From the IMG/VR virus record IMGVR_UViG_3300031841_004526: DNA of 64,000 nucleotides. One strand, given 5' to 3'. Both the position numbers and the translations under genes were made by a program. The notes beneath the pieces were generated by a model, which had not been told where the DNA came from, ran no database searches, and saw only the letters and a program-made list of their open reading frames with translations. Each line of letters opens with the position of its first letter. The first letter of the stretch is position 1. Source of the DNA: an uncultured virus (IMG/VR IMGVR_UViG_3300031841_004526). Taxonomy: Duplodnaviria > Heunggongvirae > Uroviricota > Caudoviricetes. Positions 1 to 64,000 of this stretch are shown here, piece after piece.

Positions 1-9
1 CATTCCCAT
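1..9 (-). CDS. 5' end of an early gene running off the window
   Basis: Minus-strand TAGGAG RBS followed by ATG at 9, downstream of the promoter at 53-81. Confidence 0.5.
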
Positions 10-52
10 TTTTCTTTCTCCTAAACTTTCTTTCCTTACTTCTTATATCGGC

Positions 53-81
53 ATTTTACCATACGGAACTTTAGCTGTCAA
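53..81 (-). promoter_or_regulatory. sigma70 promoter TTGACA-17-TAAAAT
   Basis: Read directly on the minus strand; followed by RBS and ATG. Confidence 0.85.
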
Positions 82-101
82 GCGAAATTTTTTGAATTTT
101 T

Positions 102-308
102 TTATTCCCAATTTTTGTATCGCAACCGCAGCACACCAGAAGCGGCACGGATGCCATTTTCGATAGCTTCACGATCATCCCCCTCAAGGGTGGGGAGATG
201 CTGTTGAGCAACACGAAGCCAAGTCTGAACTGTAAAATTGTTCAGCTTGTGGAATTTTTCTTGCAATTCAAAAACACTGGGAACACGACTCATTTCCAAA
301 ACACTCAT
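102..308 (-). CDS. small early hypothetical protein, paralogue of 919..1104
   Basis: Start moved to the ATG at 308, downstream of the promoter at 337-365; shares W..VA.Q..P.L.G motif with 919..1104. Confidence 0.7.
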   Translation of the reverse strand: MSVLEMSRVPSVFELQEKFHKLNNFTVQTWLRVAQQHLPTLEGDDREAIENGIRAASGVLRLRYKNWE

Positions 309-336
309 TTCTAACTCTCTTTCTTTCATGCTTGCC

Positions 337-365
337 ATTATACCATAATTATCGTCATTTGTCAA
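337..365 (-). promoter_or_regulatory. perfect sigma70 promoter TTGACA-17-TATAAT
   Basis: Exact consensus on the minus strand. Confidence 0.9.
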
Positions 366-438
366 TAGGTTTCTTGAAAAAATTCTCGATTTTTGTGTCA
401 AGAAAATTTGACAAAACTTTTTCATTTTTCGGCACGTT

Positions 439-454
439 TGGCACGAGGTTTGCT
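439..454 (+). promoter_or_regulatory. sigma54 (RpoN) -24/-12 box TGGCACG-AGGT-TTGCT
   Basis: Exact match to TGGCACG-N4-TTGCW; intergenic. Confidence 0.65.
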
Positions 455-529
455 GGCTGTTTGCATAATTTAACCCGAAGGGTTAGCTAGTACAGGGGGG
501 TCAACCCCCCATAGGTGGGGAAAAGCGCT

Positions 530-859
530 TTACTCCCCCTCGAATGGGGAGGTTTCCTCCTCAGATAAGCTAGCATACTGAGCAGCCAACGCAGCCACCC
601 GTTCGGGGGATCCTGGTTTGCCTACTGGGAACCGCATACGATCTTCACCCCCTATAAGGCGGGGATCAGCTTTTGGGCTTTTGATTCGCAATTCCCGCAA
701 GCCTGAGCGTGAAAACTTCAATACCTTTTCACTCTGCACCATACCACCATCGGCGGTAGTCTTTTGGCAAGGAATGGCGATACCCTTCCAGACTGAGGAT
801 ACTTGATTCCAAGCATTGCGAGTGATCGGGAACTGCGACATCATTTTTTCTGTACTCAT
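530..859 (-). CDS. early hypothetical protein with a PGSPERVAAL motif
   Basis: TAGGAGA RBS and its own promoter; 109 aa. Confidence 0.75.
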   Translation of the reverse strand: MSTEKMMSQFPITRNAWNQVSSVWKGIAIPCQKTTADGGMVQSEKVLKFSRSGLRELRIKSPKADPRLIGGEDRMRFPVGKPGSPERVAALAAQYASLSEEETSPFEGE

Positions 860-863
860 TTTT

Positions 864-913
864 TTCTCCTAAGTGTGAAACCAAGTCTACCAAAATCTTT
901 TTGTTTGTGTCAA
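864..913 (-). promoter_or_regulatory. sigma70 promoter TTGACA-18-TAGACT plus leader GTTTCACACTTAGGAGAA
   Basis: 18-nt leader identical to 1111-1128. Confidence 0.8.
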
Positions 914-918
914 CCCCC

Positions 919-1104
919 CTATCGGGTGGCTAGCTCTTTTCTTGCATGAATCAAGGCCCGCATGACGGACAGTTGTTCTTCACCCCTCAGATTAGGGATG
1001 CGTTGTTCGGCAACCTCAATCCATATGTCTAGGACAGTGGTGGCCATATCTGCGAAATATTTAGCGTAGCAGTTAGCGGTAGGGTAAATCTTAACATTTT
1101 GCAT
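919..1104 (-). CDS. small early hypothetical protein, paralogue of 102..308
   Basis: TAGGAGA RBS then ATG at 1104. Confidence 0.7.
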   Translation of the reverse strand: MQNVKIYPTANCYAKYFADMATTVLDIWIEVAEQRIPNLRGEEQLSVMRALIHARKELATR

Positions 1105-1110
1105 TTTCAA

Positions 1111-1160
1111 TTCTCCTAAGTGTGAAACAGATTCTAACAAAACTTTTCCTGCGGTGTCAA
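1111..1160 (-). promoter_or_regulatory. sigma70 promoter TTGACA-18-TAGAAT plus leader GTTTCACACTTAGGAGAA
   Basis: Leader identical to 864-881. Confidence 0.8.
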
Positions 1161-1194
1161 CCCCCCTCGCTAGGGGGCTGGTTTAGATACTACA

Positions 1195-1722
1195 CTATGC
1201 CACGATCACCCCCTCCTCTGAGGGATCCCATAGGATCGTTGGGATTTTGCTGTTCGTCATGTCGCCCCGAAAGTAGATATCGTATCCTTCCGACTTGCGT
1301 TTGGCGTTTGATGCCCACCGTTTGACGTCTCGACTACTAGCAGTCTTAACTACTACCCCATTGGTGGGGTGTACGAAAGCGAAAAACAGAATGTCGAATA
1401 GTTCAGGCTTGACGCCGCAGAAATAATACTTTCCCGACGTTGGGCCGAGTAGACTAGACTTCACTTCACCCCGAACAATCCTACCCCCCACGTAGAGGGA
1501 TATGTCATGAGTATGAGCACAACCCCCCATATGGGCGGAGTCTATGCCGAATCGTTTCATATGATCGACAATCATAAGCTCAACGCTAGTCCCCCTATCG
1601 GTGGGGGACATTTGAGCTAGGTCGAAACTAAGCTCACTCTTTTGGGGGGTATATACTTGGTTGTCGCCTCGCTTGCTGGCAATGGCATTTTTTGCGTTAG
1701 CTAAATCAAGCATTGTAAACAT
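1195..1722 (-). CDS. putative PD-(D/E)XK restriction-endonuclease-like protein
   Basis: GTSVE...HDI...GEVKSS motif order; start reassigned to the ATG at 1722 after a TAGGA RBS and the promoter at 1752-1781. Confidence 0.6.
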   Translation of the reverse strand: MFTMLDLANAKNAIASKRGDNQVYTPQKSELSFDLAQMSPTDRGTSVELMIVDHMKRFGIDSAHMGGCAHTHDISLYVGGRIVRGEVKSSLLGPTSGKYYFCGVKPELFDILFFAFVHPTNGVVVKTASSRDVKRWASNAKRKSEGYDIYFRGDMTNSKIPTILWDPSEEGVIVA

Positions 1723-1751
1723 GGGTTTTTTCCTAGTGGTGATTTTTGTCG

Positions 1752-1781
1752 AGTCTACCATATTGTATCGGCAATCGTCAA
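1752..1781 (-). promoter_or_regulatory. sigma70 promoter TTGACG-18-TAGACT
   Basis: Same architecture as the other early promoters. Confidence 0.65.
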
Positions 1782-1924
1782 GCGGAAATTTCATATTCTT
1801 CCGAAATAACTTCGCAATGCTCACCGCAAGCGGGGCAGCATTGGGCATCGTCACGGCAGTATTCGCCGCAGCAGTCTGAAACGTATGCAATTTCGATTCT
1901 AGTGTATTCTTCGATTCTACTCAT
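1778..1924 (-). CDS. small Cys-rich zinc-ribbon-like protein (48 aa)
   Basis: SDCC...CPACGEHC; GGAG RBS before the ATG at 1924. Confidence 0.65.
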   Translation of the reverse strand: MSRIEEYTRIEIAYVSDCCGEYCRDDAQCCPACGEHCEVISEEYEISA

Positions 1925-1967
1925 TTTCGATTCTCCAAAAGGTTTCGTTTTCAATACTAGTGTATAA

Positions 1968-1983
1968 TGCAATCACCGTGCCA
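1968..1983 (-). promoter_or_regulatory. sigma54 -24/-12 box TGGCACG-GTGA-TTGCA
   Basis: Exact consensus about 45 nt upstream of the ATG at 1924; no sigma70 box seen for this gene. Confidence 0.7.
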
Positions 1984-2376
1984 TTCGGAAAAAAATTTTT
2001 TTGCCTAAAAAATAGGGGTTTTCGTATCGTATCCCCCATTGGTAGGTGAGGCATTTTGCTACAAAGTGTAGCTTTTTGCAATGAATTTTGCAACACACCC
2101 CCTATCGGTAGGGTAAAATTTCAGATTTTGTCTCATAGTTGGACAAATTGTAGTTATATCCCCCATAAGAGGGGAATAGAAGCTATTATCCCCCAAAAGG
2201 GGGGAAAAGCTGTTTAGCTTGTCGCTTGGAAGTATACCCCCCAAAAGTAGGGTAGGATAATCATACCCCCATTAAGAGGGGTGGGTTTTTTTGTTTGCCA
2301 CCATAGAGGGGATCACCCCCCCAAAAGCGGGGGGGCATCTAAACACAATAGGCACCCTCTCAAAAAATTAACCGAT

Positions 2377-2595
2377 TTAATTTATGTTTATGTTATCGGT
2401 ACTCTGTTTCTTTCGTGGCCTGCCCCTACTTTTCTTTACATTCTCTTTTCGTCTCTGTTGGCGCACCATATCAGATGTAACATTCTCACCACTAATTTTG
2501 CTCATTCTAGCAGCAATTTCTCTATCTGTCATAGTTCCCGCATTATCCTTTATAAACCCTCGCTCTGCAGCACTCCACTTCTTATAATTAGCCAT
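2377..2595 (-). CDS. small HTH DNA-binding protein with AT-hook-like RGRPRKK tail
   Basis: WSAAE..IK....MTDREIA pattern; AAGGA RBS; GGTGTAAT on the minus strand at 2647-2654. Confidence 0.75.
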   Translation of the reverse strand: MANYKKWSAAERGFIKDNAGTMTDREIAARMSKISGENVTSDMVRQQRRKENVKKSRGRPRKKQSTDNININ

Positions 2596-2620
2596 TTTAA
2601 TAGTCCTTACATTGACAAAA

Positions 2621-2628
2621 GGTGTATA
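2621..2628 (+). promoter_or_regulatory. putative late promoter motif GGTGTATA
   Basis: Same motif precedes many late transcription units. Confidence 0.55.
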
Positions 2629-2674
2629 CTATTTAATATAATACGAATTACACCAGTTTTTGCAAGGAGCTATT

Positions 2675-2821
2675 ATGACTAAATCGGTTGATTCCACACT
2701 TTGCGTTAAAGCCTGTGCCAATGTTGATGTAACTCAGGATCTAGAAAAATGTGAAGGAAAATGCGTCAGAGAATTACTAGATGAGCAAAAAGAAAAAGAA
2801 AACCAAAAAGAATCTAGCTAA
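2675..2821 (+). CDS. 48-aa hypothetical protein (MTKSVDSTLCVKAC...), not in the ORF track
   Basis: AGGAG RBS, ATG at 2675, TAA at 2819-2821. Confidence 0.55.
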   Translation: MTKSVDSTLCVKACANVDVTQDLEKCEGKCVRELLDEQKEKENQKESS

Positions 2822-3416
2822 CGGAGTAACAGAAGAAGAGTTTTTAACCGTTTTAGACAACATAAGCAAACGGCTAGGAAACAAATTCAAATTCGGCTAT
2901 CATACCTTTGAAGATATGAAGCAGCAAGCTGCAATATTTGCCCTAGAAGGACTAGAACGATACGACAATAAAAGACCATTAGAAAACTTCCTATGGACCC
3001 ATGTTCGTAACCGCCTTTTTAATTATAAACGAGACAATTATCAAAGGCCCGATAAACCTTGTTTAACCTGCCCCTTTTATGATAAGCACTTTCAAAAAAG
3101 CGACAGTCAATGCACTGAGTATAAAGACATTAGCGAGTGCTCACTTTACTCATCATGGCTCGAACGAAACTCGGCCAAAAAGAACATAATGAAACCAGTA
3201 GGAATAGACAGCCTTAGTTTTAATTTTGCCAATAAAACAGATGTTGACCAAGAAGTGTCCAACGAACAAATATTTGAAATTATAGAGAGCAACCTGCCCA
3301 CACAATATCGTGAACTTTATCTTAGATATCGCTATGGCGACAAAATCAATAAAAACGACCAAAACAAAATTGTAAATATCATACGTAAAATCCTAGAGGA
3401 AAATAAAGATGGCTAA
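2781..3416 (+). CDS. phage-encoded sigma70-family factor (probable late sigma) with a Cys-rich insert
   Basis: Region-2-like EDMKQQAAIFALEGLERYD..RPLENFLWTHVRNRLFNYKR; CxxC..C..C insert; region-4-like LPTQYRELYLRY. Confidence 0.7.
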   Translation: MSKKKKKTKKNLANGVTEEEFLTVLDNISKRLGNKFKFGYHTFEDMKQQAAIFALEGLERYDNKRPLENFLWTHVRNRLFNYKRDNYQRPDKPCLTCPFYDKHFQKSDSQCTEYKDISECSLYSSWLERNSAKKNIMKPVGIDSLSFNFANKTDVDQEVSNEQIFEIIESNLPTQYRELYLRYRYGDKINKNDQNKIVNIIRKILEENKDG

Positions 3417-4215
3417 AGTCCCCCGTAAACGCGGCCAGCTGTCACTAGACGAAGAACAATATATTAAGGAAAATTTCCAAAAGCTTAGTGTTAAAGATAT
3501 TGCCGCCCACCTAAACCGCACTACTGCACCAATCAGTAGATTTATCGAAGAAACAAAGCTAGATTTTATACAGGACCAAGAAGGCTATGACACCCTACGA
3601 ACCAAATTACACAGTAAGAATTTCTGGGGCGAAATTAAAAAACAATTTGATGAGGAAAGTGGGGAATTAGAATACTTTGAGAACACCTGGATTAATTTAG
3701 TCAAACAATTTAGGGAGGATGTTTTACCCGCCGAGGAACTCCAGATCAAACAATTTATAACCATAGACATTCTTATTAACCGCTCTATGAAAGAACGCAA
3801 ACGCCACATAGCCGATACTGAAAAATTACAAAAACAAGTTGATAAAGAATACTCTAAGAATGAAGACGAACGAGACATACAAAGATTGACCAATTTAGAA
3901 ACCCAATTGAGTTTTGCCCGTAATAGTATTGCCAACTACACAAATGAGTACACTAAGCTGCTGAACGAACAACAAAAGATAAGCAAGGACCTAAAAGCCA
4001 CTCGTGAACAGCGAATCAAGCGAATTGAGGATGGCAAGAGTAGTTGGGTGGGGCTTATACGAATGTTGGAGGATGAAGAACTACGAGAAAAGCAAGGACG
4101 AGAAATGGAAATTTTACGTATGGCAACAAACAAAGCTCAGAGTACACTTACTGAATATCATACTTATGCAGACAATGCGGTAGACAAACCCTTTTTATTA
4201 CCAGAAGATGCGTAA
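3409..4215 (+). CDS. HTH plus coiled-coil protein, possible terminase small subunit
   Basis: N-terminal HTH-like LSVKDIAAHLNRT; lies upstream of terL. Confidence 0.45.
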   Translation: MAKVPRKRGQLSLDEEQYIKENFQKLSVKDIAAHLNRTTAPISRFIEETKLDFIQDQEGYDTLRTKLHSKNFWGEIKKQFDEESGELEYFENTWINLVKQFREDVLPAEELQIKQFITIDILINRSMKERKRHIADTEKLQKQVDKEYSKNEDERDIQRLTNLETQLSFARNSIANYTNEYTKLLNEQQKISKDLKATREQRIKRIEDGKSSWVGLIRMLEDEELREKQGREMEILRMATNKAQSTLTEYHTYADNAVDKPFLLPEDA

Positions 4216-4471
4216 CTATAAAGACCCACAATACAAACTTTGGAGAGATCGAATTAAATGGTTGGACAAATATACGTGCCAATGGCCAGGTTGTAATATG
4301 AAGAAAAAATTGCAGGTTCATCATATAAAAAGATGGAGTGAATTTCCAGGGTTAAGATATCATGAACATAATGGCATTACCTTGTGTAGGCAGCACCATC
4401 AATTTATTAAGGACAATGAAGACGCTTATGCAGAAACCTTTTTTAAGATTGTTAGTAGGAGAAAAACATGA
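4208..4471 (+). CDS. HNH endonuclease
   Basis: CQWPGC...VHHI...NGITLCRQHH. Confidence 0.9.
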   Translation: MRNYKDPQYKLWRDRIKWLDKYTCQWPGCNMKKKLQVHHIKRWSEFPGLRYHEHNGITLCRQHHQFIKDNEDAYAETFFKIVSRRKT

Positions 4472-5043
4472 TTATCAATAAGAAAGTTAACCTTCACAAA
4501 TATAGATTAGTTCACCCAAAAACCGGTGAAGTACATCCAGCTGAAGATATTACGCTTGATCCTATCGAGGTAACATTCCAAGTATTAGATCAGGCCAAGG
4601 CTGTATTTGCTGTGTTTAAGGGAGTTCCTAGACCACTCCCTTTACTCAATGGGCCAGCTTTTGAGCAATTCCAAAAGGATGGTTCGCCAGAAGGCAGGTT
4701 AGAAGAAATGGTAACAAAATTTCTAGGTGATGATCCACAGGCGGTTCTACAAAGATTAATGCCAAGAACTCTAGATAGCGATCCTGATGGCCCTGGCACT
4801 ATTCTTTCTGGCATGTTAAGTGCTATGGGCATTAACTCCACACCTAATTGTTCGTGTCGCGCTCGTGCTATTCGTATGAATACTGAAGGGCCAGACTGGT
4901 GTGAAAATAATCTTCAAACTATTTTAGACTGGTTGCGTGAAGAGGCAAAGAAAAGAAAGTTACCATTCGTAGAGTCAGGAGCAAAGCTAATGGTGCAAAA
5001 GGCTATCTCAAAGTCTAGACGATTATTAGCAAAAAATAAATGA
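4468..5043 (+). CDS. hypothetical protein with a C-terminal GPGT..L...CSC...WC...W domain
   Basis: Coupled ORF; domain paralogous to 49497..49931. Confidence 0.65.
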   Translation: MIINKKVNLHKYRLVHPKTGEVHPAEDITLDPIEVTFQVLDQAKAVFAVFKGVPRPLPLLNGPAFEQFQKDGSPEGRLEEMVTKFLGDDPQAVLQRLMPRTLDSDPDGPGTILSGMLSAMGINSTPNCSCRARAIRMNTEGPDWCENNLQTILDWLREEAKKRKLPFVESGAKLMVQKAISKSRRLLAKNK

Positions 5044-5495
5044 GCTTGCCCACCATCATCATAGATACGAGAGAACAACAACCGTGGCAATTTCCTAATC
5101 ATACTACGGCTGTTAAGAAATTAGACACAGGTGACTATTCCCTAGAGGGACTAGAGAATGTACTATGTATTGAAAGAAAGAAAAACACTTCGGAATTTGC
5201 TAAGAATATTATTGAGAAAAGATATGATGACTGGACTATGAGAATGGCCGAGTTCAAACATAAATATTTGTTACTCGAATGTTCTTTAGCAGATGTATAT
5301 AGGTTTCCTGAGAAATCAGGCATCCCAAAATATTTGCTGAGCAAAACCAGAATTAGTTCCAAGTTTTTGATTAAGAAACTACTAGAATTGCAAATACTAC
5401 ATAATATTCATGTGTTGTTTTGCGACTCTTCTTATACAGCATCAAAGATAGCTGAAGATATTATGTACAGGGTATACAAAAATGAGCAAGAATGA
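5040..5495 (+). CDS. ERCC4/XPF-family nuclease
   Basis: IIDTREQ...GDYS...IERK signature. Confidence 0.85.
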   Translation: MSLPTIIIDTREQQPWQFPNHTTAVKKLDTGDYSLEGLENVLCIERKKNTSEFAKNIIEKRYDDWTMRMAEFKHKYLLLECSLADVYRFPEKSGIPKYLLSKTRISSKFLIKKLLELQILHNIHVLFCDSSYTASKIAEDIMYRVYKNEQE

Positions 5496-7512
5496 TAGTA
5501 TATTAGATGATGCATGGTTGGGGTTAGGGGACTTATCTCTTATAGATACGCCTAAAAATCCTATGATAGGGCGCAGAAAGTATGACATAGAACATCCTGA
5601 TTACCATTTGTTAAAAATAATGCGTAACCCTGATTATATTGGGACCACAGCGAAGTTATTATTTGGCATAGAGTTACATCCAATACAAATAGCTATCTTA
5701 CAAGAATTTTGGGTGCGTCCGTTTCCTATGTTTATTGCATCTCGTGGTTTCGGTAAATCATTTCTAATGTCTATGTACTGTATCTTAAAATGCGTATTTA
5801 CACCTGGTACTAAGATTGTTGTCGTAGGTGCCGCCTTTAGACAGAGTAAGATTATATTCGAATATATGGAAACTATTTGGAGAAATAGTCCAATATTAAG
5901 GAGTATTTTCAGTGGCAATGATGACGGTCCTCGCAGAGACGTTGATCGCTGTACAATGAGATTAGGCGATAGCTGGACTATTGCTATCCCTATGGGTGAT
6001 GGTTCTAAAATCAGAGGTTTAAGAGCGCATATTATTATTGCTGATGAGTTTGCATCCATATCACCAGATATTTACGAGACTGTCGTAGCAGGCTTTGCTG
6101 CAGTGAGTGCTAGCCCTATACAAAACGTAAAAGAAGAAGCCAAAAAACAAGCGATGAAAGATTTAGGTATATGGAACGAGGAACTAGAAAGTCTAACCAA
6201 GAAGATGGGTAACCAGGCTATTATTTCTGGTACAGCTGATTACGCATTTAAACACTTTGCTCAATACTGGAAAAGATATAGAGCTATTGTAGAAAGCAAA
6301 GGAGATCCTAATAAACTAGAAGATATATTTGGTGCTGAAGTACCTGATAATTTTAACTGGAAAGACTATAGCGTTATCAGAGTGCCATATGAATTAATAC
6401 CAAAAGGCTTTATGGATGATAAGCAAGTATCTAGAGCTAAAGCCACCATTCATACCGGTATATACAATATGGAATATGCCGCAGTATTCGTAGAGGATAG
6501 TGAAGGGTTTTTCAGAAGAAGTCTTGTAGAAAGTTGTGTTGTTAATGACAACAAACCAATTAAGCACTTAGATGAGACTATTGTATTTGATGCAGTTACA
6601 AGAGGTAATCCAAAGGCAAAATACGTCTATGGCATAGATCCTGCTTCAGAACAAGACAATTTCAGTATTGTGGTTTTAGAGCTACACCCAACACATAATA
6701 GAGTAGTATATGTATGGACAACCAATAGGAAAAATTTTAAAGAAAGACAAAAGCGAGGTCTGATTTCTGAACACGATTTTTATGGTTTCTGCGCCAGGAA
6801 GATCAGAGATCTAATGAAGATATTTCCTTGTGAGAGAATTGGCCTTGATGCTCAGGGTGGTGGTATAGCAATCGAGGAAGCTTTACACGATCCGGTTAGA
6901 CTACAACCAGGCGAACATTTAATATGGCCCATTATTGATTATGACACGAAGAAGGCCAAAGACACTGATGCCCAGCCAGGTTTACATATTCTGGAACTAG
7001 TTCAATTTGCCAAAGCTGAATGGACAGCTCAAGCTAATCACGGCCTACGTAAAGATATGGAAGACAAAAAACTATTGTTTCCTCGTTTTGATAATTTCTC
7101 CTTAGGTTTAGCAATGGAGAAAGAACAGAAAAATATTGCAGAAGATGACCTTAATCCTCTTTACGATAGCCTGAGTGAGTGCATACTAGAAATAGAAGAA
7201 CTTAAAGATGAGCTTACCACTATTGTTATGACTCAAACTAGTACCAGTGCTGGAGCTAGAGATCGATGGGATACTCCAGAAGTAAAACTAAGTGGTGGCA
7301 AAAAGGGCAGACTACGCAAAGATAGATATAGCTCTCTTATTATAGCGAATATGCTTGCTAGACAAATGACTAATGTTATAGCTCCTATTAATTATGAGGT
7401 AGTTGGAGGTAATGCGAGTAACGTTGGAAAAACCACCGGAGACATGTATAAAGGCCCAGACTGGTTCACTAGTGCAGCCAACGACGATATTTATACGGGA
7501 ATTTACAGATAA
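5482..7512 (+). CDS. terL: terminase large subunit
   Basis: Walker A ASRGFGKS, IRGLRA, Walker B IIIADE, nuclease YGIDPA and C-terminal KDRYS. Confidence 0.92.
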   Translation: MSKNDSILDDAWLGLGDLSLIDTPKNPMIGRRKYDIEHPDYHLLKIMRNPDYIGTTAKLLFGIELHPIQIAILQEFWVRPFPMFIASRGFGKSFLMSMYCILKCVFTPGTKIVVVGAAFRQSKIIFEYMETIWRNSPILRSIFSGNDDGPRRDVDRCTMRLGDSWTIAIPMGDGSKIRGLRAHIIIADEFASISPDIYETVVAGFAAVSASPIQNVKEEAKKQAMKDLGIWNEELESLTKKMGNQAIISGTADYAFKHFAQYWKRYRAIVESKGDPNKLEDIFGAEVPDNFNWKDYSVIRVPYELIPKGFMDDKQVSRAKATIHTGIYNMEYAAVFVEDSEGFFRRSLVESCVVNDNKPIKHLDETIVFDAVTRGNPKAKYVYGIDPASEQDNFSIVVLELHPTHNRVVYVWTTNRKNFKERQKRGLISEHDFYGFCARKIRDLMKIFPCERIGLDAQGGGIAIEEALHDPVRLQPGEHLIWPIIDYDTKKAKDTDAQPGLHILELVQFAKAEWTAQANHGLRKDMEDKKLLFPRFDNFSLGLAMEKEQKNIAEDDLNPLYDSLSECILEIEELKDELTTIVMTQTSTSAGARDRWDTPEVKLSGGKKGRLRKDRYSSLIIANMLARQMTNVIAPINYEVVGGNASNVGKTTGDMYKGPDWFTSAANDDIYTGIYR

Positions 7513-7513
7513 T

Positions 7514-7522
7514 AGTGTATAA
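7514..7522 (+). promoter_or_regulatory. putative late promoter motif AGTGTATAA
   Basis: Intergenic, before the portal gene. Confidence 0.55.
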
Positions 7523-7560
7523 ACCTTGTAATTCCATTGCAATCCTATTATAATAGAACT

Positions 7561-9759
7561 ATGACAAAAAAATATCCCAAAAGTGACGCTATCAAAGACG
7601 CAGAGCCCTACATACCAGAAGAAGCCTACATATTGTGGGGAGACGATTCAGCGTCCAAAGAAGCCGCACAAAAAGCATCAGCAGGAGCTTTAGATGAATA
7701 CACAGCTGTTGGCAGCAAAACTGTTGCTCATTCTAGATATCGTACCGATTTCTCTAATCTGGATACTAATACCTCTGGTCGCCCAGGTTTAACTAGATCA
7801 GATTACGACTTTTTTCGACCTGATGAAGCTGTGCCAAAGCGTGTTAAAAATATCATGCTTAAGGCTGAAGATATTTATCAGCGCGTTGGATTGGTGAAAA
7901 ATGTTATTGATCTAATGGGTGATTTTGCTACACAAGGTATTCGTATAGTACATCGAAATAAAAAAGTTGAAAGATTTTATCAGAGATGGTTTCAAAAGAT
8001 TGGTGGTAAAGATCGTAGCGAAAGATTTGTAAATAATCTTTATAAGACTGGAAATGTAATTGTTAATAGACAAATTGGAAAGATCTCTAAGAAAGTTGAA
8101 CAAAATATGTACAAGGCACTATCAGCTAGTAATGCTGATTTTGTTGTAGTGCCAGAACCAGCTGTAGCTAAAAAAGAAATCCCTTGGAAATACACTTTTA
8201 TCAATCCTGTTTATGTAGATGTAGCAGCAGGCTCATTGGCTTCTTTTGTAACAGATAAAAGATACGAGCTTGTTCTACCAGCGAGCTTACGCAAAACAAT
8301 AAACTCACCGAAAAACGAGGCAGAGGTACAGATCATCTCGCAGTTGCCAGATGCTATTATAGAGGCAGCTAAAAGCAAAAAGAAATACCCTCTTGACCCG
8401 AGTAAGACATTGGTTTTTCATTACAAGAAAGACGATTGGCAAAGTTGGGCATATCCTATGATATATGCAATTATGGATGACATAACAGTTATTGAAAAGT
8501 TGAAACTTGCAGATATGTCAGCTTTGGATGGAGCTATTTCCAATATTAGAATTTTCAAGTTAGGTAATTTGGAGCATAAGATAGCACCAACTAGAGCTGC
8601 AACATCTAAATTGGCTCAGATTCTCGGTAATAATGTTGGTGGTGGAACGATGGATTTAGTTTGGGGTCCCGACATAGAATTACTAGAAAGTAAGACTAAT
8701 GTGCATCAATTCTTGGGCGAAGCTAAGTACATTCCTCACTTAAACGCAGTGTATGCAGGATTAGGAATTCCGCCAACATTAACCGGGACATTTGGTGCAG
8801 CAGGCACGACTAATAATTTTATTAGCTTAAAAACACTAACCCAAAGATTGCAGTATGGTCGTGATGTATTAGTTAGCTTCTGGGAAAAAGAAATTGAATT
8901 AGTACAAAAGGCTATGGGTTTTACATATCCAGCAAAGATCGAATTTGACCGTATGGACCTCAGTAATGAAGAAGCAGAAAAATCATTACTTATTCAGTTG
9001 GCAGATAGAAATATCGTGAGCGACGAAATGATCAGATCTAGATTTGGATTTGATCCAGATATGGAAAAGACCAGGGTAAACAAAGAACATCGTGACCATA
9101 AGAAGATTAATAATCCGCCAAAGGTTGGCCCATATCACGATGGTAATTTTGAAAATAATATTAAGAAAATTGGTCTACAGATGGGTATGTTAACACCTAG
9201 TGAAGTTGGCGTTGAATTGATGGAGAAAGATCCAAAACAGAAAAATTTGATGCAGTTAAAAAATCAATATGAAGCCAAGAAAGAAACCAAGGCTCCACAA
9301 GACTCTAAACCGCCAGGACAATCTGGTGAAGGACGTCCGATGAATTCTAAGGATACCGAAAAAAGAAAAGAAAAAGAATTTGCTCCACAAACTGGCGCTA
9401 GTTTATCTATCTGGGCTACAAAAGCACAGGAATTAATTTCAGAAATTGTTAACCCCATAATGTTAGACTTTTACTCCAAGAAAAACCTAAGAAGTTTATC
9501 CAACACAGAATCTGCAGAATTAGAAGAAATCAAAGCTAAGATACTATTTAACATTAAACCATATTCAACTATTGATTCTGATAGCATAGAAACCATTTTG
9601 GCTACTATTAATAGCAAGGCGAACTGCGAACTTATGCATCACTATAAAAAGTGGCAAAAATCTATTCAAGAAGATTTGTCTTATGCTATGTCTCTAGATG
9701 AGCAGAAGCAAGCTAAGGCATCTTTTTATTCTATGGTGTATACAATCCTACATCAATAA
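7561..9759 (+). CDS. portal protein
   Basis: Position between terL and the protease; size; GLGIPPTL segment typical of portals. Confidence 0.8.
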   Translation: MTKKYPKSDAIKDAEPYIPEEAYILWGDDSASKEAAQKASAGALDEYTAVGSKTVAHSRYRTDFSNLDTNTSGRPGLTRSDYDFFRPDEAVPKRVKNIMLKAEDIYQRVGLVKNVIDLMGDFATQGIRIVHRNKKVERFYQRWFQKIGGKDRSERFVNNLYKTGNVIVNRQIGKISKKVEQNMYKALSASNADFVVVPEPAVAKKEIPWKYTFINPVYVDVAAGSLASFVTDKRYELVLPASLRKTINSPKNEAEVQIISQLPDAIIEAAKSKKKYPLDPSKTLVFHYKKDDWQSWAYPMIYAIMDDITVIEKLKLADMSALDGAISNIRIFKLGNLEHKIAPTRAATSKLAQILGNNVGGGTMDLVWGPDIELLESKTNVHQFLGEAKYIPHLNAVYAGLGIPPTLTGTFGAAGTTNNFISLKTLTQRLQYGRDVLVSFWEKEIELVQKAMGFTYPAKIEFDRMDLSNEEAEKSLLIQLADRNIVSDEMIRSRFGFDPDMEKTRVNKEHRDHKKINNPPKVGPYHDGNFENNIKKIGLQMGMLTPSEVGVELMEKDPKQKNLMQLKNQYEAKKETKAPQDSKPPGQSGEGRPMNSKDTEKRKEKEFAPQTGASLSIWATKAQELISEIVNPIMLDFYSKKNLRSLSNTESAELEEIKAKILFNIKPYSTIDSDSIETILATINSKANCELMHHYKKWQKSIQEDLSYAMSLDEQKQAKASFYSMVYTILHQ
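9735..9742 (+). promoter_or_regulatory. putative late promoter motif GGTGTATA
   Basis: About 30 nt before the protease ATG. Confidence 0.55.
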
Positions 9760-9770
9760 AAGGGTAAAAT

Positions 9771-11300
9771 ATGAAAATATACAAACAAGAAATTGCTGAT
9801 GGTATTGACGGACTTATTACTAGTCAAGCATCCGTTACGTATGCATCAGTAGCAGAACCTTGTTCTGACAAATCAAAGTTTGACCTGAGCAATATCAAGA
9901 GTGTTGCTTCCATAGATGATAAAGACTTATATTATGTTCAGTCTATTTTGGTAAGCTCTAGCTGGAATAAAAATGATGATATTTTTGATAAAGCAGAAAT
10001 ATGGAAAGCTAAAAATACTCCAGAAGACAAACCTACTAATTTAGAGCACGATGAAAGCTTAATTATAGGTCATATTACCTCAAACTATCCTATCGATGAG
10101 AACGGGGAGATTATTCCTGTAGATACTCCGATAGAAGAACTTCCAGACAAATACCATATTCTTACTGGCTCGGTAATATATAGAGCTTTTACTAAACCTG
10201 ATATGAAAGATATGTCAGACAGACTTGTTGCTGAAATTGAAAATGGCACAAAATATGTTAGTATGGAATGTTATTTTAATAATTTTGACTACGGCCTCAG
10301 AAATGTTGAGACCGGAGAATATAAAGTTTTAGCTAGGGAAGAAGACACATCTCATTTAACAAAACACTTAAGAGCTTATGGTGGTACTGGCGAACACGAG
10401 GGTTATACCATAGGCAGAGTCTTAAGAAATATTACTTTTAGTGGCAAAGGTTTTGTTGACAAACCGGCCAATGTTGATAGTATAATATTTAGCAAAACTA
10501 TGATTGATAATTTTTTGGAAGAGAAAAAATCGGATTTTGAAAAAAAGGGTGTAATAGACAATAAGCCGTTTTCTAAGTCGGAGACCAATATTATGAATTT
10601 AGAAGATACGATAGAAAAAATTAACACTAAATTAGACACAGTTTTAACCTCAGAGGCTTTTCAGTCTACTTACACAAAAGCTAGTGATCTTGAGACCAAA
10701 GTTGCTGAATTAGAATCTTCAGCTACCGAAGCTCAAACATCTTTTGATGAAAAGTATTCTGCTCTTGAAGCTGCCATGAAGGATAAAGAAGAAGAAATGA
10801 AAAAGAAGGAAGAAATGCTTGGTAAAGCAGAAGAAGAGAAGACAGCACTTCAAGAAGCTCTTGATGCTGCCAACGAAGTTCTTGCTGGATACAAGCAAAA
10901 AGAAGAAGAAATGGCAAAAAAAGAGAAGATGATGAAAAGAATGGCTTCTCTAATTGAGGCTGGTCTAGATAATGATGCCGCATCAGCTGCTGTTGAAAAG
11001 TTTGATAGCATTGATGATGATTCTTTTGATGCTTTTACCTCGCTCTTGGCAGCTATGAAGCCAGCTAAGAAAAAGGTTGAAGAAGAAAAAGAAGAAGCAT
11101 CTGAAGAGACCACCGAAGTTTCTTCGGATGTAGAAGAAAAAGCAGAAGAGGAGTCAGTTGCTGACGCTTCAGATCTCGAAAACGTAGAGGTTGAACCAGA
11201 GGTTAGCCTTGCCGTTAGCGATGAAGAAGAAGCACCAGCTATCGAAACTACTCGTGCAGCTTTAGTTGATTTTGTTAAGTCTAGACTTCAAACCAAGTAA
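9771..11300 (+). CDS. prohead protease fused to an acidic coiled-coil scaffold
   Basis: N.NDD.F...NLEH...IGH...VSMEC...F.G.GFV..PA pattern, then an E/K-rich coil. Confidence 0.8.
   Translation: MKIYKQEIADGIDGLITSQASVTYASVAEPCSDKSKFDLSNIKSVASIDDKDLYYVQSILVSSSWNKNDDIFDKAEIWKAKNTPEDKPTNLEHDESLIIGHITSNYPIDENGEIIPVDTPIEELPDKYHILTGSVIYRAFTKPDMKDMSDRLVAEIENGTKYVSMECYFNNFDYGLRNVETGEYKVLAREEDTSHLTKHLRAYGGTGEHEGYTIGRVLRNITFSGKGFVDKPANVDSIIFSKTMIDNFLEEKKSDFEKKGVIDNKPFSKSETNIMNLEDTIEKINTKLDTVLTSEAFQSTYTKASDLETKVAELESSATEAQTSFDEKYSALEAAMKDKEEEMKKKEEMLGKAEEEKTALQEALDAANEVLAGYKQKEEEMAKKEKMMKRMASLIEAGLDNDAASAAVEKFDSIDDDSFDAFTSLLAAMKPAKKKVEEEKEEASEETTEVSSDVEEKAEEESVADASDLENVEVEPEVSLAVSDEEEAPAIETTRAALVDFVKSRLQTK
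10593..11300 (+). CDS. putative nested scaffold protein from an in-frame internal start
   Basis: GGTGTAATA at 10548, GGAG at 10580, in-frame ATG at 10593 at the domain boundary. Confidence 0.5.
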   Translation: MNLEDTIEKINTKLDTVLTSEAFQSTYTKASDLETKVAELESSATEAQTSFDEKYSALEAAMKDKEEEMKKKEEMLGKAEEEKTALQEALDAANEVLAGYKQKEEEMAKKEKMMKRMASLIEAGLDNDAASAAVEKFDSIDDDSFDAFTSLLAAMKPAKKKVEEEKEEASEETTEVSSDVEEKAEEESVADASDLENVEVEPEVSLAVSDEEEAPAIETTRAALVDFVKSRLQTK

Positions 11301-11326
11301 TTTAATTTAGTATAGGGAGAAAAAAC

Positions 11327-11785
11327 ATGGCTCTTAAACCAGATCGTATAGAATCTCAAACAGATATCTCTTTCTTTATGAATGCTGTCGCTGAGCGCGG
11401 TGGTGTTGTATCGGTTCTTACCGGTGGATCCGGAGTTGCAATGGATGACGGTAATGCTGTTGTTGAATATGCAAGTACCGCTTCCGGTTCTTTACCAGTC
11501 GGTTTGCTTCTTAATGATGTTCAGAATTATGACCTCACTAAGCAGCATATCAACTGGCACAAAGATGAAGTGCAAGTTGGTTCGAAAGTCACTGTCTTGC
11601 GTCAAGGTCAAGTGACTACCGACGTTATTGCTACAGGTGTTAATCCATCTGCTGGTCAAGCTGCCTATCTCGCTGATGGCGGTGAACTTAGTAGTAGTCA
11701 ATGTGCTGGCTGTCCACAAGTTGGTCAGTGGCTGAGTGGCAAAGACGCCGATGGTTTCGCCAAAGTATCTATCAACATAACTTGA
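11327..11785 (+). CDS. capsid decoration/cement protein
   Basis: Small Gly-rich beta protein directly before the major capsid gene. Confidence 0.65.
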   Translation: MALKPDRIESQTDISFFMNAVAERGGVVSVLTGGSGVAMDDGNAVVEYASTASGSLPVGLLLNDVQNYDLTKQHINWHKDEVQVGSKVTVLRQGQVTTDVIATGVNPSAGQAAYLADGGELSSSQCAGCPQVGQWLSGKDADGFAKVSINIT

Positions 11786-11813
11786 ATTTAATAACAAAGA
11801 GGGAGAATAAATT

Positions 11814-12830
11814 ATGTCATCAGTTCAATCTAAAGCTTTTACTCCGACACCAGAACTTACCGATCTTTTGATCAAATCTGGTTCACAGCAAAAAGAGATT
11901 TCTCTTGCTGCTAATGCTGAATTTGCTAAGGCTCTCGAACAACCTCTTCGTCAGGGTGTTCTTAGCGGAAATGTCCTCGACGGCATTTTTGAGCCAATTC
12001 AGTTAAGCCAAGGTGCAACTCCAGAATTTCCATTGGATTTTCTTGCTCCTGGTACTGAAAAGGACTTTGTGGCCTATACCATTCCTAATCACGGATATAT
12101 TCCAGAGCGTCACGTCGAAGGCGATTATGTCATGGTTCCAACCTATGATATCGGTTCTTCGATTGACTATCTCTTAAAGTATGCTCGTGATGCTCGTTGG
12201 GATGTTGTTGGTCGTGCAATGGAAGTTCTTGAAGCTTCTTTTGTTAAGAAGATGAATGACGATGGTTGGCACACCTTGCTTTCAGCTGGTGTTGACCGTA
12301 ACATTGTTGTTTATGATAGCGATGCTGCTGTTGGTCAGTTCACCAAGCGTCTTGTTAGTCTTATGAAGACTGTCATGCGTCGTAATGGTGGCGGTAACAG
12401 TGCTAGCAATAACAGAGGTCAACTTACTGACCTTTATGTTTCTCCAGAAGCTATGGAAGACCTTCGCAACTGGGGTATTGATCAGGTTGATGAAGTTACT
12501 CGTCGTGAGATTTATGTTGCTGACGATGGTAGCGGAGTTGTCAATCGTGTGTTCGGTGTGAACTTGCACGATCTTGATGAACTCGGTGAGGGTCAAGAAT
12601 ATCAATTATTCTACAGCGATGTTCTCGGTGGCACTCTTGATAGTGATGCTGAACTCGTTGTGGGTCTTGATCTTCGCAAACGCGATAGCTTCATCATGCC
12701 AGTTCGTGAGGGTGTCCAAATCTTTGAAGACGATACTCTTCATCGTCAAAAGAGAGCCGGATTCTACGGATGGGCAGAACAGGGCTTTGCTGTCCTTGAT
12801 AACCGCAGAGTTATTCTCGGATCTCTCTAA
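11814..12830 (+). CDS. major capsid protein (probably HK97 fold)
   Basis: 338 aa, strong GGGAG RBS, position, followed by a terminator. Confidence 0.85.
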   Translation: MSSVQSKAFTPTPELTDLLIKSGSQQKEISLAANAEFAKALEQPLRQGVLSGNVLDGIFEPIQLSQGATPEFPLDFLAPGTEKDFVAYTIPNHGYIPERHVEGDYVMVPTYDIGSSIDYLLKYARDARWDVVGRAMEVLEASFVKKMNDDGWHTLLSAGVDRNIVVYDSDAAVGQFTKRLVSLMKTVMRRNGGGNSASNNRGQLTDLYVSPEAMEDLRNWGIDQVDEVTRREIYVADDGSGVVNRVFGVNLHDLDELGEGQEYQLFYSDVLGGTLDSDAELVVGLDLRKRDSFIMPVREGVQIFEDDTLHRQKRAGFYGWAEQGFAVLDNRRVILGSL

Positions 12831-12855
12831 TAGCTCTCAACTGTTATTGCTTTAT

Positions 12856-12886
12856 AAGGGCTGGCCTAAAAACCAGCCCTTTTTTT
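12856..12886 (+). terminator. rho-independent terminator
   Basis: AAGGGCTGG-loop-CCAGCCCTT followed by a T-run. Confidence 0.85.
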
Positions 12887-12894
12887 ATGATATA

Positions 12895-12901
12895 GGTGTA
12901 T
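12895..12901 (+). promoter_or_regulatory. putative late promoter motif GGTGTAT
   Basis: Immediately after the capsid terminator. Confidence 0.55.
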
Positions 12902-12932
12902 CTAACAGTATACATCGCGCACGAGGTACCAT

Positions 12933-13340
12933 ATGGCTGCTACTCAATACGATTTTAAAATCGAACAAGGATCCTCCTTCAGAATGTCTTTAATCTATAA
13001 AGATTCTGATGGTAACCCTATTGACTTAACGAATTATTGTGCCAGATTAGTTTGGAAAACCAATACCAATAAAACTCAATCTTTTACCACCGAAAATGTA
13101 GATTTTACCAAATATAAATTTTACATTGAAAGTGCTGTCGATGGTAAATTAACTTTATTATTTCCAGCCAATACGACCAATGCCTTCGACTTCACATCTG
13201 CAAAATACGACTTAGAATTACAAGATAAAAATTCTCAACTGTATACCGGTGGCGGAGCAGAAACATTTCGTATACTTTTTGGCAATATTAACATAGTAAA
13301 ACGATATAGTAAATCTACCGAACTATTGGATTGTGACTAA
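12933..13340 (+). CDS. virion structural protein (Ig/BppU-like beta sandwich)
   Basis: IEQGSSF...PIDLT...YDLEL pattern. Confidence 0.6.
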   Translation: MAATQYDFKIEQGSSFRMSLIYKDSDGNPIDLTNYCARLVWKTNTNKTQSFTTENVDFTKYKFYIESAVDGKLTLLFPANTTNAFDFTSAKYDLELQDKNSQLYTGGGAETFRILFGNINIVKRYSKSTELLDCD

Positions 13341-13696
13341 TGGCTTTTTCAGTAGAAGTTTTACCAGAATTAACCAATATTATCTCGATAGAGACTACAT
13401 TTACCAATACCATAGAAACAGATATAGATGCTATAGAATCTAATAAGCAAACACTGGAGATAATTAACAACAACTATAATAATGATATTGAATATACCAA
13501 AAATATAATTGACATAGAAACCACAAACGTTGATACTACAACCAATTATATTGATATTGAGATATACGACACTTACGCATTAGAAATCGTAACAGATACC
13601 ACCTTAATGAGCAATATACACTATTCCAGAGTAGATGGATTAGCAGATTTTATAGATTCACGAATACCAAACGCATTCGACTGCGGAACACCATAA
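13340..13696 (+). CDS. hypothetical virion protein, ends DCGTP
   Basis: Coupled ORF; C-terminus resembles DGGTP of the next gene. Confidence 0.55.
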   Translation: MAFSVEVLPELTNIISIETTFTNTIETDIDAIESNKQTLEIINNNYNNDIEYTKNIIDIETTNVDTTTNYIDIEIYDTYALEIVTDTTLMSNIHYSRVDGLADFIDSRIPNAFDCGTP

Positions 13697-13708
13697 TAGG
13701 AGCTTAAA

Positions 13709-14950
13709 ATGCCAAGAGATACATTAATACAGGTTAGAAGAGGTACATTATCTCAGTGGAATATTGTTAATCCTACATTACAAGATGGTGAAATTGGCTT
13801 TATTACTGATTCCTGTCAATTAGTTATTGGTGATGGCCTAACAGACTTTAGTGGTGTTTATAGCGCGGGTTGTGTGATTGGTAGTGGCGGTGGCGGTGGC
13901 GGCGGTGGAGGCACCATCAATGATAGCTTCAAATATATTAACGTTTCTGGTCAGGATTTAATTGTAGCTAGTGGTGAGGCTACTTTAAATCTATTAGCCG
14001 GTCACGGCGTTAATATAGGCTCTGTAGCGGCTACTGATACCATTACCTTTTCTGTAAGCGGATTGGTTGCTGCAGACATTACAGACTTTGATACAGCTGT
14101 AGTAGATGCTATTGATACAGATCTAAGGGCTGGGGATAATATTGTTTTAACTTATGATGTCATTAATGATGATCTATATATTAATGCTACCGGAGTTGTA
14201 ACACACAATGCGGATGGCGATGTATACATTGAAGGAGACTTAAGCGTTGCTGGCAACTTTAATGTTGCTGGATCTAGCACAGTATTTAATAGTACCAATG
14301 TTAATATTGGTGACAACATTATTACTCTTAATATTGTTGATGTAGTACCTAGTGGTGGTATTCTTATTGTTAGATCAGGAATTGAACCTACTGGTTATGC
14401 CTCTTTGTTGTGGCAGGAAAATAATAGCAGGTGGGAATTAAGCTCTGGTGTTTATTCTCCTATTGTATATGCAGACACAATTAATGCTACCACAATCAAC
14501 GGCTTTTTAGAAGGTACGGCAGCTTGCGCAAATACTATTAATATTAGTGGTATTGATTTAGGCGGTCAGGTCAATGGCCTTCTTCTAACAAATGTTATAG
14601 ATAGTGGTTGCCAAACTGTAGTGGCCGATACCAGTTTAGTTTATGATGCTAGTGGCCAAGTATTATCTGCTACATATTTTAGTGGACAATTATTAGGTTA
14701 TGCCAATAATGCATATAGAGTAGATGCAGTTGAAACATCACAGAATCTTAACTATAATATTGTATTGGTAGAACAACCTGGGTCTGGAGTATACCTATTT
14801 GCTGACGGTAGCGGCTTATATTACAATCCAAGCACTAATTTATTGCATGTTCCTATTATATCTGGTGCCCCTTCATCTGCAAATATTAATGATTATATTA
14901 TTCAGAACTATACAATAAAATTCTCCAAGATCGACGGAGGAACTCCATAA
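13709..14950 (+). CDS. fibre protein with an Mtd-N-like N-terminal domain
   Basis: IQVRRGT..QW...NP.L..GEIG....IGDG. Confidence 0.7.
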   Translation: MPRDTLIQVRRGTLSQWNIVNPTLQDGEIGFITDSCQLVIGDGLTDFSGVYSAGCVIGSGGGGGGGGGTINDSFKYINVSGQDLIVASGEATLNLLAGHGVNIGSVAATDTITFSVSGLVAADITDFDTAVVDAIDTDLRAGDNIVLTYDVINDDLYINATGVVTHNADGDVYIEGDLSVAGNFNVAGSSTVFNSTNVNIGDNIITLNIVDVVPSGGILIVRSGIEPTGYASLLWQENNSRWELSSGVYSPIVYADTINATTINGFLEGTAACANTINISGIDLGGQVNGLLLTNVIDSGCQTVVADTSLVYDASGQVLSATYFSGQLLGYANNAYRVDAVETSQNLNYNIVLVEQPGSGVYLFADGSGLYYNPSTNLLHVPIISGAPSSANINDYIIQNYTIKFSKIDGGTP

Positions 14951-14960
14951 GGAAGTTTAG

Positions 14961-15530
14961 ATGCCGAGGAATAACGAAATACAGTTTCGTAGAGGAACTG
15001 TAACAGAATGGAACACCATTGATCCTATACTAGCCAGTGGTGAACCTGCATTTAATTTAACAAACTATAGCCTAAAAATAGGTGACGGTGAAAAGGAATG
15101 GTCTTTATTGCCAGAAATTGGCGGTACTGACATATATCTTTCTGGAGTTTCTTTTGACAATAATACTAGAAATTTAACATTTACTTGGAATTCCACACTA
15201 TCAGACTTAACGGTTAATATTCCTGGTGGTAGTGGCGGCACGACAGGAAACACCTTAGCTTACCAAAATATCAACACAAATACCACACTTTCCTATAATG
15301 ACCATTTGATATTCGTTGATACCAGCTCTAATAGTGTAGATATTCAGCTACCATTAGCATCTGGCTATGGAGGTACACAATTTATTTTAAAGCAAAAAAC
15401 TGGGAATAATCCTATTAATATATTACCTAGCGGCAATGAAACCATAGATGATCAGTCACAATATCAAATATTTTATAGTAAGAATTCAATCAGTGTAGTT
15501 TCCGATAATAGTAATTGGTATATTGTTTAG
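14961..15530 (+). CDS. fibre protein with an Mtd-N-like N-terminal domain
   Basis: IQFRRGT..EW...DP.LA.GE....KIGDG...W; C-terminal LP.A...SD...WYIV domain. Confidence 0.7.
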   Translation: MPRNNEIQFRRGTVTEWNTIDPILASGEPAFNLTNYSLKIGDGEKEWSLLPEIGGTDIYLSGVSFDNNTRNLTFTWNSTLSDLTVNIPGGSGGTTGNTLAYQNINTNTTLSYNDHLIFVDTSSNSVDIQLPLASGYGGTQFILKQKTGNNPINILPSGNETIDDQSQYQIFYSKNSISVVSDNSNWYIV

Positions 15531-15537
15531 TGTATAA
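15529..15537 (+). promoter_or_regulatory. putative late promoter motif AGTGTATAA
   Basis: Start of the intergenic gap before 15583. Confidence 0.55.
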
Positions 15538-15582
15538 AATACTAAGCTTAAGCTTTATTTTGCAAAAAAAAAGGGGTAAATT

Positions 15583-16185
15583 ATGGCATATCGCACAATA
15601 GATGAAAATAGAGTACCATCAGGAATTGTGTTTTTTGGACCTACTGCAGCTGATCAAACTTTTGAGTCGAATAGCAGTCTTATTTTTGATAGTGGAACAG
15701 AAACACTATATGTAAACAATTTAAATATTGATGGCGCTTTGACTGGCGCAGGAGGCAGTATTAATGTTTCCGGAGATACTGGCACTTCCGAAGTTGTAAC
15801 TCTTGGAGATACATTAAAAATTTTTGGCGGAAATGGCATCTCAACACTTAGTTCTGCAACAGATACTATAACCATTAGTTTGGTTGATGGTGGTGTTACA
15901 GAAGACAAGATTAGTCGTAGTGTTGGCACATATAACGCTACAGCCAGTATTACTCACGACATTGCTTTAGCAACAGCAGGAGCTGGTGGTATTACTTTAA
16001 CGTTACCAACAGCTGCTAGTGGTTTAATGACAGTGGTTAAAAAAGTTGATGCCGCAGAAGGCGTAGTCACTGTCGTTGGAGGTGGCTCCGCTGAAGTTGA
16101 TGGTTCTGTTGGGGGTAAGAGTTTATATTACCAATGGGAGACTATGACTTTCGTTAGTGATAGCACAGATTGGTATGTGATCTGA
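15583..16185 (+). CDS. fibre-associated structural protein
   Basis: C-terminal domain paralogous to 14961..15530 (TLP.A...VSD...WYVI). Confidence 0.6.
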   Translation: MAYRTIDENRVPSGIVFFGPTAADQTFESNSSLIFDSGTETLYVNNLNIDGALTGAGGSINVSGDTGTSEVVTLGDTLKIFGGNGISTLSSATDTITISLVDGGVTEDKISRSVGTYNATASITHDIALATAGAGGITLTLPTAASGLMTVVKKVDAAEGVVTVVGGGSAEVDGSVGGKSLYYQWETMTFVSDSTDWYVI

Positions 16186-16214
16186 TAAATTAATTTAGGA
16201 AATTTTAGGAACGT

Positions 16215-19200
16215 ATGGTTTACGCAATAACTTTACAAACAAGTGATTCTGGAATAGATCCAGGAGAAAAGATAGGTATTATCGGATTCGCTGCTTCTAA
16301 TGATGACAGCGGATCTGATGCTATAACTATAGCAGCAAGCATTTATGCTGAAGCTGAAACGGAATTTACTGCTGCTTCAAATAAAACCGCTATAGTTTTT
16401 GCTTTATCTTCGTCTGGCAATAATGATATTTCAGAAAAAGTCAGAATCACTAGTGACGGATATCTTGGAATTAATAATAATTTACCATTATATGCATTAG
16501 ATGTTAATGGAAGTGGAAATTTTAGTGGTAGCGTAACTGCTACAAGCTTAATAAAATCCGGTGGAACTTCTTCTCAGTTCTTAAAGGCAGATGGTTCCGT
16601 TGATGGAAGCACTTATGCAAAATCAGCTGGATCAGCATATCATGTAGCTTGGTTTCAAGGTACTGGCGGTGGCAATGACATAACTTATTATGGTAGCGAC
16701 ACAAAGGATAATATCTATGTCAGTACTGACATATATTTTCAGTCTAAGTACGGCATGAGATTTCTTACCGATACTAACTTTATTAGTGGAACTGAGCGAC
16801 TACACCTTGATACTTCTGAGGCTGTTTTTAACGATGGTGGAAATAATTATGACTTCAGAGTAGAAGGCGATACTGATAGTGACCTATTATTTGTAGACGC
16901 AAACCTAGACATTGTTCAAATTGGCAAGCTAAATATTAATGGTGCGTTTACATTTCCAACGGTAGATGGCTCTTCTGGTCAGTCTTTAGTTACAGACGGT
17001 GCTGGAAATGTTAGCTGGAGTGGTGTTAGCGGCGGCGGCACAGACACTAACGACTACGTTGATTCCATAAGCTTTAACACATCAGACGGCGTTTTGACAC
17101 TTGGTAGAACTGGAGCTTTATCTGATCTAACCGTTGATTTAGATGGTAGATACCTAGAAGCCCACCCCTCAACCTCTCCCGCCTCTTCGTCGGACAATAG
17201 TGGAAGAACATACATACAAGATATTTTATTAGATAGTTATGGTCATGTCACCGGGATAGCTACTGCCACGGAAACTGTAACTGATACTACTTATACCGAT
17301 GGAAGTGGCTTGTCATTAGTTGGTACTACATTCCACGCCAATGTGGATAGTACTACTCAGTCTGTAGCCCCCAACTCCGTTAGCTCAACGGCTAGCAGAA
17401 CATACGCTGTACAAGTTGATTCTAGCGATAAACTTGTAGTTAATGTTCCTTGGGTTGACACCGATACAAACATATCTTTATCTGGAAATCTCGTTGGTGA
17501 CTTAAATCTAAACAACTACGACATAGTTGGTACTGGCAACATTACAATAGACGGCAACATTACCGCAGAATATTTTTACGGAGATCTTGACGGCGTAGTT
17601 GTCACAGAATGTAGAAATGGAACAGCAAGCACAATTTCTGAAGGAACTCCCGTTTATGTTTCTGGATATTACTCTGCAAATGGAAAGCCCCTCATTGCAG
17701 AAGCAAATGCTAGTAGTTCATCTACCATGCCAGCTATTGGCCTATTAGCTTCTGATCTAGCTTCTGGCGCAGAGGGCCATGTTCATGTGTTTGGTCTGGC
17801 GCAGAATTTACCATCCGGTGTTACTAATGGCTTCAGCGTTGGCGAAACTGTGTACGTTGCGGCTGGAGGCGGGCTGACAAATGTTCGCCCCACTGGAGTC
17901 TCTGAATTAGTACAGAACATGGGGCGTGTTCTCAAAACTGGCACTAATGGTAGGATACTTGTCCTTGGTCCCGGTAGATCAAATGATGTTCCTAATAGTG
18001 GACATTTTGAACAGCTTACCGTTGACGAAGCATCTAATTTCTTATCAACTATATATGCTCCTAATATTGGTGCTGGTGAAGATAATAGCGTTGTTGTTTT
18101 AGATAGTGATGGAAAATTAAGAACAGATGAAATTGATTCTAGAGTGTGGGGAAGTTCCTTGGTAGATGGAAATGGCACAGCAAACTATCTGCCAAAATGG
18201 AGCGATACAGACACTTTAACGAACAGTGTTATTTATGATAATGGAACGAATGTTGGTATTGGAACGGCTTCGCCAGCAACAAAGTTGCATATTGAAAGTC
18301 CAACGGATGTTTCCTATGGAAACCTTTTCATTCATGATACAACCTCTATGGCCGCTGGTGTTGGTGGCTCTATTTGTTTTGGTGGGAAATACACAACAGC
18401 TGGAGCTACTGCTAGACTTGGCGTAATCAAAGCAGAAAAAGAAAATTCTACTGACGGAAATAGCCTGTCATCTCTTGTCTTTATGACAAATGATCAAGCT
18501 GGAACATTTGTTGAAGAAAGAATGAGAATTACTAGTGATGGTAAAGTTGGTATTGGAACGGCTACACCACAAGCAAAACTAGACGTTAACGGAGTCGCTC
18601 TTTTCGGAACAACCGCTGGAAGCAACACCGTTTATTATGCTGCTGGTCAAGGTTTAGATCTCGTAAAGTCTACAGATTCTACTGACGGTTTACATTTTGG
18701 TGATAAAGCGTACTTAATAAGCAGTGCGTACCAAGGAATTAAGCACCTTGGCATGACAGGCTCTGGTGATTACATGATGATGAGTGAAGGCTTGCACACT
18801 CTTATTAGCGCTAAAGCTACTACTGGCTCTGTTTGGATTAGAGGTGGCGGTAATTACTCTGCTAATCAAATTAAAGTATATCCATCCATTATGCCAAACG
18901 GCGCTTCTGTTGAAATAGATGGCACAAATACCTCAGAAATTGTTGTTAATCAACTTGGTAACAATGTTGATTTTAGAGTAGAAGGTGATTCTGATACTCA
19001 CCTATTATTTGCTGATGCTAGCTCTGACAGGGCTGGTATAGGAACAAACGCTCCAAATGGTAAGCTCGGCGTTTATCATACACTAACCAAAAATACTACT
19101 GGTCCTTCTTATGAGCATGGAATACATAACAGCGCTAATCATTACACAACTGGGAATGGCACGAATTATTCTTGGGGTCAAACCACAGATATCAGAAAAC

Positions 19201-20492
19201 ATGTAGCAAGCGGTGTTACTGATACTGGATATGTGATGGGTACTGACTTTATAGCAGTTTTATCAGACGAAGGTTCTTTAGGCAGTTCATTTGGCTTAAG
19301 AACTTATGCTGGTATTAATAACCAGAGTGATAACGGAACGCTTACCGCAGCATATGGAATTCAGTCTAGAGTTATTAATTTTGGGCAAGGTACGGCCAAT
19401 ATTAACACAGCCCGTGGTATTGATGTTTATATACAGGGCGATCTTGGCAATGCTGGAAATGGGAAAATAACAACCGCCTACGGCTTATATGTTAATCCTC
19501 TTTATAATGTAACAACAATCTCTTACGGTTTGTATATTGCCCCTATGGTTAACACCACAACTAACAGGTACGGAGTTTATCAAAACGGATCTAATGATAC
19601 TAATGTTTTTATGGGAAATGTTGGGATTGGGACAAACGATCCTTCTTCTCCGCTCACAGTTGCCGCATCTAATGAAGAAGGCATAAGAATACATACCGAC
19701 AGCGCACCGTCTCAAAATTTTATAATAGGTAGAAATACTTCGAATGGAACTCTTGTATTCAAAGGTTCTCAAAGCGACTTTAGTGCTTATGAGTTTAGAT
19801 CAACAATTGGCGGGTCTTCACAAACTGTTTTACAAACAGATAGACTAACTGGAGCCATTACATTCAATGATGAGTTTACTTTCCCAACCACAGACGGCTC
19901 TGGTAATCAAGCTATAATTACCGATGGTAATGGAAATCTTTCATGGCAGAGTGTATTGCTTGATAATGACCTAAATGCTAGCATGGAAGCTGGTGATGGT
20001 ATTACCTTAGTATATGATAGCGGCACTTCTATCCTAGCTATTGGTTTGAATCCTACGGGCGTTTTTGATAGCCTTAGTATTAATAATGAATTTACTTTCC
20101 CAACAACAGATGGTTCTGCTGATCAAGTGCTTGTAACAAATGGAAGCGGTGTTATTACTTGGCAAAATCAATCGGTAGGAGCTGCTTCTGCTACAGCTTG
20201 GGGAAGTTACAACGGCAGTACCAACGCTAGAAATCAGGAATATAATGTTAGTAGCATAACAGATAATGGAGGTGCTGGCCAACATACCATCAATCTTTCT
20301 ATTACAATGAGTAGTACTGATTATTGTGTTGTGGCTAATGAATATCATCAGCTTAACTGGACTTTTGGTACTAGCGCAACCATTGCTACTAGGAGTACAA
20401 CTAGTTTCCAAATTTGGACCGGAGGCATAAATGGAACAACAAATAGTGAGTTTGATTCTCCATATGTAGCATACGCCGTGTTCGGTAGTTAG
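16215..20492 (+). CDS. long fibre protein (1425 aa)
   Basis: Repeated VGIGT..P, FTFPT.DGS and DFRVEGD modules; C-terminal YNVSSITDNG domain. Confidence 0.8.
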   Translation: MVYAITLQTSDSGIDPGEKIGIIGFAASNDDSGSDAITIAASIYAEAETEFTAASNKTAIVFALSSSGNNDISEKVRITSDGYLGINNNLPLYALDVNGSGNFSGSVTATSLIKSGGTSSQFLKADGSVDGSTYAKSAGSAYHVAWFQGTGGGNDITYYGSDTKDNIYVSTDIYFQSKYGMRFLTDTNFISGTERLHLDTSEAVFNDGGNNYDFRVEGDTDSDLLFVDANLDIVQIGKLNINGAFTFPTVDGSSGQSLVTDGAGNVSWSGVSGGGTDTNDYVDSISFNTSDGVLTLGRTGALSDLTVDLDGRYLEAHPSTSPASSSDNSGRTYIQDILLDSYGHVTGIATATETVTDTTYTDGSGLSLVGTTFHANVDSTTQSVAPNSVSSTASRTYAVQVDSSDKLVVNVPWVDTDTNISLSGNLVGDLNLNNYDIVGTGNITIDGNITAEYFYGDLDGVVVTECRNGTASTISEGTPVYVSGYYSANGKPLIAEANASSSSTMPAIGLLASDLASGAEGHVHVFGLAQNLPSGVTNGFSVGETVYVAAGGGLTNVRPTGVSELVQNMGRVLKTGTNGRILVLGPGRSNDVPNSGHFEQLTVDEASNFLSTIYAPNIGAGEDNSVVVLDSDGKLRTDEIDSRVWGSSLVDGNGTANYLPKWSDTDTLTNSVIYDNGTNVGIGTASPATKLHIESPTDVSYGNLFIHDTTSMAAGVGGSICFGGKYTTAGATARLGVIKAEKENSTDGNSLSSLVFMTNDQAGTFVEERMRITSDGKVGIGTATPQAKLDVNGVALFGTTAGSNTVYYAAGQGLDLVKSTDSTDGLHFGDKAYLISSAYQGIKHLGMTGSGDYMMMSEGLHTLISAKATTGSVWIRGGGNYSANQIKVYPSIMPNGASVEIDGTNTSEIVVNQLGNNVDFRVEGDSDTHLLFADASSDRAGIGTNAPNGKLGVYHTLTKNTTGPSYEHGIHNSANHYTTGNGTNYSWGQTTDIRKHVASGVTDTGYVMGTDFIAVLSDEGSLGSSFGLRTYAGINNQSDNGTLTAAYGIQSRVINFGQGTANINTARGIDVYIQGDLGNAGNGKITTAYGLYVNPLYNVTTISYGLYIAPMVNTTTNRYGVYQNGSNDTNVFMGNVGIGTNDPSSPLTVAASNEEGIRIHTDSAPSQNFIIGRNTSNGTLVFKGSQSDFSAYEFRSTIGGSSQTVLQTDRLTGAITFNDEFTFPTTDGSGNQAIITDGNGNLSWQSVLLDNDLNASMEAGDGITLVYDSGTSILAIGLNPTGVFDSLSINNEFTFPTTDGSADQVLVTNGSGVITWQNQSVGAASATAWGSYNGSTNARNQEYNVSSITDNGGAGQHTINLSITMSSTDYCVVANEYHQLNWTFGTSATIATRSTTSFQIWTGGINGTTNSEFDSPYVAYAVFGS

Positions 20493-20500
20493 GAGTCAAA

Positions 20501-20740
20501 ATGAAAAAGATTATATATCCAGAAAATGAAACAATAGCCATAGTTCATCCGTCTTTAAGTTGTCCACTTACTGTAGAGCAAATAGCTCAAAAAGATGTCC
20601 CAAGCGGAGTACCGTATTTAATAATAGAAGAAGAACTATTACCAGAAGACAGAACATTTCGATATGCTTGGACGGCAGATTTTTCAAATCCAGACGGCTA
20701 TGGTATAGGCGCAGAAGAATGGTTTAGGAGGAATCCATGA
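20501..20740 (+). CDS. fibre assembly/chaperone-like protein
   Basis: IA.KDVP.G.PY.I.....P.DRTFR.AW motif directly after the fibre. Confidence 0.6.
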   Translation: MKKIIYPENETIAIVHPSLSCPLTVEQIAQKDVPSGVPYLIIEEELLPEDRTFRYAWTADFSNPDGYGIGAEEWFRRNP

Positions 20741-20997
20741 TAAGTATTGATATGAAAAAAGCCAGAGACATATGGAGAGACAACTTGCGATTGGAAAGAT
20801 CGCCAGTTCTAGAGTCATTAGATCTAGAGTTCATTAGAGCTTTAGAGTCTGGAAATACTGAGCAGCAAGAAAAAATAAAAAAACAAAAACAAGACTTGAG
20901 GGATGTTCCAGCAGATCCCCGAATAGAAAAAGCGCAAACAGCAGAAGATTTAAAACAACTTAAGCTAGTAGATGAAATAATTACCATTATCAAATAA
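20737..20997 (+). CDS. fibre assembly chaperone-like protein
   Basis: LR.ER.P.L..LD.EF.RALE...KQ.LRD.P. Confidence 0.6.
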   Translation: MISIDMKKARDIWRDNLRLERSPVLESLDLEFIRALESGNTEQQEKIKKQKQDLRDVPADPRIEKAQTAEDLKQLKLVDEIITIIK

Positions 20998-21007
20998 GGA
21001 GAATATT

Positions 21008-21325
21008 ATGGCAGATTTACCAATTTTAGATGCAGTTAATCCAGAAGTGATTCCTGCTAAAACTTACGACAGGGTGTGGATCGAAGAGGTCGTTATTCGC
21101 GCCCCTGACCCAAACGGCGACATCTTGGGTGAGGTCAAGCTTCGCAAATATGGTATTTTTGACGGCATTGCTGAATTTGAACCCGGAAACGGACAGTGGA
21201 TTCGCGTAGAAAACATGCTACAAAAAGCTGATACAGACGCTACTCTCCAGACAGCCATGACGGCCCTAATCGGCTATGTTATGCAAGTTGGCGTTGAGAA
21301 TAATGTTATCACACCACCACAATAA
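21008..21325 (+). CDS. hypothetical protein
   Basis: AGGAG RBS; 105 aa. Confidence 0.65.
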   Translation: MADLPILDAVNPEVIPAKTYDRVWIEEVVIRAPDPNGDILGEVKLRKYGIFDGIAEFEPGNGQWIRVENMLQKADTDATLQTAMTALIGYVMQVGVENNVITPPQ

Positions 21326-21343
21326 ACAATCTAAGGAGATAAT

Positions 21344-21874
21344 ATGACGAACTATTTCCCACCAGAGCCAGATGGCAATCAAATTTATACCGCAGAATCT
21401 GGCACTGTTGTTAAGGTAAGAAAAGAAGGATCAAATTACAAAATTGCCAAACTTCCAAAACCCACAACTGGAAATATCGCTTTAACAGCAACTCCGAATG
21501 GTTCCATTGGTTACAGCATAAATTATGAATACAGTGATACTACACGATTAAGGAATGACACAACACAGCCTGACTTATCTGAGGTATTACCAGCTCTTAA
21601 TCCAACATTAGAAATATATAATACAGATATATTCAGTATTAAAGTCAATTTAGAAAATACTACCAATAGTTCTTTTCCATTAACTATATCCAGCAATTCG
21701 ATTTACCCATTAAGTGGTATCACTGTTGGCTCATTATTTAACAATAGCGCAACATCAGGAGAATATGTTAAGTGGTATCCTGGCGTTGAGGCTTCTGGTA
21801 CATTTTATTATGTATTTTCTGACTCACCTCAATTTACTATGGGTGGCACAATCACAGTAATACCTGCACCATAA
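21344..21874 (+). CDS. hypothetical virion protein with a cupredoxin-like C-terminus
   Basis: NPTLEI...GTFYY...MGGTITV; AGGAG RBS. Confidence 0.55.
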   Translation: MTNYFPPEPDGNQIYTAESGTVVKVRKEGSNYKIAKLPKPTTGNIALTATPNGSIGYSINYEYSDTTRLRNDTTQPDLSEVLPALNPTLEIYNTDIFSIKVNLENTTNSSFPLTISSNSIYPLSGITVGSLFNNSATSGEYVKWYPGVEASGTFYYVFSDSPQFTMGGTITVIPAP

Positions 21875-21875
21875 T

Positions 21876-21883
21876 GGTGTATT
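21876..21883 (+). promoter_or_regulatory. putative late promoter motif GGTGTATT
   Basis: Intergenic, before the neck genes. Confidence 0.55.
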
Positions 21884-21926
21884 TAATAATATTAGCAATT
21901 TTAACCTTTTAAAGATGGAATAAATT

Positions 21927-22448
21927 ATGTCCTGGATACTAGAAATTCCTATAATTGTACGCACTTGGATTAACGACTTATCCGACAATCCTACATATAG
22001 TGATGACCGACTCCAGCAAGTTATCATTGTGGCTGGTCAGTATGTAACTAGAGAAATTAATCTAGACACAAAATATACTTGTGATGTTATTAATCTAACT
22101 ATTACTCCTGATCCTTCATTAAGCAAAACTCGTGATGAAGCCTTTATTAGTTTTGTGGCATTAAAATCAGCATGTATTCTTGACCAGAGTACTTTCAGAA
22201 CTAAAGCAGCTTCTGAAGGAGTTAGGGCAGGATTGGGTTCTGCTAATATTTCTGTGGCTGGTAATTTAAAAGGCTATAAAGACATACTAGACACAGGCCC
22301 TTGTAAAATGTACGAAAAGCTTCGTATGGAATATGAGATTGGTAATGCTAACGGTATTAAGGCTGTTCTTAGTCCCTTCGTGGGCAATAACTTTGATGCT
22401 AGATATATTAATAGAGAGTACGCAAGATATAGAGACTTTTATTCATGA
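21927..22448 (+). CDS. putative head-tail adaptor
   Basis: VR..I.D.....YSD..L N-terminus; position. Confidence 0.6.
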   Translation: MSWILEIPIIVRTWINDLSDNPTYSDDRLQQVIIVAGQYVTREINLDTKYTCDVINLTITPDPSLSKTRDEAFISFVALKSACILDQSTFRTKAASEGVRAGLGSANISVAGNLKGYKDILDTGPCKMYEKLRMEYEIGNANGIKAVLSPFVGNNFDARYINREYARYRDFYS

Positions 22449-23644
22449 TAGATTATAGCTCTTTAAAATCTATTTATAATGACGCAATAGACGGATTACT
22501 ATCTGCTAATGGACTAACTGTTCCGTGTTCTATCGTATATGAAGATCCTAATGGTGAAGATTGCCCTAATTGTGTAGTTAATCCTATTACTGGCAGATCT
22601 AGTTTTGCACACACCGATCCTGCTGAAACCATAACCATAATATCAAGCGGTAGCGGAATTCCTAGTAAAAGCTTGACAGATATCTATGTTTTGTATATGA
22701 GCGAAAATTCTAATTTGGTTGCTAATATAGATACGGCATATAGCTCTTTTAGGTCTTCGTTTCCAGATGTTTTAATGTTTGTTTTAGATATGGCCGTGCC
22801 TTCTGGTGAAATTGAAATACAATATCCTGTCGGATTTGCTACTGATGATAAATGCTTTTCTAGCCGATTAGATCTATCTACATATATTTATCGTGATAGT
22901 GGCAATGCTTCTTTAGCTACAGATTCATACCAACTTTTATTAAATATGATTAATGATCCTGGAGTTCCTTCTGATGTTGTTAATTTATTCGATAATGCTA
23001 ATAGCGTCCTAGTAGCTTTTGACGCTAGCAGCAGCGCTAATGCCCCCAATTCCATCCAGGCTACTGCTGATAATCTTATTACAGACTTAGAAAATAATGG
23101 CATAACAACGAGAACTGTATCCGTATACCAAGAAGAACTTTTTTGTCCATACATAGCAAATTCTTGTATTGACACTAATGATCCTTTAATTTCTGGTTTT
23201 TATACCTCCTGCACACAAAATGTTGGCTGGCCATTAGGTGGTTGGCTTTGCACAGATACAGAACCTCCCACTGAAACCATTACGGTTACCCAGCCACCCT
23301 ATGCAACTTCTGGTAATTTGGTTTGGTTCCCAGAAGGCTCAATATGTCCGATTTGTAATGGTCAGGGCGTTTTAAGCAAAACCTCAACCGAAACGCAAAA
23401 TCTTGCAGTTATTTTTGACTCCAAAAAGTTTATCAACTTTGGTAATGTCAATGTGCCTGTAGGAGATATACAAATCATATGTCCAATTACCCTATATCCG
23501 CAGCTTGCCTCAGCTAGTTATATTACTGTAGATACCAACATCAGTTCATATGCACAGCACAAATATACTCGGATATCAGATCCGCAACCTGTTGGTTTGG
23601 GTGATAATCGTTATATATTCAGCAATTGGGAAAGAAGCTCATAA
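22445..23644 (+). CDS. putative head-closure protein with an internal ~216-aa insertion
   Basis: CPNC and CPIC halves separated by a segment flanked by CTGAAACCAT direct repeats. Confidence 0.5.
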   Translation: MIDYSSLKSIYNDAIDGLLSANGLTVPCSIVYEDPNGEDCPNCVVNPITGRSSFAHTDPAETITIISSGSGIPSKSLTDIYVLYMSENSNLVANIDTAYSSFRSSFPDVLMFVLDMAVPSGEIEIQYPVGFATDDKCFSSRLDLSTYIYRDSGNASLATDSYQLLLNMINDPGVPSDVVNLFDNANSVLVAFDASSSANAPNSIQATADNLITDLENNGITTRTVSVYQEELFCPYIANSCIDTNDPLISGFYTSCTQNVGWPLGGWLCTDTEPPTETITVTQPPYATSGNLVWFPEGSICPICNGQGVLSKTSTETQNLAVIFDSKKFINFGNVNVPVGDIQIICPITLYPQLASASYITVDTNISSYAQHKYTRISDPQPVGLGDNRYIFSNWERSS

Positions 23645-24279
23645 TGCGTTTTACTACTAAGCTTTTGGAATCAGATAGCGAGATTGCAAGCCTTATTTTA
23701 AAATCTATATTAGGTGATGCAAAAAATTACTTCAGAAAACTTGGACCTAAATTACAACCTGAAATTCAACGTATAGTTAAAACAGCAATTACAAACAGCT
23801 TAGAATATCAATCTATTGTTTCTGGTAAATTACGACAACATTTTGGACTTCCTGATGGATCATCTAGACTATCTCAAATAATGGCCCTATGGGAAAGAAT
23901 ACAGGTAGAAACAAAACCTCCTAAAATTAAAGGCAGTCAAATTGGTGCATCTATAGAAATAGTAATGATCAAGGCTGACTATTCAGATGTGCTCAATTTA
24001 CCAGCAAGTGTTTTGGTTACTGAAACAGGAGAGCAGCTAGAGTGGTTAAATTGGCTACTTCTTGCTGGAGACAAAACTATTATACGAGATTATGAAATCG
24101 TGATTGGCCCAAGCAAATATTCTCGTACAGGTGATGCAATAATGAAAAAGAAAGTTTCTGGAAAATGGAAAGTACCTTCTGAGTTTTCTGGAACCTCTAA
24201 GAGTAATTGGATTACTCGTGTATTAGATAGTGTGAGTTCTGATATTGATAATGCTATAGAAAAAGCGGTTAAACTATGA
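23644..24279 (+). CDS. neck/tail-completion-like protein
   Basis: TAATG coupling; position. Confidence 0.5.
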   Translation: MRFTTKLLESDSEIASLILKSILGDAKNYFRKLGPKLQPEIQRIVKTAITNSLEYQSIVSGKLRQHFGLPDGSSRLSQIMALWERIQVETKPPKIKGSQIGASIEIVMIKADYSDVLNLPASVLVTETGEQLEWLNWLLLAGDKTIIRDYEIVIGPSKYSRTGDAIMKKKVSGKWKVPSEFSGTSKSNWITRVLDSVSSDIDNAIEKAVKL

Positions 24280-25223
24280 ATACATTTTATGGTGTTAAAA
24301 AAGTTGGTCAAAATTTTCTGATCAATCAACTTGAAATCAATATGAAGTCATTTCTGGAATGGGGCTTTTTGAATGCTGGTGGGTTCGTAAATGTGCATAG
24401 ATCCATCCAGAACGTCCATGCAAACAGCTTATTTAAATTATACCCTATAGAGGACCCTAATTTTAATAACGGCCAAATATGGCAAACAGCGCATAAAGGA
24501 TGGGTATACGAAAGCGGGATTGTTAATGATGGTGTATCTCCCATACCTATTAGTGGTATTTATATTGGTAATGATTTTTACGATACCAATACCACAGGAG
24601 ACTATCAATATAGTGTTGACTATAAAAATAGCAGAATTATTTTCAACAAAAAATTATCTACCAGATCTAATATCACCATGAGTCATAGCTATAAATGGGT
24701 ACAGATCTACAACTATACTGATGCTAAATGGTGGCAGCAACTACAATATAATACAGATAGCAATTCCACACATCTAAATCAAACAGACAAGGGAGACTTC
24801 CACCTATCTGCTAAAAATAGAGTACAATTACCTGCTATTATAATAGAAACTGTAGCAAGAGGTACTGCTGATCCTTTCCAACTAGGAGATAAATCACTGA
24901 GAATTACTCAAGATTTCCTTTTTCATATTGTGGCAGATAATTACGACGACCGCAATAACCTGATAGATATACTAAGATTGCAGGAAGATAAAGTATTAAC
25001 CTTTTACGATGTAGATAAAGTGGTTAAAAACCAAATTCACCCGATTAATTATGATGGCACATTAAATCCAAATAGAGTTAATTATGATCTTATAGTTGGA
25101 GATTCTTCATACACTTGGCGCACTTGCAGATTAAAAGACATGATAGTTTCAGAGGTCCAATCTGTAAATTCTGAACTTTATGAGGCGAACATCAGGACTT
25201 CTGCTGAAATTATAATAGTTTAA
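24276..25223 (+). CDS. tail terminator-like protein
   Basis: LPAIIIE motif; directly precedes the tail tube. Confidence 0.5.
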   Translation: MNTFYGVKKVGQNFLINQLEINMKSFLEWGFLNAGGFVNVHRSIQNVHANSLFKLYPIEDPNFNNGQIWQTAHKGWVYESGIVNDGVSPIPISGIYIGNDFYDTNTTGDYQYSVDYKNSRIIFNKKLSTRSNITMSHSYKWVQIYNYTDAKWWQQLQYNTDSNSTHLNQTDKGDFHLSAKNRVQLPAIIIETVARGTADPFQLGDKSLRITQDFLFHIVADNYDDRNNLIDILRLQEDKVLTFYDVDKVVKNQIHPINYDGTLNPNRVNYDLIVGDSSYTWRTCRLKDMIVSEVQSVNSELYEANIRTSAEIIIV

Positions 25224-25230
25224 AAAAAAT

Positions 25231-25240
25231 GGTGTATAAT
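25231..25240 (+). promoter_or_regulatory. putative late promoter motif GGTGTATAAT
   Basis: Intergenic, before the tail tube gene. Confidence 0.6.
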
Positions 25241-25279
25241 TCAATAACGTCTACCTTTTAACAAATTCGGAGATATAAA

Positions 25280-26215
25280 ATGTCAAATCGTATTTTTTAC
25301 GCATCGCAGGGCGTATCAGTGGGCAAAAGTGGTACTGCCAACACTGTACAAGGTGCCCAAAGTGTTACTATGAACACTAATTACAATCTTGAGCAAGTTT
25401 TCCAACTCGGTAGACTTGAAGTTTATGATAATGTTGTTGGAGATCCTAGTGTTGAAGTTGGTATTACTAAAGTATTAGATGGTAAGCCATTAATCTATAA
25501 TCTTGCTTGTGGCTCTGGTAGTATTCAGCAAACCGCAAATGTGGAAAGTACTGTCGAATTTGCTGTTGGCGCAGACACTGTAGAAAATATTGGCGATAAT
25601 GGAAATATTACTACAATTACTTGCGATCCTATTTACTTACAATCATTAACTTATACATTCCCTGTGGACGGTGATTTTACAGAAGAAGTTAATTTTGTTG
25701 GCATTAGTAAAACTGTTGCAACAGCTGCTGCGCCCGCTACTCCAACTGCAGGTAGTGATAGTACCCAGACTGTTCTTAGACGACAAAACTTTAAAGTTGA
25801 TGGCTTACCAGTTGCTGTTTCTGGAGCTAATGTACAAAGCATTACTATTAGTGCTGACCTTGGTCGTGAAAGTATTTACAAACTTGGTCAGTTTAAAGAA
25901 TTTCATCGTTATGTTAACTTCCCACTTGAAATTAGCTTAGAGATTGAAGTTTTAGCTACAGATCTTGATAATTTGGCAGTTGATGTTGATAATCTAGGTT
26001 GTAGTGGGTTAAATCTGGGTAGCGAAGCTGTTACATTGAATCTTTGTGCTCCTAGTGGTGGAAATTCAACAGTTTATAGCTTTGATCTTGGAGATAAAGT
26101 TTCGTTAACTAGCGTAGCATTTAATGGTGGAGATACTGGTGGTGGTAATGCAACTTTAACTTACAGTTATATTGCATACAATACCTTTACTCCTGCTGGC
26201 CCAGCAGTTACGTAA
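25280..26215 (+). CDS. major tail (tube) protein
   Basis: GAQSV.MNT.YNLEQVFQLG beta-rich pattern; GGAG RBS and own promoter. Confidence 0.7.
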   Translation: MSNRIFYASQGVSVGKSGTANTVQGAQSVTMNTNYNLEQVFQLGRLEVYDNVVGDPSVEVGITKVLDGKPLIYNLACGSGSIQQTANVESTVEFAVGADTVENIGDNGNITTITCDPIYLQSLTYTFPVDGDFTEEVNFVGISKTVATAAAPATPTAGSDSTQTVLRRQNFKVDGLPVAVSGANVQSITISADLGRESIYKLGQFKEFHRYVNFPLEISLEIEVLATDLDNLAVDVDNLGCSGLNLGSEAVTLNLCAPSGGNSTVYSFDLGDKVSLTSVAFNGGDTGGGNATLTYSYIAYNTFTPAGPAVT

Positions 26216-26242
26216 TCACATGATGCAATTAGGAAATGGTGA

Positions 26243-27178
26243 ATGGGAAAAAGAGTATTTCATGCCTGTCAAGGGGTTGCTATAGATGGCAATCCTTTGG
26301 CGGGTGTTCAAAATTTAAGTGTTAGAACTTCTAATGACACTCATGTTGTAGACAATTTTGGCTCTTTAGGTATTGATGGTATCTACGCAGATAATCCTAC
26401 GTCTACTATCACACTTAGTAGAGTTCTAGACGCATCTGCAGACGTTAGATATCCTATCAACACAGAACTTCATGACGTTTTACCGTCTATCGCCACTAAC
26501 GGTAAATATCTATGCTTATTTATAGGGGATGATACTAAAGATGTAGCGGGCAATACTGCTGGCACCAGTATTAAATTCAATAATATTGTCTATAATCGTT
26601 ATACTTATAATTTTGTTGTTGATGGTAATTTTACTGAAGATATCGAAATTATTAGCAATGAAAAAATCATAGGCAACAATGATTGTGATATTACATCTAT
26701 GGACAGCTTGCCTAGCGGAGCAGATGTAGCTCGTAGACAAATGTTTAGTTCATCATACAATTTAGGTGAGAAATTTCCTTCTAGTGGTAATTTACAAACC
26801 TTAACAATAGATATTCCATTTAATATACAAACAGTACAAGAATTTGGTAAACCTATCTCAGATAAGACTAAAAAATATCGCTATGCCACTATGCCTGTGG
26901 AAATTACTGTAGAAGCTACCATACAATATACTCCAACTAATAGTAATGATCAATATGATAATTATAGCTTTAGCTCTAGTGGTATATTTTGTGACAACGC
27001 AACCGGATTACCTACCACAGACAGTTTAAGCTTTGGTTTTTGTTCTGGCATTACTTTCCAGATAGATAATTGCATTCTAAATAGTGTTAATTATGACGGA
27101 GGCGGAACAGACGGCTCTTATGTACAATTCACCTACTCATATAGCTGCTATAATCAATTTAAGATTGCATCTTCATGA
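26243..27178 (+). CDS. second, paralogous tail tube-like protein
   Basis: Same length (311 aa) and collinear motifs with 25280..26215. Confidence 0.65.
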   Translation: MGKRVFHACQGVAIDGNPLAGVQNLSVRTSNDTHVVDNFGSLGIDGIYADNPTSTITLSRVLDASADVRYPINTELHDVLPSIATNGKYLCLFIGDDTKDVAGNTAGTSIKFNNIVYNRYTYNFVVDGNFTEDIEIISNEKIIGNNDCDITSMDSLPSGADVARRQMFSSSYNLGEKFPSSGNLQTLTIDIPFNIQTVQEFGKPISDKTKKYRYATMPVEITVEATIQYTPTNSNDQYDNYSFSSSGIFCDNATGLPTTDSLSFGFCSGITFQIDNCILNSVNYDGGGTDGSYVQFTYSYSCYNQFKIASS

Positions 27179-28209
27179 ACAACTTACACAAAAATTTAGA
27201 TAGATTATTTTCTGGATATTATTATGTTAAGTTTAAGGACGATAAATTCAAAGTTGTGTTACCAGATGTTTTCATTAATAATAAGGCAGATAGATTTTAC
27301 GATAAAATATTAGACGAAATTAAATTTGACAATTCAGAATATTGGCTATCAGAAGATAAAAGATTTTTTATATTGAACCACCACAACATATGGAATTCAG
27401 ATAAACAAAAGCACATAGATACTGCTCTAAAAGATTTAGACAAAATGAAAATACAACTATATAAAAACTTTTGGAGCAAGGATACTAGGGATTTGATCAA
27501 AGACAAAATCAAACAAATTAAAGACCAGATAAAAGACTTACATCATCAGAAGTATACCTTTTATGAATTTACCAAAGAATCATATGCTACCGTCATGAAA
27601 AATCGATATATTATTAAAAACACGGTGTATTACAAAGGTAGATTATTTTTAAAGGACAAAACTGTTCCATACAGGAAACGATTGTTATATCTGAATAAGA
27701 TTATGGGAATGATAGAAGAATTATCAACTGAGGATATTAGGGAGTGTATTCATAGCGAAACATGGAAAAGCGTCTGGGACTCTGCTAGATCTAGAATATT
27801 TGGTAAGCCTGTGGTGAAGTGTAACGATGAACAGAAGGTAGCTATTAATTTTGCACAAACTATAGATAATATTCGCAAACACCCTAAATGTCCTAATAAT
27901 GATGTAATTGAAGACTCTGACGCTTTAGATGGTTGGATATTATTTCAGAACGAAGAACACGAAAAAGAAGCCAAGAAAGCTGAAATTGAAAGCAAAATCA
28001 AAGATAAAAATGCTGGTGAAGTTTTTGTTATGGCACAGAACCAACAAGAAATTAAAGACATCATGGCACTTAACGACCCACTAACTAGAAAAGACATCCG
28101 AGATATGCACAGCTTTGTGAAATCCCATGGCAAGCAAGTGGATTTCTCTGAAGTTCCATCTATGAAACAACGCATAATTAGAGAGAATAAAGAAAATGCA
28201 AAAAAATAA
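27175..28209 (+). CDS. hypothetical protein, possibly tail assembly
   Basis: Between tube and tape measure; HP.CP...VIED.DALDGW. Confidence 0.55.
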   Translation: MNNLHKNLDRLFSGYYYVKFKDDKFKVVLPDVFINNKADRFYDKILDEIKFDNSEYWLSEDKRFFILNHHNIWNSDKQKHIDTALKDLDKMKIQLYKNFWSKDTRDLIKDKIKQIKDQIKDLHHQKYTFYEFTKESYATVMKNRYIIKNTVYYKGRLFLKDKTVPYRKRLLYLNKIMGMIEELSTEDIRECIHSETWKSVWDSARSRIFGKPVVKCNDEQKVAINFAQTIDNIRKHPKCPNNDVIEDSDALDGWILFQNEEHEKEAKKAEIESKIKDKNAGEVFVMAQNQQEIKDIMALNDPLTRKDIRDMHSFVKSHGKQVDFSEVPSMKQRIIRENKENAKK

Positions 28210-28501
28210 CTGTAGACAAATCATCAATGATGTTGAAACCCGCTTTAAAACCATTATGATAGGTAGTATTGCCAGGGTTGAAAATTATTTCGGTTATTTA
28301 TGGGGACATCCAGAAAAAGACAATATAACAGACAAGCAAAAGGAGTTTAAGCAACTTTGGGAAGAATTGCGTACGGAGATGTTAAATCATGGTAATTTCC
28401 ATATAAGAAAAGGCTTGGAAGACTTAGAAGAGTCTTTAGCCAGAGAGCAGGATCGTTATGAGTATACATTTTATGTAAAGGATAATAACAGGAGAAACTA
28501 A
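28196..28501 (+). CDS. hypothetical protein
   Basis: Coupled ORF. Confidence 0.6.
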   Translation: MQKNNCRQIINDVETRFKTIMIGSIARVENYFGYLWGHPEKDNITDKQKEFKQLWEELRTEMLNHGNFHIRKGLEDLEESLAREQDRYEYTFYVKDNNRRN

Positions 28502-28502
28502 T

Positions 28503-29378
28503 ATGAGCGATACGTTCAAGGTTGTTAAAGACGGACAAGAAGTTGAATTAACAGTTAAAGCTCCATCACCTAAAAATCAGAGAGAAAGCCAAAAGATTTA
28601 CAATAGGGCATTTTCTGACGCTATATCGTCTGGATCTATTATTAGGGCTAGGCTAGATGGAGTAATGAAAGATCAGGGATTATGGAATGACGAAAAAGAA
28701 AAAGAATATCAAACTATCCAAAAACTTATTCTAGACAAGGAAAGAATCCTAGCCAAAGGCGGCATTAGTCTAGAACAAGCCAAGCGTGAAGCACTAGAGA
28801 TGCAAAAACACCGAAATAAGTTAAAAGATCTTATTTCCACCAGAACCACCCTCGACTCACATACTGCTGAAGGACAGGCAGATAATGCTAGATTTAATTT
28901 CTTAGTATCTTGTTGTGTGGTGTATAAAGAAGGTAACAAACCTTACTTTTCAGGATATGAGGACTATGTAAGTAGGGCACTTGAACCTGCAGCCATTATT
29001 GGTGCGCAGAAATTGGCAAACATGGTTTATGGGTTAGATGATGACTTTGAGAAAAATTTACCTGAAAACAAGTTTTTACAGAAGTATAAATTTGTTGACA
29101 AAGATTTACGACTTATTGATAAAAAAGGTAGACTTATCGATAATGAAGGTAGACTCATTAATGAAGAAGGTAGATTTATTGATGAAGAAGGTAATATTGT
29201 CGATATCGACGGCAATCCATTGGATGCCCAAGATAACTATAAGTTTGAATTTAGCCCATTCTTAGACGAGAATGGTAAACCTATATCAGAGGAAAGTGAT
29301 TCCGATGAAACAGCCTCAGTTGAAGAAAAACCTAAACGATCTCCAAGGAAAAAGAAGGCAGAATCTGCAGAGGCATAA
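28503..29378 (+). CDS. putative tail assembly chaperone
   Basis: Directly before the tape measure; AGGAG RBS; GRLI(D/N)xE heptad repeats. Confidence 0.55.
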   Translation: MSDTFKVVKDGQEVELTVKAPSPKNQRESQKIYNRAFSDAISSGSIIRARLDGVMKDQGLWNDEKEKEYQTIQKLILDKERILAKGGISLEQAKREALEMQKHRNKLKDLISTRTTLDSHTAEGQADNARFNFLVSCCVVYKEGNKPYFSGYEDYVSRALEPAAIIGAQKLANMVYGLDDDFEKNLPENKFLQKYKFVDKDLRLIDKKGRLIDNEGRLINEEGRFIDEEGNIVDIDGNPLDAQDNYKFEFSPFLDENGKPISEESDSDETASVEEKPKRSPRKKKAESAEA

Positions 29379-29403
29379 TTGTTTTTGTAAATCATCATCA
29401 TTC

Positions 29404-29440
29404 AAAGACCCTCTATATTTCGGTATAGGGGGTTTTGTTT
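29404..29440 (+). terminator. rho-independent terminator-like hairpin before the tape measure gene
   Basis: GACCCTCTATA-loop-TATAGGGGGTT followed by a T-rich tail. Confidence 0.65.
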
Positions 29441-29454
29441 TGGGAGATTAATAC

Positions 29455-32400
29455 ATGGCTAAACCCTTCAATTTGACAGTCGCATTAAATCTGCAAGGCC
29501 CCAATAATGTTAAGAAGGTTGTTGCAGATATTCGTAGGCAGTTAACTGGTATCAAGGCTGACGTTGACTTAAATATCAAAGCTGACTCTGCTAAAAACAT
29601 AGCCGGTATTAATAAACAGATATCTTCGCTATCTTCTGCTGCCAAAATAGCTAGCGCTAATGTTACAACATTAAATAATGCTATTAAAACACTAGGTGCT
29701 AGCTTTCAACAAACCAACAGCCTGGCGAATAATTTTAACAAAGCCGCCAAACAAACATCTGGCAACCTAAAGAAAAGCGCAAAAGATGTCAAAGTAGCAG
29801 CAACAGCAGTTGAAGAATTTGGTAAACAGTCGGCGTTAGCAGTAAAAAGATTTGCAGCATTTAGTATTGTTACGTCTATCATTAATAGATTTAGTAATGC
29901 TGTTAGTGATGGCTTTAAAGCATTCGTGGATTTTGATCGTCAGTTGGTCAGAATTAGCCAGGTTACTAAAGGTAGCGCTTCTGATATTCGTAATCTCTCT
30001 AAAGAGATAGGTAGCTTAGCTCAAAACTTCGGTGTCGCATCAGAAGATTTAGCCGAAGTATCACTTACTCTTGCTCAGGCCGGTTTGTCTGCTAATCAAG
30101 CTAGAGCAGCATTAGAGGCACTTGCTAAAACATCATTAGCTGCTACGTTCGATAATATTAATAATACTACTGAGGGTAGTATTGCTCTTATGAGACAGTT
30201 TAAGATTAGCGTTAATGATCTTGAAAGTGCATTAGGTAGTATTAATGCTGTGGCTGGATCGTTTGCTGTTGAAGCTAGTGATATTATTACCGCTATCTCT
30301 CGTGCTGGTGGTGTGTTTGCTGCTGCTAGTCGTGGTGTTAGCGAAGGCAAAGATGCTCTAAATGAATTTATTGCAGTCTTTACTAGTGTTCGTGCAACTA
30401 CTCGTGAAAGTGCTGAAACTATTGCTACTGGTTTAAGAACAGTATTTACTCGTATTCAGCGTGGCAGCACAATTAAATTCTTAAGAGAGTTTGGCGTTGA
30501 ACTACAAGACGCTGAAGGTAAATTTGTTGGTGCATATGAAGCTACTAGAAGATTAAGTGAGGGTCTTGCTAGTCTTGATCCTAGAGATGTACGTTTTACC
30601 AGAATTGTAGAAGAACTTGGTGGATTCCGTCAGATCGGCAAAGTGATTCCGCTTATTCAACAGTTCGCAACCGCACAAGAAGCATTAGGTGTAGCACAAA
30701 GAGGCGCTGGGTCTTTATCTAGTGATGCCGCTAAAGCACAGGCTGCCCTTGCTGTTCAGTTCCAAAAAACTAGAGAAGAATTTTCGGCACTTATCAGAGA
30801 GATTGGACAAAGTGCTACTTTCCAAACTATTACTAAAATCGTATTAGGATTAGCTAGTGCGTTTATTAAAGTTGCCGGTGCTCTTAAGCCTATACTGCCT
30901 CTGTTAACAGCACTTACTGCTGTTAAGGGATTCAAGTTTATTACCGAATTTGTTAGTGGTTTTAAGGGTGGTCTTGGTGGTGCTGGAGCCGGAGGTATTG
31001 GTGCTACTATAGGCGGCGCACTTGGCGGTGGTGGCGGTGATAGTGATAAGGGTGGTAAAAAACAAGCCACCGAAAATAATACAACAGCTTTAACTGCTAA
31101 TACTACAGCATTAACTACAGTAACATCGGCTGTTCAACAATTAACTACTGCTATTAATGCATTAGCTAATAAGTCTGGTGGAGAATATCCTTCTGGTTTA
31201 ACATTTGCTAGTGGTGGTAGTGTGCCTGGTACTGGTAATCGTGATACTGTAAAGGCTATGCTTACTCCTGGTGAATTTGTTATCAGAAAGAAAGCTGTAG
31301 AAGCTATTGGTGCCGATAATTTAAGTAGGATAAATAAGTACTCTTATGGTGGCAAAGTTAATAATGCAGATGAATTTGAAAACTATAATATCACAACGGT
31401 AGATCTCAAAGACAAAAGAAAAGGTTTAACCAAAGCACTAGGAGCAACTGCTAGAGGATCTTTATTAGGTAATATGTTCGAAGGTTTTCTATACAATAAG
31501 TTTAAAGTCAGATCTCAGGATCAAAAATTTCCAGATGTACCTAATGTGCGAAATAATCCTCAAGCCATGAAAGCTGTTGGAGACAAACTTACAGATGAAA
31601 TAGAACATGTAGAATTTAAGTATAAAAAAGAACTCGAAAATAATGCTAAATATGACGCTAAATATACTAAAGACAATACTGCTGTTTTTTCAGCATTCAA
31701 TAAAGGAGGATCAGCACAAGACACTGTTCCTGCACTTCTAACTCCTGGTGAATTTGTTCTTAACAAAAAGGCTGCACAGAAACTAGGTGGCGTTACACTC
31801 AATAAACTCAACAATGCTGATAAAATACAAGGATTTAATAAGGGTGGTGTTGTTCAAAGATTTGTGGGAGGTGGTGGAGTTCAACCTCCTATCGGCGGAG
31901 GGGTGGTAGATCCATCTGTTAAGGCCACTATTGATAAGCTTGATAAAAATCTTAGGGGTGTTGGGGCTTTCTTAGAAGATATGTTTGTAACTGCTGGGGC
32001 AACAGCTGAGGAACAACAAAACGCAGTACAAGCTTTGCAAGATTTAGTTAATGACGTTAACAAAGCTCGTGCGAGTGGTGATAAAGATAAAATTGCTGAG
32101 GCAGAGAAGGCTCTTAGAGATGACCTTAAAGGCGCAATGGAAATGTTTGAGGACTTTAAGAAAGCTGAGGGCCTTGATAAGCCCGAGAAACCTAGAGCCT
32201 CTAAAGCTCCTGGCGGACTTGGATATCCAGGTTCAATGGTTACTCAGCCTGGGGGATTTAATGCAACAGTACTTCCAGAGGCAGCTAAAACCAAAAGTGC
32301 TTTTCAAAAACTTACAGCAGCAATAGAAAAACTTAATGATAAAACGGGTAGTGCAGTTGGTACATTAGGAGTTGGTCTAAGTGCAGCTTTACCACAAATA

Positions 32401-35400
32401 GATAAGCTTGTAGAAACTTTTGATAGACTAAATAATTCTGCAGTAGCTGCTAGTGAAGAATTCCAAACTTTCCGAGGCGCTTTGGAACAAGGTGCTAGTC
32501 AGGGTCTTAGTGCTTCGGTTGCAGCGCAACAAGCTGGTTTTGGCAGAAGAGGAGCTGCTGCTATAGGCGGTTTAGGATTTTTAGGAGGTGCAATTTCTGG
32601 CGGCATTGCTGGTGGCGTAGAGGCTAGGGCGGCACAATTTCAACAAGAAGCTGCCGCCGCAAACGTATCTCGTGAGCGAGCCCAAGAAGACTACTCAACT
32701 GCCGAAACTCAACAACAAAGAAGGGCTGCACTAAAAGAATTAACCTTAGCAAATGCACAAGCTGCTGATGCTACAGCTAAAGCTAATGCTGAATTTAACT
32801 CAGAATTAGCACAAGCTGGTCGTAGTGCTGGTATATTTAGTAATGCTTTGATACAAGGTATCAGTGCTTTGGCTTTACTTCGTCAATTTCGTGGTGGAGG
32901 ACGCAGAAGAGGATTCTCCAAAGGTGGTGTTGTTTATGCTAACGATGGCATGTTGGTAGACTATCAACCTAAAGGCACAGACACTATTCCTGCAATGCTT
33001 ACAAGGGGAGAATACGTAGTTAATGCAGATGCTACAGCAAAAAATCTTGGCGTATTAGAGGCTATCAATAAAAGTAAAGGCGGCTATATTGGTGGTGGCG
33101 TTCAATATTTACAAGGTGGCGGTCTTGCTGGTGCTACTGGTGGTAACCTTGTTAGGGCGGCAGATAGAGTTGCTGATTCATTAAATAAAACATCAGACAG
33201 TCTAGATAAAACCGGTAAAGATGTTGAAAAATCTGGTGAAAGATGGGGCGGTGCTATTGGTGATGCCTTAACAATGACCAGCGATAGTACGGCGGTTAAT
33301 GTAGCAAGCTTTGCTGCGCAATCTACTGCAGCTGGTTTGGTTCCTTTTGCTGGAGCAGGAATAGACTACGCTTCTGCGTATACCAATCTCCAACGTGGTG
33401 ACGTAACTTCTGCTGGCATAGATGCTTTATTTGGTACTGTTGATTTAATTACAGATACCGTGCAAGGTCTTACATACCTTACTGGTGTTGGTGCGCCTGT
33501 TGCTGCTGGTGGAGGAGTAGCCGCACAGGTAGGTACCGATGCAACACAAGCGGGCCTCAAGAAAGCTATAAAAGAATTTGGTCCAGCTATTGCTAAACGA
33601 GCAAAAGGCGCTTTTGAGGCTGTTGCGGATTATGGTAAAAAAGCATGGACCAACACGACGGGTTTTGCAAAAAATGCCTGGGACAAAGCAGCAAAAACAG
33701 GTTCTAGTATTTGGAGCACAATTAGCGACAACGCTAGTTCAGCTTTAGCAGCTGGTGGCACCTTGCTTGCTGGTGGATTAGCTTTTGGAAGAAGAGGTGC
33801 GAAACCAGGAGCTAAATTTGCCAAAGGTCGCAGGGCTGTAGAAGCTGGTAGGTCTGGAAGAAGAACAAGTAGAGCAAGAGGGGGCGGTGGATTTCGTGGT
33901 AGATTAGGAACTTTGGCTAATATAGGAGCTTTCGCACTTCCTGCCGCATTTGCAGCATCTGAAGCTTTTTATGAAGATCCAGAAATAGCCGCAAGACAAC
34001 AAGCTGCATCTCAAGAAAGATTCAGAAACACAGCAGACGCAGCAATTAAGAGAGGTCAATCAGCAAGATTACAAAGTCCTTTGGCTGGCAGAGAAGTTTC
34101 ACAATTGAGAGATTTTAGAGCTGAAGGATTATCACAATCTGAGATTAGAAGAAGAATGGGTAAGGGCGGTATAGCCGCATCTACTGAAGCCTCTGGTGGT
34201 TTCACTCAAGAACAAAGACGTCAAGAAACATTAGCTGCTAAAGGATTTGACATTAAAGCTGGACAAACTGTTGAGGAGTTCTTAGGTACGTTAAATGATA
34301 CGGACAGGGCAGCCGCAGATGCAGCGGTAGCTCAGGCAGACTACTCATTAAAGCTAGATGCATTAATAGCTAATAGAAAAAAAGAAATTGACTTATTAGC
34401 AGAAGGTAGTACTGCTCGTGCAAATGCAGAACAAACCCTACAAAATGACATAAGAGCTATAGAATCCGGAGAAAAGTCTATTGATGATTTTAGTGGAGAA
34501 ATTGAAAAACAAATTGGTGCCACAGATATGGCAGCAGCTTCTGCGGCAGAACTTGCTAGAAATCTTCAACAATTCCAAAAAGCTACTGCGGCCATTACGG
34601 CGGTAATGACGCGAGCTAGCGGTGCTATGAAACGCATTTCAGATAGTATTGATCTTATTGTGGCTCAATCTGATGACTTTGCCGCAGCAAGAAGTGGTAG
34701 TGCGACTGCAACCGGGGCTATTCAAGCTGCTAATTTTGAAAGAGATGTTCAAGTACTTGGTAATATGCAGGCCTTTAGTCCAGAAGAAGTAAGTCGAACT
34801 CTTGCTCGTGTTACATCCACAATGGGCGATAGTGAAGCTGTTCAGCAGGCTGCCGATCTTGTTCAGGGACAACAAGTATTAGACAGACTCAAGCCCACTC
34901 TTGAAGCTGCGATGCAAGGTGAAGATGCTCCTAGCCAAGCTGATTTAGAAAAAATTATTGCTGAAGGTTTTGAGGGCGTCCCAATGGCGGACCCGAATTT
35001 TGCTGAAGATTTTGCAAGAGAAACTGCCAGAAGCATGGTTTCTACTGGCGGCGAAGGTAAACAAACATCTCAGGCTATGGAACAAAAAGCTAAACAGGCT
35101 CAAGAATTCTTACGTCAGCAGGCTATGCTTACTGCTAAAGCACTCAAAGCTATTGCTCAACAGTCAGACAAATATACACAACAACTAATGAAGATTACGG
35201 ATATGGAAATCCGTAGAGAGCAAATTGGTATTGAAACAGCTAATAATCTTAAGCAAGCACTAGGATTTAAGCTTACTCCTGGCGAAGCAACAGCAGCTAG
35301 TCAAGCTAGAGTTAAAGGTTTAACTGGAGGCATTACTGATCCCAACGCTATCTTTAATAAGATGCAAGAAGATTTAGCTAAACGAGAGCAGATGATTCAA

Positions 35401-36441
35401 GATGCTGAAGCTCAGGGCCCAGAAGCGCTGAAGTTAGCAATGACATCTGGTGAGTTTGCAGAATTAAATAAGTCTATTAATCAATCTAGACAAGCATTAG
35501 AATTTTTGGCAAATGATACTACAGCAGCCGATGCTGCCCTACAACGAATTGCAGACAGAGATAAACAACTTAAAGCACAGTCTGATACCGCTCTTGATCT
35601 TGTGAGTGACCCAACCAAGGCACTAGAGTTTATTGGTCAAGCTCAGTCATTGAGTAGAGTATTAAGTGGGCGTGGTGGACAAATGGATATAGGGCAAGGT
35701 CGGGCCTTATTAGGTCAGCTAGAAGGCATGATTCCTCAAGAACAGTTTGCCAAGCTTCAAGAAAAATTCTTTGGTGGTGCTGGAGCCTCTATGGGCCTAA
35801 GTGCAGAAATGAAACCGTTTGCTGCTGGAGTAGCTTCAGATGTAGCGGGCAAAAAACAAGATCCTATTATGGCGAAAGAAATTGCTGCCTATGAAAAGGC
35901 TGCAAAGATTCGTGAAGAAGCTATGACTAAATTAATTGCTCTAGAAACAGAATCTGCAGAAAACATCAAAAATAGTATGGGTAAAATAGACACAGCTACT
36001 AGTGAGCTTGCTCCTACTATTGATGGTATTGTAAATGAGCTTACAAAACTGCAAGAAAAGCTACAACAAATAAATGCTGGTCAACAAATTCCTGCACCTG
36101 CTAATGGCGTAGTGGCTGTTCCTCCAGCACCAACCGGTGCAGGTAGTGTTGCCGCCGCTATTCCAAGTGCTTTAGCATCGCCAACCCCAGCTCAGGCAGC
36201 CCCAACTGCTGCCGCCGCACCAGCAGCACCTGCCACGGCCGCAGCTGATCAAGGTGGCGCTAGACAGGTAGAACTAGCTCTTGCAGGCGCCACTACAGTA
36301 AATGTATCATTTAGTCCAGACGATATGAAAGCACTAACAGGAATGGGAGAGGCTATGCAGCAAGAATTTGGTAGAAAGATAGCAGGTGCTATACAAACGG
36401 CTAGTAATGGTCAACTTGATATACTGAAATACATGAGTTAA
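29455..36441 (+). CDS. tape measure protein (2328 aa)
   Basis: TP901-type core (LAQAG.S...AL..LAK), Ala/Gly-rich helices, three DT.PA.LT.GE.V repeats. Confidence 0.9.
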   Translation: MAKPFNLTVALNLQGPNNVKKVVADIRRQLTGIKADVDLNIKADSAKNIAGINKQISSLSSAAKIASANVTTLNNAIKTLGASFQQTNSLANNFNKAAKQTSGNLKKSAKDVKVAATAVEEFGKQSALAVKRFAAFSIVTSIINRFSNAVSDGFKAFVDFDRQLVRISQVTKGSASDIRNLSKEIGSLAQNFGVASEDLAEVSLTLAQAGLSANQARAALEALAKTSLAATFDNINNTTEGSIALMRQFKISVNDLESALGSINAVAGSFAVEASDIITAISRAGGVFAAASRGVSEGKDALNEFIAVFTSVRATTRESAETIATGLRTVFTRIQRGSTIKFLREFGVELQDAEGKFVGAYEATRRLSEGLASLDPRDVRFTRIVEELGGFRQIGKVIPLIQQFATAQEALGVAQRGAGSLSSDAAKAQAALAVQFQKTREEFSALIREIGQSATFQTITKIVLGLASAFIKVAGALKPILPLLTALTAVKGFKFITEFVSGFKGGLGGAGAGGIGATIGGALGGGGGDSDKGGKKQATENNTTALTANTTALTTVTSAVQQLTTAINALANKSGGEYPSGLTFASGGSVPGTGNRDTVKAMLTPGEFVIRKKAVEAIGADNLSRINKYSYGGKVNNADEFENYNITTVDLKDKRKGLTKALGATARGSLLGNMFEGFLYNKFKVRSQDQKFPDVPNVRNNPQAMKAVGDKLTDEIEHVEFKYKKELENNAKYDAKYTKDNTAVFSAFNKGGSAQDTVPALLTPGEFVLNKKAAQKLGGVTLNKLNNADKIQGFNKGGVVQRFVGGGGVQPPIGGGVVDPSVKATIDKLDKNLRGVGAFLEDMFVTAGATAEEQQNAVQALQDLVNDVNKARASGDKDKIAEAEKALRDDLKGAMEMFEDFKKAEGLDKPEKPRASKAPGGLGYPGSMVTQPGGFNATVLPEAAKTKSAFQKLTAAIEKLNDKTGSAVGTLGVGLSAALPQIDKLVETFDRLNNSAVAASEEFQTFRGALEQGASQGLSASVAAQQAGFGRRGAAAIGGLGFLGGAISGGIAGGVEARAAQFQQEAAAANVSRERAQEDYSTAETQQQRRAALKELTLANAQAADATAKANAEFNSELAQAGRSAGIFSNALIQGISALALLRQFRGGGRRRGFSKGGVVYANDGMLVDYQPKGTDTIPAMLTRGEYVVNADATAKNLGVLEAINKSKGGYIGGGVQYLQGGGLAGATGGNLVRAADRVADSLNKTSDSLDKTGKDVEKSGERWGGAIGDALTMTSDSTAVNVASFAAQSTAAGLVPFAGAGIDYASAYTNLQRGDVTSAGIDALFGTVDLITDTVQGLTYLTGVGAPVAAGGGVAAQVGTDATQAGLKKAIKEFGPAIAKRAKGAFEAVADYGKKAWTNTTGFAKNAWDKAAKTGSSIWSTISDNASSALAAGGTLLAGGLAFGRRGAKPGAKFAKGRRAVEAGRSGRRTSRARGGGGFRGRLGTLANIGAFALPAAFAASEAFYEDPEIAARQQAASQERFRNTADAAIKRGQSARLQSPLAGREVSQLRDFRAEGLSQSEIRRRMGKGGIAASTEASGGFTQEQRRQETLAAKGFDIKAGQTVEEFLGTLNDTDRAAADAAVAQADYSLKLDALIANRKKEIDLLAEGSTARANAEQTLQNDIRAIESGEKSIDDFSGEIEKQIGATDMAAASAAELARNLQQFQKATAAITAVMTRASGAMKRISDSIDLIVAQSDDFAAARSGSATATGAIQAANFERDVQVLGNMQAFSPEEVSRTLARVTSTMGDSEAVQQAADLVQGQQVLDRLKPTLEAAMQGEDAPSQADLEKIIAEGFEGVPMADPNFAEDFARETARSMVSTGGEGKQTSQAMEQKAKQAQEFLRQQAMLTAKALKAIAQQSDKYTQQLMKITDMEIRREQIGIETANNLKQALGFKLTPGEATAASQARVKGLTGGITDPNAIFNKMQEDLAKREQMIQDAEAQGPEALKLAMTSGEFAELNKSINQSRQALEFLANDTTAADAALQRIADRDKQLKAQSDTALDLVSDPTKALEFIGQAQSLSRVLSGRGGQMDIGQGRALLGQLEGMIPQEQFAKLQEKFFGGAGASMGLSAEMKPFAAGVASDVAGKKQDPIMAKEIAAYEKAAKIREEAMTKLIALETESAENIKNSMGKIDTATSELAPTIDGIVNELTKLQEKLQQINAGQQIPAPANGVVAVPPAPTGAGSVAAAIPSALASPTPAQAAPTAAAAPAAPATAAADQGGARQVELALAGATTVNVSFSPDDMKALTGMGEAMQQEFGRKIAGAIQTASNGQLDILKYMS

Positions 36442-36445
36442 AACT

Positions 36446-38293
36446 ATGCAACATCAAATATCTAACTTAAATGATAGCTCAATTGAATATACAATATTAA
36501 CAGATCCACCAGGTAGTGGTACAGTTATATCTTTTGGTGGAATAACATTTAATCCGGTTCCAAAAGTTTCTATGAATATAGAAACATATAAAACTGGAGC
36601 TTTTGTTATTGGTGGCATTATGAATGTTACGCTAGAAGGTGTTTTTCATGGAGATAATTTTACAGCTACAGCAAATCAACTTACTGGAAAAATTAATGCC
36701 TTAGCATCCAACCACAAATGTATAGATGATATTACTATTAAGTGTGGCGATACTGCTATTATTGATAGTGGTATAGGCTGGATTAAAAGCTATTCATTTC
36801 CACAGGGCGAACAAAGTAACTGGTACAACATTATACCATATACCATAGAATTAGCTGTGGCACGAAACAGTGGTGCAGAATTGGTGGTTCCAGATCCAGA
36901 AATAGCGAGTAGATATGCTTTAGGTAATAATTATTTGAGAAGTTTAAAGGAAGATGTTTCTATCTCCATAGATGAGACTGCTCTGCAAACATATTCTCCT
37001 TCTGGCACTTCTAGCATGGGTTCGAATCATAGATACAGTAATGATCATATTATTGTTAAATATTCCATTGAGGCTCAGGGATTGGAAACTTGTAATGGTT
37101 GCGCCGCAGGTAGTGGGGTTGTTGGAGGCATAGAAGCTGCTAAGAACGTAATAGCTCATAGGCACTATAATTTACAAACTCTAAATGACAACCTTTTTGC
37201 TTGCGGTAGTGGTTTATTTCCATCGGGCAACTATGATTTTACTAAAAGATATAATCATACCAGAGACGTTAGTTATTCTGAACTAGATGGTAGCATATCT
37301 GTAAATGGCACTTATATTGTACGCCCCACTGGCGTAGCACACAATATATTATTGACATTAGATTCTAATGCAGATTCTAGTATAGAAACTGGGGAAAAAA
37401 CCATTACTATCAACGGTAATATTCGTGGTTTGGTAGAAAACACTTTTAGTAGCGACTTATTTGCTCAAAGCAATGAAGATAAGATTAACAAACAAACTGC
37501 AGCCATGAATGCTGCTGAATCACATTTGTATCACTTGGTTAATAGTGATGCTAGTGGTATTATGGATTATGTTAAAGGTAAAAATAATTTAATCACTTTC
37601 AATAATGCTGTAGGTGATAGCAAGAATAAACTAGGGTACGGTGATGATAATACTGGAGAAAATTGGGCTCAAGACACAAATTCTTGGACAGGACATGACA
37701 CTAACGAATTTAGACTATTACAGAAAACCTTTAAAAGAAATCCTGTTACTAGCTCAATAGACTTTACATTAACATATTCAAATAAGAATAAACACAAAAT
37801 ACCATATGCTTTATGGGCAGATATTAATATAGAACACGAATTGCCTGCCAGAAGATTAGTTGAACATGTGGTACCAGGCAGAGGGTATCCTTTAATACAA
37901 GATATTATGTGCGATACCTTAGATAGTTATACTATTACTGTAAATGCTCAATTTGAGCCTACAAGAAATATACATAAGGTTATAGGCGCAGCTGCTGAAA
38001 CGATATTACTATTGATTAATGAAACCGCTAATGACTTAAATGCGTCTAGTTGGATTAGAACTCAAGACAGTGAAAGTATAGGTAACAACGGGTCATACAG
38101 GAGAACAATCAAATTGACTAGACACAGTTGCTTTGACGGGGCTACTTCGTCTAGTGCATTGGATTATGTAAGGATGCAACCGCCCAATTTTAGTAATGAG
38201 GCAGAGACCGAGGCTTCAGAACCTAGCCAAGCACCTACTATCAACATAGCAGATACCTTAAACAACGAACCAACATTACCAGTATCAGAATAG
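36446..38293 (+). CDS. tail-tip/distal tail-like protein
   Basis: Directly after the tape measure; beta-rich. Confidence 0.55.
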   Translation: MQHQISNLNDSSIEYTILTDPPGSGTVISFGGITFNPVPKVSMNIETYKTGAFVIGGIMNVTLEGVFHGDNFTATANQLTGKINALASNHKCIDDITIKCGDTAIIDSGIGWIKSYSFPQGEQSNWYNIIPYTIELAVARNSGAELVVPDPEIASRYALGNNYLRSLKEDVSISIDETALQTYSPSGTSSMGSNHRYSNDHIIVKYSIEAQGLETCNGCAAGSGVVGGIEAAKNVIAHRHYNLQTLNDNLFACGSGLFPSGNYDFTKRYNHTRDVSYSELDGSISVNGTYIVRPTGVAHNILLTLDSNADSSIETGEKTITINGNIRGLVENTFSSDLFAQSNEDKINKQTAAMNAAESHLYHLVNSDASGIMDYVKGKNNLITFNNAVGDSKNKLGYGDDNTGENWAQDTNSWTGHDTNEFRLLQKTFKRNPVTSSIDFTLTYSNKNKHKIPYALWADINIEHELPARRLVEHVVPGRGYPLIQDIMCDTLDSYTITVNAQFEPTRNIHKVIGAAAETILLLINETANDLNASSWIRTQDSESIGNNGSYRRTIKLTRHSCFDGATSSSALDYVRMQPPNFSNEAETEASEPSQAPTINIADTLNNEPTLPVSE

Positions 38294-38300
38294 GATAGGC

Positions 38301-39194
38301 ATGTTTAGGATTTATTATGATATTAATGTAAGAAGCTCTAGGAAAGAACTTTACTTCCCACAAAGCATAAATAAAGTCTACAACTATATTAAGTGCAATA
38401 ATATTGACATTAATAATGTAGAGCTTAATAAAATCTATTCGGTAAATGGAGTAGACCAAATAGTTCACAAAATAGATGACACAGGATTCTTTATTGCACC
38501 AGGTATTTTTATCGCTAATCCTTTAGAGAAAGACAACTATAGCATAGTTATTAATGACACCACCTACTCATTATCTTTCAATCCTTATGACGATATTGAT
38601 CAAATATTGGTAGGTTCCGTGGTTTTTGCAGACAGAGTTGGTAGCTGTAGGGCTGGTGATACCCTAAGATTAATTGAGGATGCTGATACATTAGCGCTAT
38701 TAAACTATGTAACAATTACTGATGTAGAAAATTTGTTTGGAATATACTTACATGAAGCTCCTACTACTGTAGCTTATTTTGATCATTCCTTACCTGTTTT
38801 AGATTGGTTAAACAAATGCAATAATCTCTATGGTCAATCTTTGAGCACGCCCAAAAAAGATGTCAACATATTTTTATACTACCGAATATATGGTGGTATT
38901 CCACATATGAAAAGATCGGCAGATAATACATACGATTTTATCTTACAAAATTTAACCACCAACGAAGAAATATCTTTAAAAGCTAAGCAGTTTGGTTATC
39001 AACAAATTAATCTAAAACATAGATATAGACTCAAAATCACAGATGCTATGGGTGATATTCCACTAATGATTAATGATACCGCAAATTCTGCTGAATATAT
39101 TGAGTTAGACTTAACAAATCCCTCTATGTATATACCAATAGAAACATTATCAGAGGGTAATACAAAATTAAGACCTTTATCGGAGATATGGTGA
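38301..39194 (+). CDS. hypothetical protein
   Basis: 297-aa ORF within the tail operon. Confidence 0.6.
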   Translation: MFRIYYDINVRSSRKELYFPQSINKVYNYIKCNNIDINNVELNKIYSVNGVDQIVHKIDDTGFFIAPGIFIANPLEKDNYSIVINDTTYSLSFNPYDDIDQILVGSVVFADRVGSCRAGDTLRLIEDADTLALLNYVTITDVENLFGIYLHEAPTTVAYFDHSLPVLDWLNKCNNLYGQSLSTPKKDVNIFLYYRIYGGIPHMKRSADNTYDFILQNLTTNEEISLKAKQFGYQQINLKHRYRLKITDAMGDIPLMINDTANSAEYIELDLTNPSMYIPIETLSEGNTKLRPLSEIW

Positions 39195-39198
39195 TAAT

Positions 39199-42100
39199 AT
39201 GTCTATATTTGATAATAATATACACGTTCAAAAACCTGGCAAGTTTTCTCTTGGCGAATCTTCCAACCCTATACCATATCAACAATGGGCAAATTGTGAC
39301 ATCAAAGGCTTTGATTTACATCTAGGTTACGGATCACAAGAAACAACACTTACCCTTAATCTTGTTGAAACCATGGAGCCTCCTGCTGCTGGTCAAACAG
39401 GCACAGGACAAAACCTTATAAATGAAACATATCCCAATGCAGAAAGTTGTGATTCTCCTTCTCCAGACCAACCCTGCGTTACTCGGGCATACAATGGCGT
39501 TTTAGGCCAATTGTACAATATACAATTTTTTGCCACTAATGGAGATGTGGTTTTTGAATTTGCTGGTGTCTTGCAAGACCATGATATCAAAATGGATTCT
39601 GGTGGTCGCACTATTACCGCTAGGTTAGTAGATGGCAAGCAATATTTAGACAACGTAACCATTATTACTAATAAATATTATAGCAGAAGCTATGTCTATG
39701 ATAATTCTACTGGTAGCAGTAAAAACGTTTTAAATGCATTATATGAAGCTGAACCTGGTGTTTCTGCACAGTTTGATAAACTTACTAATTATACTTCTGG
39801 TTTAGACAAATGCGCTTATTATATGGATAGCGGGACAGACAAGGATGGTATGCCAGCACTATTTGTGCTTGGTCAATTTATGTCTGCTACTAGGTATTTA
39901 TCTTTTCCATTAACTACTCAACAAGCTAGAATTAATATAGATGACGTATACAACGCATTAACATCCGACGTTAAAGCTATACCATTAAGAATAAATGACA
40001 CATCTATTTCTTTATTAAGTTTATTGCAAATGGTATCTGATGCAACTGGTAGAGAGTTTTTTGCCTATATGGAATATAATGATAGTGGCTTTGAAATTGT
40101 AGTGAAAACTATAGATAAGACAAAAATTATATCTGGCACTACGTTAAGAAATAAAATTAATGACTTATATTACAGTCAGTCACGAGGTAGCCGTAATTAT
40201 TCTAGTGTTAGTTATGGTCAAGAAGCTGTAACAGAAAATACTAGAAATATTATTATTGGAAGTAATATGAGATATATGTTAGAAATTGAAAGAGATACTC
40301 AGTTCGATGTATTTGGTACTAGCTCTTGGGAAAATTGGCAAATTCAAACTTGGACATCAACTACCCCTGATCCGCAAGATTTAGACAATGTAATTCCTAA
40401 AACAGGTTCGGAAGCTATTGTTAAAACATTAGACTACACGGAAAAACCTTCAACAGCCTGTTATGATGCAAGTCAATGGGTACCACAAGGAGGCGGCACA
40501 TGTAACATTCCTACTGGTGGCGGTAGAATTGCTATGTTACTAGGAGAAATGTTGAATGGTTTTAGCGCAGACGGCATTCCTACATATAGATTAAATGTAA
40601 GTAATTTATGTGGAGATATTATTGATACAACGTATGACATTACAGAGTTGTGTCAAATATTAGGATTGGGATGCACAGGTACTGCTAGATTAAGTCAAGA
40701 AGAATTACTATTTAGCGAAACCTACGAATCATATATCAATTGGTCTATTATGCATCCAGGTTCTATAGGGTACACTTTTGGTCAAGCTATATTTGGTAGC
40801 TTGTGGGGAAATTTTGAAAAATATGCTTTGAAAATTTTTGCGGATATTGTTGACAATGGTAGCTTCGACAGCTTTAAAGATCCAGCATTAGCGTTTCCTG
40901 ATGCTCAAGTTAGTCAAAAACTTTTTGAAGTTGTTCATCAATACGTTAAAAATATATATGATAATTATTATGGTAGAGAATATGTTGTGCTTTTGGATTC
41001 TAAGATTAATGGTGTTAATAGTTTTGATGTGTGTTTAGGTAAAAGCTATAACACTTGGTCTGCTAGTGCTGATGGTCAAGCGCCCGGCTCATCGCCATCT
41101 TCAGCAACTTTACCCATAAGTCAAGTAACTGACTTTATACAAAATGGTGTAGTTCAACAGGCGATTAAAACTGCTGGGTCAAATGGCTACCTTTCTGCTA
41201 CAGACACTATAGTTAATGGAGGATGGTTTGCTGGTACTGCGGCCTATCATAGCAATATACTTGGTATTGATGCCACAAACGGACTTAGTACTTTTCTTAA
41301 TGACGATAATACTATTGGTGGATTTATTAAATATGGACCAGTAGATAATATATGTAAAAGAATAGGCAATGTAACTTTTTCCTTCAGAGTTGATCTTAGT
41401 GATCTAGACCCTAAAGATTTTTATATCTACCAAAATAATTTATATTTACGGGCTAGTTTTAGCGAAGAGATGTATTTCACGGCATTTGCTGGTGCCAATT
41501 ATGGAGGAGATAAAGTATTTGCTAGATTTAGTATTCCACGAGTTAAGCTTGTGCCGTCTTTAAATACTAACGCAGCAGTTGGTAGAGCTGCTAGTAGAAT
41601 GGCTTTAATAGCATTGCAAGCTATGACTGATATTACAAAATTAGATGCTATTGCTGATGGCACCATTACTTTAGAACAGGCAATTAAAGATAAGTTGGCT
41701 GGCGGTGGCATTAATCCAGGCACTTGGGACGGCATAGCTTCCAATTTAGCTATTACTAATTTAGCAAAAATTTCTGTACCGGCTATTGTGCCACTAGCTG
41801 TAGCTATTCCGTTTGAAAGCCAAACTATGACATATGGCCCGTGGCACTTTCAGACAGAAGAGACCGGCGGTATGCAGGTTATAGATTACGATATTAACCC
41901 TTGGTCTTATGGTTTCGGAAGTACTGCTCATAATGATAGCTTTGTTAACATGAGAGCAGATGGTATGTTATTGGCCAGGAACGGTGCTTGTGGTCGTACA
42001 TATCAAGAAAAAGCCACTTTGAGCTTTGTAGGATTACCATCATTTAATATAGGTAGCTTAGCGGACGATACTGATATTCAGTCTGCTATTTTAAGCGATA

Positions 42101-43947
42101 TAACATTTAATTTTGGTGTTGATGGTGCCAAAACCAATATGACATATCAAACATTTAGTCCTAAATTCGGCTCGATGCCTCAATACGTTGTAGAGGCTAA
42201 CAAAAAGACCATTGCTAATAAATTAGAGTATATGAGAACTTTTCGTGCTGATAGATATAAAAATAGAGCAATGTCATTAAAGCTTAGAGAAGATGTATTG
42301 AAAATCATGGCTGGTAAAGGTGGTGGAGGTGGAGGTGGTTCTGCAGGAACAGAAAATCCTACATACAATTCTAAATACGATCATTCTCCATCTAAATTAT
42401 TAGTGGGCGGTTATCTTAATAAAAATACAACAGAAGAAATCACCAATAATTCATTTAATGTAGGCACAGACTCGAGTACAGTACAGACGCATACATATAC
42501 TCAAGATAAATGTGAAGATATTGACAACAATCCATTTCCACTAACAAAAAATGCTCCAGATAATACTAATGGAAATATTTTAAAAAGATATGTTAGTGCT
42601 GAAATACATCCTACATATGAGTTTGATACTACTCAAGCTGAATACTATAAAAATATGAGTATTATGAGTATGGATGGAATATTTTTACCTGTATCTGTTA
42701 ATGGCGGAAGTAATAATAAGCTGTGCAGATATGCCACACCTAAAACATATAGCACATTACCTAAAAGCAGGCCAATACATTCCATGCCACCCATTCAGTA
42801 TAATGGTCAAGAATTTTTTAACTTAGACATTCACAACAAATACTTAAACCCTATACTTAATACGTCTATTATGTCTTCTGATTGGTCAGATGGTAGACAA
42901 AATGGGAGCAATAAAGGTTTTGTAATTATTAATATAGGACAAGGCGACACACCACAAGAACATATTAATTTTGATGAATTAAAGGAGACCGGTGGATCTA
43001 CGGCTATAGATAGAGCTAATTTCTCTGATTTTAGATTCCATGCACTTAGAGGCCCACTGGTATTACAATCTTGGGGCTATGATATTAATGGCAAGCCTAT
43101 ACCTAATGCTAATGACTCAGCAACTGCCGCTGAAGCTGGTCAGTTTAATGATATCTTCCTTAAGGATAAATTCTTAAAAAATTGGCTAGCAAACCCCAAA
43201 ACATGGCCTGTAGGACCAATAGATCTACGCTGGGATAGACACAGAGGCGTATGGGTATCCCCACCAGCCAACAAAATAATTGTAGCTAGACTTACCAGCA
43301 AAATGAATCCCTTTGGCACCGCCTCTGCAGAACTATTAAATCCTGCATCTGGCGGCAAACAATATTATAACGAATACAATTTATATGGGCCAGATGGAGA
43401 AAATATTAAAGAAGATGTTAGAAATTGCACAGTTACAGTTCATGACTATATAGGTCAAGCATTACCAAAGTGTGCTATTGTTTATGTTTATTATGATGAC
43501 GGTAAATATATTGTAGTTAATGCTGGCGTTAATATATTACAAAGAGCTAGGATAGGCTCTGGTAATACGATTAGTTGTAACGGTAAATGCAAGGGGGAGC
43601 TTTTTTATATAGAAGAAGGAGGTGGGTATTCATATGGTGATCCTTATTCTATAGAAATTATAGACACAATGGGCATAGTGCCTCAAACTTTGCCTGGATA
43701 CACTAGATTATGGGTCACTAAACTCGATGATAGTCCAGCTTATGAAATAGTTTACATAGGCAATAGAGAAGATGCTAATTGTGGATCATGTGGTGGTTTT
43801 GGGGTATATAGTATTGCTGGAGTTGATTTTAATAAGTTGCCAACTGTTACCACTGTAGGAAAGGTACTTACTGTTACTGATGGTGGCTGTTTGGCACTGG
43901 TTGGCACTAGTGACTGTACTTCACAATCATCAGCAGGAACGACATAG
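39199..43947 (+). CDS. large baseplate hub/central tail protein (1582 aa)
   Basis: Hub-like N-terminus (LG.G.Q.TTLTL.LVE...F.F.G.LQ); YGPW and GP.DLRWD motifs. Confidence 0.6.
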   Translation: MSIFDNNIHVQKPGKFSLGESSNPIPYQQWANCDIKGFDLHLGYGSQETTLTLNLVETMEPPAAGQTGTGQNLINETYPNAESCDSPSPDQPCVTRAYNGVLGQLYNIQFFATNGDVVFEFAGVLQDHDIKMDSGGRTITARLVDGKQYLDNVTIITNKYYSRSYVYDNSTGSSKNVLNALYEAEPGVSAQFDKLTNYTSGLDKCAYYMDSGTDKDGMPALFVLGQFMSATRYLSFPLTTQQARINIDDVYNALTSDVKAIPLRINDTSISLLSLLQMVSDATGREFFAYMEYNDSGFEIVVKTIDKTKIISGTTLRNKINDLYYSQSRGSRNYSSVSYGQEAVTENTRNIIIGSNMRYMLEIERDTQFDVFGTSSWENWQIQTWTSTTPDPQDLDNVIPKTGSEAIVKTLDYTEKPSTACYDASQWVPQGGGTCNIPTGGGRIAMLLGEMLNGFSADGIPTYRLNVSNLCGDIIDTTYDITELCQILGLGCTGTARLSQEELLFSETYESYINWSIMHPGSIGYTFGQAIFGSLWGNFEKYALKIFADIVDNGSFDSFKDPALAFPDAQVSQKLFEVVHQYVKNIYDNYYGREYVVLLDSKINGVNSFDVCLGKSYNTWSASADGQAPGSSPSSATLPISQVTDFIQNGVVQQAIKTAGSNGYLSATDTIVNGGWFAGTAAYHSNILGIDATNGLSTFLNDDNTIGGFIKYGPVDNICKRIGNVTFSFRVDLSDLDPKDFYIYQNNLYLRASFSEEMYFTAFAGANYGGDKVFARFSIPRVKLVPSLNTNAAVGRAASRMALIALQAMTDITKLDAIADGTITLEQAIKDKLAGGGINPGTWDGIASNLAITNLAKISVPAIVPLAVAIPFESQTMTYGPWHFQTEETGGMQVIDYDINPWSYGFGSTAHNDSFVNMRADGMLLARNGACGRTYQEKATLSFVGLPSFNIGSLADDTDIQSAILSDITFNFGVDGAKTNMTYQTFSPKFGSMPQYVVEANKKTIANKLEYMRTFRADRYKNRAMSLKLREDVLKIMAGKGGGGGGGSAGTENPTYNSKYDHSPSKLLVGGYLNKNTTEEITNNSFNVGTDSSTVQTHTYTQDKCEDIDNNPFPLTKNAPDNTNGNILKRYVSAEIHPTYEFDTTQAEYYKNMSIMSMDGIFLPVSVNGGSNNKLCRYATPKTYSTLPKSRPIHSMPPIQYNGQEFFNLDIHNKYLNPILNTSIMSSDWSDGRQNGSNKGFVIINIGQGDTPQEHINFDELKETGGSTAIDRANFSDFRFHALRGPLVLQSWGYDINGKPIPNANDSATAAEAGQFNDIFLKDKFLKNWLANPKTWPVGPIDLRWDRHRGVWVSPPANKIIVARLTSKMNPFGTASAELLNPASGGKQYYNEYNLYGPDGENIKEDVRNCTVTVHDYIGQALPKCAIVYVYYDDGKYIVVNAGVNILQRARIGSGNTISCNGKCKGELFYIEEGGGYSYGDPYSIEIIDTMGIVPQTLPGYTRLWVTKLDDSPAYEIVYIGNREDANCGSCGGFGVYSIAGVDFNKLPTVTTVGKVLTVTDGGCLALVGTSDCTSQSSAGTT

Positions 43948-43949
43948 TT

Positions 43950-46900
43950 ATGGACAACTATACGGCGTTAGAGCAATTATCTCATATATATCATGCATAT
44001 AATGGCTTGCCAAAAGCAGAAGCCTTAATGTGTATTCATAATACTATTGGCTTGATATTTGATTCTGGTACCATTGTACCTAGTGGCGAAATGCCGGTCA
44101 CAGAAAGCGCCCTGACTACTGCTATTATAGAAAAATATTCTGACTATTATCAAAATATCAGAGCAGAGGGCGCTAAGGTAGAACGGTCTTTTTTAAAGTT
44201 GTACCAATTAGATCAGCTTGATAAAACCAAAGCTTTATCCATAGAAAACTTTAACGATATTACTGACGTTAAATTAAGCGAGGAATGTGTTAACAATAGT
44301 GGTATAGGCTGCGATCAACCAATACCTATAGATGTTATGCATTCTGGATTTAATTTTGAGTGTAAATTATATTCTGGTGTACCGCTTTTTGGACGGTACA
44401 TACCCAATGCTACACTAGACTTATCTGCGGGTCGTACATATCTATTTAACATAGATTCTTCAGGCCATCCATTTGCGATACAAACAGTTGCTGAGCCTTA
44501 TAATTCTGGCAGCCTAGTGCCATTGTCAAATAATCCTACAGCAACTGGGACTATAGAATTAGAAATTCCAAAAAGTGGCTTATGGATCAATAATCAACAA
44601 TATAAAACACTATACTATGCTTGTGCTAATGATGGTGATAAGCTACATTTTGACAATTATGAGAATATCAATTTTACAATTATAGGTACAAATGATGTGC
44701 CTATTATTACTGATATTAAGGATAACTTTATAGGGGTGGCAGAAGAAGTTGATGCTACTGGTCAAATTATTTTAGCTAACGGAAAAGTACGCCTATTAGA
44801 TTTGGATTTTGAAGATACACTGACTTATACAATTACACCTCTTACTTTTTTTGGTCAATTAACCAGCCCTGATCGATTTTCTATAGAATTAGAAGCAGAT
44901 CCTAGTGGTGATCTATTAACCAATGCTGGTTATGTTGATATGGTTTGGAAATATTCTGGATTACCTACAAATTTAGATTTCTTAAGATTCGGACAGACTC
45001 TTCCTTTAAGATGGAATTTAAAATTTAATGACGGTCACCAGAACTCAAATACGGTACCTATTAGCATTTATTTATATGGAACTAATGATCCAGTAATCTT
45101 GAATACCGGTTTAGATTCTGTCATGAGTGGAACAGTAACTGCATTGCCAAATTATTCTACTGATATATTATCTACAGAAGGTTATTTTTATTTTCAAGAT
45201 CCTGATTTAGGAGATGTCCACAGAACTTATTATGAGAAAATTTCTGGTAATCACGGGGTTTTAGGATTAAGTTTAGATGAAGCTAATAAAAAAGTAACTT
45301 GGATATATGATGTGAGTAATGTAGAGCTATGGACGCTATCTTCTGGCATGGTAGTGGAGGAAGTATTTAGGATATATGTAGCAGATAATTATGGATCTTC
45401 TTTTTCGGAAGATATTTCCATCTCTCTTAGTGGGGTCGATCAATTCGGTACCCAATCAATAGACTATGATATTTCTCAGTACACAACCTTCAATTGTAAT
45501 CCTTCTGGTACAGGTATTACTCTAATTGAAACAAATTTTCCGTTTTATAAAAGTGGGGAGTTTTGTTTATCTGGAATATCTATTAATTTTGATGACAAGG
45601 TCTCACTTACTGCAACAGTAGAAATTAGTGGTCGTACTTCTGGACTTCCTGTGAGCAGTGGTCAGGTTCTGGATATGCTTAGCTATAATCTAGATAAGGA
45701 AAATGAAAAAATTACCTGGGTCTTTGATAGTAAACCCGAAGCTTTTAATTATTTACGCCTAAATGACAATCTGAATATATCATATCAGATTCGTATAGCT
45801 GAAGATAAAGAAGGCGGCATAATCAATATTAAACCGCCGTTTCAGCCTTATATTGTTGAGCCTAGATACGACGCATATCTTGAGCCTGGTACACATGACT
45901 ATATTGATAGTAAATATTGGGGAACTAATGAGAGAATACCATTAAAATATGGTGGTTTAAGTGACATTAAAGTATTTTTTGACCGCAACACTAATTGTGT
46001 TGACATTAATAATTTTAAGTATTTGGCTAGCGGCTCTTTGCTTTTAGACAATATTCGTATTCCTTTTCATCCTCAAATTATATCAGAAGATCAAGATGTT
46101 TTTGCTGGTTATAAACCTTCAGATTTGATATCTCAAAACGGTAATTGGGGATGGAATAATTTTTTATATACTTCTGAATTATCTGAATCACAAAAACGAA
46201 AATATATATTGCAAATTGGCAAAAACTATGAAGATATACTAAAAGAATACGATGAGAAAGGAGAAGTAAGCCCTTACCTATATAGTACAAAATGGCCAGC
46301 AGAAAAAGTATATGTTAGTTTCGAGCCATCATTTATTGGCGTAAGCGGTATTCATTACGAAAGCGGAGATCCACCATTAATAAATGTTATAACAGACAAG
46401 GGCGAATTATTATGTAGTGGTGAGCCAGTAGCTTATCGCAACATTAGCTTAGTAGATATTAGACCAAATGTTTATGCTGTTAATACTTATCTAAATAGTC
46501 AATTAGCCACTAATTCCACTTTTGTTACCAAGTGTTCATCTCCTATTATAGGCTATTTTTTAACTGCAGACAACCAACCTTTCGGCAGTTACTTTCAACT
46601 AGAATATATGGTTAAAAATGGTCAAAGCGCCTATACTCTATCTGCCCTTAGTGTTTTGGTGCAAAATCGTGAATGGCACAGAGATGCCGGTCATGCCCTA
46701 CTTTCTACTTCCATAGAAATAGATAATGATGAGATTGTAGATATTATAGAATTAAGTAATGCGGTAGAGACTTTTGGTATTATATCTTGGGCTGAAGGTT
46801 ATGACGGAGCAATAAGATCGGACGAAGACGGATTATCTACACTAGGTAAAATTACTAAGGTTGGCAGCATTAGAGGCACTTTTGCTACTGTTTGTACTTG

Positions 46901-49490
46901 CGACGAAAATGGTGATATTGCAGATTGCGGTTGTACAGATTTCTTGTTTGCCAATCAAATGTATTTTCCTATTGGCACAGATATTTCCGATCTAGAAGTT
47001 GGCATGCAGGTATACGGCCCGTTTGTACCGTATGGTACATATATAACTGAGATTAATAGAAGTACTGCTTCTGGTGGATGCGGACCCGTTATTACTATAA
47101 GTCAATATGTTGACGACGAAATTACTGGAGGTGTTTTTGGTAATTGTTCTAGATATTATTCTTTTTATTTTTCAAAATTAGAAACAACTAAAAAAATAGA
47201 TATAGTTTATCCATTAAGATCCAACAAGGCTCAGCTTTTTGAGTATGGCCTTAGATTCGGGCAAATTTATATGCCAGTATTTTGCTCATACGCCTATTAT
47301 CACAAGTGGGTTGGTGTGCCAGTAGGACCATACAAAGGCGTTATTAAAATTGCTGGTAAAAGTCCAACTTTATATCCTAGTCAAAATTTTTCTTCAACTA
47401 CTGGCGATACTAGAAGCTCTTGGGATATGGGATATAGACCAGTTTCTTTAAGTGCCTACGAAAGTAAAATGACTCAACCAGGCAGTTTGATAAACGAAAC
47501 TTATAGTGATCTTAGATGCAAAGGAACTTTCCCGTTTTTTGATATACAAGGCTATCCATGTCCCAGTATTTTCTGCCCAACATCACTAGATCCTTGTTTT
47601 GTCTGTATAGCTTTTGATGCTTATGGTGTAGGCGGCAATGGTGGAAGATCTTTTAACAATCCCTGTTATGCTCAAGATATACTAGCGTATGATGGTACTT
47701 CATTTTTTAATTATGACATTAATCCTAATGGTATTTTTCTTTGGGAGGGAGAAGGTGGTATTCGCAGATACGATCCATTGCAGGACTTAGATTATTTAAT
47801 AGCTAATTCTGGGACCGGATGGGCTGGAAATGCAGACTTTCCTGCTGGAACCGTACAAGATCCTTTACATAGACCTATCATAGATGGACATACTGGAGCA
47901 GCAGGTGTCGCTAATGGATACATCAACCCTTCTGTTGAAGTAACCAGAAATCCACAAAAAGATCCTAGACCAATGAGCCTAGACACTGCTGCACACCCTA
48001 TTACGTATGGAGAGGTTGCTGATACTCCTTTTTATGTATATCAGCCACATGGTCATGTACATTTCCTAGTGATTTATAGGCGTAGGCTAGGTTGGGGTGA
48101 ACCTAAATATGCATTTGATCAGTGTGGAAATGAAACACCAGATACTTTAATATATACGGAACCTGATCCTATTGGAAATCCTGGTGTATTTTTACCTTAT
48201 CCTGAATATAGTTGTGCTCCTGGTTATGCAACTTTCCGTGGTAAGAATACCGCTACTGTTAGAGTTCTTATGGATAATTTGCACGTTAACGTAGTTAAAG
48301 ATATTCATGGTCAATATCCAGAAAAGGCTCATGATATTATCATAGATAATCATTCAAATTTTGATACTGGAATAATACTTCCTTCAGAATCTGGAACAGA
48401 ATGGACTTTAACTACACCACTATATAATCCTTGGGAAAATGCAGAATATGACAGATTGTATCCTTGCACTGATAGAAGAGTATATGTAAGAGAAGAAACT
48501 TTTCATGGAAATGTGAATGTTGGTAATGAAGATAATCCTTGGTATTGTTATCAATTGCCAGAAAAAGTCAAAACGTGTGGAGACACCAATTCAGTAATAT
48601 CAGAAACTTCTGCTTTAGAATTAATAGATTTTGGTTATACTCTTGAAGGTATGCAAGAACTTGCAGAACAGAAATATCAATGTTGTAGACCATATGCAAG
48701 AGGATGTTTTTGTCCTTTTGGGTATTATGATAAATTTGGCTGGAGTTTGCTGGACAACGGTGCCTATCTTCATATCGCAGCGATACCAGATCCAGATAAT
48801 TGCTTTGATTCTGTATTTGAATGGGAATTGAATATAGATTTATCTGAATATGGATGTCCGTGTGCTACTTACGGTACCCAAACATCTGCTGGTACAACCC
48901 CGCAGGGTATAGGTCAATCATTCCCTCTTGAGGGTCATGATTGCTGTGAATATCCTGGTTCACAACCATGTCCTATTTACGCATCAACTCTTTTTAGTGG
49001 CACATTTTTTATAGCAGGTGCTGGAATAGAAATTTGGATAGAATATTATTGGGATAAAGAAGATAAATTTCCAGGTAATGATATGTGGATCAGGTTTAGG
49101 GGGAGATTCGTTGGACCGGGAGATGATTGGTCAGAAGGTGGGTTTTTTCATCAAGACTGGATAAGCAGAGGATCAAATTGTTATACTTGTGAACATTGTG
49201 CTAATGATGGTTCATATGCAGATTTTCTTAGAAATGAAATGTGTTGCTCTGAAGATCCCACCGCCTGTGCTTTATTACCCGATATAGAGTTAGAAACAGA
49301 ATGGGCAAAAGTTCCTTGTCCAGAAGATATGGGAGGTAGTGTATCGCTATCTCTTGCTGGAGAAAAGATGAATGCAAGCTTTACATTTAAAGGTAATTGT
49401 CTACAAGGTTTGATATATGATGTTAATGGAATTGCGTTGAGTAGTTCAGATGATAATTGTGGCTTAGGTATACCTATTATATGGGGTTGA
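43950..49490 (+). CDS. very large tail-tip/receptor-binding protein with VCBS/cadherin-like repeats and a Cys-rich C-terminus
   Basis: GTND.P repeats, F.D.D..D.H, W.Y motifs; many Cys in the last ~400 aa. Confidence 0.6.
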   Translation: MDNYTALEQLSHIYHAYNGLPKAEALMCIHNTIGLIFDSGTIVPSGEMPVTESALTTAIIEKYSDYYQNIRAEGAKVERSFLKLYQLDQLDKTKALSIENFNDITDVKLSEECVNNSGIGCDQPIPIDVMHSGFNFECKLYSGVPLFGRYIPNATLDLSAGRTYLFNIDSSGHPFAIQTVAEPYNSGSLVPLSNNPTATGTIELEIPKSGLWINNQQYKTLYYACANDGDKLHFDNYENINFTIIGTNDVPIITDIKDNFIGVAEEVDATGQIILANGKVRLLDLDFEDTLTYTITPLTFFGQLTSPDRFSIELEADPSGDLLTNAGYVDMVWKYSGLPTNLDFLRFGQTLPLRWNLKFNDGHQNSNTVPISIYLYGTNDPVILNTGLDSVMSGTVTALPNYSTDILSTEGYFYFQDPDLGDVHRTYYEKISGNHGVLGLSLDEANKKVTWIYDVSNVELWTLSSGMVVEEVFRIYVADNYGSSFSEDISISLSGVDQFGTQSIDYDISQYTTFNCNPSGTGITLIETNFPFYKSGEFCLSGISINFDDKVSLTATVEISGRTSGLPVSSGQVLDMLSYNLDKENEKITWVFDSKPEAFNYLRLNDNLNISYQIRIAEDKEGGIINIKPPFQPYIVEPRYDAYLEPGTHDYIDSKYWGTNERIPLKYGGLSDIKVFFDRNTNCVDINNFKYLASGSLLLDNIRIPFHPQIISEDQDVFAGYKPSDLISQNGNWGWNNFLYTSELSESQKRKYILQIGKNYEDILKEYDEKGEVSPYLYSTKWPAEKVYVSFEPSFIGVSGIHYESGDPPLINVITDKGELLCSGEPVAYRNISLVDIRPNVYAVNTYLNSQLATNSTFVTKCSSPIIGYFLTADNQPFGSYFQLEYMVKNGQSAYTLSALSVLVQNREWHRDAGHALLSTSIEIDNDEIVDIIELSNAVETFGIISWAEGYDGAIRSDEDGLSTLGKITKVGSIRGTFATVCTCDENGDIADCGCTDFLFANQMYFPIGTDISDLEVGMQVYGPFVPYGTYITEINRSTASGGCGPVITISQYVDDEITGGVFGNCSRYYSFYFSKLETTKKIDIVYPLRSNKAQLFEYGLRFGQIYMPVFCSYAYYHKWVGVPVGPYKGVIKIAGKSPTLYPSQNFSSTTGDTRSSWDMGYRPVSLSAYESKMTQPGSLINETYSDLRCKGTFPFFDIQGYPCPSIFCPTSLDPCFVCIAFDAYGVGGNGGRSFNNPCYAQDILAYDGTSFFNYDINPNGIFLWEGEGGIRRYDPLQDLDYLIANSGTGWAGNADFPAGTVQDPLHRPIIDGHTGAAGVANGYINPSVEVTRNPQKDPRPMSLDTAAHPITYGEVADTPFYVYQPHGHVHFLVIYRRRLGWGEPKYAFDQCGNETPDTLIYTEPDPIGNPGVFLPYPEYSCAPGYATFRGKNTATVRVLMDNLHVNVVKDIHGQYPEKAHDIIIDNHSNFDTGIILPSESGTEWTLTTPLYNPWENAEYDRLYPCTDRRVYVREETFHGNVNVGNEDNPWYCYQLPEKVKTCGDTNSVISETSALELIDFGYTLEGMQELAEQKYQCCRPYARGCFCPFGYYDKFGWSLLDNGAYLHIAAIPDPDNCFDSVFEWELNIDLSEYGCPCATYGTQTSAGTTPQGIGQSFPLEGHDCCEYPGSQPCPIYASTLFSGTFFIAGAGIEIWIEYYWDKEDKFPGNDMWIRFRGRFVGPGDDWSEGGFFHQDWISRGSNCYTCEHCANDGSYADFLRNEMCCSEDPTACALLPDIELETEWAKVPCPEDMGGSVSLSLAGEKMNASFTFKGNCLQGLIYDVNGIALSSSDDNCGLGIPIIWG

Positions 49491-49496
49491 TGTAAA

Positions 49497-49931
49497 ATGG
49501 ACGATATTCAAAAAATATTAATGGTCTTGCAATCTATAGGATGTAAAATAAGCATACAAGATGATAAAATTGTATTTAGCGATAAAGAGCTTGTAAATGA
49601 AATACTCTTAAATAAAATTGAGACACATAAAACAGATATTAAATTACGTCTATCTAATGATATACAAACAATGTCCCTTGATCTTGACTCAGGTGGAGTT
49701 GGTACAGAACTTAAAAAACTTTTAAGCCCTATGTCTGCTACATACGATAGCTTTGATAGATATAAAGAATTAGACGCTAGAGGTTATTTATGGTGCGATG
49801 CCAATAAAACCACAGCCATTAGATGGTTAGTTAGTTTTTCTAGAAATAATGGATTAGAATTAACATCTAAAAGTGCTAATACCTTAATCAAAAAAGCTAT
49901 CTCAAATTATAAGAAAAGCCTTATTTCTTAG
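49497..49931 (+). CDS. hypothetical protein: TubC-N-like docking segment plus G.GTELKKLL domain
   Basis: L...G.KI.....K...HK..I N-terminus; C-terminus paralogous to 4468..5043. Confidence 0.55.
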   Translation: MDDIQKILMVLQSIGCKISIQDDKIVFSDKELVNEILLNKIETHKTDIKLRLSNDIQTMSLDLDSGGVGTELKKLLSPMSATYDSFDRYKELDARGYLWCDANKTTAIRWLVSFSRNNGLELTSKSANTLIKKAISNYKKSLIS

Positions 49932-50250
49932 TTGGATTATATTTATACCAACCACGATTCTCTAGATAGTCGCCGTTGTCGCCTTTACGCTTAGGGAATA
50001 AAGTTCCGCCCTTTTTGTGTTGACCATACTGCAACACTGATCCGCACTTAGTGCAACGCAATTCATAGTAATCGTTGTCTTCAACATTTCTTACTACAAA
50101 TCTTAGGTCATCACTCTTACAGGATCCACAGCAAGCTTCTCCGAAGATTTCCTGCAATGTAGACAGTTCTTTAAAAATCTGTTTCTGTCCTTCTGCCTCT
50201 AATTCAAACTCCAACCTATCATTAACTTTATATTTTAATTTCATCGCCAT
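49921..50250 (-). CDS. zinc-ribbon hypothetical protein
   Basis: CGSC...CTKC. Confidence 0.7.
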   Translation of the reverse strand: MAMKLKYKVNDRLEFELEAEGQKQIFKELSTLQEIFGEACCGSCKSDDLRFVVRNVEDNDYYELRCTKCGSVLQYGQHKKGGTLFPKRKGDNGDYLENRGWYKYNPTKK

Positions 50251-50930
50251 TGCTCCGTGTAACCTTTAAGAATTTCTGGAATACTATCAATGTCTTGTTG
50301 ATAGCTAGACAACTGCCTTATAATATCAACAGCTTCCTTATGAGTCAAGCTTCTTACATTATTATTGTCGAAACCTAGATGTTCTACAAGAGACAGGGCA
50401 TTTACATCCAACCTCTTGCATAATACATCCATAAAATTAATCTGGTTACTGCTAACCTTACCAACATTTTCACCATTAATATCATCTTCTATTTCTTCTG
50501 CAATTTCTTCTGCAGCTACAACTTTTCTTAATTTCAAAGCCCTTCTTAAAGCTCTACCTTCAGCCCTTGTTTCTGCAACAGCAACAGGATGATTTCTGAA
50601 AATTTTATCACAATTACCCCAGTATACGTCTGCGGCGCCATTTACGGTTCTGGTTTTAATTTCCTGTGGTAGATCACCATTATTTAAAACATAGGTCAGA
50701 GAATGGACCACAGTGGCCCTCTGGCCGTTTTCTGGGTCTGGAGACTGTATTACTTCAGAGCATGAACCAACAACGGTACAATCTAGTGCAATTTCAAATA
50801 TTCTACGCAAACCATCTGTGGTAGGATTACCCATAATCTTTTCATCATCAGACAATAATTCCAGAACCTGGTCAGTCCATCCCAGATCATTAGGTGTTAC
50901 AACTTGTTCTGCTTTTTTTGCTTTCGTCAT
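50241..50930 (-). CDS. putative ssDNA-annealing protein (Rad52/Sak-like)
   Basis: AVAETRAEGRALRRAL helix; C-terminal S.NQ..F...L...LT..EA..II domain. Confidence 0.55.
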   Translation of the reverse strand: MTKAKKAEQVVTPNDLGWTDQVLELLSDDEKIMGNPTTDGLRRIFEIALDCTVVGSCSEVIQSPDPENGQRATVVHSLTYVLNNGDLPQEIKTRTVNGAADVYWGNCDKIFRNHPVAVAETRAEGRALRRALKLRKVVAAEEIAEEIEDDINGENVGKVSSNQINFMDVLCKRLDVNALSLVEHLGFDNNNVRSLTHKEAVDIIRQLSSYQQDIDSIPEILKGYTEQWR

Positions 50931-51712
50931 TATTCATCCTCTATATTAAAAGTCTTCTGATTGCTACTAGAAATGTTTGTTAATAATTTATCCAATTTTT
51001 CAAAGATCAATCTAGCTCTGGTAGCAGAAAAATCCTTGGATTGTTTGATCCTGACTAGCTTCATGCCGCGTCCAATAATTAATCCTGTTTTTTTATTGTC
51101 GTATTTTTGGTTACGCTGCAAGGTATCTTGACCCCACACGGGCTCAAAGTGAGATGGGCCATCGACCTCTATAGCTGTAGTAAGCTCTGGCAGATAGATG
51201 TCAATTTGTAATTTGGTATTTGAGAGAATTTGCTCTTTATGAAATTCCACTTTGTATCCAGCGCCTATAAGAGCATCTAATAAAAACTTTTCTAACTTGG
51301 AACCATACTTACTACTCTCTCTAATTGCCACATATGCCGAGTGCCTTCTGTTATGTTTCTCGTCTTCAGACAATTTATTCCATACGTCTTTTGCTTTTTG
51401 TTTTCTTTGTTTTAATTCTGATTCAGACATATTGGCCCACGAATTATATATGCCCATGCCTATCTTTTGCTTTTCTTCTTCACTTCTGGCTTTGCCCTTG
51501 GTAGGATGCTTAGCTTTCCCTTTTGCTAAAACATTTTTCTGGGCTTGCGTTTTATCACGAATAGGTATTTCATACTTAATGGCATCTCGTCTAACTTTAT
51601 TAGCATAAGTATCGTACTTATTTGCTATCTCAGCAAACGACAATCCATCTTTCACATATTCTTTTTGTAATAACTTCTTTTTGTCTGGTTCAGACAGCGT
51701 TTTGTACGACAT
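50930..51712 (-). CDS. free-standing homing endonuclease (Vsr/DUF559-like with a NUMOD3-like segment)
   Basis: HPTKGKARSEEEKQKI; SKLE...QIDI.LP....IEVDG.SH. Confidence 0.75.
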   Translation of the reverse strand: MSYKTLSEPDKKKLLQKEYVKDGLSFAEIANKYDTYANKVRRDAIKYEIPIRDKTQAQKNVLAKGKAKHPTKGKARSEEEKQKIGMGIYNSWANMSESELKQRKQKAKDVWNKLSEDEKHNRRHSAYVAIRESSKYGSKLEKFLLDALIGAGYKVEFHKEQILSNTKLQIDIYLPELTTAIEVDGPSHFEPVWGQDTLQRNQKYDNKKTGLIIGRGMKLVRIKQSKDFSATRARLIFEKLDKLLTNISSSNQKTFNIEDE

Positions 51713-52082
51713 AGTTTTGGTACTCCTTGTTTGATAGAATCTTTTTTAATTGATCTAGTCTGCCTTTTTCCTCTAAAAAGTCTTCTATATTATAATGATC
51801 AACATTCGATAGATTATGCCTTGTTGGAATATCTATACATATAAATTTATTGGACTTAAAAGTATCGGCAATATCATAGCAAGTATTATCTGTTAGAATC
51901 AAATAATTTTGAGACATCAAGTACCTACTGTGAAATTCTGGTAATGGAGTTAATACATTCTTTTTATCAAAAAATATCACAGGATCAGATATAAGATTGT
52001 GGTGCCTAAGTATCCCATATAGTTTAAAGCTATTTGTTTCTGGTGTTACGGCTGCTGAGTAGTATTTTATGTCGTGCATCAT
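51690..52082 (-). CDS. hypothetical protein
   Basis: Coupled ORF. Confidence 0.55.
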   Translation of the reverse strand: MMHDIKYYSAAVTPETNSFKLYGILRHHNLISDPVIFFDKKNVLTPLPEFHSRYLMSQNYLILTDNTCYDIADTFKSNKFICIDIPTRHNLSNVDHYNIEDFLEEKGRLDQLKKILSNKEYQNYVVQNAV

Positions 52083-52747
52083 ATATCCTTTGCTTTTTTG
52101 TAATTGTCCACACTATCTATTATTATATGCTTTTTGGTGTTAACGTCTTGTATGGTGAATTTGTCATAATTGTTTAACAGATTAATAAATTCAAACATAT
52201 AAGTAGAGTATAGTTTTTCAGTACATATTTGCTTGGCATATTCTATATGCTTTTTATTTAAACAGTATATGTTGGTTGACTTTGTAGGTAGATTAAAGAA
52301 CATGTGTTGCAAAGTATCTCCGTCTACAATCGCCCCAATATTCGTTGCGAATTCTTTATGACGATTAACAACCAAGAAAGACTTATGTACTCTGGTATTG
52401 ATTTTTGACCAAAAGTTTTTCGCAAACATGCAGTTCTGATTAATGACTATTGCTTTATTGTATTTGATAGCTTTTAATGCTTCACACAAGCTTTGTGTTT
52501 CATTAGATGTAGTAGACAACTCATGAGATATATACTTAACACGATTATATCCCTCCAATATTTTTTGCATTTTCCTGTGTTCAAATCCGCCAACCACAAC
52601 AATTTCTGCACTGTTATAGTTGTGTAATATATACTCTATGTGTTTTTCTATTATGGTATATTTTTTATACTTCAACAATCCCACATTGCCCATAGACTTC
52701 ATGCCTTTTGTGGGTAACGAGGATATGATTATAAACGATACGCTCAT
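52079..52747 (-). CDS. sugar/choline-phosphate nucleotidyltransferase-like protein, degenerate
   Basis: KGMKS.G..GLL...TII...EIVVVGGF...IDS; glycine-rich LAAG loop and GD motif altered. Confidence 0.65.
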   Translation of the reverse strand: MSVSFIIISSLPTKGMKSMGNVGLLKYKKYTIIEKHIEYILHNYNSAEIVVVGGFEHRKMQKILEGYNRVKYISHELSTTSNETQSLCEALKAIKYNKAIVINQNCMFAKNFWSKINTRVHKSFLVVNRHKEFATNIGAIVDGDTLQHMFFNLPTKSTNIYCLNKKHIEYAKQICTEKLYSTYMFEFINLLNNYDKFTIQDVNTKKHIIIDSVDNYKKAKDI

Positions 52748-53163
52748 TTAATTATTTGTGCTGTAAAATAGTACTCGAATATATTAATGTACTTTTGTGT
52801 AATCAATTTATAATTAGCAACAGATAATAGATCTATAATATTTTGTGCAGAGTGCATGAACACTCTTTCTTTGTAAGTTAGCATCTGGGCTAATTCAATA
52901 TTAACTTTATCAAAAGTCAATGCAATCGCTAATTGTTTTATATCTGGGGCCTGAATATATAGCAGGCCTTTATTGTTTAGTTTTTCAGCTATTTTTTCTA
53001 ATAATGCTGGTTGTTCAGATGGTAGAGTATAATCTAGTAGATCTTGTATATACATACTTTCTACAGAATTATTTTCTATTTCATCTATTCTATCTATATG
53101 TATATTGTTGGTATCTGGTATGTCCAGTATATCATTAGTCTTATGTAGGTAAATATTATTCAT
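52744..53163 (-). CDS. methyltransferase-fold-like protein (partial or degenerate)
   Basis: NNSVE.....LLDY...L..KGLLYIQAPD; start at the ATG at 53163. Confidence 0.5.
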   Translation of the reverse strand: MNNIYLHKTNDILDIPDTNNIHIDRIDEIENNSVESMYIQDLLDYTLPSEQPALLEKIAEKLNNKGLLYIQAPDIKQLAIALTFDKVNIELAQMLTYKERVFMHSAQNIIDLLSVANYKLITQKYINIFEYYFTAQIIK

Positions 53164-53602
53164 AGATGTATCTTCTTTTTTTCTGCTCGTTAAAAATCTG
53201 CTCCCATTCTTTAGCATTAGATCCATAACCTAGAACAATATCATGAATATTACCCCAGGATTGTTTAACCTGATCATCAATAGCTATCTGCCAAACATTA
53301 GGTAGCATATCTATTTTTTTCTGCACCTTACTAACATCTAGTGTGTCTGATCTAACCTCATGGTCTACAACAACTAAATTACATTGATGATATTGACAAA
53401 CACTTATAATTTTCTCTAAGCTTTGAGTTCGATTATTCAGTAGAACTATATCTGGTACACAGTTTCCAACATAAAGGTGGTCAAGTGAAAAAATCTTAAC
53501 ATCCAAGCTTTTCAGAAATTTCTCGAAATAAATGTTATTGCTCGGTATATTTAATATGTTTGTGCTATTACTAAGTTCTCTGGATAATAGGCTACTAATC
53601 AT
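53156..53602 (-). CDS. hypothetical protein, possible GT-B N-terminal-like domain
   Basis: PDIVL...VVVDHE; located in the glycosylation cluster. Confidence 0.4.
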   Translation of the reverse strand: MISSLLSRELSNSTNILNIPSNNIYFEKFLKSLDVKIFSLDHLYVGNCVPDIVLLNNRTQSLEKIISVCQYHQCNLVVVDHEVRSDTLDVSKVQKKIDMLPNVWQIAIDDQVKQSWGNIHDIVLGYGSNAKEWEQIFNEQKKRRYIYE

Positions 53603-54669
53603 AAGTATGTATGAAATTTTGAGTTGTCGAATATATTGCGATCTACACTAGACATCTTGCGTTGTTTTTCTTGTTCTGTTAATTGAAAAGCCGACCTCAT
53701 TTTAGCTCTAATATCAGATACGATTGGCTTATACCATACTTCGTGTTGAGTAAATACATTATTTAGACCAAAAATATTATTACTAATAACGTTTTCTTCG
53801 ATGCTCTTTATATTAAATCCATTATTCTGTGTAATATAGCAAGCTGGGGCTGTTTTATCTACACATATCACACTATTACCATACAATAAAGCTTCTACGC
53901 AAGCGGCTCCACCATGAGAACATTTTGATGTATCTATGTAGCAATGGCAATTATTATGAAGGTCGACCTTTTTGGTATGATCTATGTGTCCCAAAATAAT
54001 GATTGGCTCAATAGTATCTTTAGGGGTTTTACGGCTAATTTCATAGGCATTATTAACTATATTTTTTACAACACTTTCTTCTGCTGAATCTATTTTGATA
54101 ATAAGCCTAGCAGATTCTTTATTTGAAAATTCTGATAGGTATGCTATTAGTAATTCCAATAATCCGTCTTTGTGATTCAATGACGAGAAACTATAGAAAT
54201 TAAATTCATTTTCATCACTATGGTTGGTTTCCTCGTCTATTCTTTTTAAATTAAAGGGTTCTGGTATAACCTTTATTTTTTTAAATACCCCAGACTCTCT
54301 CAGTATTTTTTCCCCATAGAAAGAGTTGACCCACACTTCATCCATCATGTTGATTTTTTCAATCCATCCAGTATGAGATAGATTTCTCGTTGCTATTTTT
54401 GGCACACAAATATTTTTACCAAAACGATTATTGTATTCATAAAATTCTGGTAATGTATCTTGTATGACGCAATCGTAGTTGTACTGTTTGTTGTTTTCTA
54501 GAGATAGCAAATCTTTATCTAAATTAGTTACATAGTTATCTATGGTAAGATAGATAGGTCTAATAGATAAATTAACATTAGCAATATTATTCAGTGCTTC
54601 TATATAGCGTAAAGAAGCATAGCCAAAACTGTTTTTCTCTCTATAATGTCCTAGATATAGAATATTCAT
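53599..54669 (-). CDS. GT4-family glycosyltransferase-like protein, degenerate EX7E
   Basis: MDEVWVNS...K.L.EL..AY...LH....CYI...EA..YG; start at the ATG at 54669. Confidence 0.75.
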   Translation of the reverse strand: MNILYLGHYREKNSFGYASLRYIEALNNIANVNLSIRPIYLTIDNYVTNLDKDLLSLENNKQYNYDCVIQDTLPEFYEYNNRFGKNICVPKIATRNLSHTGWIEKINMMDEVWVNSFYGEKILRESGVFKKIKVIPEPFNLKRIDEETNHSDENEFNFYSFSSLNHKDGLLELLIAYLSEFSNKESARLIIKIDSAEESVVKNIVNNAYEISRKTPKDTIEPIIILGHIDHTKKVDLHNNCHCYIDTSKCSHGGAACVEALLYGNSVICVDKTAPACYITQNNGFNIKSIEENVISNNIFGLNNVFTQHEVWYKPIVSDIRAKMRSAFQLTEQEKQRKMSSVDRNIFDNSKFHTYL

Positions 54670-56297
54670 GCGTATTGAACTACATGGTTCATCATTTCTG
54701 GAGGATCTATTTCTCCCACCCTGACCTTTTCCCATATGGTTTTGCTATTCATAAAACCTTCCAGAGATTTTATGGCGTTATCCATTGTAAATGGTTGCAC
54801 CTTACCATTACTTGCTACATATCCAACATCAGCTGAGTGAACGATATTTTGAAAAATAGCGGTATGCTTAATGTGAGGAGCATTAATAACATGATCAGCA
54901 ATAAAGTTTAAGACTTTTCTATTACTAGGTAATGGTGGAACTTTTACTTCTGGTTGTGGTAAAGCTGGTTTTGCGTCCCACTTGCCTTGTAATCCAGTTA
55001 ATTCGATATTGTCAAATATACGTTCGAAAGCCTCTGCGGTTTTATTCCAATCGTAACTACTAGTTAATTTATTTCTCAAATTCTCTGTCTGGCTCATGCG
55101 TTTGATAAAAGATAGATCTTTTAGCTCATTATATTTCTTAACTAGAATATCTATACATTTATCATCATCTGGATAAACACGATCAGCATTAGTTTCTAGC
55201 TCTCTAAAGTAAGATGCTACTGGAACAATATCTGCCCCTATATTATCTCCTACTTCTCTCATGGCTCCATGATCTACTGTGACTACAGGTATGCCACAGG
55301 CAGCAGCTTCTACTGGTGGGATACCGAATCCTTCACAAATAGCATATTGAACATAAACATCAAAGCTATTTATAACCTTGGCCAAATCTTTATCTTCTAA
55401 ACCATTTGAAACAGTACACATTCCACAGGCTTTTTGATTGCAATGCTTACAACCTGTAGGATGTTCATGAAATGTACTAGCATAATACTTCTTGCATGCT
55501 TGACACTTGTATGTAAAATATACCAGGGACATAGCATCATAATACATTAATAGATCTGGTAAATTCCATGCGTTTAAATCTGGATAGCTAGTGTGCAGAT
55601 ACAACTTAGCATTAGGTGCTGATCGAGAAACTTCTTTGATAATTTTGATAAGGTTTGGAATTAATTTGCGTTTTTGATTTCTCATTACAGATCCAATAAT
55701 AAAGTCTGATGGTGATAAACCAAGTTGTTGTTTCAGCATTTCTTTAGGTTCTTTACTTGGTGCAAAGACATCTATATTTACTGCGTCATTGACTGGTTCT
55801 ACTAAATTCATAGGCACACCAGTAGATTTTAAATAATCAACGCCCCATTGTGTGTGTGCAGATACAGTGTCAGCACTACTAAATGTTTGCAGCCAATCTG
55901 TTTTTTGTGGTGCAGAATCGATGGTTGGGCCTATCATCCAATGAAAGTATGGTCGTAATGGTGACATCTCTACAAAACTAGACATCCAATAATCACGAAT
56001 GTCAAATACTATATCTGGCTTAAAGTCTATGCAAGATCTTTCAAAGCCCCACGCCCCAAAGGCATTGCTGGGATTGCTCCCATATTGTTTCAATGCCTCT
56101 GGATCTGTTGGCGCGTTGGCATAAATCTTCCAAGGTTCTTTCTTAGGGACATTGATGGTTCTATATGCAGACAGTTCAGCAATTTCATACTTATTTGTAG
56201 CATGTAGTTTTGAAAGGATACTTTTTGTGTAATTACCAAATCCAGAATCTACATGACTAGACTCGGCACACATTAATATTCTTTTTTTGCCCATCAT
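54666..56297 (-). CDS. GT4-family glycosyltransferase with a Zn-ribbon insert
   Basis: SGFG, RNQKRK, EGFGIPPVEAAACGIP; CQAC..CKHC insert. Confidence 0.88.
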   Translation of the reverse strand: MMGKKRILMCAESSHVDSGFGNYTKSILSKLHATNKYEIAELSAYRTINVPKKEPWKIYANAPTDPEALKQYGSNPSNAFGAWGFERSCIDFKPDIVFDIRDYWMSSFVEMSPLRPYFHWMIGPTIDSAPQKTDWLQTFSSADTVSAHTQWGVDYLKSTGVPMNLVEPVNDAVNIDVFAPSKEPKEMLKQQLGLSPSDFIIGSVMRNQKRKLIPNLIKIIKEVSRSAPNAKLYLHTSYPDLNAWNLPDLLMYYDAMSLVYFTYKCQACKKYYASTFHEHPTGCKHCNQKACGMCTVSNGLEDKDLAKVINSFDVYVQYAICEGFGIPPVEAAACGIPVVTVDHGAMREVGDNIGADIVPVASYFRELETNADRVYPDDDKCIDILVKKYNELKDLSFIKRMSQTENLRNKLTSSYDWNKTAEAFERIFDNIELTGLQGKWDAKPALPQPEVKVPPLPSNRKVLNFIADHVINAPHIKHTAIFQNIVHSADVGYVASNGKVQPFTMDNAIKSLEGFMNSKTIWEKVRVGEIDPPEMMNHVVQYA

Positions 56298-56317
56298 AAT
56301 CCCTTCGGTTAGAATTC

Positions 56318-56686
56318 TTAGAAAGCTACAGCTTCTTCCATATCCTTCTTGCGAGAAGGTCTAGTAAGCTTAGCAAAGTTACTTACTCTGAGCTTCATGC
56401 TAGAGTGTTTAACACCATCTTTTTCCCAGGTGTCGTTTCGTAAAGATCCTTCTAGCATTACTAAGTCGCCCTTAGCAAAGGATTCAGCAATGGTTCTTGC
56501 TCCAGTATCCCATGCTTCACAAGGCACAAATGTAGTAATCTTGTCCTTGTTTCCATCGGACTTGGTATACTCTCTAGAAACAGCAATAGTAAAATTAACT
56601 ACTGATGTATCCTTACCATTAGAAGTATTGATTGTTCTAAGGTTAGGATCTCTGGCCAGATTACCCTTCAACACAACTAGATTCAT
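56318..56686 (-). CDS. ssb: single-stranded DNA-binding protein
   Basis: N.V.L.GNLARDP...NFTIAV...KG..V..EG.L....WEKDG; acidic end. Confidence 0.93.
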   Translation of the reverse strand: MNLVVLKGNLARDPNLRTINTSNGKDTSVVNFTIAVSREYTKSDGNKDKITTFVPCEAWDTGARTIAESFAKGDLVMLEGSLRNDTWEKDGVKHSSMKLRVSNFAKLTRPSRKKDMEEAVAF

Positions 56687-56728
56687 AATAATCTCCTTAA
56701 ATCAAAAAATAAAGTAACACAACTAACT

Positions 56729-56756
56729 ATTGTAACCCATCGAGTGCCGAAGTCAA
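56729..56756 (-). promoter_or_regulatory. sigma70-like promoter TTGACT-16-TACAAT for ssb and downstream genes
   Basis: Intergenic match upstream of the AAGGAG RBS. Confidence 0.55.
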
Positions 56757-56762
56757 GGCAAA

Positions 56763-58346
56763 CTATGCTTGCCAAACCTTCTTGATGATCATACTATCAT
56801 CCTTCTTCTTCGATGGCTCTAATTTTATTACTGTAGTATTGTCTACAGATAATAAATGTCTGTATATTTTGTATTCTTCAGGAAAGATTACTGTGTCTAT
56901 TGATCCAGTATTATCTGCTATTTTAACAAATGCCATTTCCTGTCCAGGATTTGCACCTCTTTTAGTTTTAATCACACTAACATCTTTAATCTCAATACCT
57001 ACCATTATATTTCTTGGGAAAGTCCTAGCATTACATAAAGCCCTACAATCTGTATTGACGTAATGTAAGTCGCACTCATCTATTTTGGAGCAGGACACGC
57101 TAATACCTAATAATTGATTCTCTGTGTCTGCTATCCATGCGATAGAGTCTTCTAATGAATATGCTGGATTTTTGAGCGACTCCAGTAAAGATTCTATAGA
57201 CTTTTTTCTTCTAACATTAACCTTTGTTAATACGAACGAAATACACTGTAAGATATTTTTAAATTCACCGATATTATTTACAATGTGTTCTTTCTCTTTG
57301 ACTGTTAGATTATCTATGATGTCATAATCAAATAGCATCTGTTTTCTGCTTAATCCAAGATAATCAAAACAACCAACAGATATCATGCCTTTAGCACCAG
57401 TCTTATTGATCTTATCCAAGACCTTGAACATAATCTCTAGATAGTTTGCATTTTGCCTATCTATTTCCAGTGTTTGCATCTTGTCATAAACAGAATCCCC
57501 GACTCCTTTAATATCTGTTAATCCAAAGTAAATCTTATCGTTTTGTAGTATGCAGTCTTTGTTATTGATTCTAAAGTCAGGATTGCACACATCAATATCC
57601 ATCTGCCTACAATTACTTACGAGATCACATATTTCTTGAAAAGGATCAATCTTTTCTCTGGCTAATTGTAGATAAGAAACGAAAAATTGTTTAGGAAAAT
57701 GGGTTTTGACATAAGCCGATAGATATGCATTCATAGCATAGGAAATAGCGTGGCTTTTATTAAAAGAATATCTCTGGCTTTTTTCAATCCAGTTGAAGAT
57801 TTCTGTGGACTGCTCAACATTCACCACATTGATCTTCTTGCAGCCTGCCAGGAACTTCTTTTTAATTTTGGCCATCTCTTCTGGTTTCTTTTTACCAATG
57901 GCCTTACGAAGCATGTCAGCGTCTTGTAGGTCAAATCCGGCGATGCCTTGGGCAATTTGCATAGCCTGTTCTTGATAGATCATCTCACCATATGTAGTGG
58001 AAAGAATATCTTTTAGACTCTCATGATAATAATCAATTGATTCTAATCCATTTTTCTTATCTATATAATGATTACTAACAGACTTGCCATCACGATATGC
58101 CTCTAAGCAACCGGGACGTAAAATAGAGATCAAAGCCGATAGTTGCTCTATATTTTCTGGCTTGAGTTTTTTAGCCATTGTTTGGCCTAGTCGAGACTCT
58201 AACTGGAAACACCCCTTAGTATTGCCAGAGCCAATTAATTTCCAAGTTTGTTTACAATCGAGATTGAGATTGATCAAATTAAGATCAAGATCTATTTTGT
58301 CTTCGGTAAAGCCAAATGAGCAACCGCACTTATATTTTTTACGCAT
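56763..58346 (-). CDS. dnaE: DNA polymerase III alpha, C-terminal half (fingers, HhH, OB)
   Basis: GCFQLES, RPG, YQEQ, AD.LRKAIGKK, YSFNKSHA, GL.DIKGVG. Confidence 0.9.
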   Translation of the reverse strand: MRKKYKCGCSFGFTEDKIDLDLNLINLNLDCKQTWKLIGSGNTKGCFQLESRLGQTMAKKLKPENIEQLSALISILRPGCLEAYRDGKSVSNHYIDKKNGLESIDYYHESLKDILSTTYGEMIYQEQAMQIAQGIAGFDLQDADMLRKAIGKKKPEEMAKIKKKFLAGCKKINVVNVEQSTEIFNWIEKSQRYSFNKSHAISYAMNAYLSAYVKTHFPKQFFVSYLQLAREKIDPFQEICDLVSNCRQMDIDVCNPDFRINNKDCILQNDKIYFGLTDIKGVGDSVYDKMQTLEIDRQNANYLEIMFKVLDKINKTGAKGMISVGCFDYLGLSRKQMLFDYDIIDNLTVKEKEHIVNNIGEFKNILQCISFVLTKVNVRRKKSIESLLESLKNPAYSLEDSIAWIADTENQLLGISVSCSKIDECDLHYVNTDCRALCNARTFPRNIMVGIEIKDVSVIKTKRGANPGQEMAFVKIADNTGSIDTVIFPEEYKIYRHLLSVDNTTVIKLEPSKKKDDSMIIKKVWQA

Positions 58347-59058
58347 GAGCAAAAGAGTTTTTGAACTGTATCCTGTTAGCAAAATTCTTGTGTAACTTGA
58401 GAAACCTTATCAATATGTTAGCACAGTCAGTGACATCCTTCAAGGCGTCGTGTGCATTATCAGAGTCTATTCCCATATACGATCTAATCGAATCTAACGA
58501 TATGGACTTAATTTCTGGTATGTACATAAACCATAAGTTTACAACGTACATTAGATCTATTCTATCTCTAGGATGAAATATAGATGTGGACTTTTCTTTA
58601 GCGTCAAACTGATCGTATTTTTCGCTAAGTCTATCTACAATCTTCATATCAAATCTATTGATATTATAGCCACATGCAATAGGTGCTGTGAACTTACTTT
58701 TGGTTTTCTTGCCAGATCCACCTAAATGGTAATTATCTAGGTAGCTAATAAATTGTTGCCAAGAATGTTTTTGTTCTGGATATTTCAACCAATCTTCCAG
58801 AATCGTACTTTTATCGACACCTCTCACTTTGCCGTGCCAATCTAAAATATCGGAATCGGTATATGGATGATTATCAATAGTTACGCCTTCGGCTTTTTCT
58901 AGCCGTTCTGGTTTAAGATTGATATTAAATTCCGAGTTTTCTACAATCTTTAATTTAACCGGGTCCACTATGACTGCTGCGAGTTGCACGGGGCTGCAAT
59001 TGTGTGGATCAGCCCCGTCCGTCTCAAAGTCAAAGACACAAATCTTATTCTTGTTCAT
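58339..59058 (-). CDS. DEDDh 3'-5' exonuclease (DnaQ-like)
   Basis: FDFETDG, GYNI..FD, AHDALKD. Confidence 0.88.
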   Translation of the reverse strand: MNKNKICVFDFETDGADPHNCSPVQLAAVIVDPVKLKIVENSEFNINLKPERLEKAEGVTIDNHPYTDSDILDWHGKVRGVDKSTILEDWLKYPEQKHSWQQFISYLDNYHLGGSGKKTKSKFTAPIACGYNINRFDMKIVDRLSEKYDQFDAKEKSTSIFHPRDRIDLMYVVNLWFMYIPEIKSISLDSIRSYMGIDSDNAHDALKDVTDCANILIRFLKLHKNFANRIQFKNSFAHA

Positions 59059-59228
59059 GCAACCTTTTGTACTTCCTGTTGTGGTTTGAAAACTGCATTT
59101 GCTCCATTAGCTACCTGTTTAGCATTACATTTAAGCTGGCAACAAGTAAGCTTTTCTGGTTTGACTTTTTTATACTTGACATTATTAACTGTGAAAATAT
59201 CACCAAGTTTTAAATCTTGAAATTTCAT
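59055..59228 (-). CDS. 57-aa hypothetical protein (MKFQDLKLGDIF...TCC..CNA), not in the ORF track
   Basis: AGGAG RBS, ATG at 59228, ATGA overlap with the exonuclease start. Confidence 0.65.
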   Translation of the reverse strand: MKFQDLKLGDIFTVNNVKYKKVKPEKLTCCQLKCNAKQVANGANAVFKPQQEVQKVA

Positions 59229-59233
59229 AGTAT

Positions 59234-61096
59234 TTACTCCTTTTTTAGTAACGATTGGACATTCATCATTTTATCCAGCAGGGCAATACCTAGGATATCG
59301 AATTTTACTACACCTATAGATTCTAAATCATTCATTTCTAAACCGGCTATGTTTTGTTTGGTTTTAGTATCATAAATCATAGGGCAGATACCAGCTAGGC
59401 TTTCCTGGGATATTGCGATACCTGCTGCATGTTTAGATTGGTTGTACTTGGTGCCTTCTAATCTAATAGCTTGCTCAAAGCGTTTGGCAAGTGGTCCCTT
59501 GAGTTCGCCGTCTTGCTTATGACACCAATCTTGCAATTGTTTGCTATTGTTTTCTAATGCCCAGTTGATAATCGAGGCTTCTCCGCTTTCGTCTTTCATT
59601 TCTTGCAGTTCATCTGCAATTTTTGCCTCATCTGGTATATGTTTGGTAATACGGTTCATTTCTTCAAAAGATATATTGCCATATACTCTTAGTACCTCTT
59701 TCAATGCTCCTCTGCCTTTAAGCGTATTATAGGTAATCATTTGAGAAACTTTATCTTGACCATATGTATTTTTGATATACTGAATAATTTCTTCTCGTTT
59801 ATTAATCGGCACATCAACGTCAATATCTGGCATGGATATTCTATCTTTACTGTTACGGCCAGCGTTGTAAAATCTTTCAAAAATCAGATTGTATTTGATG
59901 GGATCAATAGCTGTAATACCCACCAAATATGACACTAGGCATCCAGCGGCACTGCCTCTACCGGGTCCAGGTAGCCAATGATTTTTCTGCACATGATTGA
60001 CTATATCTTGCACAATCAAAAAATAACTACTAAGATTGGCACCTTCCAGCACATCTAGTTCATATTTAATGCGATCAACATATTTGTTATGCAATTCTTT
60101 CGGCACAACATTTTGAATTCTGTCTCGCCAGCCATGACGGCAAAGCTCTCTTAAGTATTGCTCAGAGTTCATTCCGTCAGGACAATTAAAGTCTGGAAGA
60201 TGAGGCTTGTTAAGAATATCATAATCTTCACACATAGAATCCACCAAGTTGGTATTATCTATTTCATCCCCAAGATTAATCTCGTTGATATCTTCATGAG
60301 ATAGTATATGATAGCTATCAGAGTGGAAAAATGAATCCATTCCGAATGATTCACCCCTAGATATTTTTTCTGCAACTTTTGGCAGAGACAGCTTCATATT
60401 ACTGCATAGCAAGATTCTTTGATCTACGCAATCATCAGCTTCACAGTAATGAGCATCTATGCTGGCTATTTTAGGAATTTTATTGAGAGTGCATATATCT
60501 CTCAGTTTTTGTCCTATGGTTTGCTGGTATTGATTTTCTCGATCCATTAGTTGTACTTCAACGAAAAAATTGTCTTTTCCAAAGATATCTGACAGACCAC
60601 CTATTTCCTTGAGTATTTCGTTATCGCTAACAAAACTTTCTTCAGGATATATTTTGTTTGCTAAATATGAACCAGGATGTCCACACAAACACACAATATC
60701 ATTCTTGGATACCATCGATCCTAACTTGGCCATATCCAAACGAGGTTTGTGGTAAAAGTTTTCTGCTTTGTTAGACTCTGAAACAATTTGCACAAGATTT
60801 TTCCAACCGTTCAGATTTTTCGACAATAAAACTATATGTGATAATTTTCTATTGTCTTTATTGTGAATATGACTGTCTTGTTCAGAAATATATAGCTCAA
60901 CACCAAGAATAGGTTTGATATTTTGCTTACGCATAGTCTGATAAAATTTGATACAGCCAGAAATTGTGCCGTGATCAGTGATAGCACAACTTTTCATTTC
61001 TAGCTTAGAGCATCGTTGGGCGATGTCTTCTGGCTTGCTAAGTCCGTCCAATAAACTGTAATGCGAATGCAAATGCAAAGGGGTATAGGGTTTCAT
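59234..61096 (-). CDS. dnaE: DNA polymerase III alpha, N-terminal half (PHP, palm)
   Basis: HLHSHYSLLDG, TDHG, GRGSAAGCLV, MPDIDVD, HAAG, KFDILG. Confidence 0.92.
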   Translation of the reverse strand: MKPYTPLHLHSHYSLLDGLSKPEDIAQRCSKLEMKSCAITDHGTISGCIKFYQTMRKQNIKPILGVELYISEQDSHIHNKDNRKLSHIVLLSKNLNGWKNLVQIVSESNKAENFYHKPRLDMAKLGSMVSKNDIVCLCGHPGSYLANKIYPEESFVSDNEILKEIGGLSDIFGKDNFFVEVQLMDRENQYQQTIGQKLRDICTLNKIPKIASIDAHYCEADDCVDQRILLCSNMKLSLPKVAEKISRGESFGMDSFFHSDSYHILSHEDINEINLGDEIDNTNLVDSMCEDYDILNKPHLPDFNCPDGMNSEQYLRELCRHGWRDRIQNVVPKELHNKYVDRIKYELDVLEGANLSSYFLIVQDIVNHVQKNHWLPGPGRGSAAGCLVSYLVGITAIDPIKYNLIFERFYNAGRNSKDRISMPDIDVDVPINKREEIIQYIKNTYGQDKVSQMITYNTLKGRGALKEVLRVYGNISFEEMNRITKHIPDEAKIADELQEMKDESGEASIINWALENNSKQLQDWCHKQDGELKGPLAKRFEQAIRLEGTKYNQSKHAAGIAISQESLAGICPMIYDTKTKQNIAGLEMNDLESIGVVKFDILGIALLDKMMNVQSLLKKE

Positions 61097-62124
61097 TCTG
61101 TACTTCCAGGGGCTTTGTAATATCCTACATTGTAACCGGGCACAGTGTATTCGTCAACCACATTTTTTATTCCTTTCAACTCAATATCATGTTTGACTTG
61201 TTCGCACATCGTCATAAAGTCGCCTTGGTGACATAATTGACCCTGACGATATTCTATCAACGGTGTTACGTTAGTATTATCAAAGGAATTTTTCCCATAA
61301 TGACAAAGCTTAGTGCATTTCCAGCTTTTGCTCAATTTGGGCTTTTTGCATTTTTTAATTTCGTCAAATTTTGTCCTCAATAAATCTTCAGTCTTAAATA
61401 TGTCAGATCTATCAAATGTCATACTAAATGGACCGCCATCATTGATAAAATATATAGTCACAATGCAGTGTTTCAATTCTGGATATAGTTTTTGAGCAGC
61501 ATAGAAGTAGATCATAAGTTGTGGATCTTTTTCTAGCTTTTCCTGTGTTTTTTCCTCACCAGTTGCCCAATTCAATCTTCTTCCGGTTTTCCAGTCGATA
61601 ATTTCTAAGGTGTCATCATTCACCTTGGTAATTAAGTCAATGGTTCCTTTAATTGCTAGTGTGCCTTGTAAATCCCCGTAGTTATATTTTGCCCACGGTT
61701 TATCTATAACAATATCAAACTGTTGTTCTGGATACAATATATCACGATTACGTGGATCAAACATACCGTCTGCATATTCAATAGCCTTATAGGACCATGC
61801 CCTACAGTCTTTGCGGTCTTTGTCGCTCCAAGTATGATGCTTGAACTGAGAAGTATAAAAGTCGTAAACGTCATTAATGATATTATCCAGATTATAATTA
61901 TGGATATCTACATTGCCTATGATGTCATCCTCAAAGGAGTGCTCTTCTTTTTGTTCGGTAAATTTGATAAATGCTAATATCTCTAATACTTTATGTACTA
62001 TGGTGCCTTTGTCTGCTTTTTTATTTGAAGGCGATCTATATCCTAATACATAATCAAAGAAGTATTGTTGCTCACACATATTGTGCGTATTATATGATGA
62101 GCTACGGAAATATGTTATTATAAT
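61093..62124 (-). CDS. PD-(D/E)XK exonuclease (RecB/Cas4-like), probable ATT start
   Basis: GT.VH..LE, GTIDL, IIDWKTG, QL.IY, C-terminal Cys cluster; frame open upstream to ATT at 62124 with an AGGAG RBS. Confidence 0.85.
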   Translation of the reverse strand: MIITYFRSSSYNTHNMCEQQYFFDYVLGYRSPSNKKADKGTIVHKVLEILAFIKFTEQKEEHSFEDDIIGNVDIHNYNLDNIINDVYDFYTSQFKHHTWSDKDRKDCRAWSYKAIEYADGMFDPRNRDILYPEQQFDIVIDKPWAKYNYGDLQGTLAIKGTIDLITKVNDDTLEIIDWKTGRRLNWATGEEKTQEKLEKDPQLMIYFYAAQKLYPELKHCIVTIYFINDGGPFSMTFDRSDIFKTEDLLRTKFDEIKKCKKPKLSKSWKCTKLCHYGKNSFDNTNVTPLIEYRQGQLCHQGDFMTMCEQVKHDIELKGIKNVVDEYTVPGYNVGYYKAPGSTE

Positions 62125-62699
62125 GGTAATACTCCTTTGTTTTGAAGAAATTTTTGAATGATCTCATTTTTTTCGTCTAGACACATCTGATTGTTATCTA
62201 TCGAATAATCAAAGTTCTTGGGGTTGTATTCTGAATCATCCAATGCTGTCTCGCTTGCGTGTGATGAGTGATACAGGTTTCTATTAAGTTTGATTACCAG
62301 ACCACCCGCTTTTTTAACAGCCTCAACCTCGTTGGGAAAACGACAATCTGCTATGAGTGCGAGTGGTAGATTTTCGTAATGAATTTTCCTAATCGTTGCA
62401 TCTGCCCAAACATTCTGTTGCATTTTACGAAACATATCAGTGCCTACAATTTGCATAACTTCTCTTGCAGACAACTGTTTTCCTTTCCAGTAACAATCCA
62501 CCAATTCATTTTTGTGCTTATCGGTACCATAGCACTGATTATAGGTTAATCCTAATATGGTTTGACACATGTGCTTTAGTGGATCAGCAAAGTTATATAT
62601 GCAAGAATTTTCTTGCTTTTTGCTAGCCCACAGTTTTTGTACAAATTCGCAAGCACTAGTTTTACCAGATTGTTTTCTTCCTGCAAATGCTATAATCAT
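62118..62699 (-). CDS. deoxynucleoside monophosphate kinase
   Basis: GRKQSGKT, FADPLK, REVMQ..GTD, DCRFPNE, H.SE. Confidence 0.9.
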   Translation of the reverse strand: MIIAFAGRKQSGKTSACEFVQKLWASKKQENSCIYNFADPLKHMCQTILGLTYNQCYGTDKHKNELVDCYWKGKQLSAREVMQIVGTDMFRKMQQNVWADATIRKIHYENLPLALIADCRFPNEVEAVKKAGGLVIKLNRNLYHSSHASETALDDSEYNPKNFDYSIDNNQMCLDEKNEIIQKFLQNKGVLPL

Positions 62700-63853
62700 A
62701 ATTGGGCCTCTATTACTTGTTTAATTTCCTTGTCAATTTCTTCAGAAGTCATTTCTGCAATATCATTGCGACTAACATTTATACTGCATACATTATAGGT
62801 TTTGTTGCATTTATCATAGATATTTTGCGCTGCTTTTTGCCCAGCTTCGTCATTGTCCATAATTAAAAACAATGTCATTGCTCCAGATGCGTCCAATATA
62901 AGTTTTTGCTTTGGGCTTAGATTGGTTCCAAAAATCGCTAAGCTGTTATGTATGCCATTTTCCTCTAGTTTCCATACATTACCTGGGCTTTCAACTAGGA
63001 TAGCATATCCTTGCTTAGATATATAGTCTTTCGCAAACCAGTGGTTGTAAAGGCAATCTTGCGTCTTAAAGCCACTATTATGTTTCCATTTAGAGTATTT
63101 CCATAAATTGTCACTGTCGGGACACTCACCATCATGATATCCTTTGCATTGATCACATCTGTCAAAAATACTTCTTCCGGTACATCCAACCATATACCGA
63201 TAAGACGAATCATATATTGGCACAACTATACGATTAGACATTGGCTTGTCAGGCTTGCTACATAATCCTACATCATACTTATCTAATACTTCCTTGGTAT
63301 ATCCTCTGTCGATATAATATTGACAAGGTATATCTATTGTGCTTCTAATAAAGTCTCTAGTAATGGTAGGCTTTTCTGCCGGTTGATTGGGAGCAATCGC
63401 ACCTATTGCAGCAGTAAATCTTTTCTTATTTCTCTGTGCAGTATTTACTTTAATATCTTCTAGCTTTGTTTCAGTAAACTGTTCACAAAATCTAACGGTT
63501 TCTTGGAAGGTACATACCTCGTCACCTTTTTTGTGCCACCCATACTTTTTGGTAGACAGCAAACCTCTAACAAAACCAATAATCGAGTCTTTAAAAGTAT
63601 CTTCACAATTATGTGTTCTGCATTTCCAGTTACCACGATATGTATCACCTTCTGGATAAATATTGATGGCAGAGGGGTTGTCTCCATGATGTATAGGACA
63701 ACACATCGTATACATCTTACCATTATCCTTATAGTCAATATCAAAATAATCAAAGAGATCTTCTATTTTGTCACAAATTTGATCCCCAAGTATTTTGAGC
63801 TTTTCCTGATTACCATTATTCGAACGGTATCTCTTCACCGCTGCTTTCATCAA
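62696..63853 (-). CDS. DNA primase (zinc finger plus TOPRIM)
   Basis: CPIH.GDNPS, C.THNC, RIVVPI, VE.P, DNDEAG. Confidence 0.88.
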   Translation of the reverse strand: MMKAAVKRYRSNNGNQEKLKILGDQICDKIEDLFDYFDIDYKDNGKMYTMCCPIHHGDNPSAINIYPEGDTYRGNWKCRTHNCEDTFKDSIIGFVRGLLSTKKYGWHKKGDEVCTFQETVRFCEQFTETKLEDIKVNTAQRNKKRFTAAIGAIAPNQPAEKPTITRDFIRSTIDIPCQYYIDRGYTKEVLDKYDVGLCSKPDKPMSNRIVVPIYDSSYRYMVGCTGRSIFDRCDQCKGYHDGECPDSDNLWKYSKWKHNSGFKTQDCLYNHWFAKDYISKQGYAILVESPGNVWKLEENGIHNSLAIFGTNLSPKQKLILDASGAMTLFLIMDNDEAGQKAAQNIYDKCNKTYNVCSINVSRNDIAEMTSEEIDKEIKQVIEAQL

Positions 63854-64000
63854 ACACCTCTTGATTATCTGAGCTTTGCATCAATTCCAATCTGGTCTTA
63901 CCTTCCGTAATTTTAGCACACCAACCTTTCATATTGCAGTTGATGTAGTCGTTGTCATCTAAACCTCCACCGTGCCGACTAACCAACGGCAGTAGCTTAC
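63816..64000 (-). CDS. C-terminal end of a probable DnaB-like helicase (partial)
   Basis: Open frame KLLPLVSRHGGG...EEIPFE*; the RHG arginine-finger position resembles DnaB; adjacent to primase. Confidence 0.55.
   Translation of the reverse strand, partial: KLLPLVSRHGGGLDDNDYINCNMKGWCAKITEGKTRLELMQSSDNQEVFDESSGEEIPFE

Follow-up and report, generated by a model that had tools for sequence, protein, structure and literature searches.

For the Mor and C activators of phage Mu, the site is a dyad of 16 bp that spans about -36 to -51. KorB of plasmid RK2 has a 16-bp operator, OB, which lies either close ahead of the promoters it targets, at 4-10 bp, or at a distance of 45 to >1000 bp from them, and KorB operators are described as serving domain-wide silencing (PMC11790492). 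The PeSL cassettes reported from T4-like phages combine hypervariable small genes with near-consensus sigma70 promoters and an upstream inverted repeat made of G/C tracts (PMC2839356; PMC4122927). T5- and SPO1-like long terminal repeats are described as doubled end regions with small early genes and strong host promoters (PMC12282133), and in the case of T5 it has been hypothesised that repeated protein-binding boxes of the repeat act at entry (bioRxiv 10.1101/866236). The iterons of the lambda O protein, in turn, are bound by dimers (PMC7466680).

The window analysed here, a 64-kb stretch of DNA from an uncultured virus, contains 26 registers of the strict pattern CCC-N8-GGG, which merge into 16 sites, all at positions 181-2333, with none in 2400-64000. 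A profile trained on relatives of the window phage, on which all comparisons beyond the window rest, detects 23 sites when the threshold is set to >=8 bits and 22 when it is >=11 (scores 8-23 bits), compared with 1.1 and 0.3 sites in shuffled sequence. All of them fall within the domain 180..2332 (no strand), and none lies outside it across the whole 64 kb. The 16-bp cores start at 180, 505, 536, 595, 649, 914, 983, 1161, 1210, 1354, 1485, 1523, 1591, 1634, 1822 (weak), 2032, 2098, 2159, 2189, 2237, 2266, 2296 and 2317. When placed on the ORF list of the window, 12 of the 23 sites are inside ORFs, among them a 68-aa early ORF (102..308, minus strand; dyad 180-195), a 61-aa early ORF (919..1104, minus; dyad 983-998) and a gene for a predicted 175-aa restriction-nuclease-like protein (1195..1722, minus; an Atlas lead), which carries six dyads in its coding sequence. 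A further eight, several of them paired ~28-30 bp apart, form a non-coding cluster (2032..2332, no strand). An earlier note on this DNA had counted about 20 palindromes restricted to the early arm, 16 of them strict, with about half in ORFs, eight in a non-coding stretch near 2034-2332 and no similar cluster in the rest of the window; all of these observations were reproduced.

The pattern CCCYH-N4-DRGGG given in that note proved inexact, as it is broken by the sites at 181, 650 and 2319. Motif building by EM from 195 segments of relatives yielded a better description, a 16-bp dyad CCCC-N-C-N4-G-N-GGGG with an A/T-rich centre. The spacing control of that note, N8 against N7 and N9, fails when run naively on the window (counts of 21/26/26 for N7/N8/N9), since the runs of C and of G extend over 3-7 bases. 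All 16 strict sites can be fitted with an N8 spacer, and with no other. Among 87 arms, the inner gaps between C-run and G-run number 144, 124 and 139 at gaps 6-8 and drop to 41 at gap 9, whereas the reversed order (G-run, then C-run) yields 24-47 throughout gaps 4-10. Adjacent sites show a spacing peak at 25-30 bp. Outside the arm, the deficit of sites (26 observed vs 36 expected in 1.43 Mb) is not N8-specific, and a search for another dyad substituting in site-free phages found none.

This fixed geometry supports the earlier reading of the dyad as a protein site with a spacer of fixed length. It also bears on the possibility, in our view highly unlikely, that the sites are RNA or single-strand hairpins, which in early transcripts might serve for processing or for attenuation of the PeSL type. 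With flanks of 3 nt included, the calculated hairpins average -9.1 kcal/mol and 67% of them fall below -8, pairing would likewise couple both halves, a mild excess of complementarity is seen at a few positions (48 vs 36 and 35 vs 27, of 101), and PeSL stem-loops are described as often having G and C tracts (PMC2839356). However, the enrichment concerns the C-then-G order only, with the gap capped at 8, the complementarity excess is register-dependent, and pairing at positions 6/9 is in deficit (11 vs 27.5). Moreover, at least five T follow the G-run on the transcribed strand in only 12 of 241 intergenic sites, and 143 of 408 sites are located within genes. PeSL stem-loops are intergenic terminators, often with polyG before polyC, while the dyads of this phage family run from C to G at fixed spacing, have no U-tract and lie in genes in 35% of cases.

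The dyad array is common to a widespread family of large aquatic phages. Conservation in related phages, one of the checks set by the earlier note, is family-wide, as seen around a conserved boundary element of ~85 bp (2280..2362, plus strand, in the window), of which 88 distinct copies were compared. The element consists of a G-run, a T-tract, ~30 bp and a second G-rich block. Dyad density is ~2/kb on the arm side of this element, falls to ~0.2/kb at 6 kb and is ~0 on the other side, so that the sites are confined to about 5-6 kb from the conserved edge. In site-rich phages, both G-runs of the element are completed to dyads and density is highest there; the element is kept in site-free relatives too. 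Strict sites are missing from the first 3.5 kb in eight of 58 relatives, and site gain and loss are patchy on trees.

The boundary element is probably the edge of a long terminal repeat. Per-contig depth over the arm is ~2x in 3/3 contig sets from three studies, a value to which shared arms of related phages could contribute; the raw-read run comprised 11 reads, and the far repeat edge falls beyond the window. In addition, eight of 19 contigs terminate <=254 bp core-side of the element, three of them within 40 bp, a pattern that breakage at a conserved element could mimic. Taken together, the doubled depth and the contig ends suggest that the arm edge is the end of a terminal repeat, and the genome terminus proposed in the earlier note is now a probable one. 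For long terminal repeats of the T5 and SPO1 type, the word-matching literature searches listed no comparable scattered dyad, and the repeat in the present family is deduced from depth.

The arms are built of recombining promoter-gene cassettes, in which each of the small variable genes is preceded, as in PeSL cassettes, by a near-consensus sigma70 promoter. Two such promoters of the window abut dyads at their -35 boxes: that at 1160-1131, next to the dyad 1161-1176 (together 1131..1176, minus strand), drives ORF 919-1104, and that at 913-884, next to the variant dyad 914-929 (884..929, minus), drives ORF 530-859. When dyad registers were placed relative to 1380 promoter matches, 102 of them ended 0-2 bp ahead of the -35 box and three at -3, with zero at -4 to -9 and zero from +1 to +86, giving the dyad a seat at about -36 to -52 on one promoter class. 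Dyads abut 24 of the 302 promoters located <=4 kb from the edge, most arm promoters being without one, unlike the PeSL arrangement. Of these 24, only one carries the CGAT promoter motif, as opposed to 155 of the 278 others (p 3e-7, uncorrected for kinship), and none has the upstream A/T tract found in 165 of the 278, an absence that arises partly by construction because the dyad occupies that very window. Up to 4 kb from the edge, 25 of 326 promoters are abutted by a dyad, compared with one of 180 at 4-6 kb and none of 244 further away; even among promoters with an abutting GGG, a dyad is present in 16 of 34 within 6 kb and in 0 of 10 further away. Since the promoter-dense early region spans 20-30 kb while the sites stop at ~6 kb, a plain promoter regulon is insufficient as an explanation. 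Sorted by position, the 408 distinct sites fall into 24 directly against a full promoter match, a further 241 in intergenic DNA and 143 in coding DNA.

Palindromic sites both beside the -35 box and far from promoters resemble the layout of KorB operators, but their sequence is different, they are limited to one end region and they are quickly gained and lost; ParB_N, the domain of ParB-family CTPases, was found in 0 of 5 complete relatives. A 16-bp dyad at a similar position is shared with Mu Mor/C, except that the promoters of this family are already near consensus, and none of the five complete relatives has a match to the Mor family. It is also conceivable, albeit unlikely, that a host or co-injected protein uses the sites to handle the first-entering DNA as an anchor, a ratchet, a block to resection or a means of repeat pairing. 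Such a role, which parallels the unproven DnaA-box proposal for the T5 terminal repeat, fits a gradient that starts from the probable end and is blind to coding status, and a host-dependent factor would suit sites that come and go patchily on the trees while no phage gene follows them. It does not predict, however, the exact -35 seat or the exclusion from CGAT promoters.

Selection on the dyad could be followed inside o530 (530..859, minus strand), a gene for a 109-aa early protein of no known family or fold, the dyad of which (649-664) falls in D-P-R-x-x-G-G codons and was chosen for a coupled-codon test. Among 104 homologs, 57 have both halves of the dyad, 41 neither, five the left half only and one the right half only. 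By parsimony, the halves require 16 + 17 steps separately and 20 jointly, a saving of 13 steps, compared with only 3-6 for six control synonymous sites of the same gene. These codon patterns show that both halves are selected together as synonymous codons, even in coding DNA. An end-handling signal that is polar in the simple manner of Chi could do without one of the halves, yet they are coupled. The same result, together with the control sites, largely refutes the extremely improbable notion that the dyads arose neutrally, as a by-product when cassettes were duplicated and homopolymers slipped in an arm that is hypervariable. Recombining cassettes and strain-variable run lengths (indels at 495 and 2199) are what such a process would leave behind; unrelated flanks, fixed spacing and the end gradient are not.

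As to the protein that would bind the dyads, two HTH proteins are encoded next to the array. The first is a 72-aa protein with a three-helix HTH and an AT-hook (2377..2595, minus strand), the top phage-encoded candidate. It has an invariant M-x-R-x-Q-R-R helix, is modelled as an HTH (pLDDT 87) and, in a comparison with PHROGs, hits D5-like regulators at E 1.7e-5. Its predicted fold is closest to the DNA-binding domain of GcrA (Z 7.1, rmsd 1.9, 48 aligned), followed by the small-terminase HTH of G20c TerS (Z 6.7, rmsd 0.8, 46 aligned), although unrelated models also reach Z ~7 at this 48-residue HTH size. Beyond a sigma-factor-like gene that starts the late module (2781..3416, plus strand), the second candidate binder, a 268-aa protein with an HTH and a coiled coil (3409..4215, plus), is probably the small terminase; its gene precedes those for HNH and ERCC4 proteins and for the large terminase subunit. 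The closest terminases of isolated phages, those of Bacillus phages Stahl, Staley and Slash, are only 25% identical.

The probable small terminase, with or without the 72-aa protein, might wrap the array by the cut site and set the repeat boundary, a packaging role that we consider highly unlikely. The peak of site density at the boundary element, with both its G-runs completed to dyads in site-rich phages, and the TerS-like fold speak for it; the boundary element and the HTH are nevertheless conserved where sites are absent, the 268-aa gene being present in all eight relatives without a strict site in the first 3.5 kb, and the sites extend 5 kb inward and adjoin -35 boxes. Both HTH proteins are essentially alike in site-free and site-rich relatives, so neither explains site gain and loss; when residues of the 72-aa protein were tested for a relation to site density, none was conspicuous (best p 0.01, 114 tests). 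Likewise, no arm gene family explains density, and no regulator-like gene restricted to site-rich genomes was found among 230 clusters of 10 genomes, several of them partial (105 representatives scanned). The arm nuclease was rejected as a partner, its association with density being absent (p 0.04, 32 loci; p 0.14, 42 loci). The o530 protein was attractive at first, with a site in its own gene and an internal cut to 53 aa in the site-free L008, but it is intact in the site-free L236, L246, L257, L282, L311 and L360 and was dismissed as a site-tracking binder; its structure was modelled poorly (pTM 0.31), and neither a fold comparison nor the PDB gave a match.

The earlier note knew of no described system with this motif; the iterons of lambda-O-type initiators, however, have a motif of like shape. 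In both, a 16-18-bp dyad consists of a C-run, an A/T-rich centre and a G-run, tandem spacing is 23-30 bp and sites occur within coding DNA. The profile, made from the phage family only, scores the four annotated lambda iterons (ITN1-4 of ori-lambda) at 11.5-16.4 bits, with nothing else >5 in that 1.1 kb, as high as most window sites, and most sites of temperate-phage arrays reach 9-20 bits, although any C-run/G-run dyad would score on such a profile. A tandem-dyad scan returned 101 loci, 20 of them from the family; at the unrelated ones, 15 of 20 scanned ORFs (20 taken by length from 46) have Phage_rep_O or HTH_36. The sites might be iteron look-alikes for a winged-helix initiator of the lambda-O/HTH_36 type, either an undetected phage protein or one borrowed from a prophage, plasmid or host, and would start replication at the repeat or titrate the initiator of a competitor. 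Such a role has a limited chance of being correct. One relative has three identical sites with a 29-bp period adjoining the edge, and GC skew flips at the edge, but it tracks gene direction. Phage_rep_O (PF04492) is found in 0 of 5 complete relatives (six genomes overall with the HTH_36 test), HTH_36 (PF13730) has no real match in five, the one hit being sub-threshold and containing a stop, and profiles made from the initiators of tandem-dyad loci match 0 of 7582 family ORFs. The four iterons of lambda form one cluster halfway along the gene of the initiator itself, in a common register of N9, 1 bp apart from the N8 of the phage family, in which up to ~25 sites are strewn over 3-6 kb of the end region, some abutting -35 boxes, and are missing from some relatives. 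A compact array in an initiator gene beside an AT-rich unwinding element was not found, the densest cluster being non-coding. The bolder version, in which a lytic jumbo-phage family without its own O-type initiator coats its repeat end with iteron mimics, each of them selected individually and in coding DNA too, to capture the winged-helix initiator of another element, is decidedly unlikely; the captured initiator would launch replication from the entering end or disarm a resident competitor, and patchy gain and loss would track the residents of the host.

The explanation that we tentatively prefer, at somewhat short of an even chance, is that the dyads form an operator array of a dimeric regulator of end-proximal early genes. 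It is based on the fixed geometry and orientation, the coupled halves, the ~5-kb confinement and the fixed -35 seat. The dyad would be a double-stranded DNA site for a dimeric protein that reads G-runs, and the arm a long terminal repeat, the edge of which would enter the cell first. The protein would sit beside the -35 box as well as on auxiliary paired and in-gene sites, in a KorB-like proximal/distal layout, and the strongest, earliest promoters would most likely be damped once their job is done, repression being slightly favoured over activation. Fresh sites would emerge wherever a G-run is already present near the end, so that occupancy of the whole domain would outweigh single positions. 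Under the operator model, the 72-aa protein, with its Arg-rich helix for the G-runs and its AT-hook for the A/T centre, is the best phage-encoded candidate, though at less than an even chance, the remaining probability being shared by the 268-aa protein, o530 and a host factor. Against the model count the mere 24 of 408 sites that abut a full promoter match and the fact that no binder candidate tracks site presence.

With regard to the host, DUF1501 occurs in two of four complete relatives, with the best plasmid match in Singulisphaera (35%), which may point to a Planctomycetota host. MAG matches were discarded as a clue, since the phyla concerned are unrelated ones and the matches seem to be phage contigs that were mis-binned. 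A word-matching literature search, which covered few subscription papers, found no description of the dyad motif in this phage family. Beyond the earlier note, the present analysis adds the end gradient from a separate boundary element, the coupled codon change, the fixed -35 position and the likeness to lambda O iterons. How first-entering DNA is controlled, protected and later shut off in long-repeat phages is poorly understood beyond T5 and SPO1. In the dyad system, selection can be measured on a defined signal of 16 bp, the edge element is conserved, the candidate proteins are short and some relatives naturally lack the sites. The binder should therefore be findable by simple assays in vitro, uncultured though the host is. 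If the binder turned out to be a foreign O-type initiator, the array would represent DNA-level mimicry between mobile elements.

The 16-bp dyad CCCC-N-C-N4-G-N-GGGG, the strict form of which is CCC-N8-GGG, is a real and selected element found family-wide. Pattern counting revealed 26 CCC-N8-GGG registers, corresponding to 16 sites, at 181-2333 of the window and none in the remaining 61.6 kb, in agreement with the earlier note, which had confined the cluster to the first ~2.3 kb. In the near-identical arm (the early region of leftward genes, 180-2332 in the window) of the relative L001, 30 registers were counted versus 2.1 expected from that arm's own CCC and GGG counts. The proposed comparison with N7 and N9 spacers gave a divided answer: raw counts of these registers are likewise high in the window arm (21 and 26), because the C- and G-runs are long, but N8 is the sole spacer accommodating all 16 strict sites. 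The expected conservation in related phages was borne out, as EM recovered the palindromic consensus from 195 segments of 18 relatives; its profile detected 23 sites in the window (threshold ≥8 bits), every one within 180-2332. Across 87 arms, gaps separating a C-run from the G-run that follows it are most frequent at 6-8, and their count falls from 139 to 41 at gap 9; for the G-run-then-C-run order the gap distribution is flat.

The window represents the left portion of a large genome from a tailed phage, with genes for terminase, portal, tape measure protein, split DnaE, SSB and primase; complete relatives comprise about 150-244 kb. The DnaE polymerase (56766-61096, -) is encoded by two genes with an exonuclease gene in between. 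One complete relative, G005 (L380-L383), harbours DUF1501, an actin-like Volactin match, RecA, RuvB and IMP dehydrogenase, along with a SpoU methylase, a SET domain and a large sugar-modification block. DUF1501 was found in two relative genomes, which we take as a hint at a Planctomycetota host.

The arm consists of a series of small leftward genes, each behind near-consensus sigma70 promoters. A conserved boundary element of ~85 bp (2280-2362), itself a candidate signal for terminase recognition or cutting, persists in 146 loci (88 distinct) with or without dyads, site-free phages among them. Site density declines with distance from this element, from 1.95/kb in the first 500 bp to 1.7 (2 kb), 0.95 (3.5 kb) and 0.2 (6 kb), and on the core side, that of the late module, 4 sites lie from 0.5 to 8.5 kb. 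In 80 partly redundant loci retrieved via the 268-aa HTH and coiled-coil protein (3409-4215, +), 233 merged sites map to 457 kb upstream versus 3 to 780 kb downstream; beyond the arms, the frequency of the motif is close to background (26 observed vs 36 expected in 1.43 Mb). Since the promoter-rich region extends 20-30 kb, beyond the range of the sites, these mark the arm end, not promoters as such. Density is continuous among relatives (0 to 22 per 3.5 kb), with no sites in 8/58.

Among 1380 promoter matches, the end of the dyad register falls 0-2 bp upstream of the -35 in 102 instances and at -3 in three, and never at -4 to -9 or +1 to +86. Judging by sequence, the dyad-abutting promoters (884-913 and 1131-1160 in the window, with the dyad adjoining the -35) are a separate class; they make up 25/326 in the first 4 kb, 1/180 at 4-6 kb and 0/244 farther. 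A short CGAT-containing motif, located in the spacer or just past the -10 of more than half of the arm promoters, was found in 1/24 dyad-abutting promoters versus 155/278 others; it is carried by the window promoters 53-81, 337-365 and 1752-1781 and, in relatives, by most of those in the arms. It may mark where a second regulator binds, and it almost never co-occurs with the dyad. Only 24/408 sites adjoin a full promoter; the non-promoter sites are genic or intergenic and frequently paired 25-30 bp apart. Among the matches listed, many unrelated phage records (L085-L205) carry a C-run/G-run dyad immediately 5' of TTGACA with a plausible -10. Other palindromes of arm cassettes are of the TGCC-N5-GGCA and TAAG-N2-CTTA types (upstream arms of L013, L016 and L018; L040, L041, L068 and others).

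The site at 649-664 coincides with the D-P-R-x-x-G-G codons of ORF 530-859 (-), the commonest arm gene, encoding the 109-aa o530. Its terminal acidic tail, with an invariant S-P-F, is retained in the internally shortened o530 of L008 and is reminiscent of the SSB C-terminal tail. In 104 distinct o530 genes, both dyad halves are present in 57, neither in 41 and a single one in 6. When mapped onto a 100-protein tree, the halves require 16 and 17 parsimony steps separately and 20 jointly, saving 13 steps versus 3-6 for six control synonymous positions of the same gene. The left half also showed an association with one control position (p 0.0003), so raw p-values are inflated by kinship. Given the joint presence or absence, the 20 joint steps and the weaker controls, the halves are kept as one unit. 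That the dyads are a neutral by-product is scarcely credible. A hairpin is improbable as well: the dyad would fold at near -9 kcal/mol on either strand, with a slight pairing excess at some positions, but pairing is in deficit at 6/9, a U-tract lies 3' of 12/241 intergenic sites, and 143/408 sites lie within genes. This mixed, weak hairpin evidence, together with the single orientation and the capped gap, favours a dyad that would be read as dsDNA by a two-fold symmetric protein.

Per-contig depth in the arm exceeds that in the late module in three contig sets from three studies (101-171 vs 58-71; 27-39 vs 13-19; 6-10 vs 3-5; the raw-read run comprises 11 reads only), although summed depth does not equal copy number and the stretch 1976-2149, common to related phages as loose ends, counts against depth as repeat evidence. 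Contigs ending core-side of the boundary element do so within 254 bp in 8/19 cases, three within 40 bp, bearing in mind that assemblies can break at conserved elements. As the depth excess and the clustered ends both fit it, a long direct terminal repeat is likely, its end lying near 2362 and its early genes directed inward. The closest isolated terminases are 25% identical; for one of their phages, Staley, a 567-bp repeat is presumed in a passage of PMC3853053. A role of the dyads in end handling of phage DNA seems rather unlikely, and one as a packaging landmark has still less to recommend it. In T5, a DnaA-box role at entry is hypothesized in part of bioRxiv 10.1101/866236.

The earlier note had named the HTH/AT-hook protein of 72 aa (2377-2595, -), the 268-aa protein or a host nucleoid protein as candidate binders. 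The 72-aa protein has a three-helix HTH and an AT-hook, with an M-x-R-x-Q-R-R helix invariant in 69 homologs; its fold is nearest to the GcrA DNA-binding domain (Z 7.1), followed by the G20c TerS HTH (Z 6.7), values within reach of unrelated small domains. G-runs are typically contacted by arginines, and the minor groove of A/T-rich DNA by AT-hooks. The helices of the 72-aa and 268-aa proteins show no difference between site-rich and site-free phages, and site variation is therefore unexplained by either. Both remain candidates because the boundary-element G-runs also occur in site-free phages. No partner that fits throughout emerged from o530, the arm nuclease or genome-wide gene content. The patchily distributed, restriction-nuclease-like early protein of ORF 1195-1722 (-) had one named Atlas match, a Bsp6I-family cluster at 0.92, the remaining clusters being unnamed, and may be a host-DNA nuclease.

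The earlier note knew of no described system with this motif. The family profile, however, scores 11.5-16.4 bits on the four annotated iterons of lambda, whose O protein binds iteron-type inverted repeats as a dimer (passages of PMC7466680 and PMC3349717). A tandem-dyad scan yielded at least 101 loci, at least 20 of them from this phage family; among the matches listed, the array lies in an ORF at 46/61 unrelated flanked loci, and Phage_rep_O or HTH_36 occurs in 15/20 array ORFs chosen by length from the 46. An unrelated 118-kb phage record (L471-L473) has same-shape repeated dyads around a GC-rich palindrome, with 16 N8 sites within one 6-kb locus. The dyad shape is thus already known, but membership tests place the arrangement outside iteron origins, and Phage_rep_O and HTH_36, like ParB and Mor, are each absent from five complete relatives. 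An iteron mimic or origin is a doubtful explanation, and quite unlikely is the variant in which iteron mimics at the repeat end would capture another element's winged-helix initiator.

The layout resembles that of KorB operators, some of which lie against the -35 and others at a distance (part of PMC11790492), although the five complete relatives lack the ParB of that system. The arm is similar to PeSL regions as portrayed in parts of PMC2839356 and PMC4122927, but the dyad does not look like a terminator. A literature word search returned no report of the motif in this phage family. The best reading, to be held tentatively and at somewhat less than even chances, is that the dyads would constitute an end-proximal operator array regulating the earliest genes.
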